Positions 1-64,000 of a DNA stretch of 64,000 nt are shown here, one piece after another (within the stretch, counting starts at the first letter, position 1; each line of letters begins with the position of its first letter). The translations under genes and the position numbers were made by a program. The notes beneath the pieces were generated by a model. That model had not been told where the DNA came from and ran no database searches. It saw nothing but the letters and a program-made list of their open reading frames with translations. Source of the DNA: an uncultured Acidobacteriota bacterium (GTDB lineage Bacteria; Acidobacteriota; Terriglobia; Terriglobales; Acidobacteriaceae); NCBI GenBank assembly GCA_963779945.1, contig CAWAAB010000001.1, positions 1,548,744 through 1,612,743 on the forward strand, read 5' to 3'.

Positions 1-30
1 CATGGTGGCGAAGATTCCCGCGAAGGTGAA

Positions 31-60
31 GAGCCACTGATTCTATCGAATCAGTGGCTC
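31..60. terminator. Perfect 13-bp inverted-repeat hairpin GAGCCACTGATTC-TATC-GAATCAGTGGCTC, 3' of the CADD-like gene
   Basis: Read directly. It lies 27 nt past the stop of the minus-strand CDS 87..788. There is no strong U-tract. Confidence 0.4.
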
Positions 61-86
61 CGATCTCGACTCAGTGCCTTTACAGG

Positions 87-788
87 TTATGCTGCGACCT
101 TCGCCATCCGCCTGGCTTCGATCCCATCCAGCGCTTGCCATAAGGCCTTGGCAGCGTTCTCGGCGGCGTCCAGTGCCCTCCCGGTATTTTCCGGATGCGT
201 TTCCAGGCGCTTGGCCAACTGCTTGCGCCATACCTGCGAATGAAGAACGTCGGCAGTGGTGTGCAGAGTGAAATAAGCGGTTGTGCGCTGATCGGCGCCG
301 TACATTTCTTGCAAGCCGCGGGCCTTTTCCCTGGCCACGCGGGGCACCTGCGACTCGTATGCGTAGAAAGCGGCGAGAGCCTCTTCCGGCGTGCCCTCAC
401 TAGCCACGCGATGAAAAAAGGCGATTAGCTGCTTAATTTCCGGCAAAGGTGACGGGCGCAGGTTGCGGCGGGAGCCCATGCCCTCGGCGAAGTCCAGCCA
501 CAGCTCGGAGTGGGACCGGGAGGGCTCGCCGAAGACGTCTTCGCCACCCTTTTCATCGGCCATGTTGGCCAGAATGGCGCGGCGTAGCTCGCCTTCGTCC
601 AGGCGTACGCCCAGTTCAGCCAGATACGTGGGGAAGGCCTCGACGTGATGGTAATAGTCCTGGGCGTATTCCCGCAGATCGTCGCGCGTGAGCTTGCCCG
701 CGGTCCAGGCTTGATAAAAAGGATGGCAAAGCAGGTCGTACCTGGCGATGCGGGTCTCGAGCTGCTGGAAGAATTCAGTGTGGTTCAT
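87..788 (-). CDS. CADD/PqqC/TenA-like haem-oxygenase-fold redox protein
   Basis: 233-aa ORF. The N-terminal HPFYQAW..GKL....L.EYAQDYYHHVEAFP pattern is typical of the CADD/PqqC family. Confidence 0.8.
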   Translation of the reverse strand: MNHTEFFQQLETRIARYDLLCHPFYQAWTAGKLTRDDLREYAQDYYHHVEAFPTYLAELGVRLDEGELRRAILANMADEKGGEDVFGEPSRSHSELWLDFAEGMGSRRNLRPSPLPEIKQLIAFFHRVASEGTPEEALAAFYAYESQVPRVAREKARGLQEMYGADQRTTAYFTLHTTADVLHSQVWRKQLAKRLETHPENTGRALDAAENAAKALWQALDGIEARRMAKVAA

Positions 789-970
789 TGCGGCCTCCGG
801 AAAGAATCAATATACGAGGCGCAAGGCAGTGTGGCAACCGGGGAGTTAGGAATTCTTGTTTTGGGAATTGGTTCGGCTATTTTGTGCGGTATTGCGCGGC
901 GGCGAGCGGGATTAGGCAAATAATGTTGGGGAAAGGCTTGGTCACCGGCTTGCATGGAGGCGAACGGCCT

Positions 971-1000
971 AACCACAGAGAGCACAGCGGAACACAGGGG
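971..1000 (+). repeat. Family A dispersed repeat (AACCAC-AGAG-AGCACAGCGG-AACACAGGGG)
   Basis: Triple CACRRRGG-type unit, intergenic, 16 nt upstream of the IPT/TIG gene start. Confidence 0.7.
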
Positions 1001-1015
1001 AAAAAGAGGTCCGGG

Positions 1016-1915
1016 ATGGCGATGTACCTACGTCTGGGTTGTTGGTGCTTGTTGATGGGTCGGCTATGCCTGGCCGGATCCGGCGAGGCACCCGAGATCC
1101 TGCGGATTTCGCCGACCGGTGGGCCGGAAGGTACGCGGGTGGAGATCGCCGGCAAGAATCTACAGGAGGTGAGCCGCGTAGTATTTGGCGCGACCGGCGC
1201 GGATTTCAAAGTGATCTCTGCGGAGAAGTTGATGGCGATTGTGCCGCATCGGACGGCCAGCTCCAACTTAACTCTGATCACGCCGCAGACGCGGGCAACG
1301 AGTCCGTTTCCCTTTGCCGTGCTCAACGATCCGCGAGTCCCGGACGAAGCCAGCTACAAGGCCGGGTACGTCAATTCGACGCCGGCGCCGGAGGGATTTT
1401 CGTCGGTTTTATTGTGGGGAATTGCCATTGCCGACACGCGAGTTTCAGGGTACGCGTCGGCGACGGTTGAAGTAGCATGGACGCAGCTTTCCTGCCGGGC
1501 GGATGGCCGCGAAATCGTGCTCAACGACGACCGCGGCAGCGTGCGCGGCGGGCTGTACCGCCGCAATCCCTGGTTTGGAACTAATGAGCACGAACCCATA
1601 CCGCTGCTGCATGACAGGGTGAGCGGGGCAGCCGTGCTTCGAGTGGGCCAGCGCCCTGATCGAGTCTGGCATTTCTGGCCCGCCTCGCCGCGGGCGGCGC
1701 TGCCCGAGGGGAGGTTGGAGGGTTGCACGGTAAAGGCGCGAGTGAAGATTTCTCCTGGGGCATTGTTGCAAATGGGCATGGATTACTGGCTCGGCCCAAC
1801 GGTGGGGTACGGCGCGGGCGGCAACAATCACGAAGCCGGAGCCAGTAACTGGTATTTCCCGTCGGAAGGCTGGCAGGAGGCCGAGTTCACGGACATCGGC
1901 GGGGTGAAATTCTAG
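1016..1915 (+). CDS. Secreted IPT/TIG-domain protein
   Basis: Internal ATG at 1016 gives a signal-peptide-like start (MAMYLRLGCWCLLMGRLCLAGSG). An IPT/TIG-like segment follows (ILRISPTGGPEGTRVEIAGKNL...VVFG). Confidence 0.7.
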   Translation: MAMYLRLGCWCLLMGRLCLAGSGEAPEILRISPTGGPEGTRVEIAGKNLQEVSRVVFGATGADFKVISAEKLMAIVPHRTASSNLTLITPQTRATSPFPFAVLNDPRVPDEASYKAGYVNSTPAPEGFSSVLLWGIAIADTRVSGYASATVEVAWTQLSCRADGREIVLNDDRGSVRGGLYRRNPWFGTNEHEPIPLLHDRVSGAAVLRVGQRPDRVWHFWPASPRAALPEGRLEGCTVKARVKISPGALLQMGMDYWLGPTVGYGAGGNNHEAGASNWYFPSEGWQEAEFTDIGGVKF

Positions 1916-1920
1916 TTTCG

Positions 1921-1948
1921 CCGCGGATTTGCGCGGATCAACGCGGAT
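1921..1948 (+). repeat. Family B dispersed repeat (CCGCGGATTT-GCGCGGATCAA-CGCGGAT)
   Basis: Triple CGCGGAT unit, intergenic between two convergent genes. Confidence 0.7.
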
Positions 1949-1977
1949 ATCTGTGACCTGAGCGTGGTCTGTGGAGG

Positions 1978-2301
1978 CTACTTCTTTTCGGCCTTCTTGG
2001 GTGATTCTGCCTTGGGCTTTTCGTCTTTCTTGGATTCCGACTTCGATTCGGACTTCGATTCAGATTTCGAGTCCGACTCGGATTTCGACTTCGAGCCGCT
2101 GGATGCAGCATCTCCGGACGATTTCTTCGGATAGTCGGTCACATACCATCCTGATCCTTTGAATTGCACGGCGGGGGCGGAGATCATCTGTTCGATCGGG
2201 CCGCCGCATTCCGGGCACTTCTTGACATGGCGATCAGAAAACTTTTGGATACGCTCGAAGCGGTGATGGCACTTCTTGCACTCGTATTCGTAAAGTGGCA
2301 T
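1978..2301 (-). CDS. FmdB-family zinc-ribbon protein with a low-complexity SKSE C-terminal tail
   Basis: MPLYEYECKKCHHRFE...KCPECGG is the CxxC...CxxC FmdB signature. The tail is SKSKSESDSKSESKSESKSESKK. Confidence 0.85.
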   Translation of the reverse strand: MPLYEYECKKCHHRFERIQKFSDRHVKKCPECGGPIEQMISAPAVQFKGSGWYVTDYPKKSSGDAASSGSKSKSESDSKSESKSESKSESKKDEKPKAESPKKAEKK

Positions 2302-2312
2302 GGATCCTTAGG

Positions 2313-2651
2313 TTACCATTTTTTGAAAATCACGAAGACCGCAGCCACCATCATGACGAAGCCGACGGCATAATTCCAGCGCAACGGTTCCTTCAGGTAC
2401 AGAATGGAAAAGACCGAAAAGACGGTCAGGGTGATCACTTCCTGAATGGTCTTGAGCTGCGCGGTGGTGAATTCATAGGAGCCAATGCGGTTGGCCGGGA
2501 CTTGAAAACAGTATTCCGCGAAGGCAATGACCCAGCTAATCAGAATCACCTTGAATAACGGCGCCTGCCGGTATTTCAGATGGCCGTACCAGGCAAAGGT
2601 CATGAAGATGTTGGAGATGGTGAGCAGGATGATGGTGGTCATGGAGTCCAT
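2313..2651 (-). CDS. Small DMT-superfamily membrane protein (DUF486-like)
   Basis: 112 aa and hydrophobic throughout. FAWYGHLK...F.QVPANRIG is typical of DUF486/DMT small proteins. Confidence 0.75.
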   Translation of the reverse strand: MDSMTTIILLTISNIFMTFAWYGHLKYRQAPLFKVILISWVIAFAEYCFQVPANRIGSYEFTTAQLKTIQEVITLTVFSVFSILYLKEPLRWNYAVGFVMMVAAVFVIFKKW

Positions 2652-2674
2652 TTTCTACCAATTCGGTAATTCTT

Positions 2675-2704
2675 AACCACAGGGGGCAGAGAGGGACACA
2701 GAGG
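2675..2704 (+). repeat. Family A dispersed repeat (AACCACAGGGGGCAGAGAGGGACACAGAGG)
   Basis: Intergenic, just upstream of rsmI. Confidence 0.7.
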
Positions 2705-2717
2705 AAGGCAACTGCTT

Positions 2718-3641
2718 ATGCAATCGGATGGTAGACTCGGCTTCATGGCAGCAGAGGAAACTCACGCGGGTGCCCAGCCTCTGGCTCCGGGGCTTTACCT
2801 GGTGGCGACGCCGATTGGGAATCTGGAGGACATCACGCTGCGGGCGGTGCGGGTGCTGAAGGAAGCTGACGTAATTGCCTGCGAGGATACCCGCCAGACG
2901 CAGAAGCTGCTGAATCACTACAGCATCAGCACGCGGACCACGAGCTATCACGAACACAACGAAATGACGCGGGCGCCGGAATTGGTGCTTGAGCTGGAGC
3001 AAGGCGCGCGCATCGCTTTAGTGACGGATGCGGGCATGCCGGGGATTTCTGATCCGGGATTCCGGCTGATTGGGTTGGCGATCCGCCATCACGTGCCGGT
3101 GGTGCCGATCCCCGGCGCGTCGGCATTTCTGGCGGCGCTGGTGGCCAGTGGGTTGCCGACGGACGCTTTTCGATTTAGCGGATTCTTGCCGGCGAAGCAG
3201 GGACAGCGGCGGGCGTTGCTGGAGAGTGTTCGCGAGTCGCCTCGAACGCAGGTGTTTTATGAAGCTCCACATCGGGTAAAAGAGGCGCTGGAAGACATGG
3301 TTGAAGTGCTCGGAGCGTCCCGGCATGTGGTGGTAGCGCGCGAAGTGACCAAGCTGCATGAGGAATTCTTGCGCGGCCATGCGGGCGATGTGCTGGAGAC
3401 ACTCAAGTCGCGCGGCGAGGTGAAGGGCGAGATCACGTTGATTATCGGGAAGGCGGAAGAAGGCGAAGCTCGTGTGGGGACGGGCCCCCTCGCCCGTCCT
3501 GCGATTCGCGAGCGGCTTCAGCAGATCATGGCCGAAGAAAAGCTGGACGAAAAGGCCGCGCTCAAGAAGATTGCCAAGGAGATGGGAGTGTCGAAGAGCG
3601 AGGCGTACCGGGAGTTGCAGCGGAGCAAGGAGCATGGCTGA
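2718..3641 (+). CDS. rsmI: 16S rRNA (cytidine1402-2'-O)-methyltransferase
   Basis: LYLVATPIGNLEDITLRAVRVLKEADVIACEDTRQTQKLL is the RsmI tetrapyrrole-methylase-fold motif. AGGAAGG lies 9 nt upstream of the ATG. Confidence 0.9.
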   Translation: MQSDGRLGFMAAEETHAGAQPLAPGLYLVATPIGNLEDITLRAVRVLKEADVIACEDTRQTQKLLNHYSISTRTTSYHEHNEMTRAPELVLELEQGARIALVTDAGMPGISDPGFRLIGLAIRHHVPVVPIPGASAFLAALVASGLPTDAFRFSGFLPAKQGQRRALLESVRESPRTQVFYEAPHRVKEALEDMVEVLGASRHVVVAREVTKLHEEFLRGHAGDVLETLKSRGEVKGEITLIIGKAEEGEARVGTGPLARPAIRERLQQIMAEEKLDEKAALKKIAKEMGVSKSEAYRELQRSKEHG

Positions 3642-3695
3642 AGGCTGCTAAGTGATTGAGGATGAGAGGCACTTTTGGCCAAGCATCGAGGCACG

Positions 3696-3722
3696 TTGAA
3701 TGGCATCATATGATGCTATAAT
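3696..3722 (+). promoter_or_regulatory. Putative vapBC promoter with an embedded 14-bp palindromic operator
   Basis: TTGAAT (3696-3701), perfect palindrome GCATCATATGATGC (3703-3716), TATAAT (3717-3722). The spacer is only 15 nt. Confidence 0.4.
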
Positions 3723-3739
3723 TGGTGCCGAGAATTCCC

Positions 3740-3937
3740 ATGAGAACAACCCTTGCGCTGGATGACGACCTCTTACGGATCGCCCAGGAGTTCACCGGGG
3801 TGGCGGAGAAGACGGCCTTGATTCGCGAGGCCCTCAAAGCGTTGATTGAGCGTGAAAGCGCCCGCAGATTGGCATCCCTCGGAGGGACGATGCCCGCATT
3901 GAAGAATGTTCCGCGCCGCAGGGTGCGGCCGGGTTGA
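3740..3937 (+). CDS. vapB: Type II antitoxin, VapB-like (DUF2191 type)
   Basis: MRTTLALDDDLL..A......KTALIREALKALIERE pattern. Its stop overlaps the PIN gene start (ATGA-type overlap at 3934-3937). Confidence 0.75.
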   Translation: MRTTLALDDDLLRIAQEFTGVAEKTALIREALKALIERESARRLASLGGTMPALKNVPRRRVRPG

Positions 3938-4302
3938 TTCTCGCTGATACCTCGGTGTGGATTGACCATCTCCGGTCGGGAAATACGGAAATGCGTAAGC
4001 ACCTTGACCGAGGAAGCATTGTGGTCCATCCCTTCATCATTGCGGAGCTTGCGCTCGGGTCATTGCGGGGACGAACCCAGACGCTTGCACTCCTGGACTT
4101 GATGCCACAAGTGAGAGTGGCGCGACTGAGCGAAGTGCGACTCACCATCGAGGCGCGCCGTCTGTACAGCCTGGGTATCGGCCTGACCGACGCCCACTTA
4201 ATCGCATCCGTCTATATCAATCCCGCTACACTTCTATGGACAAGGGATAAGCGGCTTCGCAAGGCCGCCGAAGCTCTCGGCATTGCCGCCAGTTTGGTTT
4301 AA
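3934..4302 (+). CDS. vapC: Type II toxin, PIN-domain ribonuclease VapC
   Basis: MILADTSVWIDHLR is a PIN N-terminus. 122 aa, coupled to the upstream antitoxin. Confidence 0.85.
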   Translation: MILADTSVWIDHLRSGNTEMRKHLDRGSIVVHPFIIAELALGSLRGRTQTLALLDLMPQVRVARLSEVRLTIEARRLYSLGIGLTDAHLIASVYINPATLLWTRDKRLRKAAEALGIAASLV

Positions 4303-4382
4303 GCAACGGTTGCGCGTCCATCCGCTTACGTCAACGGGCGGCGAGAAGTACGGCAGACTGGCAAGTTGCAGAGGAGCAGTGA

Positions 4383-4428
4383 TTGACAGGTGGTCGACTG
4401 GGTTTATAATACTGATTAACGTTAATCA
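4383..4428 (+). promoter_or_regulatory. Near-consensus sigma70-type promoter plus a 16-bp palindromic operator for phd/relE
   Basis: TTGACA (4383-4388), 16-nt spacer, TATAAT (4405-4410). A perfect palindrome TGATTAACGTTAATCA (4413-4428) lies 5 nt before the ATG. Confidence 0.55.
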
Positions 4429-4433
4429 ATATC

Positions 4434-4721
4434 ATGAAAAGCATAGTCCATCGCATTCCGCTGACCAGGGCCCGCATCAACCTCGGCCAAGTTGTCCGCC
4501 GCGCGCATGTTAACCGGGAGTTTTTCATCCTCGAAAAAGACGGTATTCCTGTCGTTGGTCTCATGCACGTAGACGATTTAGAAGATTATTTGGAGCTTCG
4601 CGATCCCGCGCTCAAAAAGCAGATCACGAAGAGTAACGCCCAATATCAGCGAGGTGAAGCGCGCGAAGCCTCGCGGTTCCTGGCCGAGCTTCGGCCGAGG
4701 GTCGGCAAAGCAAGAAAATAG
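4434..4721 (+). CDS. Type II antitoxin, Phd/YefM family
   Basis: 95 aa. The ARINLGQVVRRA.....FILEKDGIPVVGLM pattern is typical of Phd/YefM. It sits directly upstream of a RelE/ParE toxin. Confidence 0.8.
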   Translation: MKSIVHRIPLTRARINLGQVVRRAHVNREFFILEKDGIPVVGLMHVDDLEDYLELRDPALKKQITKSNAQYQRGEAREASRFLAELRPRVGKARK

Positions 4722-6087
4722 CTTCCGTATGTCTTTCCGATTCCGCGTCATGACAACTCCGTCGTTCGAGCGGGATTTCCGGAAGACTTCGAAAGGCAAT
4801 CAGGCCTTGGCGGACGCACTGGAGGATCTGATTGCCGTCCTCGCCGAGGACCCGCATAACCGAAGCGGTGAGCATCCGATCAAGAAACTGGCCGGGGTGA
4901 GGACCGGTGAAGGACAGTGGCGAATTCGCTGGCGCGATTACCGTTTGCGGTATGACATCTTTGGAGCGGAAGTCGTAATGCACTCTTTCCGGCATCGGAA
5001 GGAAGCGTACTAAGGTGACCGGTGAAGCGGGCCACGGGCTACTTTGGCAGGGGAATCCCTTCATGCAGACCACGGTGCGGTCAGCTTCCTCAGGCGTGGC
5101 GTGAGTAAGGCCGAGGTTGGCGGTGCAGAGAACATCTCCCTTCATAACCAGGCTGGTGTTGTTGTCGAGCGGGGCGTTCTGCTTAGTCGCAATCAGGATG
5201 CGCTGGGAACCGTCTGGCGAAAGCATCCAGATCTGATTTAGTAAAAGCTCGGATACGTAGATGTTGCCTCTGCTGTCGAGTTCGATTCCATCGAATGCTG
5301 AAAACCCGTAGGGCAGTGCCACGGGTTCCCCTGCCGTTCCGTCGTCCTTGATCGGAATCCTTAGTATCAGCGGGTCGCCGTCAGTGACGGCATAGATGTT
5401 TTTCTGCCGTTTATCGAGCACGAGGTCATTCACGCCCAGAGGGAATCCCGAATAAGGCTTGGCGGACCAATTAAGCAAGGCGTGTGCCGACCACAGGTCC
5501 ACTTTCTTGCCATCGGGAGAGATTTTCCAGATTCCGGAGTAGGTAAGGTCGGTAAGGTACACGTTGCCACTGGAGTCGATGGCAACATCGTCGGGATAGC
5601 AAAATGGCCAACCGTCGGCTTTGGTCGCGAGGGGCGTCACCTGGCGTGTTTTAGCGTCGATCTTATAAACGCCGGATTGGGTGACTGTCGCATCGCGGCA
5701 AGCGGGATGGAACGGATTTCCCAGGTCCTTTCGAAAGTCACGCTTCGAATGGCCCGTGTAGGCGACGTAGATGTTGCCGGACTGGTCGAGATCGAGTCCG
5801 ATCAGGTCGCCCTTTCCGCTTTCCTCTTTCGACGGCACCCAGGCGACGTGATCGTAGCTGCCGTCATCCTTGAGCATGACGACTTCGCCAATATGCATCA
5901 GGGTCGCGTAAAGGTTGCCTTGCGAATCGACTCCCAGACCCTCAGGCGTGTCGGGGAGTTTGGCCATGACCCAGGCCTTGAACTGGGCGGCTGCGCGCGG
6001 AGGAGCGGAAACGAAGAACAACGCACAGGCGATCAGACAGAACAGCGCCCTCAGATGATGTTGCGTGCGCAGTCGCGATTGGATCAA
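4624..6087 (-). CDS. Secreted SMP-30/gluconolactonase/NHL-like six-bladed beta-propeller; the 3' approx 430 nt is probably antisense read-through
   Basis: Signal peptide (LFCLIACALFFVSAPPRAAAQ) and repeated D..GN.Y(V/A) blades. The propeller-like sequence ends near 5050. The rest is antisense to relE/phd. Confidence 0.65.
   Translation of the reverse strand: MIQSRLRTQHHLRALFCLIACALFFVSAPPRAAAQFKAWVMAKLPDTPEGLGVDSQGNLYATLMHIGEVVMLKDDGSYDHVAWVPSKEESGKGDLIGLDLDQSGNIYVAYTGHSKRDFRKDLGNPFHPACRDATVTQSGVYKIDAKTRQVTPLATKADGWPFCYPDDVAIDSSGNVYLTDLTYSGIWKISPDGKKVDLWSAHALLNWSAKPYSGFPLGVNDLVLDKRQKNIYAVTDGDPLILRIPIKDDGTAGEPVALPYGFSAFDGIELDSRGNIYVSELLLNQIWMLSPDGSQRILIATKQNAPLDNNTSLVMKGDVLCTANLGLTHATPEEADRTVVCMKGFPCQSSPWPASPVTLVRFLPMPERVHYDFRSKDVIPQTVIAPANSPLSFTGPHPGQFLDRMLTASVMRVLGEDGNQILQCVRQGLIAFRSLPEIPLERRSCHDAESERHTEAIFLLCRPSAEARPGTARLRALHLADIGRYSS
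4729..5013 (+). CDS. Type II toxin, RelE/ParE family
   Basis: Internal ATG at 4729. ...GEGQWRIRWRDYRLRYDIFGAEVVMHSFRHRKEAY is the RelE/ParE C-terminal signature. Confidence 0.8.
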   Translation: MSFRFRVMTTPSFERDFRKTSKGNQALADALEDLIAVLAEDPHNRSGEHPIKKLAGVRTGEGQWRIRWRDYRLRYDIFGAEVVMHSFRHRKEAY

Positions 6088-6099
6088 GTTGCTCCCTCT

Positions 6100-6558
6100 T
6101 TATTTCGGAGTTAATTCTCGTTTGACGGCCTCGCTGACCACTTTGCCATCCACGCGAATGCCTTCAGCGGTGAAGCGCGCCATCACGCTTTTCATGACAG
6201 TCCCCATTTCTTTTATGGTGGGCGCGTCCATTTCTGCGATTACGGCCTTCACTCCGGCGGCAATATGTTCCTCGCTGGCGGCCTTGGGCAAGTAGGCCTC
6301 GATGAGGATGACTTCGGCGGCTTCTTTGTCGGCCATCTCTTTGCGTCCGCCTTTAAGGAATTGCTCGACCGACTCTTTGCGCTGTTTGATCAGGGTTGTC
6401 AGCACTTGCTGGGACTCTTTGTCGTCGAGCGGGGCCATCTTCTCGATTTCGCGGTTCTTGAGCGCGGTCTTCACCATGCGCAGGGTGGAGAGGCGCTGCT
6501 CCTCGCGGGCCTTCATGGCGGTGACGATGTCTTTCTGGATCTGATCGATCAGGGGCAT
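6100..6558 (-). CDS. GatB/YqeY domain protein
   Basis: MPLIDQIQKDIVTAMKAREEQRLSTLRMVKTALKNREIE is a typical YqeY start. ATG at 6558. Confidence 0.85.
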   Translation of the reverse strand: MPLIDQIQKDIVTAMKAREEQRLSTLRMVKTALKNREIEKMAPLDDKESQQVLTTLIKQRKESVEQFLKGGRKEMADKEAAEVILIEAYLPKAASEEHIAAGVKAVIAEMDAPTIKEMGTVMKSVMARFTAEGIRVDGKVVSEAVKRELTPK

Positions 6559-6690
6559 GGTGGAATTATAGCGGGAAGCCGACTCAGCAGGCTCCGTCAC
6601 CACAGTGACCGTAGAGACGTGCGTCACATCACAGATTGCACTATGGTTCGTGGGGTAAACTACCTCGTACCGTTCGCCAGGACTTATCCC

Positions 6691-7869
6691 ATGTTGCGCA
6701 AGAACCGCCTGTTCACGCCGGGGCCGACGCCTATTCTTCCTGCGGCCCAGACCGCCATGGCTGCGTTTGCCATGCACCATCGCACCACCGATTTTCGGGC
6801 GTTGTATTCGCGGGTGCTGGCTGACATGAAAGATTTCATCGGCACGAGAAATGATGTCCTGGTGCTGGCGTCATCGGGGACGGGAGTGATGGAAGGTTCA
6901 GTCTCGAACCTGACGTCGCCCGGCGATAAAGTTCTGGTGCTCAGCGCGGGCAAGTTTGGCGAGCGCTGGCGTGATCTGGCGAAGGCTTTCGGATGCGTCG
7001 TGGAAGTGGTAAGCGCTCCGTATGGGCAGACATTCACGCTCGAAGAAATTCGCGGGAAGCTCACAGCAGAAGTTCGCGCCGTGTACATGCAGGCGACCGA
7101 GAGTTCGACCGGAGCGCGGCACGACGTGGAAGCGGTTGCCCGGTTAGTGCGCGAGAGCGGCCATGACACCTTGCTGGTGGTGGACGCCATCACCGGCCTG
7201 GGCACGACGGGTTTCGATGTGGATGGCTGGGGAATGGACGTGATCATTGGAGGTTCGCAGAAGGCGCTGATGATCCCGCCGGGCCTGGCGTATTGCGCCA
7301 TTAGTGAGCGCGCCTGGAAGCGCATGGAGACAGCGAAATCCCCGCGCTACTACTTTGATTTCCGCAGGGAAAGGAAGGCTGCCGCTAAAGGAGAATCCGC
7401 GTTCACGCCGGCGACTTCGCTGTTCGCGGCGTTAGGGGCGGCCTTGGATTTCATAAGGCAAATGGGAAATGGGGACTTGACTGCAGGGCGCAATGCGCTG
7501 ATCGAGAACGCGGAACTGGCGGCCGAGATGACCCGGGCTGGGGCAAAGGCGCTGGGACTTGAACTGTTTGCTCCGACGTGTCCGGCGGCCGCGCTCACGG
7601 CGATTCAATCGCCAGACGGCGTGGACTCAGGCGCGATGGTAAAGCAATTTCGCGAGGATTTCGGCGCGGTCGTGGCCAACGGGCAAGGGGAGATGAAGGG
7701 CAAAGTGTTCCGCATCGCGCATCTCGGCTATTACGACTACCTGGATACGATTGGGATTTTGGCCGCACTGGAACATGTGATGGCGGGCGTAAATGCACCA
7801 ATTGCGTTTGGCGCGGCAGTAAGGGCGGCGCAAGAAGTGTATGCGCAGGCTGCCGGTGCCCGCGGCTGA
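6691..7869 (+). CDS. Class V aminotransferase (serine-pyruvate/alanine-glyoxylate or SerC-like), upstream of serA
   Basis: LFTPGPTP....V..AM......HR...F start and GGSQKALM lysine motif. Adjacent to serA. Confidence 0.85.
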   Translation: MLRKNRLFTPGPTPILPAAQTAMAAFAMHHRTTDFRALYSRVLADMKDFIGTRNDVLVLASSGTGVMEGSVSNLTSPGDKVLVLSAGKFGERWRDLAKAFGCVVEVVSAPYGQTFTLEEIRGKLTAEVRAVYMQATESSTGARHDVEAVARLVRESGHDTLLVVDAITGLGTTGFDVDGWGMDVIIGGSQKALMIPPGLAYCAISERAWKRMETAKSPRYYFDFRRERKAAAKGESAFTPATSLFAALGAALDFIRQMGNGDLTAGRNALIENAELAAEMTRAGAKALGLELFAPTCPAAALTAIQSPDGVDSGAMVKQFREDFGAVVANGQGEMKGKVFRIAHLGYYDYLDTIGILAALEHVMAGVNAPIAFGAAVRAAQEVYAQAAGARG

Positions 7870-7882
7870 CTTCCAAAACCAG

Positions 7883-7910
7883 CCACGGATTTACACGGAT
7901 CAACACGGAT
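7883..7910 (+). repeat. Family B dispersed repeat (CCACGGATTT-ACACGGATCAA-CACGGAT)
   Basis: Fills most of the 45-nt spacer between the aminotransferase stop and the serA ATG (7915). Confidence 0.7.
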
Positions 7911-7914
7911 AACC

Positions 7915-9516
7915 ATGAAGATCGTCGTAGCTGAAAAAATATCCGCCTCGGCCGTGGATCTGCTGCGCGAGCCGCGCTGGGTCGTGGTTACGCTCGACAA
8001 CATGGAGGGTGGCCTCGGGGCGCAACTGGAATCGGCGGATGCCTTGATCGTGCGCTCCGCAGTGCAGGTCAATGCGGAATTACTTACGCATGCGCGCAAG
8101 CTGCGGGTGATTGGCCGTGCGGGGGTGGGCGTGGACAATATTGAGCTCGACCCCGCCACGCGCCAAGGCATTGCCGTAATGAACACGCCCGGCGCCAACG
8201 CCGTGGCCGTGGCCGAACACACATTGGCCATGATGCTGGCCATGGCGCGTCACCTGTGCCGGGCGAATGATTTGATGCACGCCGGCAAGTGGGAAAAGAA
8301 ATCGCTGCAAGGGACAGAACTGCGCGGCAAGACTCTGGGCATCGTCGGCCTGGGACGTGTAGGGATGGAAGTCGCCCGGCGGGCGCGGGCGTTCGGCATG
8401 GAAATTGTCGCGCATGATCCCTTTGTTTCCGTGCTGGTCGCCAAGGAGCAGGGGATCCAGATGGCGGCCCTGGAAGAGCTGCATGCGACTGCTGATTACC
8501 TAACTCTGCACGTCGGACTTACGCCCCAAACCACGGGAATGATCAACGCTGAAACGATCAAGAAGATGAAGCGGGGCGTGCGGCTGGTGAACTGCGCACG
8601 CGGCGAACTGATTGACGAGGCCGCGCTGGCCCAGGCAGTGAAGCAGGGGCATATAGCCGCGGCGGCGCTGGATGTTTTTGCCGAAGAGCCGCTGAAGAAT
8701 TCGCCGCTGGCTGCGCTCGAAAACGTCATTTTGACGCCTCACATCGGTGGGTCCACTTTTGAGGCGCAGGAAGCGGTGGGCTATCAGATTGCGCTGCAGG
8801 TGAAGGAATATCTGAAGAGTGGTGTGATTCAGAACGCGGTCAATGTGCCTTCGGTTTCGCACGATGAGTTTGTCGAACTGCAACCCTACATCGTGCTGGC
8901 GGAAAAGCTGGGTTCGTTCCTGGCACAGGTCAGTGAGGGGGCGCTGGAAGAGATTTCGTTGGGCTACAGCGGGCATATCGCGGAGTGGAAGACGGAATTG
9001 ATCCGCAACGCCGCGATCAAGGGCATTTTGAACGAAGCGCTGGAGGAGAAAGCCAACCTGGTGAACGCGACTGCAATCGCGGCCGCGCGCGGACTGCGAG
9101 TGCATGAGGCCCGCAAGTCCAAAGCATCGACCGGCGGCGCGGGCAGCGTGCTGTCCATTCTTATGAAGACGCAGACCGAAGAGCACTTGGTCAAAGGCGC
9201 GGTATTGCACGGCAAGACGCCCCGGCTGCTACACGTGGACGGAATCGAAGTGGAAGCGCCGCTGGAGCGAAACCTGATTTTCCTTGGCAACCGCGACGTG
9301 CCCGGGGTGATTGGCAGAGTAGGCACGATTCTCGGCGACCACAAGATCAACATCGCCGATTTTTCCCTGGGCCGGCGAGTGGGAAACGAGAAGCCGGGTA
9401 AGACACGCGAGGCCATTGCGGTAGTGCACGTCGATGGAATTGTGCCTGAGCGCGTGCTGGAGGCCCTGAGAAAGGTTCCGGCCATCGCGCGCGCCAAGGC
9501 GATCCGGCTGGCGTAG
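7915..9516 (+). CDS. serA: D-3-phosphoglycerate dehydrogenase (long form with C-terminal ACT domain)
   Basis: 533 aa with an NAD-binding GIVGLGRVG motif. The C-terminal region is consistent with the long ASB/ACT-bearing form (judged from size and layout, not from a motif). Confidence 0.9.
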   Translation: MKIVVAEKISASAVDLLREPRWVVVTLDNMEGGLGAQLESADALIVRSAVQVNAELLTHARKLRVIGRAGVGVDNIELDPATRQGIAVMNTPGANAVAVAEHTLAMMLAMARHLCRANDLMHAGKWEKKSLQGTELRGKTLGIVGLGRVGMEVARRARAFGMEIVAHDPFVSVLVAKEQGIQMAALEELHATADYLTLHVGLTPQTTGMINAETIKKMKRGVRLVNCARGELIDEAALAQAVKQGHIAAAALDVFAEEPLKNSPLAALENVILTPHIGGSTFEAQEAVGYQIALQVKEYLKSGVIQNAVNVPSVSHDEFVELQPYIVLAEKLGSFLAQVSEGALEEISLGYSGHIAEWKTELIRNAAIKGILNEALEEKANLVNATAIAAARGLRVHEARKSKASTGGAGSVLSILMKTQTEEHLVKGAVLHGKTPRLLHVDGIEVEAPLERNLIFLGNRDVPGVIGRVGTILGDHKINIADFSLGRRVGNEKPGKTREAIAVVHVDGIVPERVLEALRKVPAIARAKAIRLA

Positions 9517-9591
9517 CGTTCCCTCTGATTAACCACACGCAAGCTCCGAATGTGGCACAATTCTGTATCAAACCATGAAAGAGGACACGGG

Positions 9592-10272
9592 ATGCTCAAG
9601 CGGGCAGCGATTGTGGCAGCAGCAACAATTGTTCTGATTTCTTTTTTCTTAGCTTCGACCGCCCTCGGTCAAGACGGGCGTTTCGACGCCAGCATAAACG
9701 GTGGAGAGGTGTTTACCAACACGGCCAGCGGGAATTCGGTTGTCCAAAGCGCCACTGCGGGCTTGAATGTCTTTGGCACGCTTCGCTACAAGTTCAAGTC
9801 CAAGCACTCGTTGCTGTTCAACTACGGGCGGTCGAGAAATTCGCAGACCTACCAGTCGGGCGACAACTTTCACGTTCTGAACTCAATTTCGGAGATCAGC
9901 GGAGCGTATATGTTTAGCCCGATGCCCAACAGCAAGTTTCAGCCTTTCTTTCTAGCAGGGGGCGGAGCGCTGATCTTTAGTCCCAGCAGCACCTGGGTGG
10001 TTTTTCCTAACTTGCCGGACAATGTGATGGATCGCGTCCAGGTCAACCTGGGCGCGTCCAGTCAAACCGAGTTGGCATTTCTCTATGGGTTGGGAGTGGA
10101 TTACAAGCTGCCATGGTTCTCCAGGCTTTCGCTCCGTTTTCAATACCGCGGCTTTCTCTACAAAGCGCCCGACTTCAAAGTGGACCAGAACGCGGGCAGT
10201 CAGGTGAACTTCTTTACCGGCGGCAAGGAACACATGGCCGAGCCGTCGATCGGGTTTGTGTACCGCTTTTAA
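9592..10272 (+). CDS. Outer-membrane beta-barrel protein (OmpW/OmpA-like porin family)
   Basis: Signal peptide MLKRAAIVAAATIVLISFFLASTALGQ, alternating beta-strand pattern, C-terminal ...GFVYRF. Confidence 0.7.
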   Translation: MLKRAAIVAAATIVLISFFLASTALGQDGRFDASINGGEVFTNTASGNSVVQSATAGLNVFGTLRYKFKSKHSLLFNYGRSRNSQTYQSGDNFHVLNSISEISGAYMFSPMPNSKFQPFFLAGGGALIFSPSSTWVVFPNLPDNVMDRVQVNLGASSQTELAFLYGLGVDYKLPWFSRLSLRFQYRGFLYKAPDFKVDQNAGSQVNFFTGGKEHMAEPSIGFVYRF

Positions 10273-10281
10273 AAAACCTGG

Positions 10282-10309
10282 CCACAGATCTTCACGGATC
10301 AACACCGAT
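10282..10309 (+). repeat. Family B dispersed repeat (CCACAGATCTT-CACGGATCAA-CACCGAT)
   Basis: Intergenic, 3' of the beta-barrel gene. Confidence 0.7.
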
Positions 10310-10369
10310 GTGCCAAGAACTTACCCGGCAAAGACGCAGAGAAGAACTGCCCGCGACTCCGAAGACTTT

Positions 10370-10399
10370 AACCACAGGGGACACGGGGGTTCACAGAGG
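10370..10399 (+). repeat. Family A dispersed repeat (AACCACAGGGGACACGGGGGTTCACAGAGG)
   Basis: Same intergenic region as the family B copy at 10282. Confidence 0.7.
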
Positions 10400-10415
10400 A
10401 AATGCGTGGCCGATC

Positions 10416-11540
10416 TTAAGAGTTGAGTGCGGCCTTGCGGAGCTTGCGGCTCTCGGCCAGCAGAGCCATGGAGTGCATCAGGTTTTGCAGGGTCACGATG
10501 CCCACCAATCGCTGATCTTCAACTACCGGGATGATGCTCAGATTGCGCACGGTCAGTTTGCGGAAGGCTGAGGCCAGCGACTCTTTTTTCTGCGCGACTT
10601 CGAAGATGCGGTTCATGACCGCCTGCACGTAGCCGTTGCCCTCGGCACGCAGGGCCTGCAGGATCCTCTGCTTGGAGATCACACCCACCATGTCACTGCC
10701 GCGAATCACGGGGAAATCATCCTGCAAGGAGTGCACGGCTTTATCGAGCGCGTCTTCCAGAGTGTCAGCTGGCGAGAGCGTAGCGAAGTCGGTCAGCATG
10801 ATATCTTCCAAGCGCACTGTCTCCAGCACCGACTGAAATACCGCCGAACGCTCTTCCAGTTGCGCAGCGATGAACAGGAAAAAGCCGATCATGGTCAGCC
10901 AGATGTTCCACAACATGCCAGTGAGCATGAACAGCGTGGCAAAGGCCTGGCCGATGGCGATGGCGCGGCGGGTGGCGCGGACGGGATCCATGCGGCGGCC
11001 AAAAAGCGCCCGCAGAATCTTTCCGCCATCCAGCGGATAGGCGGGCAACAAGTTGAACAGACCCAGCCACAGGTTTGACCAAACCAGGGCTCGCGGCAGA
11101 TTGCCGGATTGCAGGTCCCAGGGCTTGGTCCAAAGGTGAATCTCGGGAGCGACAGCCAGCAGAATGCTGGCAGCGGCAAATGCGATGGCGAGATTGACTA
11201 TGGGGCCGGCGATCGCGATGCGGATGTCGCGTTTCCAGGTCAGGACGCCGGGTTCGACCGGTTGCTGAGTTTCATCGAGCAGGGTGATCCCGCCAATGGG
11301 CAGCAGGATAATGGCTTTGGCGGGGATTCCGGCGTGAGTCGCGACCAGCGCGTGCCCCAGTTCGTGCAGCAGCACCGAAGCGAAGACAATTCCTACAAGC
11401 GCCAGGCCACGGCCCGCGCTGGCTGCCCCATGCGACGCCGACTCGGTCAACCAGACGAAGAGCAGCAGAAAGAAAAAGGTCAGATGGATTCGGAGTTCGA
11501 CTCCGAAAACCCGCCCTGCCGGGATGGACCAGTTTCTCAT
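10416..11540 (-). CDS. Site-2 protease family (M50) zinc metalloprotease with a CBS pair
   Basis: HELGHALVA zinc motif, multiple TM segments, C-terminal CBS-like region. Confidence 0.85.
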   Translation of the reverse strand: MRNWSIPAGRVFGVELRIHLTFFFLLLFVWLTESASHGAASAGRGLALVGIVFASVLLHELGHALVATHAGIPAKAIILLPIGGITLLDETQQPVEPGVLTWKRDIRIAIAGPIVNLAIAFAAASILLAVAPEIHLWTKPWDLQSGNLPRALVWSNLWLGLFNLLPAYPLDGGKILRALFGRRMDPVRATRRAIAIGQAFATLFMLTGMLWNIWLTMIGFFLFIAAQLEERSAVFQSVLETVRLEDIMLTDFATLSPADTLEDALDKAVHSLQDDFPVIRGSDMVGVISKQRILQALRAEGNGYVQAVMNRIFEVAQKKESLASAFRKLTVRNLSIIPVVEDQRLVGIVTLQNLMHSMALLAESRKLRKAALNS

Positions 11541-11648
11541 TTCGCGAATACCTGCGCTTCTATTCTATATAGTTTTAGATTCTGAGGCTGGATGCAGGAT
11601 GCGGTTGCCCACTCGGAAGTGCTGGACTGCGGGTGCGGCCGGAAGACC

Positions 11649-12215
11649 ATGAGAGTGATCGCAGGAAAATTTCGCAGCCGAAAGCTGAAGACGTTGCCGG
11701 GGATGGAAGTGCGTCCCACGAGCGACCGGCTGCGGGAGACGCTGTTCGACATACTAACCGCGGGCAATCCAGAGGCGCTCGAAGGGATGGTCTGGATTGA
11801 CCTTTACGCAGGGACGGGAGCCGTGGGAATCGAGGCGCTGAGCCGGGGCGCGGGCATGGTTTATTTTGTGGAATCGGCGCCGGATGCTGCGGAGTTGATC
11901 CGGAAAAACCTGGATGGTCTGGGCGTGAAGTCTGGATTCCAGGTGCTTAGGCAGGATGCAGTTCGGGCTTTGCAGGCGTGGGACAAGAGCGCGATTCAGG
12001 CCAATTTTGTGTTCATGGATCCGCCGTATCGTATGGAAGAGACTTACGGTCAGGTTCTTACGACTCTTTCGATTTCGACCCTCCTGCTGCCCGAGGCTAT
12101 TGTGATTGTTGAGCATCAGAAGAAGTTTGATCCGGGCGAGCAGGTCGCGTCGTTACAGCGGTACCGGCTGCTCAAGCAAGGGGATGCGGCGCTGAGTTTC
12201 TACCGGAAGGGATGA
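11649..12215 (+). CDS. rsmD: 16S rRNA (guanine966-N2)-methyltransferase
   Basis: MRVIAGKFRSRKL....G.EVRPTSDRLRETLFDIL, DLYAGTGAVGIEALSRGA, and DPPY motif. Confidence 0.85.
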   Translation: MRVIAGKFRSRKLKTLPGMEVRPTSDRLRETLFDILTAGNPEALEGMVWIDLYAGTGAVGIEALSRGAGMVYFVESAPDAAELIRKNLDGLGVKSGFQVLRQDAVRALQAWDKSAIQANFVFMDPPYRMEETYGQVLTTLSISTLLLPEAIVIVEHQKKFDPGEQVASLQRYRLLKQGDAALSFYRKG

Positions 12216-12266
12216 GAGATTCCCCGCCCAAGCAAAGCTTAGACGGGGCACGCTCGAAAGTGTCGC

Positions 12267-12821
12267 CTACATCACGATTTCGTTGACCCGGCGCACGATG
12301 GGATGTTGCATCTCCTGCAAATCGTTTTTCACCCTATTGAGGCCGTAGACGCACTGCTCGAAGTGGCTCGACAAGCTGGCGAAGAGCGGCGCGACCTTGG
12401 TGTATTCGAAGCAATCGAACTTGGAGACGATGTAATAGCTCTCCTTGCCGGCTTTCATCCAATCCACGAAATTCTCCAGGCGATTGCGGCGCAGGCGAAA
12501 TTGATTGATGCTTTCGGGAAACATGCCGGTGAAAAACAGAGTGTAGTCGCCGACGTGTTTGCGCACCTGGCGTTCGCGGTCGAATGAGGGCGCGGGTCCG
12601 AACACGGGATCGGTTTCGAGCAGCATCTCACCGACGTCGGTCAGTGGCCGCCCGGCGGCCGTGCTGCGAATCATGAAGAGCTGTTCGACTTCGCAAAATT
12701 CAGCTAGTAGGTGAGCAACGTAGTTGACGATCTGAGGATCGCGGATGCCGATCTCCTCAGCGTAATGACGCCCCACAAGTTCGAGGAACAACTTCTGCAA
12801 CGGATGCGATTCTGGAATCAT
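12267..12821 (-). CDS. Conserved hypothetical protein
   Basis: 184-aa ORF with protein-like composition and GGAGGTGAG upstream of the ATG. No family recognised. Confidence 0.55.
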   Translation of the reverse strand: MIPESHPLQKLFLELVGRHYAEEIGIRDPQIVNYVAHLLAEFCEVEQLFMIRSTAAGRPLTDVGEMLLETDPVFGPAPSFDRERQVRKHVGDYTLFFTGMFPESINQFRLRRNRLENFVDWMKAGKESYYIVSKFDCFEYTKVAPLFASLSSHFEQCVYGLNRVKNDLQEMQHPIVRRVNEIVM

Positions 12822-13068
12822 GCGGGGCTCACCTCCGTAAAACCCGCCAGCGGCGGCGCACGCCGCTGTGTTGAGTGATTACTTATCTCACCTTCACTGC
12901 GAACGCAAGTGACTTCTGTGTTTCGGCACCCCACGTTCGTGCCATGTGACTTAGAAGTGTGAAGATGGGCAAAGGTTTTACCGGCTTTCTGTTGGCAGTC
13001 GCGCTCGTCGGCTGCCAATTGTGAGGGCATCTGTCCAGTACAATATCGGCTACGGAGGGATCAGGATC

Positions 13069-13461
13069 GTGGAACGAAAGAACATATCGAGCGGCGCGCC
13101 TTGGGAACCAGTGGTGGGGTATTCACGCGCGGTTCGGGTCGGCAATAGCGTTCTCGTGGCGGGGACGACCGCAACTGGCCCTGATGGGAAGATTGTTGGT
13201 GTGGGAGACAGCTACGCGCAGGCGATCCAGACGCTAAAGAATATCGAGTCAGCGCTACAGAAAGCGGGCGCCAGCATGAGAGATGTGGTGCGCACGCGAA
13301 TGTTCGTCACCAATATTGCGGATTGGGAGAAGATCGGCAAAGCGCATGGAGAGTTTTTTCGCGACATCCGGCCGGCGACTTCGATGGTGGAAGTGAGCAA
13401 GTTGATTTCTCCCGAGATGCTGGTGGAGATTGAGGCGGACGCGGTGATCGGAAGTTCTTAG
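13069..13461 (+). CDS. RidA/YjgF-family protein
   Basis: GTG at 13069 gives [26 protein letters not shown]...RTRMFV...EIEADAV, a RidA-like layout. The ORF is open from 13021. Confidence 0.8.
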
Positions 13462-13490
13462 GAATGAATTCGCACTCACGGAGGAATGGG

Positions 13491-14816
13491 ATGAAAGCCT
13501 TCCGGACGCTTTTCCTAGTTGTCGCTGTGGTGGTGCCACTTCCGGCGCAACAGAACTCTAGTACGCCGACTCTGCATTCGTTCACGGTGATTCGTGCGGG
13601 AACGCTGATTGACGGGAAGTCGGACGCGGCTCGCCACAATCAGGTCATTGTGATCCGAGGGGAGCGGATTGAAAGCATCTCAGATAGCGCCACAGCCAAG
13701 ATTCCTGCAAATGCTGACTTCATCGACCTTTCGAACGCGACGGTTTTGCCGGGGCTGATCGATTCCCACACACACATTTTCTTGCAGGGAGAAGATCCGG
13801 CGCAGGGCGGATATGACGCCAACATCCTGAAATATCCGTTGGCGTATCGGGCGGTGCGAGCGGGAGTGGCTGCGCGGCGAGCGCTGGAGCAGGGATTCAC
13901 CACTTTGCGCGACGTCGAAACCGAAGGCGCAGGCTACGGCGATGTGGGCATCAAAATGGCGATCGAAGAGGGTTACATCCCTGGGCCAAGACTGTTTGTG
14001 GCGACGCGCGCGATTTCGACGACAGGCGGATACATGTTGGAAGATTACGCACCGGAATTAGTATTGCCGAAAGGGGCACAGATTGTGGACGGGCCGGTGG
14101 AGGCCCGCAAAGCGGCGCGGGAACAACTAGATCGTGGAGCGGATTGGATCAAGGTATACATGACGCACCGATCTTGGCTGGGAAAGAATGGCGAGCTGGT
14201 TTCACAGCCGACGCTTACGGTCGAAGAACTCAAGGCGATTGTCGACGAGACCCACGGCTGGGGGAAAAAGGTCGCATGCCATGCTTATGGCGGCATCGGG
14301 CTGCACCGTGGACTGGACGGGGGCTGCGATTCGATTGAGCACGGGCTTGATCTGGACGACGCTGCCATCGCGCAAATGCTGAAGCAGGGGACCTGGTATT
14401 GCCCAACTATCAGTGTGTACTACACGGATTGGGCGCCGGCGGACACCCCCGTCGGGCAACGGGACCGTAAGCGGGCAGCGGTGCATGAAGTGTCGTTTCC
14501 CAAGGCGCTGCACGCGGGCGTGAAGATTGTTTTCGGCACGGACATGGGAGGCATTCCCTGGAGCGAGCCCATCGCGCAGGAATTTTCCCACATGGTTCGC
14601 CTGGGCATGTCGCCGATGGATGCCATCGAGAGTGCGACTTCGCGTCCGGCAGAAATGCTGGAGATGCAGGGGCAGATTGGAGCCATCACGCCGGGAGCGC
14701 TGGCCGACATCGTCGCGGTCGATGGCGATCCTGTGCGCGACATCAAGGTCCTCGAAAATGTGCAGTTTGTGATGAAGGGTGGAAAGGTGTTTAAGAGCGG
14801 AGGCAAGGTCAATTAG
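13491..14816 (+). CDS. Secreted metal-dependent amidohydrolase
   Basis: Signal peptide, then the LPGLIDSHTH metal-binding motif and a downstream ...CHAYG.. motif. Confidence 0.85.
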   Translation: MKAFRTLFLVVAVVVPLPAQQNSSTPTLHSFTVIRAGTLIDGKSDAARHNQVIVIRGERIESISDSATAKIPANADFIDLSNATVLPGLIDSHTHIFLQGEDPAQGGYDANILKYPLAYRAVRAGVAARRALEQGFTTLRDVETEGAGYGDVGIKMAIEEGYIPGPRLFVATRAISTTGGYMLEDYAPELVLPKGAQIVDGPVEARKAAREQLDRGADWIKVYMTHRSWLGKNGELVSQPTLTVEELKAIVDETHGWGKKVACHAYGGIGLHRGLDGGCDSIEHGLDLDDAAIAQMLKQGTWYCPTISVYYTDWAPADTPVGQRDRKRAAVHEVSFPKALHAGVKIVFGTDMGGIPWSEPIAQEFSHMVRLGMSPMDAIESATSRPAEMLEMQGQIGAITPGALADIVAVDGDPVRDIKVLENVQFVMKGGKVFKSGGKVN

Positions 14817-14856
14817 TGGCTCGCGCCGCCGCGAAACCGGCCAAAGCAAAATTATT

Positions 14857-14926
14857 CACCACGGAGGCACAGAGACACAGGGCAAACCGAAATTTTGACC
14901 ACAAAGGACACAAAGGGGAACGAAGG
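14857..14926 (+). repeat. Two family A repeat copies (14857-14882 and 14897-14926)
   Basis: CACCACGGAGGCACAGAGACACAGGG and GACCACAAAGGACACAAAGGGGAACGAAGG, both intergenic. Confidence 0.7.
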
Positions 14927-14953
14927 AAAAACCTAACTTCGAGGAAAGCGCCA

Positions 14954-14980
14954 CCGCGGATTTCCGCGGATGAACCAGAT
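14954..14980 (+). repeat. Family B dispersed repeat (CCGCGGATTT-CCGCGGATGAA-CCAGAT)
   Basis: Adjacent to the family A copies, in the same intergenic region. Confidence 0.65.
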
Positions 14981-15038
14981 CGACCAAAAGCAAAAGGCCA
15001 GCGCGAGGCCGGCCTTTGCACGGAACTGATCCCGCCGA

Positions 15039-15338
15039 CTACTTCTTGGGTGCGGGGGCGATGGCGTCTTTCGTAGCTTTCGCCACACGGAACTTCACCA
15101 CGGTCTTGGCCTTGATCTGAATGGGTTCGCCGGTCTGCGGATTGCGTCCCATGCGGGCTTTGCGGTGAGCCTTTACCAGGCGGCCCAATCCGGGCACGAC
15201 GAATACGCCGTTCTTCTTGGTCTCTTTTACCGCGGTGTCGACCAGATGCTCAATGAATGCGGCTGCGGTCTTATTGTTGGTCTCGAGTTTCTCGGCCAGA
15301 TGGCGGACGAGTTGGGTCTTGGTCATACCTGATGCCAT
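15039..15338 (-). CDS. hup: HU-family nucleoid-associated DNA-binding protein
   Basis: MTKTQLV..LAEK........A..F...L.....E..KK.G.F.VPGLG.L......AR.GRNP.TGE.I.I....V.KFR pattern. Confidence 0.9.
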   Translation of the reverse strand: MASGMTKTQLVRHLAEKLETNNKTAAAFIEHLVDTAVKETKKNGVFVVPGLGRLVKAHRKARMGRNPQTGEPIQIKAKTVVKFRVAKATKDAIAPAPKK

Positions 15339-15588
15339 GCTTCCTCCTATAAAACGTTTAGATTTCCTGCGGTAATTGGCATCTTATATCAGCTTTCCTG
15401 TGGAAAAACAGCGTTTTCACCGCATTTTATGCGGTTTTTTCAAAGAGGAACCACAAAAGCCCACAAGAATAGCCCCTTTTGCCCTTGCGGGCTGCGAAAC
15501 CCCTGCTTTCATTGGGGGAGGGGCTTTCTCTGGAGACGCTGGGCAGACGCTCACTACATGGGATAATGAACCCACGGAGACCCTACTC

Positions 15589-16242
15589 GTGAGTTGCGCG
15601 ATCTGCGAAAAACGCAAGGAGAAACGTTTTTGCCCGGCGGTCCACGGGCGCATCTGCGCGCAATGTTGCGGTGAGCAGCGCGAAGTGACGCTCGATTGCC
15701 CCAGCGATTGCGTCTATTTGCAGCAGGCGCGGGAGCATGAAAAGCCCCGCGAGTTACGGGATTTGGACCAGGCTGCGCTGTTCTCCCAGATCGAAATTGG
15801 CGATCAGTTTCTCTACGAACATGAGCACCTGATTGTGGGACTGACGGTCGCGCTGGCCAAATGCGCGCGCGCGGATCGCGGTATCAACGACGCCGATATG
15901 ATCGCTGCGCTCAGTGCGATCACCCGGACTCACGAGACTTTGGCGAATTCAGGATTGCTCTATGAGGCGCCAACTACCAGTTCGAGCCAGCAGGCAATCG
16001 CCGCGGAAGTGCAGAAGATGCTGAAGGAATATCGCGAGGCGGAACAGAAACATCTGGGCTATTCGCGGCTGCGGGAATCTGATGTGCTGAAAGCTCTGGT
16101 GTTTCTGCTGCGCATGGGATACGCACGAACATCGGGCAGGCCCAAGGCACGGGCGTTTGTGGATTTCGTGCTGGCGCAGTTTCCCGAGCAACCGGCGATT
16201 GCCGCGCCGGAAGAGGCTGGGAGCCGGTTGATTCTGCCGTAG
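15589..16242 (+). CDS. Hypothetical protein with a Cys-rich N-terminus
   Basis: CAICEKRKEKRFCPAVHGRICAQCCGEQREVTLDCPSDC. The start is uncertain: the ORF is open from 15376, and GTG 15589 is chosen to leave room for a promoter divergent from hup. Confidence 0.5.
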   Translation: MSCAICEKRKEKRFCPAVHGRICAQCCGEQREVTLDCPSDCVYLQQAREHEKPRELRDLDQAALFSQIEIGDQFLYEHEHLIVGLTVALAKCARADRGINDADMIAALSAITRTHETLANSGLLYEAPTTSSSQQAIAAEVQKMLKEYREAEQKHLGYSRLRESDVLKALVFLLRMGYARTSGRPKARAFVDFVLAQFPEQPAIAAPEEAGSRLILP

Positions 16243-16257
16243 GCGAGAAAAAGCTGG

Positions 16258-16324
16258 CCACGGATTTCCACGGATCAACACAGATAGTTCTTGTTTTTTT
16301 CTTGGCTGATCCGTGGAAATCCGT
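16258..16324. repeat. Family B repeat (16258-16285) with an inverted partial partner (16308-16324), forming a hairpin between convergent genes
   Basis: CGGATTTCCACGGATC and GATCCGTGGAAATCCG are reverse complements. A T-run TTGTTTTTTTCTT lies between them. Confidence 0.7.
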
Positions 16325-16326
16325 CG

Positions 16327-16806
16327 CTAAGTTTTTCGTACGGCTTGGCCGGACGGCAAAGCGTCCCGCAATTCACGAGCAGTTTGCTTCAGCTTCGGAT
16401 GGCTTACACCAGGGGCGATTTCTGCCAGCGGTTCCAGCACGAAGCGGCGTTCTTGCAGGGCGGGATGCGGGATGGTCACGCCTTTGGTTTCTACGATCGA
16501 ATCCCCAAACAGCAAGATGTCGATGTCGATGCTGCGCGGGCCCTTTTTCTGGGTTCGCGTTCTTCCCATTTTTTGTTCGACTGCAAGAATCGCGGCCATG
16601 AGGTCCTCGGGCGTCTTCTCGGTGTTTAATTCGACGACGCAATTCAGGAACCAGGGTTGAGCGGTGAATTCGACCGGCTCGGTTTCGTAGAAGGACGAAA
16701 CTTGCAGGACGGTTCCGAGAGAACGCAGCCGGTCGATGGCCGTATTCAAGTTGGCGGCGCGGTCGCCAACGTTTGAGCCGAGCGAGAGATAGACGGTGTT
16801 ACGCAC
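16327..16806 (-). CDS. folK: 2-amino-4-hydroxy-6-hydroxymethyldihydropteridine diphosphokinase
   Basis: VYLSLGSNVGDR...L..A...L, then ...GPR.IDIDILLF...PHP HPPK motifs. GTG start at 16806. Confidence 0.85.
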   Translation of the reverse strand: MRNTVYLSLGSNVGDRAANLNTAIDRLRSLGTVLQVSSFYETEPVEFTAQPWFLNCVVELNTEKTPEDLMAAILAVEQKMGRTRTQKKGPRSIDIDILLFGDSIVETKGVTIPHPALQERRFVLEPLAEIAPGVSHPKLKQTARELRDALPSGQAVRKT

Positions 16807-16880
16807 CAGGTATCCAGTTTTGGACTTGCGGTGGAGCAGCCAGCGACGGAAGCTTAATTGAACCACAACCAGGGACAACT

Positions 16881-17111
16881 ATGCTCTCCATCTATACCAA
16901 GATCGACCGTACCCAGCGCCTGCTGCGCATGTTAGAAGAAGATGCGCCGCTATTGGCGGTGCGGGTGGCGCCGCTGACGGCGGAACGGCAACGGACGGCG
17001 AAAGAGTATGCCGCCCAGTTGCGGGCCCGCACCCGCGAAGAACTGGAAAAACTAATCGAGCAGTGTTCCTTTTGGGATGCCAACGATCGGACTCCGCAAG
17101 CCGCCGATTGA
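16881..17111 (+). CDS. Small hypothetical protein
   Basis: 76-aa helical-looking ORF from ATG 16881. No family recognised. Confidence 0.4.
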   Translation: MLSIYTKIDRTQRLLRMLEEDAPLLAVRVAPLTAERQRTAKEYAAQLRARTREELEKLIEQCSFWDANDRTPQAAD

Positions 17112-17120
17112 ACCGTCAGG

Positions 17121-17612
17121 CTAATCCATGGGCAGCATGTACCCCGCGTTGCGACCCAATTGACCACCGAAGAATTGGGCGTCCAGCATTGCCATGTCCC
17201 AAGTGATCCAGGAAGCGGGCGTGAGCCGCAGGGTGACGTCATCGAAAGCGGCAAACACCGGCCCCACCTTGGGATCGGACAAAGCGGCCGGGCTCAGGTA
17301 CCGGCTGTGGATACGGTGGTTGATCTCCCGCGACTGGTCCCCTGTGATCACATCCACTTTGCCGGCCGCAGTGAGGCCACGCTCGGTGGCGGGCTTGCGC
17401 ACGTCCACCATGAGAGAAGCCTTCGGCCGCTCCGCTATGTTGCGCGCTTTGCGGGTGCGAGAAGAGGTCCCCACGAACAAGCAGCCTTTCTCGAACAGGT
17501 ACCAGACCGCGGTCAGGTGAATGCTGCCATCCGGGTTTTCGGTTCCGAAGGTAGCGATGTTACGTCCCTGCAGCAGCTTCTCAAGACTCGCATCCAACGT
17601 TTGAATCGCCAC
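17121..17612 (-). CDS. Pyridoxamine 5'-phosphate oxidase family (PPOX/F420-type) protein
   Basis: L......ATFGT..PDGS.H...VWY......L.....S...KARNI...P.ASL.V pattern. Confidence 0.75.
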   Translation of the reverse strand: MAIQTLDASLEKLLQGRNIATFGTENPDGSIHLTAVWYLFEKGCLFVGTSSRTRKARNIAERPKASLMVDVRKPATERGLTAAGKVDVITGDQSREINHRIHSRYLSPAALSDPKVGPVFAAFDDVTLRLTPASWITWDMAMLDAQFFGGQLGRNAGYMLPMD

Positions 17613-17715
17613 TTTTTGCCTCCAGGTTTCTTCAGACTTCTAGCGGCGTCAATTTTCTCACTCTTTGGCGGGCAGGGAGTGCGGGAATCAGGCGTCTCGA
17701 GGCTGGGCAGCAGGA

Positions 17716-18621
17716 TCAGGCGATTTGGCCGGCAGCAGCGCGCAGAGGCACGGGCATAGGCCGAACGTCTTCCTCCAGCGTGGTTTCTTCCCACAGAGAG
17801 CGATCCCGCAACAGGCGGGAAACCAGGGCGGTATGCATGGCGTGGCCGGCGCGATCAGCGACCACGTTGCCCAGGATTTGCCGGCCCAGAAGCGCCAGAT
17901 CACCGATGAGGTCGAGCACCTTGTGACGAACGAATTCGTCGGCGAAGCGCAGCGGAGGGTTTTCCATTCCAGTGCGCGTCAGAACGATACAGTTATCGCG
18001 CGACGCGCCACGGATCAAACCCATGTCCCGCATGGCCTCTTCATCCTCCCGCGAACCGAAGGTGCGGGCGGGGGCAATTTCGCGCAGGTAGTTGCCGTCC
18101 TCTAAATCCACTCGGAAGCTTTCCTTGCCGATCAGCGGGTGCGGAAAGTTGATGGTATAGGAGACAGAATAGGTATCGGCGGGATAGACGGCGATGAACT
18201 TGTCGCCCTCGCGCAGTTCCAGCTCACGGCAGATGCGAAGATAGGTCCGGGCACGGCGTTGGGTGCGAATGCCGGCGTTCTTTATGAGCTCCACAAAGGG
18301 CCGGGCGCTGCCGTCAAGGATGGGAAGCTCCAGGTTGTCGAGTTCGACGATGGCGTTATCAATGCCGCTACCGATAAAGGCGGAGAGCAGATGCTCGGTG
18401 GTGGAAATCAGCACGCCCTTTTTCATCAGGCTGGTGGCGTAGCTGACGCGGGCCACGTTGCGGCCCGTGGCTTCGACTTCGAAACCGTCCAGGTCGGTGC
18501 GGCGGAAGACGATGCCGGAGCCTGCGGGGGCTGGAAGAATGCGCAAGTGGACCGGGGCACCGCTATGCAAACCCACACCCGCGCACTCCACGGCGGCACG
18601 AATTGTCTGCTCGTGTTTCAG
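17716..18621 (-). CDS. lpxC: UDP-3-O-acyl-N-acetylglucosamine deacetylase; start proposed at a CTG
   Basis: GVGLHSG...V.L...PA.AG.GI.FRRTDL signature. The conserved N-terminus extends upstream of the first GTG (18591). The frame opens at TAG 18637-18639, and CTG 18619-18621 is the only plausible initiator. Confidence 0.8.
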   Translation of the reverse strand: MKHEQTIRAAVECAGVGLHSGAPVHLRILPAPAGSGIVFRRTDLDGFEVEATGRNVARVSYATSLMKKGVLISTTEHLLSAFIGSGIDNAIVELDNLELPILDGSARPFVELIKNAGIRTQRRARTYLRICRELELREGDKFIAVYPADTYSVSYTINFPHPLIGKESFRVDLEDGNYLREIAPARTFGSREDEEAMRDMGLIRGASRDNCIVLTRTGMENPPLRFADEFVRHKVLDLIGDLALLGRQILGNVVADRAGHAMHTALVSRLLRDRSLWEETTLEEDVRPMPVPLRAAAGQIA

Positions 18622-18758
18622 AGTAAGCTTCGCTATCTATGGCGGTATGAGTAGATTAGCAGCGGAGGGGGAAATGTTGGCTGTGGCAAATTAGCCACAG
18701 TTCGTGGCTTTGCCTAACAACCCGCTTCTGCCCAATAACTTAGAAGTCTGCCCAATAA

Positions 18759-18950
18759 TCATTTTGACTCCCGTAGCGGTGTAGCGGATTTTTCCAACAA
18801 TGGCTGCCCGGCGGCACGTAGCTCCTCCAGGGTTTTCTTAGTTTTCCGCAATACCGTAATTCGTTGCTTCGCTCGATCAATTTGCTGACTGGCGTCTTGT
18901 ATTAAGTCGTCCCAAGTGGTTAACGGTTTACTCTTGACAGGCTGTTTCAC
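18759..18950 (-). CDS. Small hypothetical helical protein
   Basis: 63 aa, GTG start preceded by GGAGG 9 nt upstream. No family recognised. Confidence 0.45.
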   Translation of the reverse strand: MKQPVKSKPLTTWDDLIQDASQQIDRAKQRITVLRKTKKTLEELRAAGQPLLEKSATPLRESK

Positions 18951-18969
18951 GTATATTAACCTCCAAATC

Positions 18970-19521
18970 GTGCCTACCTACAACGAGATACTAAGCACGC
19001 TGCGGCAAAACGTTGAACATATGGTCGCTGAACATGCTGCTATCGGGAAAAAGATTACCAGCCTCATGAAGGCCATTGAAGCCGTTCAAGCCCTTGCAGC
19101 AGAGGAAGAACTCGTCATTCAGCCTCCAACCATGCCCCCCGAGATGGAGGCAGGTTTTACCGATAGGGTGCGAAACATTCTCAAAGCGAATCCATTCCGC
19201 CCGCTCACTGCCGTAGAGGTTAGGGACGTGCTTCTGAAGGAAACGCCTAAAGACGATCCCAAGGTGACGCTGATCCATGCCCACAACACGCTGAAGCGGC
19301 TGAAATCGCAGGACGAGGTTGACGAGAGTGATGCACCCGAAGGCCGAAAGGCCTATCGCATCAAAAGCCCCTACTCGTCGCTGGCGTCGTTGGTACTTGA
19401 GAACAGCGGATTTGCAGGAGCAGTAGGGACATTGATGGCAACACCACCACCGAAAACCTCTTTGGAGGATGCCATTAGCACTTTGATTCACGAACCGAAA
19501 GAGAAGAATAAAGCGAAATGA
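18970..19521 (+). CDS. Hypothetical protein with a possible winged-helix region
   Basis: LTAVEVRDVL....IHAHNTLKRLKSQDEV....GRKAYRIK resembles a wHTH. The start is uncertain (GTG 18970 or ATG 19021). Confidence 0.45.
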   Translation: MPTYNEILSTLRQNVEHMVAEHAAIGKKITSLMKAIEAVQALAAEEELVIQPPTMPPEMEAGFTDRVRNILKANPFRPLTAVEVRDVLLKETPKDDPKVTLIHAHNTLKRLKSQDEVDESDAPEGRKAYRIKSPYSSLASLVLENSGFAGAVGTLMATPPPKTSLEDAISTLIHEPKEKNKAK

Positions 19522-19609
19522 CTTGCAGAATTCAATTCTGAAAGGAGATTTGCAGTGCAGGTGGAGAGTCAAACGTTTGAGCACGTCCTCCCCACCCGCA
19601 CCCTTTAAC

Positions 19610-19717
19610 GAAGAGGTGGCAGAGCGGTTGATTGCAACGGCCTGCAAAGCCGTAGATCGGGCCTCACCTTTGCCGGAAACGCCTGATCCGAGGGTTCGAA
19701 TCCCTCCCTCTTCGCCA
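19610..19717 (+). tRNA. Class II (Ser-type body) tRNA with anticodon GCA and a 36-nt variable region; CCA encoded
   Basis: Hand-folded. Stems: 7-bp acceptor GAAGAGG/CCTCTTC, D stem GCAG/TTGC, anticodon stem ACGGC/GCCGT with loop CTGCAAA, T arm GAGGG-TTCGAAT-CCCTC. Discriminator is G, followed by CCA. Confidence 0.6.
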
Positions 19718-19738
19718 AACTTATGAAAGAACGGTCTA

Positions 19739-19894
19739 TCACGCCTTGAGCTTGTATTTACGTGGCTTATTCCAGTACGGACTCTTGCACGCGGGGCAGA
19801 CCCCAGGTTCGCCGACTGTGCTCTTTCGCGGCTCCCACTCATGGAAGCAACGGTTACATTTATATCCCTTTCTTTTGAGCGTAACCAGTGCCAT
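19739..19894 (-). CDS. 51-aa CxxC...CxxC zinc-ribbon protein (below the ORF-track cutoff)
   Basis: Translated by hand: MALVTLKRKGYKCNRCFHEWEPRKSTVGEPGVCPACKSPYWNKPRKYKLKA. AGGTG lies just upstream of the ATG. Confidence 0.5.
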   Translation of the reverse strand: MALVTLKRKGYKCNRCFHEWEPRKSTVGEPGVCPACKSPYWNKPRKYKLKA

Positions 19895-19922
19895 GCACCT
19901 AAGATACCAGATAATAAGATAT

Positions 19923-19948
19923 TGTCAAGGTACATTTTCTCCTTGACA
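19923..19948. promoter_or_regulatory. Inverted repeat TGTCAAGG-N10-CCTTGACA in the divergent region between the zinc-ribbon gene and the transposase gene
   Basis: Read directly. It lies in an AT-rich 100-nt divergent intergenic region. Confidence 0.35.
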
Positions 19949-19995
19949 GATATATACCTATCTAGTAATATATTTCTCAGGTAAGCGGAGGCTTT

Positions 19996-21225
19996 ATGGA
20001 AGCCAGACAGCAACGCGGACTTGAGATTGCGGCCACTACGAAGATTCGGCGGTATGGCGACCGCTGGCAAGTCCCGTCCCAAACGGGGAACGGGTTTTAC
20101 ATGGTGGACACGGAGCACGAAAAATGTTCTTGTCCCGATTGGGAAACTCGCCGACAGAACTGCAAACACATTTTTGCCGCTATTTACGTCATGAGACGCG
20201 AATACGATAAGCACGGGCAGATGCTCATAACCGAGACGGTTGCTCTGGCTAGCGTGGAGCAACGCCCAACGTATCCGCAAGTCTGGCAAGCCTACAATGC
20301 TGCACAGATCAACGAGAAGGATAGATTCCAGTCGCTCCTGTTCGACCTTTGCCGTGGAATCCAGCAGCCTCCCATTCAACGCACAGGCCGCCCCTCGTTG
20401 CCATTGGCCGATGCGATCTTTAGCGTGGCTTTCAAGGTCTATTCCACTGTTAGCGCTCGGCGCTTTATGAGTGATCTTCGGGCCGCACAAATAAACGGTT
20501 TCATCTCCAAGACTCCTCACTACAATTCCATTTTCAATTACCTTGAGAATCCAGAGATGACCCCTTTCCTTCGGACGCTCATTACTCAGAGCAGTCTGCC
20601 CCTGCAATCGGTAGAAACTGACTTTGCCGTGGATTCTTCCGGCTTCATGACTACCCGTTTCGTGCGCTGGTTTGATGTGAAGTATGGCAAGGAGCACTCC
20701 GAACGCGAATGGGTAAAATGTCACTTGATGTGCGGAGTCAAAACAAACATCGTCACGGCTGTCGAGATTGCCGATAAGCATGCCAGCGATGCTAGGCAAC
20801 TTCCGGCTCTCGTCGAAGCTACCGCAAAGAACTTCCGTGTCTCCGAAGTCTCCGCCGACAAAGCCTATGGCGGGAACCCTGCTACCGATGCAGTTGTCCA
20901 AGCTGGCGGTACGCCCTTCATTTCTTTCCGTGGCAACGCAACTGGCGGAGTCGGCGGCACATTCGGCCAGATGTTTCACTACTTCATGTTCAAGCGCGAG
21001 GAGTTCTTGCAGCACTACCACAAGCGCAGCAACGTAGAATCTACGTTCTCGATGATGAAGCGCAAGTTCGGAGACTCGCTTCGCAGCAAGACCGACGTAG
21101 CGATGGTCAACGAGACGCTTTGTAAGATTCTCTGTCATAATCTGGTCGTTCTAATCCACGAAATGTACGAACTCGGGATTGACCCCGTGTTTTGGAGCAA
21201 TCCTTCAACTAGCTATCAACAGTGA
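19996..21225 (+). CDS. IS4/IS5-superfamily DDE transposase with an N-terminal SWIM zinc finger
   Basis: CSCPDWETRRQNCKHIFA (SWIM CxC..CxH). DDE candidates are AVDSSG, SADKAY and NVESTF. YHKRSNVESTFSMMK matches the Y(2)R(3)E(6)K signature. GGAGG lies 7 nt upstream. Confidence 0.85.
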   Translation: MEARQQRGLEIAATTKIRRYGDRWQVPSQTGNGFYMVDTEHEKCSCPDWETRRQNCKHIFAAIYVMRREYDKHGQMLITETVALASVEQRPTYPQVWQAYNAAQINEKDRFQSLLFDLCRGIQQPPIQRTGRPSLPLADAIFSVAFKVYSTVSARRFMSDLRAAQINGFISKTPHYNSIFNYLENPEMTPFLRTLITQSSLPLQSVETDFAVDSSGFMTTRFVRWFDVKYGKEHSEREWVKCHLMCGVKTNIVTAVEIADKHASDARQLPALVEATAKNFRVSEVSADKAYGGNPATDAVVQAGGTPFISFRGNATGGVGGTFGQMFHYFMFKREEFLQHYHKRSNVESTFSMMKRKFGDSLRSKTDVAMVNETLCKILCHNLVVLIHEMYELGIDPVFWSNPSTSYQQ

Positions 21226-21902
21226 ACAGCGCACAGCGAAAGCAGCTCCATACGGCGATTCGGCAAGTGATTAACGAAGAGTTTCCTGAATTAGCATCAC
21301 CAGCACAAAGAGACCGTACGTCCCAGCCACAACCAGAACCAACCAAATCGGCAAAAGCCAAGGACAGCGTTCTATCCAACCCAAGTCGAAAACGTTATCT
21401 CCTAGGTCGCATTGCGAAAACAGTCGGTAAATTATTTGCATGGTGCGTTGCATCCCTCGGCGTACTGACAGGAGTGCTTTCGCTATCCCAGAGGATTGAG
21501 GTGTCACCGATGGAGCCAATTAACCCCTCCAATCCGCTGATCGTTCCCTTCTTGGTCACCAATGCTGGGCCATTCAAACTTTATGACGTTTCTTTTTCCT
21601 GCAACTTGCGCCACTTCGAGTATGAGAGGAACAGCGTTATAAACGGCCCTACGGCGGAATGGAATGCGACAACTCCGACCATGAGGGTAGGAGAACAAAC
21701 CACTGGTCAATGCTTTAGTTTTATCAAGGTAGAAGCCAAGCTCGTTAAGGGAGACCTCACAATCGAGATTGGGTTCAAAAACTCCTGGTGGAAGAGGAGA
21801 AAGACAAGAACATTTCGATTCATCACATGGACAGACAACGAAGGAAAACTCGTTTGGCGGCCCAAAGCGAGAGACGAGCCGGAGTTCGTCCAGGAGAAAT
21901 GA
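21222..21902 (+). CDS. Hypothetical single-pass membrane protein, start overlapping the transposase stop
   Basis: GTG 21222 overlaps TGA 21223-21225. One TM segment (LFAWCVASLGVLTGVLSL), then a beta-rich domain. No family recognised. Confidence 0.45.
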   Translation: MNSAQRKQLHTAIRQVINEEFPELASPAQRDRTSQPQPEPTKSAKAKDSVLSNPSRKRYLLGRIAKTVGKLFAWCVASLGVLTGVLSLSQRIEVSPMEPINPSNPLIVPFLVTNAGPFKLYDVSFSCNLRHFEYERNSVINGPTAEWNATTPTMRVGEQTTGQCFSFIKVEAKLVKGDLTIEIGFKNSWWKRRKTRTFRFITWTDNEGKLVWRPKARDEPEFVQEK

Positions 21903-21921
21903 AGTCTGCCCAAAAACTCCA

Positions 21922-22037
21922 CGTCCTGCCCATAAACTACTCACAGGACGCCCCTTTGTGGGCAAAGCCACAGTTCGTGGCTTTGCCCACAAACCGGGGC
22001 GGAAAAGCTGCCCGATGAGTAGTTTATGGGCAGGACG
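21922..22037. repeat. Nested palindrome: outer 22-bp perfect arms and inner 17-bp perfect arms around a 5-nt loop
   Basis: The outer arms are CGTCCTGCCCATAAACTACTCA (21922-21943) and its reverse complement at 22016-22037. The inner arms are TTTGTGGGCAAAGCCAC (21955-21971) and its reverse complement at 21977-21993. Confidence 0.85.
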
Positions 22038-22146
22038 CGGGGGTTTTGCGCAGCCTAGGCAATGTACGTTTGGCGTGTATTAGGAGTACGATCTCCGCGT
22101 CTGATGCTCTGGATATTGTTCGGAGATCGCTGCGGAGGTGTACGCG

Positions 22147-23034
22147 ATGGGTGGTAGTTGGCTCGTTGGGCCAGTATCAAGTCTTATTCTTGCAGCCTGC
22201 ACGATACTTCTTGAGCGAATCATGGAAGTGGTTGCTGGATGGCTTTTTGAAGTCGAGCACATATGGAGCAAAACTTGGCTCGGATATTGGCTGGTTACGA
22301 TCTCCTTCTGTGTATTCGGGTGGTTCCATTGGCATCTCCCGCCTTCTGGTTACGCAGTGGTCGGAATGGCTGTTGTGGCGGGCATAATGGCCATACGGCC
22401 AAAAATGGGGGGATGGGAAAGGTCTCTTTGGCTTGTTGTCTTAGCGTGTTTCGCGATTATTGAAATTAGAGCCATTAACCATGACAGGACAAAGCAAAAC
22501 GAAGACTTTAAGACAATTGCTGGCGGCCTGACGACAACCTTGAACCAAACGATGGGAGGCAGCAGCTATCCGAAATTTATCGCTACATTTCCGCCAGACC
22601 CCTCGAATAAGGAAATGTCGGTTTTGGTTATTACCCCAGGACAGTCATGGCCGCATGGTCATATCCCTGCCCCAGAGGAGGCTGCTCCACTTCCAGATGT
22701 CACCGTGGACGTGACTGAATGGGAGCACCACGCTAATCCCAGTGAAATTACCATGCCAGAACTGGAATCCGTTCTACACCCAACGCATTACAATCTCGGT
22801 ACTCTCAAGGTGCCCGGAACGTTCACGGCGCCGTTTAAGCTAGAAAAAGGGAAAAGGTACTCACTGCAAATAACAACTCGACGTGGAGAGTACCGAGAAG
22901 ACATACGGATCGACCGCGACCCTAAAGCGGCGGTGGGCTGGAAAGAGTCTTCGTGCGTGTATGGCAGGAGAACCATATATACCGATAAGACGGTCACTAG
23001 CCAAGAATACTTACTGGACGGAAAGTGTGATTAA
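22147..23034 (+). CDS. Hypothetical polytopic membrane protein with a soluble C-terminal domain
   Basis: GGAGG lies 8 nt upstream of ATG 22147. Four to five N-terminal hydrophobic segments. No family recognised. Confidence 0.5.
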   Translation: MGGSWLVGPVSSLILAACTILLERIMEVVAGWLFEVEHIWSKTWLGYWLVTISFCVFGWFHWHLPPSGYAVVGMAVVAGIMAIRPKMGGWERSLWLVVLACFAIIEIRAINHDRTKQNEDFKTIAGGLTTTLNQTMGGSSYPKFIATFPPDPSNKEMSVLVITPGQSWPHGHIPAPEEAAPLPDVTVDVTEWEHHANPSEITMPELESVLHPTHYNLGTLKVPGTFTAPFKLEKGKRYSLQITTRRGEYREDIRIDRDPKAAVGWKESSCVYGRRTIYTDKTVTSQEYLLDGKCD

Positions 23035-23083
23035 GCCGCCCAAAACACAGGGTCGATGCCGAGTTCGTTCATTTCGTGGTTAG

Positions 23084-23887
23084 TTACTTCCTAGGCGCGG
23101 GCTGGTTGGCGTAATACGTCACGCTGACGTTGAACAGGGAATCATTCAGGCCGGTGTTGTAGCGGATGGAGTTCAGGAAGCGCTGGCTGGCCATGTCCCC
23201 ATTGTAAAAACGGGTGACACTGAAGGGCGTCATCACGCCTTCGATCGGCTTGTAGTTGTCGTAGACTTCTTCTTCGATGTTACGTTCTTTGTCGGTGGGG
23301 TCGCGCCAGGAAAAGCTCTTCTTCACAGGGAGATGCGAAGTGGTGTCAAGGTAAAGATCGACGGACTGGTTTTTGGCGTTCACGAGCGTGACCTGCTGCG
23401 TGTCCTTCTCGGCGGCCACGGCGGGCCCGTCGTAAAACAAGGCCATGCCGGGTTCATGCAGCCACTTGCGCAGAACCCAATCCAGCGAATAGTTGCGGCG
23501 GCGGATAAAATCGGCGACGGTCTTGGGATCGTCGGAGCGGACGCCCTTGTAGGTGATCTCGAACCCTTCGTCTCCGCGATAAACGTAGGCCACGTCACGC
23601 TTCTTGGTGAGCTCAATCCGCTCTTTGTCGGGAAAGCGATAGAAACGCCAGAAAAGGCCGCCGGCGCCGCTGGGTTCGCCGTGATGAAAGCTGTAGGAAC
23701 GGCCTTGCTGGGTCATGTCCTCGATGTTGAGATAAGCGTTGCCCCCGAGAGCTTCGATGGCTTGGTCGAGCAGAGCACGGGCTTTGGCCGCGTTTTGCTG
23801 GTCAATGGGGATGGCGGGAGCGGCTGGAGGACTAGTCTGGGCCACCGCCATGGCGGCGAAAAGCAGGATGGAAAGAAAACGCTTCAT
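23084..23887 (-). CDS. Secreted hypothetical protein (possibly LolA-like fold)
   Basis: Signal peptide MKRFLSILLFAAMAVAQ. The fold assignment is only an impression. Confidence 0.6.
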   Translation of the reverse strand: MKRFLSILLFAAMAVAQTSPPAAPAIPIDQQNAAKARALLDQAIEALGGNAYLNIEDMTQQGRSYSFHHGEPSGAGGLFWRFYRFPDKERIELTKKRDVAYVYRGDEGFEITYKGVRSDDPKTVADFIRRRNYSLDWVLRKWLHEPGMALFYDGPAVAAEKDTQQVTLVNAKNQSVDLYLDTTSHLPVKKSFSWRDPTDKERNIEEEVYDNYKPIEGVMTPFSVTRFYNGDMASQRFLNSIRYNTGLNDSLFNVSVTYYANQPAPRK

Positions 23888-23974
23888 TCTTCTAGAGTAA
23901 GACGCTTAGTGATCCATTGTAGCTGCCTGGCGGCCCGCGCGACCCACGGGATTGATTGGCGCGCCGGCGTGCCC

Positions 23975-24745
23975 TTACCCCACCAGTACTGCTCCGCCGT
24001 TGACGTTGAAAATCTCCCCGGTGATGAATCCGGCATGCGGCGTACAGAGAAACAGAATGGGCGCTGCGATTTCTTCGGGCTTGGCCACGCGCTCGAGAGG
24101 AATCGTGGCAAAAACCTTGGCTCGGGTCTTGGGATCGCCGAGGGCGCCGGCGGACATGTCAGTATCAACCCAGCCCGGCGCTACGCAATTCACGTAGATT
24201 CCATCGCGGGCGAGTTCCGTCGAAAGGCCCTTCACCATGCTGATCAGCGCGCCCTTGCTGGCGGCGTAATCACAGTGAAAGGCTTCGCCGCGCTGCCCAG
24301 CAGTCGAACTCACCAGCACAATGTGTCCGGATTTTCCCTGCTTCTTCATTTGCCCGACGGAGTGCTTGATCAGTTGGAAGACGCTCTCCAGATTGATGGC
24401 AATCGTGCGGCGCCATTGCGCCTCGGACATCTGGTCGACAGAAACGTCGGCGGATTCCCAGACGCCGTGATTGGCGACCACAATGTCGAGACGGCCGAAG
24501 GTCTCGACGACAGCTGCCACCAGTTTGGAGGCGTTTTCTGGCTGAGAGAGATCGGCGGCAAATGCGGCACAATTAGCTTTCCCCAGTTCCTTCACCAGTT
24601 GCAGTGCAGGCTCCTGGGCCTTCTGAAAACTGAACACTACTCTCGCTCCGGCGGCGACGAACATGCGGACCGTGGCCGCGCCGATGCCGCGGGAGCCGCC
24701 GCTGATGAGGGCGACTTTGTTGTTGAGCGATAGGGAGACTGACAT
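23975..24745 (-). CDS. SDR-family oxidoreductase (FabG-like)
   Basis: ALISGGSRGIGAA glycine motif, and YAASKGAL as the catalytic YxxxK. Confidence 0.9.
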   Translation of the reverse strand: MSVSLSLNNKVALISGGSRGIGAATVRMFVAAGARVVFSFQKAQEPALQLVKELGKANCAAFAADLSQPENASKLVAAVVETFGRLDIVVANHGVWESADVSVDQMSEAQWRRTIAINLESVFQLIKHSVGQMKKQGKSGHIVLVSSTAGQRGEAFHCDYAASKGALISMVKGLSTELARDGIYVNCVAPGWVDTDMSAGALGDPKTRAKVFATIPLERVAKPEEIAAPILFLCTPHAGFITGEIFNVNGGAVLVG

Positions 24746-24753
24746 GGAAGACG

Positions 24754-24788
24754 GTTTCGAGTTTCCAGTTTCCAGTTTCTAGTTTCTA
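24754..24788 (+). repeat. Five tandem heptamers GGTTTCG AGTTTCC AGTTTCC AGTTTCT AGTTTCT
   Basis: Read directly. It begins 9 nt upstream of the SDR gene start codon (minus strand). Confidence 0.85.
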
Positions 24789-24845
24789 GCGAAAAGTTGC
24801 AAGCCGGCCAGCGCGACAGCGGATCAGACACAAAGAGAGATCGGT

Positions 24846-24912
24846 AACCACCAAGGACACAAAGTTTCACAAAGGGTCATTTCAAGGGTCTCCTTTGTGC
24901 ACCTTTGTGGTT
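24846..24912. repeat. Family A repeat as an imperfect inverted pair (24846-24876 and 24892-24912)
   Basis: AACCACCAAGGACACAAAGTTTCACAAAGGG ... CCTTTGTGCACCTTTGTGGTT. Confidence 0.75.
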
Positions 24913-25041
24913 GAGACTGGCAAACCCGGCCTTCGCCAATCGCCGGTAGCGGGCGGCTATTCGCCGAAAAAGGCAGGACGCAGGGCTGGGTCCGGGCTAG
25001 GCTTGCGTCAGGACGGAAAGACACTAGGCAAGGAGACGGGC

Positions 25042-25299
25042 ATGGCAAAGCAAAATCAACCCGAACGCTGGGAATCAGCAATTGTTGCCGCCGCCATGGC
25101 AGTGGCAGGTACGCTATTCATGTTTGATAAACTTGGCTCCCTCGTGCGCAGCGGAATGTTTTCCTGGCAGACGACTCTGCACGCAGCTCCCACGCTCGTG
25201 GTGGTCTTGGGAGTAGGACTTTTGTTGGCGGATCAGGCGCGAGCAACCGCAGCGCCCGCGCGACCCGCCAATGGGCGATCGAAGGAAGGGCAATCATGA
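25042..25299 (+). CDS. Small two-TM membrane protein, first gene of the LiaF/LytS/LytTR cluster
   Basis: 85 aa from ATG 25042. Its stop overlaps the next start (25296). Confidence 0.5.
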   Translation: MAKQNQPERWESAIVAAAMAVAGTLFMFDKLGSLVRSGMFSWQTTLHAAPTLVVVLGVGLLLADQARATAAPARPANGRSKEGQS

Positions 25300-25970
25300 G
25301 TGACAACAAGAGCGGCATCAATCCCGCAATTCTGAATGGTACTGCCCTCATTGTTGTGGGAGCGCTGCTGCTGCTTGACCAGCTCAATATCATCAGCCTC
25401 GACTTCTGGGCGCTGATTTTCACGGTTGCGGGCCTGCTCAAGATTTTCCAATCGCAGAACGAGACCGGGCGTGGGTGGGGTTTTCTGTTGCTGGCCGCAG
25501 GCGTGGCCATCGAACTCGAACATTTGGGTTTTTTCCGGGTGCGTCTGGATAAAACCTGGCCGGTGTTCGTGATCGCCGCCGGTGTGCTTCTGCTTTTGCG
25601 CGCATACTGCGGTCAGTCGACGGAGAGTAGCGGCATTCTGTCACCGCACCTTAACGTGTTTGCCGTGCTGGGCGGAGGAGAATACCGGATTCGCGCCAAG
25701 AATTTCCGCGGTGGGGACCTGGTCGCTTTCATGGGTGGATTTGACGTCGATCTAAAGGAAGCCGACATCGAAGGCAGCGAGGCAGTGATCACCGTAAATG
25801 CATTGATGGGCGGAGGAGTCATCCGAGTGCCGGAAACTTGGGCGGTTTCCATGCGAGTCACCGCCTTCATGGGCGGGCACAGCCTCAAGGCTCGAGAAGG
25901 CGTTCAGCCCACGAAGACGCTGGTGGTGAAAGGTGTTGCCATTATGGGCGGCATCGAAGTCAGGAACTGA
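25296..25970 (+). CDS. LiaF-like (DUF2154) cell-envelope stress module protein
   Basis: N-terminal TM segments, then repeated G.....MGG/LGG beta-strand motifs (VLGGGE, FMGGFD, LMGGGV, FMGGHS, IMGGIE). Confidence 0.7.
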   Translation: MSDNKSGINPAILNGTALIVVGALLLLDQLNIISLDFWALIFTVAGLLKIFQSQNETGRGWGFLLLAAGVAIELEHLGFFRVRLDKTWPVFVIAAGVLLLLRAYCGQSTESSGILSPHLNVFAVLGGGEYRIRAKNFRGGDLVAFMGGFDVDLKEADIEGSEAVITVNALMGGGVIRVPETWAVSMRVTAFMGGHSLKAREGVQPTKTLVVKGVAIMGGIEVRN

Positions 25971-25979
25971 GTCTGGATT

Positions 25980-27053
25980 ATGCATCCACTCCTCACGCGA
26001 CCTCGCCAATTAGGGTTGTACCTGCTGGCTTGGGTGCCGCTGGCCGGAATCCTGGTGTACCTGCTTACCGGCGGCGGTGGGCTGAGCGCGGGCGAGGCCA
26101 CGGCAATCACCGTTCCACTCTGCTTGGTGTATGCGTTCGTATGTCTGGCCGCCTGGTATCCCTGCCGGGCGACCCCGCTGGAAAAATCTGGCTTCCTGAA
26201 GTTGCTGCTGACCCACCTCACAGCCGCCGCTTTACTGGGAACATACTGGACGTACCAGGCGAAAGAACTGGCGATCGCATTGGCGCACTTTTGGCCGCGT
26301 TTCGCGGGACTGGACCAGCGCCTGGCAAAGCACTATGCCCTTCTTTGGATAACCGGAGTCCTGCTCTATGTGATGTCGGTGACATTTCACTACGTGCTGC
26401 TGGCAGAACAAGCTTCGCGAGAAGCGCAAGCGCGGGCGCTCGAAGCCCGGGTTCTTGCGCGGGATGCCGAACTGAAGGCGTTGCGCGCCCAGGTGAATCC
26501 GCATTTTTTGTTCAACTGCCTGCATTCGGTCAGCGCACTGACTACTTCCGATGCCGGCAAGGCGCGCGAAATGTGCATTCTGCTAGCGGACTTCTTGCGT
26601 ACCACGCTACGCCTGGGCGGAAAAGAAACCATCACGCTGGAAGAGGAGCTGGCGCTGGTCAGGGGTTATCTGGCCATTGAGAAAGTACGTTTTGGCGCAC
26701 GGGTTCGCATGGAAGAAAACGTGGAAAAGAAAACGATGGACGTACTGATTCCTCCCCTGTTGCTGCAGCCACTGGTAGAGAACGCGATCCGGCATGGCAT
26801 TGCCAATCTGCCGGAAGGCGGGGTCATCCGGCTCAGCGCGCAGGAGAACGCCAATGTGGTTTCCATTCTGGTAGAGAACAGTTTTGATCCCGATTCGCCT
26901 GCGCCGCTGAAAACCGGCTTGGGACTGGACAACATCCGGCAGCGTCTGGATACACGCTACGGCTCGGAAGCAAGCATCTCGGTGCGGACCGAGGGCAATC
27001 GTTTTCAAGTAAGCCTGAGCCTGCCAGCGCAGCAAAACGGAGTCACGGCATGA
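25980..27053 (+). CDS. LytS/YehU-type sensor histidine kinase
   Basis: LRAQVNPHFLFNCLHSVSAL is the His_kinase (PF06580-type) motif. An HATPase region follows (NAIRHG...GLGLDNIRQRL). Confidence 0.85.
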   Translation: MHPLLTRPRQLGLYLLAWVPLAGILVYLLTGGGGLSAGEATAITVPLCLVYAFVCLAAWYPCRATPLEKSGFLKLLLTHLTAAALLGTYWTYQAKELAIALAHFWPRFAGLDQRLAKHYALLWITGVLLYVMSVTFHYVLLAEQASREAQARALEARVLARDAELKALRAQVNPHFLFNCLHSVSALTTSDAGKAREMCILLADFLRTTLRLGGKETITLEEELALVRGYLAIEKVRFGARVRMEENVEKKTMDVLIPPLLLQPLVENAIRHGIANLPEGGVIRLSAQENANVVSILVENSFDPDSPAPLKTGLGLDNIRQRLDTRYGSEASISVRTEGNRFQVSLSLPAQQNGVTA

Positions 27054-27820
27054 GTGGGGCGATGGACAAGAAGATCCGGGCGGTAATCGTCGATGACGAA
27101 GAGCTGGCGCGGCAAATGTTGCGCGAATTTCTCTCCGGTCATTCGGAGATCGAGATTGCCGCAGAGTGTGCCAATGGTTTCGAAGCGGTGAAAGCAGTCA
27201 CCGAACTGCATCCCGACTTGATCTTTCTCGATATTCAGATGCCCAAGTTGGATGGCTTCGAAGTGCTGGAGCTCATTGGTACCGACCGCGCGATCATCTT
27301 CGTAACCGCCTATGACGAATACGCCATTCGTGCGTTCGACATTCATGCAGTGGATTACCTGCTGAAACCGTTTGGCGCTGAGCGCTTTGAGGTCGCGCTG
27401 CTGCGCGCCCGAGAGCGACTGGGCGGGAAGCTGCCGGCAGCGACGGAGCTTTCCTCCAGCGCAAGGCCGCCTTCGCAACCCCTGGAGCGCATCGTGGTCA
27501 GGGACGGCACGCGCGTTTTCATCATTCCCGCCGGCAAGTTGGACTACGCCGAAGCACAGGATGACTATGTTGCCCTGGCCACCGAGGGGAAGAAACACTT
27601 GAAGCAGCAAACGATATCCAGCCTGGAGAGCGCGCTTGATCCCTCGCGCTTCCTGCGTATCCACCGTTCCTATATTGTCAATCTAGAGAAAGTGACCAAG
27701 GTCGAGCCCTACAGCAAGGACAATCACGTGGTGGTGCTGAGTAACGGGACAAAGCTTCCGGTGAGCCGGAGCGGGTATGCGCGGTTGCGGGAGTTTCTGG
27801 ACCAGACTCGCGCGCCGTAA
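27050..27820 (+). CDS. LytTR-family response regulator
   Basis: Receiver domain (VIVDDE...DLIFLDIQMP) plus a LytTR domain (FLRIHRSYIVNL). Confidence 0.9.
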   Translation: MSGAMDKKIRAVIVDDEELARQMLREFLSGHSEIEIAAECANGFEAVKAVTELHPDLIFLDIQMPKLDGFEVLELIGTDRAIIFVTAYDEYAIRAFDIHAVDYLLKPFGAERFEVALLRARERLGGKLPAATELSSSARPPSQPLERIVVRDGTRVFIIPAGKLDYAEAQDDYVALATEGKKHLKQQTISSLESALDPSRFLRIHRSYIVNLEKVTKVEPYSKDNHVVVLSNGTKLPVSRSGYARLREFLDQTRAP

Positions 27821-27822
27821 CG

Positions 27823-30800
27823 TCAATCTCCCAGGCTGGGGTGGGTGCGCTCGCTTTTCAATTCGTGGAACAGCAGACGCACCAGCATTCCGTCATAGCG
27901 GAGGCCGCTCAATCGTTCCAATTCAGCCAGCGCCTGCTCGTTGCTCTTGGCGTCGGCGAAGGAACGCTCGGTGGTCATGTTGACGTAAGCGTCGGCGATC
28001 GCGAGGATGCGTCCCCACAGCGGAATCTGTTCACCGCGCAGGCCGTCGGGATAGCCGCTTCCGTCGAAAGCCTCATGATGATGCTCGATGGCGTCGCGCA
28101 GCTTTTCGCTTCCTGGGATGGTCCCTACAATTTCGGCTCCCACGTGAGCGTGCAGTTTTACCAGGTAAAACTCATCTTCGGTCAGCGGGCCGGATTTATT
28201 CAGAATGCGGTCGGGAACAAAAATCTTTCCCACGTCATGGATGCGGGCGGCGTAGGTCAGGTCATCCACATCTTCGGGAGAGAAGCCCAGGGCGCGGGCG
28301 ATCAGTTGAGCGTAGCGCGACACCAATTCCCCGTGTCCAGTGCCGTTGAGTTCGCGTAGTTCCGCAGCACGAGCCAGGGCCTCGATGGCCTCGCGCAACA
28401 CCTGGGTGTTGAAATCTTCTTCTCCATCTTCCCGGATGCACAGTTTTTTCAGAGTGGTGAGCAGTTCATCCAGATGCTCGGGGCCGGTGTGCTCGCGCTG
28501 CAGAAAACCTTCAATGAAAGCGGAGATTTGTTGGCGTTGCAACGCGCCAGTTTCGTCGGTGGCAAACTCATCGGAGATGGAAACGCGGTCCCCGCCGTGG
28601 TGCTTGGAGACATACATGCCGGAATCGGCCACGCGAATGATGTCCTCGACTGAAAGGCCATGCACGGGAAAACTGGCCACGCCGAAGCTGCCTGTGATGT
28701 GATGCTCCTGCAACATGGGATCGGACGAGAGCCACTGTCGCAGGCGCTCGGCCAGGCTGTGGGCCTGGTCCATCCCGGTTTCGGGCATGAGGATCACAAA
28801 TTCGTCGCCGCCGTACCGGGCGACCACATTGGACTGGCGGCACTTCTGCTCCAGCAGCCGTCCGACGCGGGCCAAGACCAGGTCGCCTTCCAAGTGACCT
28901 AGGCTGTCATTTACTTCTTTGAACTTGTCGAGATCGATCAGCACCACCGAGAAGGGACGGCCGGAGCGGGACGCGCGCTTCCACTCCGATGTAAGAGCTT
29001 CCCAGAAAAACCGGCGCGTCTTAATGCCGGTCAGGCCGTCCGTAATCGACTGTTGCTGCAACTTCTGGAACACGAAAGAATTGTGCAACGCCGTGGCCAG
29101 CAAGTCGGCCAGCGTATTCATGATCAGCACATCGTCGGGCGAAAAGGCGTCTTCGTCGTGGCTCTCGATGTTAAGTATGCCGAGCAAGGTCTCGCCATAC
29201 GCGATGGGAATACACAGCACGGAGCGGGAATCGGGCAGCACGCCCTGCAAATTTTCTTCGCCGGTGGTTTGTACCAGTGCGCTCTCGCCGGTCCGGGCCA
29301 CGCGGCCCAGAATGCCCACCCCGAGCGGAATGCGCTTGCCCAGCGCTTTCGCGGTGATGCCGGCCTCGGCTTTGATCTCCACATCTTTGCGAATGTAGTC
29401 GAAAATTCCGATGCCGATGTGGTCGAAACGGAAATTCTTCTGAAGGTGGCCGACAATCTCCAGCAGCATTTGCTCGGCGTCTCCGCTGGAAATGGCCGTC
29501 TTCGAAATACTGTTGAGGAAGGCCAACTGGCGCGAACGGCGCTGTTCTTCGGCGAAAAGACGGGCGTTTTCGACTGCAACTGAGACTTGGCCGGCGGCGG
29601 TCTGCATGACCTCGAGGTCGCGCTCCTCGAAAACGTGCTCCCGCTCCGTGCTCAGGGCAGCCATGACCCCGGCTGGCTTTCCTCCAAGCATGATGGGGGC
29701 GCCACAGAAACACTTGGCTGGACGCGGAGGGATGTAGGTGACACCCAGGCGTTCACGGGCTTTTTCCAGATCGGAACGAATCAGCAGGGGCTGCCCAGTG
29801 CGCAGGATGTACTCGGTCAATCCGTTGTCGGCCCGGCGTGAGCGCTTGGCCATCATCTGGCCGTTTTCCACGTCGAATTCGAAGCGGATCTCATCGCCTT
29901 CCTCGAAGGCGACGTAGAAGTTCCCGGTATCGAAGATCTGACCAAGCTCCTTGTGGACGGTACGTAGAATTTCGTCCTGATCGAGGCGTGAGCTGATGGC
30001 CTGGCCGATCTGGGTGAGAAGTTCGTACTCCTTGGTGCGGCGCTGGGCATCGTGCATGACCACGTAGTTTTCCAGGGTCAATCCGATCTGCAGGGCCAGG
30101 CCGATCAGCAGCCGCAGGTTGGAGGACCCGAACATGTGGCGCGCCGCATCAGGGAAGAAAATAACTCCGAAATTGTGCTCGCGAGTCTGCAGGCTGACGG
30201 CGGTAATATTGCGGACATTCTCCTGCTTCATGACGTCGCGGAACTGCTCAAACTTGGCGCCGGGGAAGGCGGGAAGCGGCTCCGACATTTCTGCCACGTT
30301 GTGGAAGGTGACAAATCCGCCGCGCCGGTAGGCCATCTCGGCAATGTATTCCCCAGCCCCGCTTTTCTTCATGTTGCTAACCAGTTCGGGCGAGAACCCG
30401 CGCTGCACCGAGGGGAGAGTGGCGCGCCAGCGTTCGGAGACATAGATCAGCGCCCGCCCCGTGGGCAGCGGCGCCACCAGGCGATCCAAAATGCTTTGCA
30501 GGCTGGGCACCAGGTCCTCGGCGGACAGGAGCCGGGTTGGGTCAACCCCCAAGGTGGAGAAGGCGAGCGCGTTTTCCTGAACGGCATTGCGCTCGTTCTC
30601 AAAGAGCACCATCACCATGGCGATGCCGAGCAACATTTGTGGGATAGGTCCGAGGAAATGGCCGGCACTTCCGAAAAAGGCGACGAAAGGATCATGCAGC
30701 TCACCAAAAATCATCAACACGGCCCACAACGCCAGCGATACGGCCAGCAGCGTGAACGCCAGAGAATTCTTGCGGTGAGCGTGACGGTAGAAATAGGCGG

Positions 30801-31230
30801 AGCAATAGAGAAGCACCGCGCCGATGCCCACGTTCAAAGGCAAATGTGCGGTGGGAGAGGCTTCTGGCTGAAACACGCCGCGCACCATTTGCGTCTGCAG
30901 GGTCCACAGCGCGAGGCCGACCCCGGCCAATGCAAGGGCCGCATCATCCCAGCGCAAGTTGTACTTCTCGCGCATTAACCGGGTCGAAACATAGATGCAG
31001 ATTGCCATCGCCACCAGAAGCAGCGACCCAAGAAATGAGACCGGCGCCGAGGGGTGGATGAAAACCTGCCCCGCCTCGAGGCCATAGTAGAGGGTGTAGA
31101 ATCCCCAGGCGAACTGCCAGGCGCGGAAGTACTGCTGGCGGCTTTGCTCGTAGAGATAGGTGAAAAGCAGTACCAGCAGCAGGGCCACAACCCCGGGCAC
31201 GATCACCATACTGAGGGCAACACTATTCAT
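27823..31230 (-). CDS. Polytopic membrane sensor with GAF domains, a GGDEF diguanylate cyclase domain and an HD-GYP phosphodiesterase domain
   Basis: RYGGDEFVILM (GGDEF), HDVGKI and HHEAFDGSGYP (HD-GYP), and N-terminal multi-TM segments. 1135 aa. Confidence 0.85.
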   Translation of the reverse strand: MNSVALSMVIVPGVVALLLVLLFTYLYEQSRQQYFRAWQFAWGFYTLYYGLEAGQVFIHPSAPVSFLGSLLLVAMAICIYVSTRLMREKYNLRWDDAALALAGVGLALWTLQTQMVRGVFQPEASPTAHLPLNVGIGAVLLYCSAYFYRHAHRKNSLAFTLLAVSLALWAVLMIFGELHDPFVAFFGSAGHFLGPIPQMLLGIAMVMVLFENERNAVQENALAFSTLGVDPTRLLSAEDLVPSLQSILDRLVAPLPTGRALIYVSERWRATLPSVQRGFSPELVSNMKKSGAGEYIAEMAYRRGGFVTFHNVAEMSEPLPAFPGAKFEQFRDVMKQENVRNITAVSLQTREHNFGVIFFPDAARHMFGSSNLRLLIGLALQIGLTLENYVVMHDAQRRTKEYELLTQIGQAISSRLDQDEILRTVHKELGQIFDTGNFYVAFEEGDEIRFEFDVENGQMMAKRSRRADNGLTEYILRTGQPLLIRSDLEKARERLGVTYIPPRPAKCFCGAPIMLGGKPAGVMAALSTEREHVFEERDLEVMQTAAGQVSVAVENARLFAEEQRRSRQLAFLNSISKTAISSGDAEQMLLEIVGHLQKNFRFDHIGIGIFDYIRKDVEIKAEAGITAKALGKRIPLGVGILGRVARTGESALVQTTGEENLQGVLPDSRSVLCIPIAYGETLLGILNIESHDEDAFSPDDVLIMNTLADLLATALHNSFVFQKLQQQSITDGLTGIKTRRFFWEALTSEWKRASRSGRPFSVVLIDLDKFKEVNDSLGHLEGDLVLARVGRLLEQKCRQSNVVARYGGDEFVILMPETGMDQAHSLAERLRQWLSSDPMLQEHHITGSFGVASFPVHGLSVEDIIRVADSGMYVSKHHGGDRVSISDEFATDETGALQRQQISAFIEGFLQREHTGPEHLDELLTTLKKLCIREDGEEDFNTQVLREAIEALARAAELRELNGTGHGELVSRYAQLIARALGFSPEDVDDLTYAARIHDVGKIFVPDRILNKSGPLTEDEFYLVKLHAHVGAEIVGTIPGSEKLRDAIEHHHEAFDGSGYPDGLRGEQIPLWGRILAIADAYVNMTTERSFADAKSNEQALAELERLSGLRYDGMLVRLLFHELKSERTHPSLGD

Positions 31231-31444
31231 GAGCGGCGGAAACCTCTCCTCGCTGCTTCCCGCGACCGGAATTCGGATGCAGTGAGTGCTATGTTTTCAT
31301 ACGATCCCGGACAACACAACACTTTTGGATGACCGGCAAGAACTCGATGGTTTCTCCCCAGTAACCAGCCAGCCAGTTACCAACGATTGGGCGGCTTGAC
31401 GGTGCTTTTCGCTGGCCCGTAACATCGCAAGTGACCACCTTTAC

Positions 31445-32917
31445 ATGAGCGATACTTTCCATCCAGCAGTCTCGGGGAGCAGTCCCCGCGTGCGCTTTGC
31501 GCCCTCACCGACGGGCTTCTTGCACGTAGGCAGCGCCCGTACCTTCATCTTTAACTGGCTCTACGCCCGTCACCATGGTGGGACCATGATCCTGCGTCTC
31601 GACGACACCGATGTGGAGCGCAATACCGACGCCTCCGTAAGCTCCATTTTCGACGGTCTGAAGTGGCTAGGCTTGAGTTGGGACGAGGAATACAAGCAGT
31701 CGGAACGGGTGGAACTGCATCGCAAGATCGCCTGGGCGATCTTCGAGAAGGGCTTGGCCTATCGCGACTTTACCCCCGCGCACGCGGGCGCATCTGAGAG
31801 GTCGGGGACGCAGGCAGCGTGGCTCTTCAACCCAGGGATGCGGGAGCTTTCACGGGCTGAAAGCGACCGCCGGGCAGCTGCCGGAGAATCGTTTGCTCTA
31901 CGTTTTCGCGTGCCTCGCGACGGCGGCCAGCAGGTTTGCTTTCTCGACGCAGTGTACGGCGAGCAGGCTAAGTCAGCTGCCGACATCGAAGACTTTGCCT
32001 TGCTGCGCAGCGACGGAATGCCGACCTATCACCTGGCCTCGTGCGCCGACGACGCCGACCTGCGCATCACTCACATCATTCGCGGCCAGGACCACCTGAC
32101 CAACACGTTCAAGCATGTGATGATCTTTGAAGCCGCGGGCGTAAAGCCGCCGCAATTTGCCCACTTGCCGCTGTTGGTGGCGCCCGACGGGACCAAGCTT
32201 TCGAAACGGCGGCACGGGCCGGTGGTCAGCGTGACGACCTACCGCGATGCCGGGTTTTTGCCCGGGGCATTTATCAACTTTCTTTGTTTGCTGGGCTGGT
32301 CGCCGAAAAACGATCGCGAGCAGATGAGCCTGCCGGAGTTGACCCAGGCATTTTCGCTGGAAGGCATTAATCGGGCGAATGCGGTGGTGAATTTTACCCA
32401 GGAGGATCCGTTCGATGCCAAGGCAGTGTGGCTGAACGCCGAGCACGTGCGGGCGTTGAGCGTGGAAGACTTGAGCGCCCGTTTGCTGCCCATCGTATGC
32501 CAGGCGGGGTTCAACGTCGATTATGCCAAGATGCTGCGGGTTACACCCCTCATCCGCGAGCGAATCAAACTGCTGCGTGACGCGCTAGTGGTGGCAGACT
32601 TCTTTTTCGTGGATCAGTTGGCGCCGTACGATCCCGCTGAACTCATCCCGCAAAAGGGCGATGCGGCTATGGCGCAGAAGGTGTTGCAGCGGGCCCGCGA
32701 AGTGCTGGAGAAGACGGAGTTCAAGCACGATCCTTTGGACGCCGCGTTGCGGACTGCTGCGCAGGAGTTGGGGGTCAAGGCGGGACAGATGTTTCAGCCA
32801 ATTCGGGTCGCAGTGTGCGGGCGAAAGAATGCCCCGCCACTGTTTGAGACGCTGGAAGTGCTGGGGAAAGAGACCACGCTGGCGAGAGTCGATCAAGCCA
32901 TCAAGAAAATCCAGTAG
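31445..32917 (+). CDS. gltX: Glutamate--tRNA ligase
   Basis: [17 protein letters not shown] (HIGH-type motif) and KLSKRR (KMSKS-type motif). Confidence 0.9.
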
Positions 32918-32929
32918 ATTCGTGCATCC

Positions 32930-33559
32930 ATGAACACCTCTTACAACCGCATTGCCGGGCAGAGCGTGGAGCGTCTGGCGGCGTTGAGCGACGGGGTGTT
33001 TGCGGTGGCCATGACTCTGCTGGTGCTGGACCTCCGCATTCCGGCGACTGACGCGATCCGGACCGAGCCTGACTTGTGGCGTGCGCTGATTGCCCTGAGT
33101 CCGCACCTGGTCATGTACTTAATGAGTTTTCTGACGCTGGGGATTTTCTGGGTCGGTCAACAAACCCAACTCAACCACCTCACACGCTCCGAACGCAGTC
33201 TCACCTGGATTCACATCGCGTTCCTGTTCGCTGTTTCGTTGACTCCATTTTCGACGATGCTTCTGGGCGAGCACACCGCCTACCGCACCGCGCTTTTTGT
33301 CTATTGGGGAAACATCTTTCTGCTTGGCATGACCCTTTACTTCAGTTGGGTCTGCGCCATGGGCAGCGGCTTGGTGAAAGACGACATGCCGCTGGAAGTC
33401 GCGGTCGCAATCAAACGTCGCATTGTGGTTGGACAATCCTTGTATGCCATCGGCGCGTTGCTCTGCGTTCTCAATACGTACTGGAGCATCGCCTTCATTG
33501 TGCTGGTGCAACTCAACTATGCCATTGCGCCCCGCTTCGGCCGCCGAGGCCGTGAGTAG
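32930..33559 (+). CDS. TMEM175-family (DUF1211) potassium channel-like membrane protein
   Basis: RLAALSDGVFAVAMTLLVLDL is the signature first helix. Confidence 0.8.
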   Translation: MNTSYNRIAGQSVERLAALSDGVFAVAMTLLVLDLRIPATDAIRTEPDLWRALIALSPHLVMYLMSFLTLGIFWVGQQTQLNHLTRSERSLTWIHIAFLFAVSLTPFSTMLLGEHTAYRTALFVYWGNIFLLGMTLYFSWVCAMGSGLVKDDMPLEVAVAIKRRIVVGQSLYAIGALLCVLNTYWSIAFIVLVQLNYAIAPRFGRRGRE

Positions 33560-33684
33560 CATTCGCATCGCAACTGATTCCTGCATCCCTGCGCGTTGCT
33601 CAGCCATCTATAGCCTTGTTCCAGTTCATTCCTTCTGCGGACGCGAAAGTCTACTTCACAATTCTCTCTATCGAGGAAGAAACC

Positions 33685-34704
33685 ATGGCCAGTATGAAAG
33701 CGGTGCAAGTCAGCAAACCGGGAGGCAATTTCGAAGTCGTGGAGCGTCCCATACCCGAGCCTGGGCGGGCGCAGGTGCGCATCAAAGTCGAAGCGTGCGG
33801 TATTTGCCACAGCGATGCGCTGGTGAAGGAAGGGCTTTGGCCGGGATTGCAGTATCCGCGCGTGCCTGGCCACGAGATTGCCGGGCGGATTGACGCAGTG
33901 GGATCCGAGGTTACACAGTGGAAGCCAGGTCAGCGTGTGGGTGTGGGCTGGCACGGTGGTCACGACTTCGTGTGTGATCCTTGCCGTCGTGGCGATTTCG
34001 TTCTCTGCCAGTTTGAACAAGTAACGGGCATCAGCTTCGATGGCGGTTATGCGGAATACATCGTGGTACCGGCTGAGGCTGTTGCCGCGATGCCTAATGA
34101 ATTGCCTGCGGACCAGGCGGCTCCTCTGATGTGCGCCGGAATTACGGTGTACAACTCGCTGCGCAATGCGGGCGCGAGGGCGGGTGATCTGGTTGCCGTG
34201 CAGGGTATCGGCGGCTTGGGACACCTGGGAATTCAATATGCCCGGCAGATGGGTTTCCGCACCGTGGCCATTGGGCGCGGAGGCGACAAGGAAGCGCTGG
34301 CGAGAACGCTGGGCGCTCACGAGTACGTTGACACCAATAAGGGGGAACCAGCGGCGGCGCTGCAAAAATGGGGCGGCGCGCGAGTGGTGCTGGCTACCGC
34401 TCCCGATTCGAAATCCATGGCAGCTTTGGTCGACGGGCTGGCACCGGGCGGCAAGCTGTTGGTGATTGGAGCCACGATGGACCCGCTGAATATCACGCCC
34501 TTACAGCTCATCATGGGCCGGCGCACGGTCCAGGGCTGGCCCTCGGGTACGGCCATGGACTCGGAGGACACGCTGCGCTTTAGCGTGCTGCTCGGAGTGC
34601 GTCCCATGATTGAGCGCTACCCGCTGGCAAAAGTTGCCGAAGCCTATCAGCAGATGATCAGCGGGAAGGCACGGTTCCGGGTGGTGCTGACGATGGGCGG
34701 GTAG
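33685..34704 (+). CDS. Zinc-dependent alcohol dehydrogenase family protein
   Basis: VEACGICHSD zinc motif and GIGGLGH NAD-binding motif. ATG at 33685. Confidence 0.85.
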   Translation: MASMKAVQVSKPGGNFEVVERPIPEPGRAQVRIKVEACGICHSDALVKEGLWPGLQYPRVPGHEIAGRIDAVGSEVTQWKPGQRVGVGWHGGHDFVCDPCRRGDFVLCQFEQVTGISFDGGYAEYIVVPAEAVAAMPNELPADQAAPLMCAGITVYNSLRNAGARAGDLVAVQGIGGLGHLGIQYARQMGFRTVAIGRGGDKEALARTLGAHEYVDTNKGEPAAALQKWGGARVVLATAPDSKSMAALVDGLAPGGKLLVIGATMDPLNITPLQLIMGRRTVQGWPSGTAMDSEDTLRFSVLLGVRPMIERYPLAKVAEAYQQMISGKARFRVVLTMGG

Positions 34705-34707
34705 GTC

Positions 34708-37281
34708 CTATCGAGAAGCGCGGTGGCGTTTGCTCTTGCGCGTTTCTTTTTTCTCTTCCACGATCGCAAACTGAATTTTCTTTTCGACCGGGTCGATGCG
34801 GTCCACCAGCACGTGGATTTTCTCGCCCAGGCGGAAGATGCGGCCGCTGCGCTGGCCGATGATTTCGCGAGTGTTTTCGTGGTAGGTGTAGCGGTCGTCG
34901 GTGAGGGAAGAGAGCGGCACCAGACCTTCAACGAAGAGGTCGGTGAGTTCTACGAAGAATCCAAACTTGGTGATGCTGATGATGAGGCCGTCGAAGTCTT
35001 CTCCCACGCGGTCCTGCATGAATTTCACTTTCTTCCATTCCATGAGGTCGCGCTCGGCTTCGTCGGCGCGGCGCTCGGCGTGGCTGGATTCCTCGGCGAT
35101 GTCGTGAAGTTCGTCGAGCGAGATGGGGCCGGTGACGGGAGTGCGCGCTTCGCGATGAGCGGCGTGGTCGCGGCGCTTGGACCATGGAGAGGGTGCGTCT
35201 TGCTCAGGGGCGAAAGCCCCGCCTTTATTTGCACGTTCATCGGCGCGACTAAAGTCGTGCCCTCCCGATCTCGCGGGCGAGGCGCCCGTGCCCACACTTC
35301 CCTGCAAGACTTCCTTCAAGATGCGGTGGACGATGAGGTCAGGATAGCGGCGGATGGGTGAGGTGAAGTGGGTGTAGGTCGGCGCGGCCAGGGCGAAGTG
35401 TCCGAGATTCTCTTCCGAGTAGCGGGCTTGCTTTAGAGAACGCAGCATCAGGTAAGAAAGAATGCGTTCTTCGGGCTTGCCGGCGATTTTTTCGGTCAGC
35501 TTCTGGTACATGCGCGGGGTGATGTGGACTTCTTTAGGGATTTCGATTTCGCGCGGGCGCTTGCCAGTGCCGTAATTGGAGCGGCGGTCGGATTTGAAGG
35601 TCATGCGTTGAACGGGCAGTGCGCCCACGCCGAGCGAATATCCGAATGTGGCGGCGATAACTTCGAAGTCATAAACCCGCTTGGCGTCGGGCTTCTCGTG
35701 GATGCGGTAAAGCGATGCGATGCGGCGGCTTTCAAGATATCCGGCGACAGATTCGTTGGCGGAGAGCATGAATTCTTCGATGAGGCGATTCGCCATGTTG
35801 CGTTCCGAGCGGGTGATGCTCTTCATGAGGCCATGCTCGTCGAATTCGATGATGGGTTCCGGCAGGTCGAAATCGATGGAGCCGCGGCGTTCACGCTTGC
35901 GATTGAGAATGAGGGCGAGGTCGCGCATCATCTCAAACATGCTCACCAGGGGGGCATAACGCTGGAGCAAGACCGCGTCGCCATCGAGGACGGCACTTAC
36001 ATCGGTGTAGGTCATGCGTTCTGCGGAGCGGATGATGCCTTCTGACAAGTCGTAGCTGACGATCTCTCCGTGATGATCGATTTCCATGACGCAGGAAAGA
36101 ACCAGGCGATCGAGGTTCGGGCGCAGGCTGCAAATGTCGGTGGAGAGTTCGAGTGGCAGCATGGGTACGGCACGGTCGGGAAAATAGACGCTGGTTCCGC
36201 GCAGGCGGGCTTCCTGGTCGAGCGCGGAGCCGGGAGTGACGTAGTGGGCGACGTCGGCAATGTGGACTTGCAGTTCGAAGTTGCCGTTGTCGAGGAGGCG
36301 GACGGTGACGGCGTCGTCGAAGTCGCGCGCGGTTTCGCCGTCGATGGTCACGATGGCGAACTGGCGGAAGTCGCGACGGGTGCGGGTCTCGGCGGCGGGA
36401 ATGGTCGCCTCGACGGCCTGCGCTTCGGCGAGAACTTCAGCCGGAAAATGGTGAGGGAGGTGAAACTTGCGAATGATGATTTCGACGTCCACACCGAAGT
36501 CGTCTTCGTAGCCGATGATCTCGACGACCTTACCGCGGGGATTTTGAGTGGCGCTGGGCCAGTCGGTGATTTCGACGTCGACCACAACGTTTTCGAGATC
36601 GTCCCAGTCGGCGCGGCGGGCAGCTTCTTCGCCCAGCACGCGATGCGGATCGTTTTGCCTCTGTGCCCTCTGTGTCCTCTGTGGTTTGGAATGTGAATTA
36701 ACCACAGAGGACACAGAGGACACAGGGGGACCTGGCTCGGGGCGCTCCAGACCCGGAGGGATGATGATTTCCTGCGAGATTTTCTGGTCGATGGGCGTGA
36801 CGTAGTTGCGGCGCTGGCCGTAGTGGAAGATGCCGACAACGGTGGCATGAGCACGGTTGACGGAGCGAATGATGCGCCCCTCGGCGCGGCCGTCGGGGCG
36901 GATGTTGCCGACTTCGACCAGCACGAGGTCCCCGTGCATGGCAGAACCGACAGCTGGCGGAGGGATAAAGATGTCCCTGGAGAGCTGGGATTTCAGAGGC
37001 TCGTTGAGAGAAGCGGGGTCGGGAATGACAAAGCCAAAGCCATCGCGATGCATGCTGAGCTTACCGACAACCATGTTCTTGCCGCTGGCCGCCTGGGGCA
37101 GAGCGTAGCGGTCGGACTCGACCTGAATGAGCTGGCCGCTGGCTACCAGGCCTGCGAGACGGTCGGAGAGTTCGCGACGGGCATCGCCGTGGAGGCCTAA
37201 CTCGCGGACCAGTTGCTTGAATCCGGCAGTCCGCTTGGGCAAGCGCTCGAGCTTCTTCAGGATGACGGAGTCGGAGAGCAT
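34708..37281 (-). CDS. rnr: Ribonuclease R
   Basis: 857 aa. Contains an RNB catalytic region (FAIVTIDGETARDFDDAV) and a basic C-terminal tail; the N-terminal and S1-like regions are assigned from size and layout. Confidence 0.9.
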   Translation of the reverse strand: MLSDSVILKKLERLPKRTAGFKQLVRELGLHGDARRELSDRLAGLVASGQLIQVESDRYALPQAASGKNMVVGKLSMHRDGFGFVIPDPASLNEPLKSQLSRDIFIPPPAVGSAMHGDLVLVEVGNIRPDGRAEGRIIRSVNRAHATVVGIFHYGQRRNYVTPIDQKISQEIIIPPGLERPEPGPPVSSVSSVVNSHSKPQRTQRAQRQNDPHRVLGEEAARRADWDDLENVVVDVEITDWPSATQNPRGKVVEIIGYEDDFGVDVEIIIRKFHLPHHFPAEVLAEAQAVEATIPAAETRTRRDFRQFAIVTIDGETARDFDDAVTVRLLDNGNFELQVHIADVAHYVTPGSALDQEARLRGTSVYFPDRAVPMLPLELSTDICSLRPNLDRLVLSCVMEIDHHGEIVSYDLSEGIIRSAERMTYTDVSAVLDGDAVLLQRYAPLVSMFEMMRDLALILNRKRERRGSIDFDLPEPIIEFDEHGLMKSITRSERNMANRLIEEFMLSANESVAGYLESRRIASLYRIHEKPDAKRVYDFEVIAATFGYSLGVGALPVQRMTFKSDRRSNYGTGKRPREIEIPKEVHITPRMYQKLTEKIAGKPEERILSYLMLRSLKQARYSEENLGHFALAAPTYTHFTSPIRRYPDLIVHRILKEVLQGSVGTGASPARSGGHDFSRADERANKGGAFAPEQDAPSPWSKRRDHAAHREARTPVTGPISLDELHDIAEESSHAERRADEAERDLMEWKKVKFMQDRVGEDFDGLIISITKFGFFVELTDLFVEGLVPLSSLTDDRYTYHENTREIIGQRSGRIFRLGEKIHVLVDRIDPVEKKIQFAIVEEKKETRKSKRHRASR
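36658..36726. repeat. Family A repeat as an inverted pair, embedded in frame inside rnr
   Basis: CCTCTGTGCCCTCTGTGTCCTCTGTGGTT, 13-nt spacer, then AACCACAGAGGACACAGAGGACACAGG. It is translated as ...PPVSSVSSVVNSHSKPQRTQRAQRQ... Confidence 0.85.
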
Positions 37282-37515
37282 TTGGGGGACAAAAGCACCT
37301 TCGAGTTGCCGCTTCTTGGTTCTCCGTCAGCATACCCGAAGCCGGCAAGGAAGTGCCTTGGGTAGGGAGAAATTGCCTGGTTCAAGCTGGGTAGGTGGCG
37401 CGTTAATCAACGAATTTCCACAAGACGGCACAGGGTTTGCGGAGTAAAATGCGATTGGTAATTGAAATGCCAGTCAAATCCTTCTATCGACACTCAGGAA
37501 AGGAATTCTAGCGCC

Positions 37516-38031
37516 ATGTGGAAGCCCACGACTCAGACTCCTACGACTCCAATCCGGCCCGGTGAACCCGAGCGTCCGGCCATGCCTACGATGCCCGTGA
37601 CTTCAGCCCCCGAGCCCGCAGGCCGTCCGGTTACAGCCACGGCGGCGGACCAGGCGACGATCGGCAAGTCTTTGGTTATTAAAGGAGAGGTGAGCGGCTC
37701 GGAGTCGCTCTATATTGATGGGCGAGTCGAGGGATCGATCAACCTGGCCGGCAACCGGGTGACGGTGGGGCGCAATGGCGTGGTTTCGGCCAACATCAAT
37801 GCGCGAGAGATTGTGGTGCTGGGAAAAGTTCGCGGCAACCTGACCGCCAGTGACCGGGTGGACATCCGCAGCGACGGTTCGTTGACCGGGGACGTAGTGG
37901 CGGCACGCATTTCAATTGAAGACGGCGCGTTCTTCAAGGGTGGCATCGATATCCGCAAGGCCGGACAAAAGCCCAACGGCGAGGAAGTGAAGCCCGCAAG
38001 CTCGACCGAAGCAGTGGCCGCGCGCGCTTAG
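37516..38031 (+). CDS. Bactofilin-family cytoskeletal protein
   Basis: The I.G.V.G...L.I.G.V.G.I beta-helix repeat pattern runs throughout. Confidence 0.85.
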   Translation: MWKPTTQTPTTPIRPGEPERPAMPTMPVTSAPEPAGRPVTATAADQATIGKSLVIKGEVSGSESLYIDGRVEGSINLAGNRVTVGRNGVVSANINAREIVVLGKVRGNLTASDRVDIRSDGSLTGDVVAARISIEDGAFFKGGIDIRKAGQKPNGEEVKPASSTEAVAARA

Positions 38032-38154
38032 GATTTCGGGAAACGATCAAGGCGGGCGCTCTCCACTTGGTGATGAGGCCCGCTGTTCTTTTGTCTGCAC
38101 TATGCTGACCCTATTCCAGCCGCACATATGCGGCACGGTTGCAAGGAGAATCTG

Positions 38155-39144
38155 ATGAGCCGCACCAGTTCAAGAATCCTAATTACCTGGCTAGGCTGTG
38201 CTTTCCTCGCGGCGGTTTCAGCCCGCAGTTCGTGGGCTGCCGCACCGAATGGCCCGACCAGCTCCAGTTCTCATCACATCCGTACCGTATTCATCATTCT
38301 GATGGAGAACCACAATTGGACGGGCGACAGTCCAAACATGAATATCAAGGGCAATCCGCAAGCGCCCTACATCAACAACACGCTGGTCCCCATCGCTTCC
38401 CACGCCGAGAGCTATTACAACCCGCCGGGCCTCCATCCCAGTCTGCCCAACTACTTGTGGCTGGAGGCTGGAACTAATTTCGGCATCCTGAATGATGGTC
38501 TTCCGAGCCAGAATTCCCAGAGCACCACGCAACACCTGGTCACGTTACTCAAGAACGCCGGCATCTCGTGGAAAGCGTATGAGGAGAATATCGACGGCAC
38601 GGACTGTCCGCTCATAAATGAGGGCCCAGTTGACCCTAACGGCAGCCAGCTATACGCTCCAAAACATGATGCGTTCGTCTATTTCGACGACGTGACCGAC
38701 AATCAGAACCCCAACTCCGCGTATTGCATCGCGCACGTACGGCCGTACACCGAATTAGCTGCAGATCTGCAGAATAACAACCTGGCCAGCTACAACTTCA
38801 TAACGCCCAATCTGTGCGACGACATGCACGATAGCTGCACCGGCGGAAATATCCCAGATGGAGACAAATGGCTTTCCCAGAATGTACCTGCGATCCTCAA
38901 CTCGACCGCATATCAGAAGAGTGGCGCGCTTTTCATCACCTGGGATGAAGCCGATGAGGGTGATGGGCCCATTGGGATGATTGTCCTTTCGCCGTTCGCC
39001 AAGGGCGGCGGATATTCGAGCCAGATCCACTACACCCACGGATCAACCCTGCGAACCATGCAGGAAATCTTCGGTGTGGGGCCGTTTCTGGGCGACGCTG
39101 CCAAAGAGACGGACCTGAAGGATTTGTTCCAGGTGTTTCCGTAG
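38155..39144 (+). CDS. Secreted phosphoesterase-family protein (PLC/acid phosphatase type)
   Basis: Signal peptide, then IRTVFIILMENHNW, typical of the phosphoesterase family. Confidence 0.75.
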   Translation: MSRTSSRILITWLGCAFLAAVSARSSWAAAPNGPTSSSSHHIRTVFIILMENHNWTGDSPNMNIKGNPQAPYINNTLVPIASHAESYYNPPGLHPSLPNYLWLEAGTNFGILNDGLPSQNSQSTTQHLVTLLKNAGISWKAYEENIDGTDCPLINEGPVDPNGSQLYAPKHDAFVYFDDVTDNQNPNSAYCIAHVRPYTELAADLQNNNLASYNFITPNLCDDMHDSCTGGNIPDGDKWLSQNVPAILNSTAYQKSGALFITWDEADEGDGPIGMIVLSPFAKGGGYSSQIHYTHGSTLRTMQEIFGVGPFLGDAAKETDLKDLFQVFP

Positions 39145-39159
39145 ACCGCCGAACCTTCC

Positions 39160-40779
39160 CTAGGGCTCCACGCCGCGACTGAGTTCTTCCGCAGTTCTTT
39201 CCGCCACGCGGGGATAGCTCGTGCCCTTCCGCAGGAGCAGATCGCGGAGCAGGTGCGATCGAGTCAGCCAGAGTCCGGCAGCGACAGCTCCAGCCCAAGT
39301 GAGGGCAGTCAACCCCAGTGATTTAAGGTCGGCCATACGGCTGCCTTGCACCAGCACACCACTCGCAATCCAATAACTCAGTGATCCCGCAATGAAAGCG
39401 GTGATGCCTGCTTTGCCTAATTCTCCCCATTCCAGTCCGTCCAGCGGTACCAGCTTGCGTTGGTGTAGCAGCAAGGCTATAGCTGCAGTGTTGGCCAGAA
39501 TTCCCAGGTCGGAGGCGATAGCGAGTCCGGGGGTGGAAAAGGCGCGATAGAGCGCGGCATACATGGGCAGCGAGGCCAGCGTGATGAGAGTGCTGGCGAC
39601 CATGGGCGTGAGCGTGTTGCCGGCAGCATAGAAAGCGCGTGAGTAGAGCGATTGTGCCGCCCAGAACGCCAGAGACAGCGAGAACCAGAAGAAATAGACA
39701 GCCGTGGTTTCGGAATCTGAAAAGCGGAAATGTCCACGGCGGTAGACCAGATCCATGAGAGGCAGGGCGATGGCGGCCATCAAACTCGTGGCCAGTAGTG
39801 ATGCGGCCACGATACGGGAAATCGATGCGTTCACGGTGGCGGCGAATTCCGGCATGCGCTTTTCTCCGAAGAGGCGGGCGAAGAAAGGCAGCGAGGCTTG
39901 GCCGGTGGCTTGTCCCAGCACCGCAATGGGCACGGCGAAGAGCCGCTTGGCGTAGTTCAGGCGAGTGATGTCTCCTACGCTGCCGGAAGCGAAGTAGCGG
40001 AGAATCCAGTCGTCGGCGGTAACCAGCGAGACTCCGATCATCAGCGGAATGGACATGCGCACCCACTCGCGAAACGCCGGATTGCGAATGTCGAAACAGA
40101 TGCGGTAGCCAGTCCCGATGCGCGCTGCCCCAATGGCATTGACCAGGAATGGGCCGAGGATGGCGCCCGCGAGGGCTCCGTAGGCCAGGGAAGAGATTCC
40201 AAGGCCGCGAGAGAATAGAACACCGCCGAGGATAATGGCCACGTTGTAGAGCAGTGGCCCGAAAGCTGGAAACAAAAACAAGCGGCGAGAAAGCAACACC
40301 GCGGACACGACGCCACCGACGTAGAAGAATATCTGCGCCGGCAGCAGGATTCGGGTGAGGTGAACGCAGAGATTGAGTTGATCGGAGTTGAAGCCACTGA
40401 ACAGATGGCGCTCGATCTGCGGAGTGAAGATTTCGGCGAGGGCGGTGCCGATGCCCAGCACGACCGTCATCACGGTGATGATGATGGAGAAAGTCTTCTG
40501 CGCGTCCTCTTCTTTGCCTTGCGCGAGGAAACGGGTATAGATGGAAACAAAGGTGATGGAGGCCGTGCCGCCGGCGACAATGTAGTTCAGCCAGTCGGGA
40601 ATGGTGAAACCGGCCACGTAGGCATCGGTCTGCGGGCCGGCGCCGAAGGCCCAGGCAATGTAGGCCTCGCGCACGTATCCGATGACGCGCGACGCCATGA
40701 TGGCTGACATCAGCAGCAGGGTAGCCGAATAGGCGCTGTGCTGGTGCGATGGCCGGAGATGGCGGAGGAACCGGTTCAT
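39160..40779 (-). CDS. murJ: Lipid II flippase MurJ
   Basis: 539 aa, polytopic. ASRVIGYVREAYIAWAFGAG is the MurJ/MviN N-terminal motif. Confidence 0.9.
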   Translation of the reverse strand: MNRFLRHLRPSHQHSAYSATLLLMSAIMASRVIGYVREAYIAWAFGAGPQTDAYVAGFTIPDWLNYIVAGGTASITFVSIYTRFLAQGKEEDAQKTFSIIITVMTVVLGIGTALAEIFTPQIERHLFSGFNSDQLNLCVHLTRILLPAQIFFYVGGVVSAVLLSRRLFLFPAFGPLLYNVAIILGGVLFSRGLGISSLAYGALAGAILGPFLVNAIGAARIGTGYRICFDIRNPAFREWVRMSIPLMIGVSLVTADDWILRYFASGSVGDITRLNYAKRLFAVPIAVLGQATGQASLPFFARLFGEKRMPEFAATVNASISRIVAASLLATSLMAAIALPLMDLVYRRGHFRFSDSETTAVYFFWFSLSLAFWAAQSLYSRAFYAAGNTLTPMVASTLITLASLPMYAALYRAFSTPGLAIASDLGILANTAAIALLLHQRKLVPLDGLEWGELGKAGITAFIAGSLSYWIASGVLVQGSRMADLKSLGLTALTWAGAVAAGLWLTRSHLLRDLLLRKGTSYPRVAERTAEELSRGVEP

Positions 40780-40781
40780 AG

Positions 40782-40859
40782 CCGCAGATTTCGCAGAAAA
40801 ACGCAGATTGAGGTTATCAGAACGAAGGAACTGCCGCAGATTTACGCAGAGGAACGCAG
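40782..40859 (+). repeat. Two family B (CGCAGAT variant) repeat copies (40782-40808, 40834-40859)
   Basis: CCGCAGATTTCGCAGAAAAACGCAGAT and CCGCAGATTTACGCAGAGGAACGCAG. The second supplies the last codons of the GxxExxY ORF. Confidence 0.75.
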
Positions 40860-41255
40860 GTGTTTCTTTTCATTAGCAAATACCAAACGTTTGAGCTTTG
40901 GACTGGGGCCAAAGTTAAGCAGCAGGCCAACCTCGAGATCTGATGCACGCAGGTAGTTCAGGAGTTGGGCTTCGTGGAAGGGCTCCAGCGCTTTGACGGC
41001 TTTAAGTTCGACGATTACGTTATCAGCGACTACCAAATCAGCTCGAAAATCGCCGATGTGTTCGCCCCGAAACCGAACCGAAAGAGGATATTGCCGTTCC
41101 ACGCTGACTCCGTCAGCTTTCAACACCCGAAACAGCGCTTCTTCGTAGATTGATTCAAGGAAGCCGTGTCCCAGTTCGTTGTAGACCTCGTAGAAAGATC
41201 GAATGATCGCTTCGGTTAATTCTTGATGTTTGTAATTGGCTGGGTCCCAGTGCAT
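40842..41255 (-). CDS. GxxExxY protein (PD-(D/E)XK nuclease superfamily)
   Basis: LGHGFLESIYEEAL contains the GxxExxY motif. ADLVV...VIVELK is the nuclease-core-like motif. Confidence 0.85.
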   Translation of the reverse strand: MHWDPANYKHQELTEAIIRSFYEVYNELGHGFLESIYEEALFRVLKADGVSVERQYPLSVRFRGEHIGDFRADLVVADNVIVELKAVKALEPFHEAQLLNYLRASDLEVGLLLNFGPSPKLKRLVFANEKKHLRSSA

Positions 41256-41341
41256 GGTTATCTTCCGACGCTAGCAGAATCGGGCCTGGATATGAGAGTT
41301 AATGGATGAAATCTTGACGCGGATTCCCATTTTGGGCCGTT

Positions 41342-41489
41342 GATCTACGCAGAAAAGCGCAGATTCAAGGTTTGAGCCGCAGATCAACGCAGGAAAGCGC
41401 AGATCAATTCTTTTTCTGCAAGAAGCAGAAGCGCGTCTGTGACCGTCAATCCCGGCAGAAGGATCAGCGTTCATCTGCGAAATCTGCGG
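41342..41489. repeat. Family B (CGCAGAT variant) copies: 41342-41364, 41377-41404 (forward) and 41473-41489 (inverted)
   Basis: GATCTACGCAGAAAAGCGCAGAT, CCGCAGATCAACGCAGGAAAGCGCAGAT, and ATCTGCGAAATCTGCGG. Confidence 0.75.
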
Positions 41490-41502
41490 CTATAATCGGG
41501 GC

Positions 41503-42852
41503 GTGTCGGACGCATTGTTGCGACGGTCATTTCGCAAGACGTTTCCTTCCGCAGTCCGTGGCGAAGGCGTGTATGTGTGGGACGCGGACGGGAAACGGTA
41601 TTTGGATTTTTCTGGCTCGGCGGCAGTGAACTTCATTGGTCACGGAGTGCAGGAAATCTCTGCCGCAATGGCGGCCCAAGCGAAGCAGTTGGAGTTTGTC
41701 CACAGCAGCCAGTTCACCACGCCGGTTGCCGAGGAATACGCCCAGGAAATGCTGGATTTTGCGGGGAAGAATTTCGCGGGCGGTTGTGTGTACTTCACCA
41801 GCGGTGGTTCCGAGTCGATTGAGACCGCGCTGAAGCTGGCGCGGCAGTATCAGGTCGAGGTCGGGCAGAGCAGACGGCATCAGGTGATCAGCCGCGGCCA
41901 GAGTTATCACGGGTCAACGCTGGGAGCGTTGGCGGTTTCGGGAAACAAGCGGCGGCGGGAGATGTATCTGCCAATGGTGCGGGAATTCCCCCATGTGGCG
42001 TTTCCCTACTGTTATCGCTGCGCTTACGACTGCACGGATGGTTGTCGTAATTGTGGACAGGAATACGCGGCGGATCTTGAAAAAGCGATTGAGGCCGCGA
42101 ATGGCCAAGCGGCCGCGTTTATTTTCGAGCCGGTGAGCGGGGCGACTTTGGGAGCGGTAGTGCCGCCTCCGGGATATTTGCAGAGCGTGGCAGAGATTTG
42201 CCGGCGGCAGGGCGTGTTGCTGATCGCCGACGAAGTTATGACCGGCATGGGACGCACCGGGCGGAATTTCGCGGTGGAACATTGGGACGTTGCGCCCGAC
42301 ATCTTGGTCGCGGCCAAGGGATTGTCGAGCGGATACGCGCCGCTAGGGGCAGTGATAGTTACGAAGCGGGTTGCTGATGCCATCGCGAAGGGATCGGGCG
42401 CGTTCTTGCACGGATTTACCTACAACTCGCACCCAATTTCAGTGGCGGCGGGCCGGGCGGTGTTGAAGGTCCTGCAACGAGAAAATCTGGTTCGTGCCGC
42501 AGACGGACTACGCGCAGGGTCGGCGGCGACGTTGCTAAAAGTTGCGCTGGAGACGCTGCGAGAGGAGAACGCAGTCGGCGATGTGCGCGGGATTGGGTTG
42601 CTATGGGGAATCGAGTTCGTAGCCGACAAGGTCAGCAAGAAACCGTTCGCGCCGGAATTGAACTTTGCTGGACGCGTTGGGCAGGCAGCGGCAAACCGAG
42701 GGTTGATGGTTTATCCGATGCAAGGCTGTGTGGACGGAATTGCGGGCGATCATCTTCTGATTGCACCTCCGGCGGTAATTACGAGTGAGGAGATCGGGTG
42801 GGCGGTAGAGCAGTTGAGCGAGGCGATTGAGGAGGCCGCAGGTAGTCCCTAA
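41503..42852 (+). CDS. Class III (omega) aminotransferase family protein
   Basis: GSESIETALKLAR motif and LLIADEVMTGMGRTG motif. 449 aa. Confidence 0.85.
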   Translation: MSDALLRRSFRKTFPSAVRGEGVYVWDADGKRYLDFSGSAAVNFIGHGVQEISAAMAAQAKQLEFVHSSQFTTPVAEEYAQEMLDFAGKNFAGGCVYFTSGGSESIETALKLARQYQVEVGQSRRHQVISRGQSYHGSTLGALAVSGNKRRREMYLPMVREFPHVAFPYCYRCAYDCTDGCRNCGQEYAADLEKAIEAANGQAAAFIFEPVSGATLGAVVPPPGYLQSVAEICRRQGVLLIADEVMTGMGRTGRNFAVEHWDVAPDILVAAKGLSSGYAPLGAVIVTKRVADAIAKGSGAFLHGFTYNSHPISVAAGRAVLKVLQRENLVRAADGLRAGSAATLLKVALETLREENAVGDVRGIGLLWGIEFVADKVSKKPFAPELNFAGRVGQAAANRGLMVYPMQGCVDGIAGDHLLIAPPAVITSEEIGWAVEQLSEAIEEAAGSP

Positions 42853-42995
42853 GTGCGGCCTCGCAGAATGCGAACAAGCACGGTCAAAATCAAAAGAATC
42901 GTGACAGCCGCCAATATTTCTCTAACCAGCATGTGAAAAATATTCCTTTACAATCTCCACCGCCTCCTCTCGCCAGATGACGAGCAGCTATTCAT

Positions 42996-44795
42996 CTATG
43001 TAATGAACTCGTAGTAGCAATAGCGTTTGTGAGTCAGGTCGTACCCTTTAAAATAGATGCAAGCATGACCGGGCAAGCATAGCCCTTCGCCGCACTTCGG
43101 CCCGTCGGTGTGATGGCTGCTACAGGCCGTCGCTGGGCACGAGTTACTAGGCTTTGCGGCGTCGTTACCGAAACCGAGACTGGCGTTGAACTCCGCGCGT
43201 TCATGGTTTACGATTGGGTCCTCCAAGCCGAGGATGTGATGCCGATTGGACCGCTGTAACCGAGGAATTTGTTGCGTTCCGTTGGGCACGGGGCGAGGTG
43301 CCGAGATTTTTTGCGCTGTCGTCGGATCCACCAGGCTATAGTCGCAACCCTCAACGCCGGGATGATTCTCATCGCAGGGAATCAGCAGGATGGCGTATGA
43401 GTTGCCGTTGACATCTACCGAGGAACCCACGATCTCGCCGAGATCGCTGATCTGGATCGCTCCCTGCACAACGAGACCGGAGTTGGAATGCACAAGCGTA
43501 TTCAGATCCACCATCGGCCCACCGTTTTCCCACAGGAATGCACCTTCAGTGCAGTCGGCGCCTCCCCAATTACCGACTACCTGACCGAAATCGTTAATGG
43601 CAAACGCATAGGAACAGCCGTCGAGGGCGCCGAGGTCGTGCATCTTTCCATCCCAGAGGAACGCATCGATCTGGTTGTCGCCTGCCAGTAGAGTCCCGCC
43701 AACAACGATTCCGAAATCAGTGATCATCGAAGCGCTACCTGAACTCCCGCCCAGCGTGCCCATATCCTGCATGCCTTTGTTCGTGGTCCACAGAAAAGGG
43801 TGGCTGCTGAGGTCCCCGGCCAAGTCGGATTGGCCAACCACTTGACCTTGGTTGTTCATCCAGTAGGGAAGGCCGCAAGTGCCTCCGAGCGTGCCCAGAT
43901 CGGTCATTTTGCCGTTCTCCCAAAGAAACGGATCCTGGGTTGGGATTAGTGCTCCGTTGAATGAACACGGAGTGGGTACCTGGTTGGGTGTGGAGTTGGT
44001 GTAGGAGATTCCAACCACCTGGCTGCGCTCGTTGATCGCCATGGCATAAGCGTCGGTTCCCGCCTAGCGTGCCCAAATCCTGCATCTCTCCCCCTTGCCA
44101 GAGGAACGCCCTGCTCTGATACGGATAGATCGGTTCGTAGAAGTTGTAAACCGACGAAGATAGAGCCATCGAGTAAGAATCGGGAACCGTATTCAGAGCC
44201 CAGCCGACCACTTGGCCGCGACTGTTGACGGCTTCAGCTCCACTCTCGTACCCACCTTCAGGCAAGGTTCCGAGATCTATCATTTTGCCGCTCCGCCAGA
44301 GCACCGCACGATCTTCCGGGTAGCCTGTATCCAGCGGATCGAATTCACCGTTCTGCGAGGCCCCTGCAATCAGGCCGTTGGCACTGACCCAACTCGTGGC
44401 GCTGCTCCACCCTCCTGGCAATACTCCAAGATCAGCCCTGACGCCGTTCCGCCACTGAAAAGCGTGGGAGGTGTAGCAATCGGCGTGAAACAAAAGTTTG
44501 GATTTGGATCGAGCGTGGACGTATCGGCCCAGCCGATGAGCGTGCCGGCGTTATTTATATCTTGGCTGGACCCAATATACGGCACCAGAAGATCGTCGCC
44601 ATTAATGTAGTTTTGCGGTCCCCCGAAGGTTCCTACGTTTATGAGTTTGTAGTGATGGTGCCATTTGTGGTGATCTTGGAGGTCCTGTGCGGCCAACTGA
44701 AGCGCGGTCGCCAGCGCGAGCAAACTGGCAAGACAGGTCAATCTTGTGCATTTCATAAGAGTTTTCTCCTTGCTGGTTGGCGACTGTGAATGCAC
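42996..44795 (-). pseudogene. HAF-repeat extracellular protein disrupted by two frameshifts
   Basis: Three consecutive minus-strand ORFs in different frames (44795-44370, 44493-43735, 44042-42996). All carry HAF(L/Q)W..G.M.DLGTLGG repeats, and a signal peptide is present only on the first. Confidence 0.7.
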
Positions 44796-44957
44796 CGAGG
44801 CCTTCGGTCAATGACCTGAGCCGGACTTCTGTCTGACTTAGTGCTGACGCGCCGCAAGTGTCTACCGCTCAGTCACTTGGCCATCGATACTTCTTCGTGT
44901 TAGGGGTCAACTCGGCGGTGCTAAAATGCTCCACCTTGTTTCGGGGCAAGGTTCCAG

Positions 44958-47186
44958 ATGGCAGTTCCCGCCAAATCGAGCGTTCGTTTCGCCGGCTTCG
45001 CGCTGGATTTCGCTACGGGAGAACTACGCTCGAACGGAGATAAGACCTACCTTCAGGAAAAACCGTTCCAGATTCTTAACTTGCTGCTGGAACGCCCCGG
45101 CGAACTGGTGACCCGCGACCAACTGGTGAAGCGGTTATGGCCGGACGGTACCTTCGTTGACTTCGATCAAAGTTTGAACAAGGCAGTGAACCGGCTTCGC
45201 GAGGCGTTGGGCGATTCGGCGGACCAGCCCAGACTGATTGAGACTTTGCCTCGTCGCGGCTACCGTTTTATTGGTGAGATTGAAGCTGAGGCGCCGTCGG
45301 CGGACGTTTCGGGATCGTCTCCTTCGATTGCGCTTCCAGGAACAAACTGGCGGTGGCTAACATGGTTAGCCATGGCAGCGCTGGCTGTGATGGCGATCAC
45401 GATCAGCTATCGGTTCCACACACGCCAAGCTTCCCCCAATCCCCTGGCAGAGATAAAGCAGCGACGCCTGACCGCCAACTCCAGTGAAAATGCGGTGACC
45501 AGCGGCGTCATTTCCGCCGATGGCAAACTGCTGGCTTACTCGGACCTAAAGGGGATACACGTCCAGCAGATTGACACCGGCCAGGTCCGTGACCTCGTGA
45601 TGCCAGAGAGTTTCAAGGGCATACCGCAAAGCTGGGTACTCATGAACACATGGCTCCGCGATGGCTCAGCGATCATCGCAGACGCGGCGCCCTCCGGACA
45701 ACCGCCGAGCGTCTGGCTTGTTCCCGTATCCGGCGACCCAATGCGCAAGCTTCGAGACAACACGTATGCCTGGACTGTGTCTCGTGACGGCCAGTGGGTC
45801 GCGTTCGGGGCGAATCTCGACAAGCTTTACTATCGCGAGTTGTGGGTCATGCGGCCCGACGGCTCCGATGCGCGTAAGGTCTTCGACGCCGACAAGGACG
45901 CTGCCTTCGGCGGCGCTGAATTTTCTCCGGATGGTCGCAGGCTGGCCTATGTCAAAGTGCGGCAATTGCCCGATCGGGAAGACGTGACTCTCGAGAGTCG
46001 TTCCCTCGACGGCGGATCCACGACCGCAGCGCTTACGGCGAGCGATACCCGCGATGTCGAAGACTGGTCCTGGTCGCCCGACGGCCGCATAATTTATTCC
46101 CTCATAGACAACATCGAAAACACCTGCAACTTCTGGGAGGTGAGACTTGATACGCGAACGGGTGAAGCGGTCGAAAAGCCGAAACGGCTAACCAACTGGT
46201 CGGGGTTCTTTATGGACCATCCGAGCTTCCCGGCGGATGGTAAGCGCCTCACCTTTCTCCGATCTTCCCTGGAAAGCACAGTGTACCTAGCCGATCTGCG
46301 GCCAGGCGGAACCCAACCCAGATCCCCATCGCACCTCACCCTGAACGAGGGACTGAATGATCTGGTGGGATGGGCACGGGATGGTAAGACGGTAATTATC
46401 TTGTCGGACCGCGACGGTCATCGAGAACTTTTCCGCTAGGCCCCTGGAGAAGATACAGCGGCACGGATTGCTTCAAGCGTGGAAGCTTTAAGCCGGGACT
46501 ATCACATAAATCCGGATGGCACATCGGTTCTTTATTTTGTTTATCCAAAAAAGTCGGGCACGTCACAACCGGTCAACTTGATGAGCATACCCTTGGCGGG
46601 CGGAGCGCCACAGTTGGTCTTGAGTTCATCTGTCGGGGCTGCACCCTCGGTTCGATGTGGCCGTTATCCCGCCACGTTGTGCATCATCGCGGAGACAACT
46701 CCAGATCACACACACCTCGTCTTCTCGGACGTGGACCCGGTGCGCGGTCGTGGGGGCGAGATCACGCGGTTCGAGGTCAAGGCGACACCCGATGCCCAGT
46801 ACGCGTGGGATCTTTCGCCCGATGGAACCCGCATCGCTATCCTCAAACAGTCAGAGGCGACGATCGCATTGGTGTCTCTGGTGAGCCACTCAACCCAGGT
46901 GATCGTCGCCAGAGACTCGCCCAAGCTCTACAGCCTGAACTGGAGCGCGGAGGGCCAAGGGCTATTCGTTTCGGCGCTGGCAGATGGAGGGTCAAAACTG
47001 TTGCATCTGGACTTGAAAGGCAACTCACAAACGCTTTGGTACTCCAAAGGTGGTATTCGTGAACCGGGCGATGTGTTCTACAGAGAGACTTTGGCTCCCC
47101 GGGCAATGCCTTCACCGGATGGCCGCTATTTGGCCATTCAGAGTCAAAACGTCAGTTCCAATATCTGGATGATAGAGAACTTTTAG
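44958..47186 (+). pseudogene. CadC/OmpR-type winged-helix regulator fused to a TM segment and a TolB-like beta-propeller, interrupted by one in-frame TAG (46437-46439)
   Basis: ORFs 44958..46439 and 46479..47186 are in the same frame. The propeller-like sequence continues across the stop (..DRDGHRELFR*APGEDTAARIASS..INPDGTSVLY). Confidence 0.6.
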
Positions 47187-47235
47187 GTGCGCATTCTCGC
47201 GCAGCGAAGTCCGCTTATCAAGATGGCAACGCTGC

Positions 47236-47997
47236 CTAATCCATGTGCTCGTGCGCCTGGCGCTCCACTGACCAAATATCTTCCGGCTTCTGCTCGAAGG
47301 GATACACGTGCACCATCCAGCCGAAAATCTGGGGCATGAACCTGCCGCCGGCGGCGTTGCATGCTTCTTCCGTGGTGATTGAGCCGTGCAGGCCAAACTG
47401 CGAATTTGGTCCCCATGCCTCCTGTCTCTTGTCTGCCGGGGGGATGCACAGATTCACGTGGGCGTGCCACTGGGCGATGCTGAGCGGGATGCGGGCGTCG
47501 AGGTCTTCCTGCGTGGCAGTCTTCCGGGCGGTGTACATGACGCCGATCAACTTGTAGCCCTCGCCGTTCTTCTCATACAGCAGCGAAGTGGGATGGTCGG
47601 GGTTGAAGCTGAAAGCAGCTTCGAACCCGTATTGGTAGTTGGTAAAGTGATATTGCTTCTGCGCACGGTCGGGCATGAAGATTTTGAAGCCATCGGCCAG
47701 GGCGACTTTGTAGTCGGAGTATTTCTCAGCGGCACGGCGGGCGGCCTGCACAACCTTGTCAGCTTTTTCCTGATCGCCGGGCTGAAGCGCGCGCATGGGA
47801 GTCATCTTCATGTGCGGCCCCATATCCATGTGGTGACCCTCCATGGAGTGCATGGCGTGAGCGGCGCCGTCATCGTCCATACCCGGCATGCCCTGCATGT
47901 CGGAGCCATGGGCCGGCATGTTCATCGCCGGAGGCGTTGATTGCTGCGCCCAGAGCGGACAGGAGACAAATAGTACGAAGGCAAAAAGCTGCTTCAT
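47236..47997 (-). CDS. Secreted hypothetical protein with a Met/His-rich N-terminal segment
   Basis: Signal peptide MKQLFAFVLFVSCPLWAQ, then MNMPAHGSDMQGMPGMDDDGAAHAMHSMEGHHMDMGPHMKM. Confidence 0.6.
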   Translation of the reverse strand: MKQLFAFVLFVSCPLWAQQSTPPAMNMPAHGSDMQGMPGMDDDGAAHAMHSMEGHHMDMGPHMKMTPMRALQPGDQEKADKVVQAARRAAEKYSDYKVALADGFKIFMPDRAQKQYHFTNYQYGFEAAFSFNPDHPTSLLYEKNGEGYKLIGVMYTARKTATQEDLDARIPLSIAQWHAHVNLCIPPADKRQEAWGPNSQFGLHGSITTEEACNAAGGRFMPQIFGWMVHVYPFEQKPEDIWSVERQAHEHMD

Positions 47998-48086
47998 GCG
48001 AATTTCCTCTTCACAAATGTTAACCCGAACTGGCGCGAGTTGTTGCCAAGGGCGAGATTACGGGAGTAATCGGGCAGCCAGGCTGA

Positions 48087-49487
48087 CTATTCAGGCTGAA
48101 GCAGGCCGAGCGACTTCAGAACGTTGGCAGCAGCATCGGCTCCAGAGCGAACGCAGTCAGGTACGCCGATGCCGTGATAGGCGTTGCCGGCCAGGGCGAG
48201 GCCTGGTAGTTCGCGGCAGGTTTGCTCGATCGCCTGGATTCTTTCGATGTGACCGACGTTGTACTGCGCCATTGCGTCCTTCCATTTATAGACCCGAGTG
48301 AAAAGCGGTTCGGCCGTCAAGCTGAGGATTTGACGAAGTTCTTGCCGGACCACGTTCACCATCTCGTCGTCCGGCACATCAAGAAGTGTTTGGTCGCGTG
48401 CGCTGCCCAGGAAACAACGAAGCAAGGCGCGATCTTCCGGGGCGCGGTGGGGGAACTTGTTATGGACGAAAGTCACCGCCAGCAGACGCCTGCCTTCGCT
48501 GCGGGGAACCAGGAAGCCGAAGCCCGTCGGAAGGCTTCGTCGTACCTGCTGATCGTAGGCGAGAGCGATGGTGACGGAAGAGGTATATTCGATTTCGCCG
48601 AGAGAGCGGCGGAGTTCGTCGGGCAGGCCCAGCTGGGCGGCGTCTTGCGCGGAAGTCGCGAGTATCACTGCGTCAAACTGATCGGAAGCGTAGCCGGCAG
48701 AGACTAGCCAGCCGCTGTCCTGTCGTTGAAGGGCTTGTACAGAAGTGTTGATGTGCAGGGAGGACGCAGCCAGATGAGACACCACCGCGTCCACCATCTG
48801 CTGCATTCCGTCCTTCAAAGATGTGAAAAGAGGTCTTGCGGCCGCGCGTGCGGGTGCCTTCCGGCGAGCGGAGAGCATGGCACGGCCCAAACTTCCGTGG
48901 CGGGCTTCCATCTCGGCAAACCGGGGCAGCACGGCGCGCAGGCTGAGCTGGCTGGCTTGGCCGCCATAGACGCCGGAGAGCAAAGGGTCAGCCAGACGAT
49001 CGACCATTTCGGGGCCGTAGTGGCGTTCGACGAAGGCGGTCACACTCTCGTCTGCTGAGGATTTTTTGGGAGGATGAAACCACTCTCGCATCATGCGGAA
49101 CTTGGTGCTGGCGGAAAACAATGGTGACCAGATGACAGGCAGAATCTTTGTGGGAACCATGAACATCAGGCCGTCGGGGATGGGCACCAGCCGGTTTTTC
49201 GCCAGGATATAAGTTTTGCGCTCACGATCGTTGGAGCCGATGAGCTGATCACCCAATCCGATTTCGCGGCAGAGGTCAGAGGCCCAGGGTTTTTCGGTGA
49301 GGAATGAGTCGGGGCCAGCCTCGACCAGGCACCCATCGATATGTTCGGTAAGAAGTACACCGCCCAGGCGCGGGAAGGATTCAAAGAGACTGTAGTCGAG
49401 CGCGACACCGCCGCGCCGGTGCTTTTCCAGCGCAAACGCGGCCGCAAGGCCTGAGATACCTCCGCCGATGATGGCAATGCGTTTCAT
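48087..49487 (-). CDS. hemY: HemY-type protoporphyrinogen/coproporphyrinogen III oxidase (FAD)
   Basis: MKRIAIIGGGISGLAAAFAL dinucleotide-binding start. 466 aa, in a haem cluster. Confidence 0.85.
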   Translation of the reverse strand: MKRIAIIGGGISGLAAAFALEKHRRGGVALDYSLFESFPRLGGVLLTEHIDGCLVEAGPDSFLTEKPWASDLCREIGLGDQLIGSNDRERKTYILAKNRLVPIPDGLMFMVPTKILPVIWSPLFSASTKFRMMREWFHPPKKSSADESVTAFVERHYGPEMVDRLADPLLSGVYGGQASQLSLRAVLPRFAEMEARHGSLGRAMLSARRKAPARAAARPLFTSLKDGMQQMVDAVVSHLAASSLHINTSVQALQRQDSGWLVSAGYASDQFDAVILATSAQDAAQLGLPDELRRSLGEIEYTSSVTIALAYDQQVRRSLPTGFGFLVPRSEGRRLLAVTFVHNKFPHRAPEDRALLRCFLGSARDQTLLDVPDDEMVNVVRQELRQILSLTAEPLFTRVYKWKDAMAQYNVGHIERIQAIEQTCRELPGLALAGNAYHGIGVPDCVRSGADAAANVLKSLGLLQPE

Positions 49488-49517
49488 ACTGGTTGCGATG
49501 ACGAAACGGAGCGGCGG

Positions 49518-49868
49518 CTAGGTTCTGTTGCGACGCTCCATCAAACTACCCAAGAAGTACCACCATAGCGTTCCAAGAATTCCCCACACGGCCAAAGCGT
49601 AGGGGAAACGCGCATCGGAACCGAACATCACACCAAAAGCAACGATAGAAATCGGCAAGTCGGCAATAAAAAGAATTCTGAAGGGCCAATCCGCCGGACC
49701 ATTCGCCAGTGGCTGGGGCTGTATCCAAAACAGACCCCATGTCAGTGCGAACAGGCACACGTGCAGCGCCGGGGCAGCTATTCGCGGTCGTCGGAGATCA
49801 AGCACCGATGAATGGTAACACCGAAAAATCCGTCCCCGCGCCCACCCTCGATCACGGGCAGCCTGCAC
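49518..49868 (-). CDS. Small membrane protein between hemH and hemY
   Basis: GTG start 2 nt after the hemH stop. Three hydrophobic segments. No family recognised. Confidence 0.45.
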   Translation of the reverse strand: MQAARDRGWARGRIFRCYHSSVLDLRRPRIAAPALHVCLFALTWGLFWIQPQPLANGPADWPFRILFIADLPISIVAFGVMFGSDARFPYALAVWGILGTLWWYFLGSLMERRNRT

Positions 49869-49870
49869 TT

Positions 49871-50755
49871 CTACCTTGATCGACCGACTACCTCGGAGAG
49901 GGCATCGGTGAGCCAGGACGAATCGTTCAACGACTCAGCCCGCCTCAAACGCATGCCCTCTTTCTCTGCGAATTGCTTGAACCCGATATCAACGTCGTAC
50001 AGCACTTCGACGTGGTCACAAAGAAAACCGATGGGTTGTATGAAGACACTGCGATGGCCCTTTTCTTTCAAACCGAGGATGGTGTCTTCCACCGTCGGAC
50101 CAAGCCAGGCTCCTCCCGACATGCCCTGGCTCTGGAACGCGAAAATCCAGTCTTGGGGTCCGAGGGCAGCTTCCTTCGCTACCAGCGCGGCGGTCTCTTT
50201 GGCTTGACGCTCATAGGGATCGCCCTCTGTAACCGTACGCTGGGGCACACTGTGCGCGGTGAAAATGATTGGAACCCCGGGTTCGCGGCCGGCACGGAGT
50301 TTTTCAGCGAAGGCCCGGATCAACATGGGATGATCGTGCCAGGACTCGACGAAATCGATGGAAAACGAGTGCTTCTCGGCGGCAAGCGCGGCGCGGTACA
50401 GTCCGACGCTGGTGCGTGAATTGTGCGGCGCCATGCAGATCACCACGGCATGGCGTACGCCATCCGAAACCATGGCGCCGACGGCATCCGCGATGTAGGG
50501 CTTCCAGTTACGCATGCCGACGTAAACGCGAACACCCAGTTTGCCGGCGAGAAGCTCGGCCTGTTTCAGCGTGAGGTCGGTCAGAGGCGAGCGGCCGATC
50601 AGCCCGTAGCGGCGCTGCACTTCCTCAACGACCTTTGGGGGCAGAGAATGCCCTCCAGTCACATGCAAAAGAAATTCCGGGACTTGGTCGACGGAGTCGG
50701 GGCTGCCATGGGCCAGAAGGAGAACGGCGGCAACGGATTGTGCAACCGGGTTCAA
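49871..50755 (-). CDS. hemH: Ferrochelatase (or coproporphyrin ferrochelatase)
   Basis: VLLLAHGSPDS...RYGLIGRSPL... is a ferrochelatase-type N-terminus. Confidence 0.85.
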   Translation of the reverse strand: MNPVAQSVAAVLLLAHGSPDSVDQVPEFLLHVTGGHSLPPKVVEEVQRRYGLIGRSPLTDLTLKQAELLAGKLGVRVYVGMRNWKPYIADAVGAMVSDGVRHAVVICMAPHNSRTSVGLYRAALAAEKHSFSIDFVESWHDHPMLIRAFAEKLRAGREPGVPIIFTAHSVPQRTVTEGDPYERQAKETAALVAKEAALGPQDWIFAFQSQGMSGGAWLGPTVEDTILGLKEKGHRSVFIQPIGFLCDHVEVLYDVDIGFKQFAEKEGMRLRRAESLNDSSWLTDALSEVVGRSR

Positions 50756-50781
50756 TGTTAAAGTCCAAAAGCAAATGCTTC

Positions 50782-50811
50782 AACCACGAAGGACACAAAG
50801 GTTCACAAAGG
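50782..50811 (+). repeat. Family A dispersed repeat (AACCACGAAGGACACAAAGGTTCACAAAGG)
   Basis: Fills the spacer between hemE and hemH. Confidence 0.7.
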
Positions 50812-50814
50812 AAA

Positions 50815-51846
50815 TCATATTGAATACCCTTGCACGAGTTTCACGAGTGCCTTTACGTTCTCCACCGGGGTCTCCGGCAGGATGCCGTGCCCCAGATTAA
50901 AGATGTGTCCAGGGCGGCCACCAGCCCGGCGAAGAATATCTTCAGCACGGGATCTCAATTCCGGCCAGCCGGCAAAGAGCAGAACCGGATCGAGGTTGCC
51001 CTGAACCGCCTTCTTATTGCCCAGTCTGCTCCAACCTTCGTCGAGCGGAATGCGCCAGTCGAGGCCAAGTACGTCGGCTCCGGTTTCCTGCATGGAGGGC
51101 AAGAGCGTGGCGGTGTCAGTGCCAAAATAGATGACAGGAGCGCCCGTGGCTTGTAATTTCTTCATAAGCTCGGTGGTGCGAGGCAACACGTAACGGCGAT
51201 AGTCTTCGACGCTCAGGCAGCCGACCCAACTATCGAAAATCTGGATGGCATCGGCCCCGGCGCGGACCTGCTCGGCGGCGTATTCGGAAGTGACGGCGAC
51301 CAGTTTGCCCAGCAGCTCTTCCCAGGTTTCTGGAGACGAATACATCATCTTCTTGGCATGAACGTAATTGCGCGAGCCGCCACCCTCAATCATGTAGCTG
51401 GCAAGGGTGAAAGGCGCGCCACAGAAGCCGATCACGGGAAGCCGGGTGTTGAAGTGCCTGGATACAAGACCAACAGCTTCGGAGACGTAACCGAGGTCGG
51501 CAGCGCGATCGGTGCGCAAGCGGGTGACGTCCTCTTGGGCTCGCACGGGTTTCTCGATGACCGGGCCTTCGCCGGCAGAAAAATGAAAAGGCAGGCCCAT
51601 GACTTCGAGAGGAAGCAGCAGGTCGGCGAAAATGATGGCGGCGTCAACCCCCAAAATTTCCGCGGCGGTAATGGTCACTTCTGCGGCGACCTTGGGCTGC
51701 TTGCAAATCTCGATGAGCGAATATTGCTTGCGGACGGCCCGGTACTCCGGCATGTAACGTCCCGCCTGGCGCATGAACCACACCGGAGTGCGATCCACGG
51801 GTTGGGCGCGGCAAGCCTTCACGAAGCGGGATTCAGGGGCAGACAT
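50815..51846 (-). CDS. hemE: Uroporphyrinogen decarboxylase
   Basis: DRTPVWFMRQAGRYMPEYR is the HemE signature. Confidence 0.9.
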   Translation of the reverse strand: MSAPESRFVKACRAQPVDRTPVWFMRQAGRYMPEYRAVRKQYSLIEICKQPKVAAEVTITAAEILGVDAAIIFADLLLPLEVMGLPFHFSAGEGPVIEKPVRAQEDVTRLRTDRAADLGYVSEAVGLVSRHFNTRLPVIGFCGAPFTLASYMIEGGGSRNYVHAKKMMYSSPETWEELLGKLVAVTSEYAAEQVRAGADAIQIFDSWVGCLSVEDYRRYVLPRTTELMKKLQATGAPVIYFGTDTATLLPSMQETGADVLGLDWRIPLDEGWSRLGNKKAVQGNLDPVLLFAGWPELRSRAEDILRRAGGRPGHIFNLGHGILPETPVENVKALVKLVQGYSI

Positions 51847-51958
51847 GGAGCTTTAAATCTAGCATGCCCTTCCGAGTGTTGGGGCACCAAGAGAGATAAC
51901 CTCGGATGGAGCGGGAGTGAGCCTATGATCTCAGTAATCCGCCCGAGGAGGTGCTGGC

Positions 51959-52192
51959 ATGGCGGCAAGCCAGGTGGTTCTATATTTCGAGAAGCAGGAG
52001 GATGCCCTGCTTTTTGCTCTAGCGGCCAGTTCGGCCATGTCAGCGGAAGGGCCGACGCGGGCGAAAGAGGCGGGCGTCAGGATTGCCAACGAAATCAGCA
52101 AAGCCAGCCGGATTACAACCGAGGGAGCGTTGAACGGCGGCAGCGCGGAAGACGAAGATCGGCGGAAGCAACCTCGGCACAAAGTTGCATAG
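51959..52192 (+). CDS. Small hypothetical protein
   Basis: 77-aa ORF in a 350-nt gap. There is no supporting motif. Confidence 0.3.
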   Translation: MAASQVVLYFEKQEDALLFALAASSAMSAEGPTRAKEAGVRIANEISKASRITTEGALNGGSAEDEDRRKQPRHKVA

Positions 52193-52196
52193 GCAG

Positions 52197-53168
52197 CTAG
52201 TCTGACCAAGGTTGGGGATGGCGGTCCCAGCGGTGTGGGCGCAACCTACGCAAGAGGTCGTCATCCATCGGGCCGGCGTCGCTGGCCGCAAGATTTTCCC
52301 GCACGTGATTCGGGCGCCTCATGCCCACAATGGTCGTGCTCACGACCCGATTCGAGAGGATGAAACGCAGCGCCATCCCAGGCAGCGTCATCTCTTTCGG
52401 CAGAGCTTCTGTCAGTTTTTCGACTCGCGTAACGGTGTTCTGGAGATTTTCCGGGCCAAAGTAGAGTGAGCGCCAGTCGTTTTTTGGAAATCTGGTTTCT
52501 GCGGTCAGTTCACCCGCCAAGCTGCCTTCGTCGAGAGGGACGCGGGCGATGACGCCGATGTTCAGCTCACGGCAAACAGGAAATAACTTGTCTTCGGGAG
52601 ACTGATCGAAGATGTTGTAGATCACTTGTACGGCGTCAACCAGGCCGGTGCGAAGGGCGCGAATACCGTTCTCTGGCTCCCAACGATTGAGGCTCAAGCC
52701 GAATGAGCGAATGAGGCCGTCGCTCTTAAGTTTTTCGACCGTCTTGCGGAAGTCGGGCTCGTCCGTCCAACTGTCGTCCCAGACGTGGAATTGCAGCAGA
52801 TCGATGGAATCAGTACCGAGTTTCTCGCGGATCATGCGGGCGTACTTAAATACGTGATCGGCGGGAAAAACGTCGTGATATTTGTCTTTGGGGGACGCCG
52901 GCCACCTGTCATTGAGCGGTGGAATCTTGGATGCGGCGTAGAGCCGCTTACCGGGGTTGCGAGACAAGATCTGTCCGAGAAGCGCGTCGCTGTGGCCGTT
53001 GCCGTAAGACCAGGCGGTATCGAAAAAGTTGCAGCCCAGATCGACCGCGAGTTGCAGAGCGGCTAGCGATTGAGTGTCGTCGGAGCCGGTCCAATCGCCC
53101 ATGCCCCACAGCCCGTGGGCAATTTCGCTGACTTCGAAGCCAGTGCGGCCGAGGGTGCGGTATTTCAT
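52197..53168 (-). CDS. Aldo/keto reductase
   Basis: MKYRTLGRTGFEVSEIAHGLWGMG...FDTAWSYGNG pattern. Confidence 0.85.
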   Translation of the reverse strand: MKYRTLGRTGFEVSEIAHGLWGMGDWTGSDDTQSLAALQLAVDLGCNFFDTAWSYGNGHSDALLGQILSRNPGKRLYAASKIPPLNDRWPASPKDKYHDVFPADHVFKYARMIREKLGTDSIDLLQFHVWDDSWTDEPDFRKTVEKLKSDGLIRSFGLSLNRWEPENGIRALRTGLVDAVQVIYNIFDQSPEDKLFPVCRELNIGVIARVPLDEGSLAGELTAETRFPKNDWRSLYFGPENLQNTVTRVEKLTEALPKEMTLPGMALRFILSNRVVSTTIVGMRRPNHVRENLAASDAGPMDDDLLRRLRPHRWDRHPQPWSD

Positions 53169-53203
53169 GGGTGCTCGTTGATACAGCTCAAGTTGAAAAT
53201 CTT

Positions 53204-53224
53204 AACCACAAAGGGCACAAAGGG
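53204..53224 (+). repeat. Family A dispersed repeat (AACCACAAAGGGCACAAAGGG)
   Basis: Intergenic, upstream of the aldo/keto reductase gene. Confidence 0.65.
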
Positions 53225-53385
53225 AAACTCGAACATGAAGGGCTCGCATCGGGCGCACGCCTGCCTTGGCCGATTGACAGACTTGCCGCACAGTTCTTAA
53301 CATGGGAGTTCACTCGAAGGCTCCCAAGGACGGGTCGTTTCGCGATGTGTGAGTTGCGCATCTTACCTTCTACAAGCCAAATCTT

Positions 53386-54363
53386 ATGATCTCAGTCAAC
53401 CAGCTTACCAAGAAGTACGCGCGTAACCTTGCGGTGGACCACATTTCTTTCGAGGTCCAAAAAGGCCAGATCGTAGGCTTTCTGGGGCCGAACGGCGCTG
53501 GCAAAACGACCACCATGCGCATGCTGACCTGCTTTCTGCCGCCCACGTCGGGCGGTGCGACTGTGGCCGGATTCGACGTGCTGGAGCAGCCGCTCGAAGT
53601 CAAGAAGCGCATCGGATATCTTCCCGAAACTCCGCCGCTCTACCCCGAAATGGAGACCGGCGAATACCTGACGTTTGTGGGCAAGCTGAAAGGCCTTTCC
53701 GGCGAGGAACTCAGGAAACGGGTCGATTACGTCTGCGAGCGCTGCGCAGTTGCCGATGTGAAAAACAGGTTGCTGGGACGGCTCTCGAAAGGATATCGCC
53801 AACGCGTGGGATTGGCGCAAGCGATTATTCACAATCCAGACGTGCTGGTGCTGGACGAACCCACCGCCGGCCTTGACCCCAAGCAGATCAACGAGACACG
53901 CGACCTGATCAAAGGGCTGGCGGGGGACCACACCATTATTTTGAGCACGCATATTCTGCCCGAGGTTGAGCAGACCTGCGAACAAGTCATCATTATCACG
54001 AAGGGCAAGCTGGTGGCGACAGATTCGGTGACCAACCTGCAAAACCGGGCGCGGGGAGCGGAATCATTGCTGGTGGAAGTGGGGTCTCGCGACGGGGCGC
54101 TGGAATCGGCAATCGTGGTGAAACGGCTGCAACAGATTCCGGGAGTGAGTCGTGCCCAACTCAAGACCACTCACGGAGATCGCAAAGTGTTTGAGGTGGA
54201 GGGTCAAAAAGGCTTTGCGCGTGGCGATCTGGCGCGCGCGGTGGTGCAGGCGGGATGGGACTTGAACGAGTTGCGGCCTGCGGCAGTAAGCCTGGAAGAA
54301 ATATTCCTGCAACTCACGGGCGCGGAAGAGTCGGCAGAAGCCGCGAGCAAGGGGGCAGCGTAA
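53386..54363 (+). CDS. ABC transporter ATP-binding protein (GldA-like)
   Basis: GPNGAGKTT Walker A, LSKGYRQRV signature, and VLVLDEP Walker B. Confidence 0.9.
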   Translation: MISVNQLTKKYARNLAVDHISFEVQKGQIVGFLGPNGAGKTTTMRMLTCFLPPTSGGATVAGFDVLEQPLEVKKRIGYLPETPPLYPEMETGEYLTFVGKLKGLSGEELRKRVDYVCERCAVADVKNRLLGRLSKGYRQRVGLAQAIIHNPDVLVLDEPTAGLDPKQINETRDLIKGLAGDHTIILSTHILPEVEQTCEQVIIITKGKLVATDSVTNLQNRARGAESLLVEVGSRDGALESAIVVKRLQQIPGVSRAQLKTTHGDRKVFEVEGQKGFARGDLARAVVQAGWDLNELRPAAVSLEEIFLQLTGAEESAEAASKGAA

Positions 54364-55131
54364 ATGCGAAATATCTGGATCATCTGGCGCAAAGAACTGC
54401 GCAGTTATTTCGTTTCGCCGATCGCGTATTTGCTATTGACCATGTTCGCGGTGATTTTCGGGTTCTTTTTCTGGAATGCGCTCGGCTATTTCGTGATGAT
54501 GGGCATGGAATCGCAGATGCGCGGCCAGCCGATGCCGATGAACCTGAACGAAGAGGTCATACGGCCGCTGCTGTCGAACGCCAGCGTGATCGGGTTGTTC
54601 TTTATTCCCATGATCACCATGCGCTTGTTCGCCGAGGAGAAGCGCAGCGGGACGATCGAATTGCTGGTGACATCGCCGATCCGCGACCTCGAGATCATTC
54701 TTGGCAAATGGCTGGCGGCGCTGACTCTGTATGCCTGCATGTTGCTGTTTACCGCGCTGAACTTTGCATTTCTGTTCAAGTACGGAAACCCCGATTGGAA
54801 GCCGCTGGCCATCGGCTATCTGGGTCTGCTGCTGCAAGCGGGTGGGCTGCTGGCGATTGGCACGTTCATCTCCACGCTGACCAAGAACCAGATCATTGCA
54901 GGTGCTGGGACGTTCGGCGTCTGCCTGCTGCTGTGGGTGCTGGAATGGGTCAGCGGGTATGAAACTGCGGCCTGGGCGCAGGTGCTGGCCTACATGTCGG
55001 TGATCACCCACTTTGAGTCGTTCGCTAAAGGCGTGCTTGACGTGAAAGATGTGCTCTTTTACTTAACCGTGATTTTCCTGGGATTGTTCTTCACCGCGCG
55101 CTCCATGGAATCTCTGCGCTGGAGGTCATAA
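54364..55131 (+). CDS. ABC-2 type permease (GldF-like)
   Basis: 255 aa with six hydrophobic segments. The start abuts the ATPase stop. Confidence 0.8.
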   Translation: MRNIWIIWRKELRSYFVSPIAYLLLTMFAVIFGFFFWNALGYFVMMGMESQMRGQPMPMNLNEEVIRPLLSNASVIGLFFIPMITMRLFAEEKRSGTIELLVTSPIRDLEIILGKWLAALTLYACMLLFTALNFAFLFKYGNPDWKPLAIGYLGLLLQAGGLLAIGTFISTLTKNQIIAGAGTFGVCLLLWVLEWVSGYETAAWAQVLAYMSVITHFESFAKGVLDVKDVLFYLTVIFLGLFFTARSMESLRWRS

Positions 55132-56508
55132 GTGAACACAGAGTTGCTCAAAGCCAGACAGACCAGGTACGTGGCCTACGCCACGGTGTACGTCTTGGTG
55201 GTGCTGACCGCGGTGGTGATTGCGAATTTTCTCGCCAACCGGCACGACAAATCTTATGACGCGACGGCGAACAAACGCTACAGCCTGTCAGAACAGACCG
55301 CCAAGATCGTAAAGGGGTTGAAGCAGGACGCGACCATCACCTATTTCGATCAATCGACGCGATTCCCCCGCGCCAAGGATCTGCTGGGCGAGTATTCGAA
55401 TCTTTCCCCAAAGATTCACGTCGACTATGTTGACCCGGACAAGAAGCCGCAGGAAACGCGTGAGGCCGGAGTCACGAACTATGGCACTGCGATTGTGCAG
55501 GTTGGCGCCAGCAAGGAAGAGGCCAAAAGTTTCACCGAAGAGGGCATTACCGGGGCGATTATCCGCACCCTGAAGCACACCACCCGCACGGTTTGCTTTG
55601 TGGCGGGCAGCGGCGAGCACCAGATCGACGATTCCGACCGCAACGGTTATTCGAAATTCAAAGACTTGCTGGGCAAAGACAACTATGTAGCGAAGTCCAT
55701 TGATTTGCTGCAAAAGGCCGAGGTGCCGGGCGACTGCACCGTGCTGGTGGTGGGTGGCCCGACTCGCGATTATCAACAGCCGGAAGTGGATGCCATCAAG
55801 CAGTATGTAGAGGATGGCGGGCGGGCGTTTTTCATGCTGGACCCTCCGCTGAAGATTGGCCGCGCGATGACGGCCGACAATGACGCGTTCGCCGCTTTGC
55901 TGCAAAGCTGGGGAGTGACCCCGGAGAAAGATCTGATTCTCGATCTAAATCCGATCGGGCAGTTGCTGGGCGTGGGGCCGCAGGTGGCGCTTGTGAGAAA
56001 TTATGACTCGCATGCCATTGTTGAAGGCATGAAGGGAACGGCGACCGGGTTCCCGCTTTCGCGGTCTTTGGACGTTAAGAACGGAGACAAAACTTCGGTG
56101 CAGAAGTTGTTTGACTCGTCGGACACGAGTCTGGCGACGAGCAATCTGGGTTCTCCGGCGGTTGATCCCCGAGATCCCAAGAACAAGAAGGGACCGTTAA
56201 CCATTGCCGCGGCGGCTACTTACAACACCGGCAAGCAGGATTCGCAAGGACGGTTTGTCGTGGTGGGAAGTTCGTCATGGGCGGCGAACTCGTTCATCAC
56301 TTTCAACGGCAACAGCGACCTGGCGTTGAACGCGGTTGACTGGTTGTCATCCGACGAAGATTTGATTTCAATTCGTCCTAAGGAGCAGGAAGACCGCCGC
56401 ATTACCATGACCCGCTCGCAAAGGAACCTCGTAACCATCACCAGCCAGTTCCTGCTGCCGCTGCTGGTGGTAGTGGTGGGAGTTTCGGTGTGGTGGAAGA
56501 GAAGATAG
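55132..56508 (+). CDS. GldG-like ABC transporter auxiliary component
   Basis: N- and C-terminal TM anchors around a large extracytoplasmic domain. Its position after the GldA/GldF-like genes matches the gldAFG order. Confidence 0.75.
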   Translation: MNTELLKARQTRYVAYATVYVLVVLTAVVIANFLANRHDKSYDATANKRYSLSEQTAKIVKGLKQDATITYFDQSTRFPRAKDLLGEYSNLSPKIHVDYVDPDKKPQETREAGVTNYGTAIVQVGASKEEAKSFTEEGITGAIIRTLKHTTRTVCFVAGSGEHQIDDSDRNGYSKFKDLLGKDNYVAKSIDLLQKAEVPGDCTVLVVGGPTRDYQQPEVDAIKQYVEDGGRAFFMLDPPLKIGRAMTADNDAFAALLQSWGVTPEKDLILDLNPIGQLLGVGPQVALVRNYDSHAIVEGMKGTATGFPLSRSLDVKNGDKTSVQKLFDSSDTSLATSNLGSPAVDPRDPKNKKGPLTIAAAATYNTGKQDSQGRFVVVGSSSWAANSFITFNGNSDLALNAVDWLSSDEDLISIRPKEQEDRRITMTRSQRNLVTITSQFLLPLLVVVVGVSVWWKRR

Positions 56509-56512
56509 CCAG

Positions 56513-57832
56513 ATGAAACTGCGCGGGCTGATGATTGCAATCGTGGTGCTGGCGGGATTGACGGGAGCGCTCTACTGGTCGAATAAACAGAAGCCGGCGG
56601 AGACGGCTTCGGCTGACGCTCCCCCGAAGATTCTCACGCTTAAGCAAGAGGACATCTCGAAGATCGATCTCAAGAAAAAAGGCGGAGATGAACTGGTGCT
56701 GGCGAAGGGCGGCTCCGGAAAATGGCAGATCACGGCGCCGAAACCGCTGGGCGTGGAGCAGAGTGCGGTTTCTCCCATGCTTAGCACGCTGTCCTCGCTC
56801 ACCGCGGGGCGGTTAGTGGAAGAGAAGGCCAGTGATTTGGGGCAGTACGGATTGAGCGATCCTGCGCTCGCGGCGGTCATCACGGAAAAGGACAATAAGA
56901 CGCACGAGTTGCTGCTGGGCGATCAAACCCCGGCGGGGAGCGCGGTTTATGCCAAGCTCGATGGTGATCCGCGAGTCTTCACCCTCGCCAGCTACAACAA
57001 GAGCAGCATCGACAAGAGCGTGAACGACCTGCGGGACAAGCGGCTGCTGACGGTGGACGCGGAGAAGATCAGCAAAGTGGAATTGATCGCCAAGAAAGAA
57101 CACATCGAGTTTGGCCGCAACAAGAATGCATGGCAAATCGTGAAGCCCAAGCCACTGCGGGCGGACGATGGCCAAGTGGAACAACTGGTGCGAACTTTGA
57201 CCGACGCTCGAATGGATTTAGGCGGCGCGGACCAGGATCCGAAGAAAATCGCGGCGGCGTTTGCTTCCGCAACTCCCGTGGCCACGGCGAAAGTGACTGC
57301 GGAATCTGGGACGCAAGAATTGCAGGTTCGCAAGAATAAAGATGACTACTACGCCGAGTCGAGCGTGGTGGAAGGTGTCTACAAGGTTCCGAGCAGCCTC
57401 GGCAAGGGATTGGACAAAACCTTGGAGGATTTTCGCAACAAGAAGCTGTTCGATTTCGGATTCAGTGACCCCAACAAGATCGAGATTCATGACGGGCCAA
57501 AAACCTACTTCCTCACCAAAGGCGGCGACGACTGGTGGAACGGCAACGGCAAGAAGCTGGATGCCGGCAGCGCGCAGTCGGTAGTGGACAAGCTACGCGA
57601 CCTTTCCGCCAGCAGATTTATGGATTCCGGATTCACGACGCCGGCGATTGAGCTGACGGTATTGTCTAACGATGGCAAGCGAATCGAAAAAGTGCAGATC
57701 GCCAGGAAGGATGCCGCATACGTCGCCAGACGAGAAGGCGATTCTTCGCTCTACGCGCTGGACGCTCAGCCGGTCACAGATTTGGAAAAAGCGGCTGAAG
57801 ACATGAAGGTGGCTGCGGCGCCGAGCAAGTGA
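56513..57832 (+). CDS. DUF4340-like protein with an N-terminal anchor
   Basis: TM anchor MKLRGLMIAIVVLAGLTGALYW. It is the fourth gene of the gldAFG-like operon, the usual position of DUF4340 proteins. Confidence 0.65.
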   Translation: MKLRGLMIAIVVLAGLTGALYWSNKQKPAETASADAPPKILTLKQEDISKIDLKKKGGDELVLAKGGSGKWQITAPKPLGVEQSAVSPMLSTLSSLTAGRLVEEKASDLGQYGLSDPALAAVITEKDNKTHELLLGDQTPAGSAVYAKLDGDPRVFTLASYNKSSIDKSVNDLRDKRLLTVDAEKISKVELIAKKEHIEFGRNKNAWQIVKPKPLRADDGQVEQLVRTLTDARMDLGGADQDPKKIAAAFASATPVATAKVTAESGTQELQVRKNKDDYYAESSVVEGVYKVPSSLGKGLDKTLEDFRNKKLFDFGFSDPNKIEIHDGPKTYFLTKGGDDWWNGNGKKLDAGSAQSVVDKLRDLSASRFMDSGFTTPAIELTVLSNDGKRIEKVQIARKDAAYVARREGDSSLYALDAQPVTDLEKAAEDMKVAAAPSK

Positions 57833-57833
57833 A

Positions 57834-58184
57834 CTAGCTGGCGCCCGCTGGCTTCGACTCGCCGTCTTGCTCTTGCGCTTCCAGATACTTTTGTAGTTCG
57901 TCGCGGTCTTCCGGCAGCATCCTCTCGAACCTGATTCCGTTTCCCACCTGGGGATCGCAGGTAACGACCGTGGCCGCCGCCAGCAAAGTATTTTCCAGCT
58001 GTAGCTTCAAATCCAGAGTTGTTCCGACCGGGAAGGGAAACATGGTCTCGACGTAGCAGCCGCCCGCGCTCAAGTCAGCGGTTGCGCCGCGGATGGGGCC
58101 GGAACCGCCTTCGACCTCGATTTCGATAGGGACGCGGATTTTCAGCCGTGAGGATTCGCGGCGATTCTGGTGACTGTCGTGCAT
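57834..58184 (-). CDS. PilZ-domain protein
   Basis: RRESSRLKIRVPIEIE ... DLSAGGCYVET matches the RxxxR ... D.S.GG PilZ c-di-GMP motif. Confidence 0.8.
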   Translation of the reverse strand: MHDSHQNRRESSRLKIRVPIEIEVEGGSGPIRGATADLSAGGCYVETMFPFPVGTTLDLKLQLENTLLAAATVVTCDPQVGNGIRFERMLPEDRDELQKYLEAQEQDGESKPAGAS

Positions 58185-58516
58185 GTTTATCCCCGGTGCG
58201 ACACGTCGCTGTGACAGAAGGCTCCATGTTAGTGCGAGCCCGAGGGCCGATCAAGGGGTGGCCTAGGAACGATATTGCCGGGATGGACTTTTCTTCTCTA
58301 TCGGCTAGCCTCCTCTGGACGGGTACTTTACCCGAAGGCAGAATTGGCCAAGCGACCACCTGACCAGAATTCGCCGCACGATCACGAAAACGACACCGGT
58401 GAAGATTAGACGTCGGAGCAGGAAGCGGACTATTCTTTTCAGTGTAGGCTTGAGTGGAAAGCGAGTTTGGTGTCGTGCGGTCCATTTAACCACTCGATAG
58501 AGAATGGACGAACCCA

Positions 58517-59725
58517 ATGTCAAATCTCATCGCCAAAAAAGGTGTGATCGGAATTCTGACCGGGGGTGGGGATGTACCTGGCTTGAACCCCGCCATCCGT
58601 GCCGTGACCATCCGGGCGGTTCGAGAAGGCTACCAAGTGATCGGCCTGCGTCGTGGATGGGGGGGGCTGGTCGACATGGTACGCGAAAAGGATTATGACA
58701 ACAGCGACAACTTCCAAATACTGTCGGAGGAAATCGTTAACCGCGCCGGCCGCACCGGCGGAACCTTCCTGCACAGTTCCCGCACCAACCCCAGTAAGGT
58801 GAAGAAGTCAGCGGTTCCGGCGCATCTGAAGGAAACGTATACGGCTGAGAAGAACGACCTGACTCCAGAAGTGCTCAAGAATCTCGATTGGCTGGGCATC
58901 GACTTCTTGATTCCCATTGGGGGTGACGACACTCTCAGCTACGGAGTGCGCCTGGTCCAGGAAAATGTGCGCGTAGTCGCCATTCCCAAGACTATGGACA
59001 ACGATGTTCCGGGAACCGATTACTGCATTGGGTTCAGCACCTGTATTACCCGCACCATCCAGATGACCAATAGCCTGCGGACCTCTGCGGGCTCGCACGA
59101 ACGCTTTCTGGTGATCGAGGTATTCGGACGCTATGCCGGGTTCACCGCCATGCTGCCAACCATGGCGGGGGCGGCAAACCGCTGCGTCATCCCGGAGCAT
59201 AAATTCGACATTGAGCAACTCACGGAGTTGCTGGTGGCCGATCGCCGCAAGAATCCCAGCCGGTATTCCGTCGTGTTGGTTTCAGAAGGAGCGATGTTCG
59301 CCGGCGGAGAAATGGTGTTCGAAAGTCACACCACGGATGCTTTCGGCCATAAGAAACTGGGCGGAATCGGCGATCTCGTCTCTGACAAACTGCAGGAGCT
59401 TTCGCCCAAGTACAATCGCGGCACGACCGTAGACGTCCTCAACCAGAAGCTGGGCTATCTCGTCCGCTGCGGTGATCCGGACGCGATTGACTCCGTAGTA
59501 CCTATGGCTTATGGCAATCTTGCTCTCGACTTGATCCTCCGCAAGGTCCACGGCAGGCTGGTGGTGCTGAAGAATGGCCGTTACGACAACATGGACATTG
59601 AGGTCGTGACCGCTACAAAAAAAGTGGTGAATGTGAAGGAGCATTACAACACCGAACGCCTGCGGCCGTACTACAAGAGTTTCGAGATGAAACCGCTGTT
59701 TTTCATGACCAGCGAGATGGAATAG
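58517..59725 (+). CDS. 6-phosphofructokinase, with residues suggesting PPi dependence
   Basis: GILTGGGDVPGLN, IGGDDTL (Asp at the position equivalent to E. coli Gly104) and PKTMDND (Lys at the Gly124 position). Confidence 0.85.
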   Translation: MSNLIAKKGVIGILTGGGDVPGLNPAIRAVTIRAVREGYQVIGLRRGWGGLVDMVREKDYDNSDNFQILSEEIVNRAGRTGGTFLHSSRTNPSKVKKSAVPAHLKETYTAEKNDLTPEVLKNLDWLGIDFLIPIGGDDTLSYGVRLVQENVRVVAIPKTMDNDVPGTDYCIGFSTCITRTIQMTNSLRTSAGSHERFLVIEVFGRYAGFTAMLPTMAGAANRCVIPEHKFDIEQLTELLVADRRKNPSRYSVVLVSEGAMFAGGEMVFESHTTDAFGHKKLGGIGDLVSDKLQELSPKYNRGTTVDVLNQKLGYLVRCGDPDAIDSVVPMAYGNLALDLILRKVHGRLVVLKNGRYDNMDIEVVTATKKVVNVKEHYNTERLRPYYKSFEMKPLFFMTSEME

Positions 59726-59805
59726 GCCAGGGCCGAGCCAGCGCGGAGAGGCCTGCGTCCGGCGAACCTGCGATGGTGCATGGTAAACTAACGAAAACCA
59801 AAGCC

Positions 59806-59850
59806 GGAGAGGTGGCAGAGCGGCCGAATGCGGCGGTTTGCTAAACCACC
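59806..59850 (+). pseudogene. 5' fragment of tRNA-Ser(GCU): acceptor 5' strand, D arm and anticodon arm only
   Basis: GGAGAGG-TG-GCAGAGCGGCCGAATGC-G-GCGGT-TTGCTAA-ACCAC. No T arm (GGTTCGAATCC) or CCTCTCC acceptor 3' strand was found downstream in the window. Confidence 0.6.
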
Positions 59851-60059
59851 CACGACTCTACCGCTTCAGTCTTCCCAACAACTTACAAACGGGAGCAAGT
59901 GCTCCCCAATGGGGTGACTCAGCTTCATTCGGGTGCATTTGCTCCCCACTTTGCTCCCCGGCTCGTTCTGGTTGTAGGTTGCTGTGGGAATCGCGCAACT
60001 GAGCAAGCAGGAATCTCCGCTCGAAGTTATCGTGTCGTACCTGCAGTTGTCGCGATAGA

Positions 60060-60425
60060 TCAGAAAGTCTGGGCCGTGATCGGACTGCTCGGTGCCGATT
60101 GAACGGTTGGTCCCACCGCGCTGTAGAAAAAATTGTTGCCCGGTGAATCGGAGACGCTGGCCGCATATATATACGTAGAAGCAGACTGCCAGAAGGTCCA
60201 TACTGCGATCAGGTTGTTATTAGTCGTGGTCAGCCCGAAGGAGATAGGACACGTCACCGTCGCACCCGATCCTGCGCAGGTTGTCCAATTTTTGCCGCTT
60301 TGGACGAAGTTTGGGATTGTCGCAGACGCGGGGAGCACTAACAGCAGGACGACACAGAGCGCGCACTTCCTCACAGGTCGCCTCCAGAACGGCGATTTAT
60401 CGAATGGAGAGACTCCTAGGTACAC
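60060..60425 (-). CDS. Hypothetical secreted protein, possibly frameshifted or truncated at its 3' end
   Basis: Signal-peptide-like CALCVVLLLVLPASA. A second minus-strand frame continues protein-like sequence down to 59866. Confidence 0.3.
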   Translation of the reverse strand: MYLGVSPFDKSPFWRRPVRKCALCVVLLLVLPASATIPNFVQSGKNWTTCAGSGATVTCPISFGLTTTNNNLIAVWTFWQSASTYIYAASVSDSPGNNFFYSAVGPTVQSAPSSPITAQTF

Positions 60426-60561
60426 TACACTGGAGGTAAAGCTAGTTGGCGGCTCCGCCGCTCATCAAGTGCCTAAGTGTATACATCCCGCTTAAAAGGA
60501 TCACCTAGTGGACAGGCAAGCCGGATCGAAGTACTCGTGCGGTGCAGCGGGTAGGACGGGA

Positions 60562-61818
60562 CTAAGGGGTGATTTTGAACACTACTCCGCAGGTATACGG
60601 GGGAAGACATGTAGCGCCGCCCTGTTGCGTGGTGCCGTAGAGGTTGCCGGAACTGTCCATGACCAAACCCGCCCAAGGGTTGGCCCCGTCCGCGCCGCCA
60701 GTGAAGCTATGCAGCACAGTCTCGTTGCCGCTGGTGTCCAGTTTGAAGACAATCCCATCGTCACTGCCGCCGCCGAAGTACGTGGTGCCGTACAGGTTCC
60801 CGGAAGCGTCCCGTACCAGCGGCCCTGTTAGCGGCTCTTCCCCGTCAGCGCAGTTCGGGAGGGAGCAGAAGTCATAGAGCACTGTCTCCGACCAGCTTCC
60901 CCCTGGCGCAGGAGACAGTTCAAAGACCACCCCGCATCCCGTGCCGCACCCAACACCCCCGTTCTCAGTCGTTCCGTAGAGATTTCCCTCCGAGTCGAAC
61001 AGCAAAACCGAGGAGGGATTTGCGCCGTCCCCTCCGCCAAAGAGGTGAAGAATTGTCTCGTTGCCACTGGTATCTAGCCGGAACACCACGCCCAACCCAT
61101 TATTGCAGGAGCCGGGGACACCGCCGTCGGAAGTGACGCCATACAGATTGCCAGCCGAATCGAGGATGACGCCTGGATAGGGGTTACACCCAGTCATGCC
61201 GCCGCTGAAGCTGTACAGGATCGTCTCCTTACCGCTCGCATCTATTTTGAATACCGTGCCAGAGCCGTAAGCGCCGCCCTCCTGCGTCGTACCATAGAGG
61301 TTGCCCTCTGCGTCCTCGACCAGGAGTGCCTCGGAGAAGTAGCCATCAGGTGGCCCTGTGAACTTATGCAGCACCGTCTCCTTGCCCGTCGCGCTTAACT
61401 CGAAAACGGCCCCGCAACCTGGTTGGCATGATCTGTTCTTGTCGCCCCCAAACACGGTCGTGCCGTAAAGCTTTCCCGTCGCAGCCCGCAGCAAGCCTGC
61501 TACAGGCTCCATCCCGTCCGCGCCACCAAAGCTGTACACCCCGACTAGCCCGCCGGTCTTGTTCAACATGAATGCCGTGCCGCAGCCGTTCTTGCCGCAC
61601 TTGCCAGTCCCACCTGCACTGGCCGTGCCGTAAATGTTTCCAGCCGGATCTAGGACTGGCAAGCCCATTGGGTAACCCCCGTCGTTGCCCCGAAACGTGT
61701 GCAGCACGGTAAACGTCTGCGCCTGCGCGGGAGCTGTGAGAATTGCTGACACCAGCAGCAGCGTTAGGAAAATCGGCGAAACTACCTTTATCACGGAACT
61801 GGTTTGCTTCAGTTGCAT
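60562..61818 (-). CDS. Secreted GloVer (Gloeo_Verruco) tandem-repeat protein
   Basis: Signal peptide, then about 8 repeats of G.LYGTT..GG..G.G.VF(K/E)L...G.ETVLH.F.G..DG..P. Confidence 0.8.
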   Translation of the reverse strand: MQLKQTSSVIKVVSPIFLTLLLVSAILTAPAQAQTFTVLHTFRGNDGGYPMGLPVLDPAGNIYGTASAGGTGKCGKNGCGTAFMLNKTGGLVGVYSFGGADGMEPVAGLLRAATGKLYGTTVFGGDKNRSCQPGCGAVFELSATGKETVLHKFTGPPDGYFSEALLVEDAEGNLYGTTQEGGAYGSGTVFKIDASGKETILYSFSGGMTGCNPYPGVILDSAGNLYGVTSDGGVPGSCNNGLGVVFRLDTSGNETILHLFGGGDGANPSSVLLFDSEGNLYGTTENGGVGCGTGCGVVFELSPAPGGSWSETVLYDFCSLPNCADGEEPLTGPLVRDASGNLYGTTYFGGGSDDGIVFKLDTSGNETVLHSFTGGADGANPWAGLVMDSSGNLYGTTQQGGATCLPPYTCGVVFKITP

Positions 61819-62453
61819 GGCTCGGCTACCTCACATTCAAGGGTGGGCCGGGTAGGAAGGGGAGCGGGTCAGGCCACATCCTGCGCCCAGTTTAGCACGG
61901 GATCGAGCTTCCTAAGCCATCCCCCGATCCCCGCTCCGCGTACCCAGCCGCAATTACCAAAGTTTTCGCCAATGCCTGTAAATCATTGTTCCTGCTCGAA
62001 TTAGACGCTAATTCTAGAGGTTCCTCGGCGTGTGCGCGTGGAAGCCGGGCCAATCCTCATGGGAAGCGAACTTGACGTATAGGAAAAACAAAAATCCATT
62101 TCAAATGGACGGGCGGGTCGTCTGAGTGGCGTGGAAGGGCGGGACGGCGATCTAGGTAAACTCGGATATACCAGCCCCGGCACTGCGATGCAGTAAACTC
62201 GCTGCACGTGACGGCCTGCCAAGAATCACCAGTGACAAACAGGGGGAATGGGGGCATCTTTTCTGCAAAATCAGAAAGGGGCGGCGACCGTCGCCCAGTC
62301 GCACGCACACACCCGCAGCAAAAGAAAGTTTTGGTTTTACGCTCACACCCATGATCAAAAAAACTTTCTAAAACTCCAGCTTTTCAAAACGGGGAGACAC
62401 ACGATGACGTGATCTTCGCTTCGCTGATGATTCTCTCCCTGCGTAAAGTCATC

Positions 62454-63152
62454 CTAGACACGAGGTTTCAGCCGACCAACCCAGCGCATCGGTTGGCCGC
62501 GGCGATCAATGAGGGGATCTACGTTGAAGAGTTTGCGAAGCGAATCCCTCCAGCTCAACCGCTTCGGACGAGGGCGCTTCTCTTGACCTAATAGCGCAAA
62601 CACCGCCGCCATCGTCTTGCTTCGGGAGCGCGGCGATAACAGTCCAAAATGCCGAATGGCATGGTGGTAATGTTCTGGCACATGTTCGGCTAGCAATGCG
62701 ACAAACTCCGCTTTGGCATAGCGGCTTACTACGGTGCGCTTCTCCCGCAGGTCCTTTGTCCAAAATTCAACTTCCCGATCCGTTATCGCCAGGAAGCGAC
62801 GCTGAGCGATCGGCAGTCGGCGAACGTACCGGCCAGCGTATCGCAGGAACTGAGCCTTTGACTGGAAGGGTGCGATGTCTATGTTCCACCATCGCTCGTA
62901 TTGAGCGGTCAGGTTGGCCCTCAGTTCTTTCGGAGAGCAGTCTGATTTGAGCACTTTCGCCTTCAGGGCTTCGCGAAGGTGGGTGATGACCGCATATCGC
63001 CATAGGTGCATCAAGGTTCGCTTGTCACGCTTGTCAAGGTGCAGTCGGGAAATCCATTGGCTATCCGATTCCCGTAAACCACTAGCAGACATCAGCACGT
63101 GGAGATGAGCATTGAAATTCAGATGCCTGCCGAATGTATGTGGAACGACCAT
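62454..63152 (-). mobile_element. IS91-family (Y2 HUH rolling-circle) transposase gene, 5'-truncated remnant
   Basis: VVPHTFGRHLNFNAHLHVLMSASGL and FLRYAGRYVRRLPIAQRR (YxxRY) match the C-terminal two thirds of IS91 transposases. The zinc-binding N-terminus is missing, with a stop 13 codons upstream. Confidence 0.7.
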
Positions 63153-63270
63153 GATCAGGGCCCGGTTGTGCCAACCTCCGCCGATACATGGTCAAAGACA
63201 ACACTTGCGGCATAGATGACCTGAACCGCATCCACATTGTTGTTCGGTTCTAGACCACCTTGGCATCGAG

Positions 63271-64000
63271 CTAAGGGGTAAGCTTGAACACTACACCGCA
63301 ACCACTTGGCGGAGAGCACGCGGTATCGCCGCCTCCGGTGGCCACGCCATACAGGTTACCTGCGCTGTCCATAGTCAGGCCCGCCCAGGGGAATCCGCCG
63401 TCCGCCCCGCCAGTGAAACTATGGAGGACGGTCTCCTTGCCTGTAGTGTCCAGTTTGAAGACTACCCCGCACCCTCCTCCGTTGCATCGAGAAGCACCGC
63501 CGAAAGCGGTGGTCCCGAATAGATTCCCAGCGGCGTCCCGGGCTAAAGGGCCGGCAATAGGTTCCTCGCCGTCAGCGCAGCTGAGGATCGCGCAAAACGT
63601 GTAGAGGGTGGTGTCTGTCCAACTCCCGCCCGAGTGGGGCGATAGTTGAAAGACCACGCCACAGCCATCGCCACCCCCGCACGCCAAGTTGCCTCCGCCC
63701 CGCGTCGTGCCATAGAGGTTTCCGTCAAGGTCTGCCGTCAAAACCGAGAAAGGCGCACTCCCATCCAGCCCACCGCCAAAGCTGTACAAGACGCTCTCCT
63801 GGCCCTTGGTATCAATCTCATACACGACGCCAGAGTCATAGAGACCGCCGCCCTCAGCCACCCCGTAAAGATTGCCTGCTGCATCGAGGATTACACCCGG
63901 ATAAGGGCTATTACCGTCAGCACAGTTCGCCTCGGAACAGAAGTTGTACAATACGCTCTCATTACCCTCTTTATCCACCTTAAACACCGTTCCGGCGTTC
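63271..64000 (-). CDS. GloVer tandem-repeat protein, paralog of 60562..61818; 5' end outside the window
   Basis: Same repeat unit and a similar C-terminus (..CGVVFKLTP versus ..CGVVFKITP). The frame is open to the window edge. Confidence 0.75.
   Translation of the reverse strand, partial: NAGTVFKVDKEGNESVLYNFCSEANCADGNSPYPGVILDAAGNLYGVAEGGGLYDSGVVYEIDTKGQESVLYSFGGGLDGSAPFSVLTADLDGNLYGTTRGGGNLACGGGDGCGVVFQLSPHSGGSWTDTTLYTFCAILSCADGEEPIAGPLARDAAGNLFGTTAFGGASRCNGGGCGVVFKLDTTGKETVLHSFTGGADGGFPWAGLTMDSAGNLYGVATGGGDTACSPPSGCGVVFKLTP

Follow-up and report, generated by a model that had tools for sequence, protein, structure and literature searches.

The natural tRNAs most clearly suggestive of deliberate mistranslation are those whose identity and anticodon are mismatched; to our knowledge, very few bacterial ones are known. 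Aminoacylation identity disagrees with the anticodon in tRNA-ProA/ProX of Streptomyces and in tRNA-Ser(CAG) of CUG-clade yeasts. The same kind of mismatch is found in the nev-tRNAs of nematodes, which are class II tRNAs with foreign anticodons (PMC3333845). The closest described systems come from Acidobacteria, namely the allo-tRNAs and the polycistrons of 'irregular tRNAs' (Mukai et al. 2017 NAR, PMC5389517). According to the text of that paper, allo-tRNAs have a long variable arm, G73, a GGAGAG-type acceptor stem, a non-Ser anticodon, an 8/4 or 9/3 fold and a long D stem with a tetraloop, and were noted in the vicinity of toxin-antitoxin genes and of a gene for a transposon-related protein. 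As predominant anticodons this text names UAU, GCG and GUC, and not GCA. The same text contains no cassette of the kind reported below (ORF-X, hairpin and IS5-like transposase gene), no lpxC synteny and no antisense promoter, and no published description of an ORF-X/hairpin/tRNA/transposase cassette was found in the literature.

The window, i.e. the whole 64-kb stretch of DNA analyzed, comes from the MAG of a soil acidobacterium (Terriglobales) and harbors the following tRNA gene:

19610..19717, plus strand: tRNA gene, class II 7/5 (tRNA-Ser architecture), from Rfam, fold and the 12-member subfamily
19644-19646, plus strand: anticodon GCA of this tRNA
19654-19689, plus strand: its 36-nt variable region
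19714 and 19715-19717, plus strand: its G73 and its encoded CCA

The Rfam tRNA model (RF00005) matched positions 19610-19714 of the plus strand with 58.0 bits, above the gathering score of 29 (E = 6e-10 for the 64-kb window; model positions 1-71), and this was the sole Rfam match in the window. Upon clan competition at 19610-19717, tRNA was retained over tRNA-Sec, and no other RNA family matched this locus at E <= 10 besides a plastid trnS-antisense artefact and noise. The sequence, coordinates and hand fold proposed for this gene in an initial annotation of the DNA proved correct. U8, G18G19, U33, A37, the T loop and the encoded CCA are present, the D stem (3-4 bp with a 9-nt loop) is tRNA-Ser-like, and the stem of the variable arm is free of bulges. 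The minimum free energy structure predicted by RNAfold (-46.3 kcal/mol; z = -2.9; as stable in none of 200 shuffles) recovered the acceptor stem (7 bp), the T stem (5 bp) and the variable-arm stem (8 bp, plus 2 bp inside), with the D and anticodon arms mispaired. ARAGORN, run on the 64-kb window, called no tRNA, probably owing to the 36-nt variable arm. All six tested relatives with a variable region of at least 32 nt likewise went uncalled, while those with 24 nt or less were labeled 'tRNA-Cys(gca)'; L070, a 9/3 relative with a short arm, was also left uncalled. Genes of this type are therefore hidden from view, annotation tools either overlooking the long-arm copies or labeling them tRNA-Cys. 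The gene had further been described as nearly identical over its 5' half to a tRNA-Ser(GCU) fragment at 59806. This holds for the first 18 nucleotides, 17 of which are the same (up to and including the 5' side of the D arm), and is overstated for the half as a whole, overall identity being only ~70-77% over 43-44 nt. The fragment itself, too short, went undetected by Rfam.

The 7/5 subfamily comprised 12 members from acidobacterial genomes and soil metagenomes. Sixteen of its 29 base pairs were changed on both sides with 93% of cells still paired, a degree of covariation matched by none of 500 shuffles, and sliding the partners by 1-3 columns dropped pairing to 45-55%. The compensatory changes for which the initial annotation had advised looking extended to the oversized variable arm, where 8 of 8 stem pairs covaried. 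From the compensatory pairs, the shuffles and the collapse upon sliding it follows that the cloverleaf is under selection: the window tRNA is a genuine tRNA gene with a tRNA-Ser architecture and a cysteine anticodon and, as first suspected, no decayed pseudogene, its stems being kept by compensatory changes and its Rfam score of 58 bits lying above threshold. G73 and CCA were invariant in all 12 members, in which the D arm of tRNA-Ser was also retained. The 9/3 relatives read had G73 as well, such that the U73-bearing, tRNA-Cys-like homologs that would have made of this gene an odd tRNA-Cys were not encountered in the family. The genome nearest to the window among those sampled, with an LpxC 93.5% identical over 124 compared residues, carries the same 36-nt design with compensated differences. 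Nearly the same design recurs in L106, L085 and L094, in further soil-metagenome loci, and in all five acidobacterial matches obtained when 185,579 species genomes were scanned in an anticodon-directed manner; most tRNA copies are not recent identical duplicates.

The anticodon appears to be selected too. The loop CUGCAAA (CCGCAAA in two members) is kept across three GCA scaffolds with differing anticodon stems, namely the 7/5 Ser-like one, another 7/5 class II type and the 9/3 allo type. When metagenomes were scanned blind to the anticodon, 13 of 18 unique cassette tRNAs proved to have GCA, as did four of the seven occupied slots in a transposase-side sample consisting of the window and six looked-up homologs. 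Residue 37 is a purine in all members but one; it is A in every member with A36 or U36, and G in three of the five with G36 (L089, L090, L095). In decoding tRNAs, these are the contexts where MiaA and TrmD modify residue 37. The retention of the GCA loop across scaffolds, the dominance of GCA and the contexts of residue 37 together argue for selection on the anticodon. In two family members (L076, L092) position 33 is C rather than U, an unusual residue there for a tRNA that decodes.

Compared to canonical tRNA-Ser, the window tRNA has the same 7/5 geometry, D arm (G10-C25, C11-G24, G18G19), G73 and GGAGAG-like acceptor stem, and a tRNA-Ser-like variable-arm hairpin with one unpaired nucleotide per side. 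It differs in its GCA anticodon, where tRNA-Ser has a serine anticodon (NGA or GCU), in a variable region about twice the usual length, in A2-U71 in place of G2-C71, and in its location in a transposase cassette. It shares GCA and the loop CUGCAAA with selC* tRNA-Cys and canonical tRNA-Cys; these, in contrast, have U73 and are CysRS substrates, selC* being 8/4 and canonical tRNA-Cys class I with a variable loop of 4-5 nt against the 36-nt arm and invariant G73 seen here. tRNA-Sec is 8/5 (13-bp acceptor branch) with a UCA anticodon. The nev-tRNAs, tRNA-ProA/ProX and tRNA-Ser(CAG) belong to other organisms and identities, and none is known from a cassette that combines a variable slot with a transposase. 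With the allo-tRNAs of the 2017 paper the window tRNA shares its acidobacterial host, long variable arm, G73, GGAGAG-type acceptor and non-Ser anticodon; unlike them, it is 7/5 with a normal tRNA-Ser D arm and has a 36-nt variable region (PMC5389517). Its acceptor and T stems consist of 7 + 5 Watson-Crick pairs, and an 8/4 fold is precluded because U8 and C65 do not form a pair. The connection with acidobacterial allo-tRNAs made in the initial annotation was borne out by 9/3 allo-tRNAs with GCA at the identical cassette position elsewhere; its suggestion of a different class was too strong, as the window tRNA belongs to that same family of cassettes and varies in having a 7/5 scaffold.

The cassette and its surroundings in the window are made up as follows:

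17716..18591, minus strand: lpxC, conserved chromosomal neighbor of the cassette (Pfam LpxC)
18970..19521, plus strand: ORF-X, 183 aa, N-terminal coiled coil and winged helix (alignment, NCBI gene call)
19555..19601, no strand assigned: leader hairpin, arms 19555-19568 and 19588-19601 (25-locus covariation)
19718..19995, plus strand: spacer and conserved 5' region of the IS-like unit (alignments; nhmmer, loci with and without tRNA)
19901..19928, minus strand: P-out, outward sigma-70-like promoter, TTGACA-16-TATCTT with TG
19943..19971, plus strand: P-tnp, transposase promoter, TTGACA-17-TAATAT
19996..21225, plus strand: IS5-like transposase gene, DDE_Tnp_1 and N-terminal SWIM zinc finger (Pfam)
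23040..23079, minus strand: 40-nt solo remnant, an inverted copy of the right end of the IS
23084..23887, minus strand: 267-aa secreted-looking protein, the other conserved island flank

Throughout the family the order is the winged-helix ORF-X, the leader hairpin, one or two tRNAs, and the IS5-like DDE/SWIM transposase gene with divergent promoters, and the position of the tRNA between ORF-X and the transposase is fixed in every cassette. What the position holds is not. In other genomes this exact slot is filled by 9/3 allo-tRNAs, by His-like (G-1/C73) tRNAs and by other irregular tRNAs, some with odd T loops or U37, and 9/3 tRNAs with GCA lie between the same hairpin and transposase in L070, L075, L077, L078, L083, L100 and L110. 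L087 and L090 have flanking DNA that is ~92% identical and tRNA bodies that differ, and two copies (L040, L032) lack a tRNA while having intact transposase genes. The window tRNA thus occupies the hypervariable tRNA slot of a conserved cassette. PADLOC, PHROGs and Pfam picked out neither a nuclease nor a toxin nor any known defence protein in the window cassette, and the cassette has no selA, selD, cysS or SepCysS-like gene. Pfam, NCBIfam, PADLOC and PHROGs returned no match for a 226-aa ORF and the 267-aa flank protein, and for a 298-aa ORF of the island a single weak PADLOC match (E = 1e-3). Scans of viral contigs yielded only chance matches with the junction pattern and, with the tRNA pattern, one unrelated U73 tRNA on a 333-kb viral contig. 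In L095, an M78 peptidase pair is present beside the cassette as variable cargo.

ORF-X, whose start was set by alignment and the NCBI gene call, has a homolog upstream in most cassette loci, and the distance from its end to the hairpin is 20-40 nt in nearly all of them. Searches retrieved 802 representatives and no match to Pfam, NCBIfam, PADLOC or PHROG; an AF2 model (pLDDT 71) gave weak Fur/MarR/PadR-like Foldseek matches. Candidate ligands of ORF-X include the palindrome of the leader hairpin, operator-like ATATACC repeats and the tip of the tRNA variable arm. Similarity between genomes begins at ~19549 (TTTGCAGTGCAGG), just ahead of the leader hairpin, the loop of which contains the palindrome CAAACGTTTG. 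Twelve of the 14 hairpin pairs were changed on both sides over 25 loci (0 of 500 shuffles). Non-Watson-Crick cells were A.C in 37 instances versus G.U in 7, and the summed minimum free energy was -723 for the minus strand versus -613 for the plus strand; on both counts, the hairpin pairs better as a minus-strand RNA. A plus-strand terminator was rejected, there being no U-tract after the hairpin on either strand, as was a sigma-70 or sigma-54 promoter in the absence of properly spaced hexamers.

The transposase matched DDE_Tnp_1 (Pfam, 66.5 bits) and scored 105.6 with the NCBIfam IS5 model, under the cut-off of 140; more than 7,900 homologs were found with E <= 1e-10. In copies without a tRNA the left boundary of the conserved unit falls at ~19733, the invariant motif ATTCCAGTA lies at 19769-19777, and similarity between elements stops at ~21196 (...GTGTTTTGG) in the right-end alignment. 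Terminal repeats amount to imperfect subterminal similarity between an inverted-repeat-like stretch on the left (~19776-19812) and 21160-21196 on the right, and no consistent target-site duplication was found. A typical IS, with the tRNA enclosed by terminal inverted repeats, was therefore rejected. P-out points towards the hairpin, antisense across the tRNA, and has an equivalent at the same position (10-11 of 12 matches) in 15 of 18 unique cassettes; P-tnp is matched at 10 of 12 positions in 17 of the 18, with the exact -10 hexamer in 16. The break that follows 100% identity between L074 and L084 was considered as a mobile-unit boundary and discarded; since both have divergent ORF-X homologs upstream, it is a recombination or assembly junction. 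Few copies lie beside ordinary tRNA or tmRNA 3' ends (L071, L073, L081, L086), and an IS targeting tRNA genes was dismissed, the count being about that expected from chance and a search pattern requiring a tRNA.

The cassette is found just upstream of lpxC in Terriglobales, in either orientation, and adjoins this gene in eight sampled loci of the order, including L008, L095, L100, L106, L108, L110 and L114; homologs of the 267-aa protein flank the island in L095, L100, L106 and L114. Transposase identity tracks LpxC identity, the IS-like unit is present in one copy in the 64-kb window, and each sampled homolog occurs in a single context rather than in the multiple copies by which a mobile IS5-family element is recognized. 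The Terriglobales cassette is apparently a single sampled copy diverging together with the chromosome. Four Acidobacteriaceae loci had no lpxC in the 8 kb fetched and flanks shared neither mutually nor with the window. With regard to the 'transposase island' of the initial annotation, the DDE_Tnp_1 and SWIM gene and a stretch of low G+C (0.52-0.54) are indeed there, and the island is conserved, largely sedentary and seated beside lpxC, not a typical hopping IS. With IS5-family tIS carrying passenger genes it has in common DDE_Tnp_1, an outward promoter, end remnants and a MITE-like internal-deletion derivative (L008); it differs from them in the one context sampled per genome, lpxC synteny, co-divergence of the transposase with its host and a tRNA as passenger, and no clear terminal inverted repeats or target-site duplications were found for it.

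The reading that we favor, and to which we would give an even chance judging from sequence comparisons, is that the window tRNA is related to the allo-tRNAs, differs in its 7/5 fold and acts as a missense tRNA that SerRS charges, so that Ser replaces Cys. Transcription of the tRNA would proceed on the plus strand, probably as read-through out of ORF-X; RNase P would trim the product, in which CCA is already encoded. SerRS, ignoring the anticodon, would recognize the long variable arm, G73, the GGAGAG-type acceptor stem and C11-G24 and attach serine, and the ribosome would use the Ser-tRNA at UGC/UGU codons, causing low-level Cys-to-Ser substitution. From its promoter consensus and the strand-asymmetric pairing of the hairpin, P-out is predicted to transcribe the antisense strand across the tRNA as far as the leader hairpin (from ~19893 to ~19555), and this RNA would be the likeliest brake on a probably toxic tRNA product. 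An intact, maintained tRNA in a swappable slot suggests deliberate, controlled mistranslation. Its purpose might be to serve a selfish cassette as a toxin or means of addiction, or else to mistranslate in a regulated manner. Several features count against the Ser-missense reading, among them C33 in L076 and L092, the lack of any sigma-70-like plus-strand promoter found directly upstream of the tRNA, and A2-U71 in the window copy, E. coli SerRS preferring G2-C71. So does the 36-nt variable arm, a length at which acceptance by SerRS is a prediction. Extended tips of the variable arm are tolerated unless the stem is bulged (PMC7590224), with which precedent the 36-nt arm is compatible since its stem has no bulge. 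Charging by SerRS is in part extrapolated from allo-tRNA experiments. In that work, six species of allo-tRNA(UAU), assayed as amber-suppressor variants, showed no activity in translation, and certain irregular tRNAs accepted an amino acid yet were not used (PMC5389517).

The latter observations, in that many allo-tRNA(UAU) species are probably unused in translation (PMC5389517), also fit a non-decoding RNA element, be it an RNase P/Z processing or insulating signal, an antisense target or partner, or a ligand of ORF-X or the transposase, that regulates the transposase or lpxC. Such a role, possible if doubtful, would agree with the fixed tRNA position, the conserved antisense promoter and minus-strand-pairing hairpin, a slot open to very different tRNA types including those with odd T loops or U37, and the two C33 members. 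A purely processing signal, however, needs no invariant 7-nt anticodon loop, purine 37, G73 and CCA, or Ser-type acceptor and D arm, and the tRNA-less cassettes keep intact transposase genes. The rapid swapping seen between L087 and L090, the variable cargo of L095 and the toxin-antitoxin genes noted near allo-tRNAs (PMC5389517) might instead betray an arms race with anticodon nucleases or tRNA-targeting toxins, the slot tRNA absorbing a tRNA-Cys nuclease or replacing the cleaved tRNA. We consider this unlikely given a window cassette without recognizable nuclease, toxin or known defence protein, and a G73 where a replacement tRNA-Cys should have U73 for CysRS.

CysRS dependence on U73 (PMC5389517, references 38 and 39 therein) likewise stands against insertion of cysteine or selenocysteine at UGY codons, whether by an unusual CysRS or by serylation followed by SelA-like or SepCysS-like conversion. 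The conserved GCA, the elements that 9/3 allo-tRNAs bear for the Sec-synthesis machinery (PMC7590224), the sharing of the slot with allo-tRNA(GCA) and the benign nature of a Cys-to-Sec substitution speak for it; the invariant G73, the 7/5 geometry and normal tRNA-Ser D arm, where tRNA-Sec has a long D stem or 8/5, and the absence of selA, selD, cysS or SepCysS-like genes from the cassette make it improbable. Finally, the match of the first 18 nucleotides to the host tRNA-Ser(GCU) fragment (17 identical, including the 5' D-stem strand) and the mobile look of the island might evoke a captured tRNA-Ser pseudogene, drifting after a chance anticodon mutation. This is scarcely credible and already contradicted by the covariation data: 12 diverged copies keep their stems by compensation along with G73, CCA and the anticodon loop, and the closest sampled genome preserves the 36-nt design with compensated differences.

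Should the Ser-missense reading hold, an ordinary 7/5 tRNA-Ser body, and not just the exotic 8/4 and 9/3 allo-tRNAs, would have been redirected to cysteine codons and selected. Acidobacterial irregular tRNAs share a single cassette that can be defined and that also comprises a protein partner, a structured leader and an antisense promoter, and these parts provide handles on the purpose of allo-tRNAs, a question since 2017. Much more tentatively, the Terriglobales cassette might be a chromosomal 'code-editing' device in which a domesticated transposase, a winged-helix regulator and antisense RNA control a swappable missense tRNA, mostly Ser-tRNA(GCA). If so, cells or a selfish cassette could switch on proteome-wide Cys-to-Ser substitution, disabling thiol, Fe-S and Zn sites as a toxin, addiction device or stress switch, and control could in part depend on where the cassette lies, upstream of the essential lpxC, and on its ability to invert there. 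A protein of the cassette may recognize the 36-nt variable arm as a natural aptamer tag, and tRNAs accepting long variable arms are of interest as chassis for genetic-code engineering. A 'private code', in which transposase genes would use Cys codons where Ser is required, was rejected, conserved Cys residues being Cys in tRNA-less copies as well; the conserved Cys columns are those of the SWIM CxC...C motif and four others, and only two scattered columns show C where others have S or T.

The window tRNA (19610-19717, plus strand) is a real and unusual molecule, a 7/5 variant (acceptor/T-stem base pairs) of the known anticodon-mismatched Ser-tRNAs of Acidobacteria. Its transcription in the initial annotation matched the window sequence exactly, and the Rfam tRNA model aligned end to end with 19610-19714, scoring 58 bits (threshold 29; E = 6e-10); no other Rfam family was detected in the 64-kb window. 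Free-energy folding (-46.3 kcal/mol, z = -2.9) recovered the 7-bp acceptor, 5-bp T and 8-bp variable-arm stems and mispaired the D and anticodon arms. ARAGORN found no tRNA in the window, probably owing to its length limit: among relatives, it reported 'tRNA-Cys(gca)' where the variable region was 16-24 nt long and missed all six tested with 32-37 nt. The program also overlooked L070, a 9/3 relative with a short arm (L-numbers denote homologous or matching loci). The likeness previously noted to a host tRNA-Ser(GCU) fragment at 59806 holds for the first 18 nt, 17 of which are identical, but overall identity is only 70-77%. This fragment (59806-59850), a ~45-nt 5' piece running through the anticodon stem and missing its 3' half, lies directly after the phosphofructokinase gene pfk (58517-59725) and looks like a host tRNA-Ser gene truncated by an insertion; an IS91-type Y2_Tnp fragment is present at 62454-63152.

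The window tRNA belongs to a conserved genetic unit, the cassette, made up of the following parts:

Upstream of the leader hairpin, same strand as the tRNA: ORF-X, 183 aa, coiled coil and winged helix
19555-19568 paired with 19588-19601: leader hairpin, 14 bp, nine nt upstream of the tRNA
19610-19717, plus strand: the tRNA, occupying the tRNA slot
Within 110 nt upstream of the start codon of the transposase: P-tnp, near-consensus promoter, TTGACA-17-TAATAT
Within the same 110 nt, divergent from P-tnp: P-out, outward-facing promoter, TTGACA-16/17-TATAnn
19996-21225, downstream of the tRNA: IS5-like transposase gene (DDE_Tnp_1 and SWIM)

Similarity between genomes is unbroken from ~19549 to ~21196. 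The transposase family has over 7,900 homologues (E <= 1e-10); ORF-X, which has no named family, yielded 802 representatives in a library of 1.8 billion proteins, and fast-evolving homologues fill its position in nearly all cassette loci. Across 25 loci, 12 of the 14 pairs of the leader hairpin covary, and its loop contains a nearly invariant palindrome, AAACGTTT. At a promoter score of at least 10/12, P-tnp was present in 17 and P-out in 15 of 18 unique cassettes; no sigma-70-like promoter was found on the plus strand directly upstream of the tRNA. On the minus strand, a 715-aa open frame (18991-21138) runs opposite the transposase, the tRNA and ORF-X; it is almost certainly spurious, because differences in slot length from locus to locus would disrupt it. 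In L032, gene callers placed minus-strand ORFs in the equivalent region.

The tRNA slot of the cassette is swappable: other genomes have different tRNAs in the interval bounded by this hairpin and this transposase.

Contents of the tRNA slot at other loci
9/3 allo-tRNA, anticodon GCA: L070, L075, L076, L077, L078, L083, L100, L110
9/3 allo-tRNA, anticodon GUC: L079
His-like tRNA (G-1/C73), anticodons GUU, CUG and UGU: L072, L095, L108
Class-I-like tRNA: L100 (first gene), L114
No tRNA: L040, L032

The exchange may even extend into the tRNA itself. L087 and L090 share ~92% identity from the tRNA T arm into the IS-like unit and have their acceptor and T arms in common, whereas their D, anticodon and variable arms differ, which suggests recombination inside the tRNA. 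L072 and L090 are likewise 91-92% identical from the T arm into the IS-like unit, with unlike tRNA bodies. The tRNA types found in the slot are the allo-tRNAs and 'irregular tRNA polycistrons' of Acidobacteria described by Mukai et al. 2017 (PMC5389517). The text of their paper notes a transposon-related protein and toxin-antitoxin neighbours, and makes no mention of the cassette, of a 7/5 Ser-type member or of the predominance of GCA. Targeted literature searches returned nothing further, and we found no published description of the lpxC-side cassette.

To delineate the family, 185,579 species genomes were scanned with a pattern that combined a Ser-type D arm and a GCA anticodon loop with a long variable region and a standard T loop. 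Five of the 31 loci retrieved, from Acidobacteriaceae or Sulfotelmatobacter, are clear homologues with the same D arm, GCA, G73 and encoded CCA, and with variable regions of 16, 18, 24, 32 and 37 nt. Metagenome and transposase-side sampling added further members, among them three loci with the 36-nt variable-arm design of the window (L085, L094, L106) and three Ser-type tRNAs with anticodon UAG, reading Leu CUA (L069, L089, L090). The cloverleaf and the 8-bp variable-arm stem were then tested for covariation on 12 distinct 7/5 sequences. Pairing was retained in 93% of cells, and 16 of 29 pairs had changed on both sides, including 5/7 in the acceptor and, as regards the variable-arm stem that the initial annotation had wished to see examined, 8/8. 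None of 500 shuffles reached the observed values, sliding the partners by 1-3 columns lowered pairing to 45-55%, and G73 and CCA were invariant. Among four 36-nt arms compared, a C-G pair is replaced by U-A and the G.U wobble shifts position. Since the stems covary beyond these controls and G73 and CCA do not vary, a drifting pseudogene is ruled out, bearing out the earlier view that the gene is not a decayed one.

The remaining matches of the genome scan were of other kinds. Those from archaea are intron-containing tRNAs. In bacteria of other phyla, the matches are tRNA(GCA) of class II shape carrying U73, or A73 in a single case, a phenomenon separate from the acidobacterial family. The U73 tRNAs combine Cys identity with a long-variable-arm body and occur in L006, L009, L010, L011, L014, L016, L017, L018, L021, L025 and L031, as well as on a 333-kb viral contig (L067); the genomes are those of Phycisphaerae, Rhodocyclales, Akkermansiaceae, Hydrogenophaga, Armatimonadota and an uncultured gammaproteobacterium. 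Most of the U73 loci scanned for neighbouring tRNAs are situated in tRNA arrays, which in L009 and L011 run to dozens of genes. We know of no description of a class II tRNA-Cys. In a Binataceae MAG (L015, 5543-5628), a class II tRNA(GCA) with A73 lies ~170 nt from a cobalamin riboswitch.

The anticodon loop CUGCAAA recurs on three scaffolds that are unrelated and differ in their anticodon stems: the 7/5 Ser-like one, another 7/5 type of class II, and the 9/3 one. When metagenomes were scanned with the T loop, CCA and downstream IS motif only, leaving the anticodon free, the 18 unique cassette tRNAs comprised 13 GCA, 3 UAG, 1 GUC and 1 GUU. Every member except one has a purine at position 37, namely A37 in every member with A36 or U36 and G37 in three of the five with G36 (L089, L090, L095). 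In such A37 and G37 contexts (those of MiaA and TrmD), genuine decoding tRNAs carry a modification of this residue. The constancy of the loop across scaffolds, the predominance of GCA and the fit of residue 37 to decoders are the best available sign that the anticodon takes part in decoding on the ribosome; the presence of C33 in two members of the family calls for caution.

The non-Watson-Crick cells of the leader hairpin comprise 37 A.C and 7 G.U, and its summed folding energy is -723 kcal/mol on the minus strand versus -613 on the plus strand; the helix is therefore better formed as minus-strand RNA. The tRNA behaves in the opposite way, with plus-strand G.U pairs and -524 (plus) versus -481 kcal/mol. 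The strand asymmetry of the hairpin and the conservation of P-out suggest a putative antisense transcript of ~340 nt that would begin near 19893, run across the tRNA and stop at the hairpin, after which no U-tract follows.

The plus-strand tRNA, with full tRNA-Ser identity features and a Cys anticodon, is selectively maintained, and its place in the cassette is fixed. SerRS does not read the anticodon. We propose that SerRS would serylate the window tRNA, that the product would be used at UGY codons, and that the antisense RNA may restrain it. In the experiments of Mukai et al., S. bohemicum allo-tRNAs with Leu anticodons caused Leu codons to be translated as Ser in E. coli, killing the cells, and six allo-tRNA(UAU) species were inactive as amber-suppressor variants (PMC5389517). 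Allo-tRNAs whose variable-arm tip was swapped for hairpin aptamers remained functional, and a bulge in the variable stem blocked SerRS (PMC7590224); the window variable stem is bulge-free. The A2-U71 pair of the window copy, those inactive suppressor variants and the missing sigma-70-like promoter just upstream on the plus strand call for caution over the proposed mechanism. A 'private code' serving the transposase was tested and rejected.

All close transposase homologues looked up lie beside lpxC (window, L104, L106, L100-102, L095-98, L108, L110, L114), as does the decayed element of L008. The cassette invariably precedes the 5' end of lpxC, in one orientation in L095, L108, L110 and L008 and in the other in the window, L100, L106 and L114, so that one of its two promoters always points towards lpxC. 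In the loci for which the far flank of the island was retrieved (L095, L100, L106, L114), this flank encodes a protein homologous to the 267-aa one of the window. LpxC and transposase identities to the window fall in step (93.5/81.8, 85.8/77.8, 82.0/77.2, 81.0/75.6 and 78.5/77.9%), the closest genome has the window's tRNA design, and each transposase homologue has one context. The constant neighbour, this co-divergence and the single contexts argue against a hopping IS, and a search for terminal inverted repeats and target-site duplications gave nothing convincing. At four Acidobacteriaceae loci, no lpxC was present in the 8 kb fetched and the flanks match neither each other nor those of the window, so that at deeper divergence either the cassette has relocated or the DNA on its two sides has changed.

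The right end of the IS also occurs on its own, in 40-58-nt copies, at 23040-23079 (minus strand) and in L008 (2336-2457, 3053-3110), which also carries, beside its tRNA, a MITE-like internal-deletion derivative joining left end to right end. At several loci (L071, L068, L073, L081/L091, L086/L088), an ordinary-looking gene precedes the IS-like left end by 30-60 nt, with a tmRNA-like 3' end in L071 (...CCACCA) and probably L068 (...GGTACCA) and tRNAs or tRNA-like genes elsewhere; this hints at an insertion preference after tRNA-type genes, in a number close to chance given the search pattern. A palindromic repeat at 21903-22056, in which inverted arms of 41 nt enclose a perfect 17-bp hairpin and TCTGCCCAAWAAC motifs recur, has a partial copy at 18693-18760, between lpxC and ORF-X, and the two copies bracket ORF-X, the tRNA, the transposase and a 226-aa ORF. 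The NCBI contig of the window locus stops at the equivalent of ~21885, within 20 nt of the start of this repeat.
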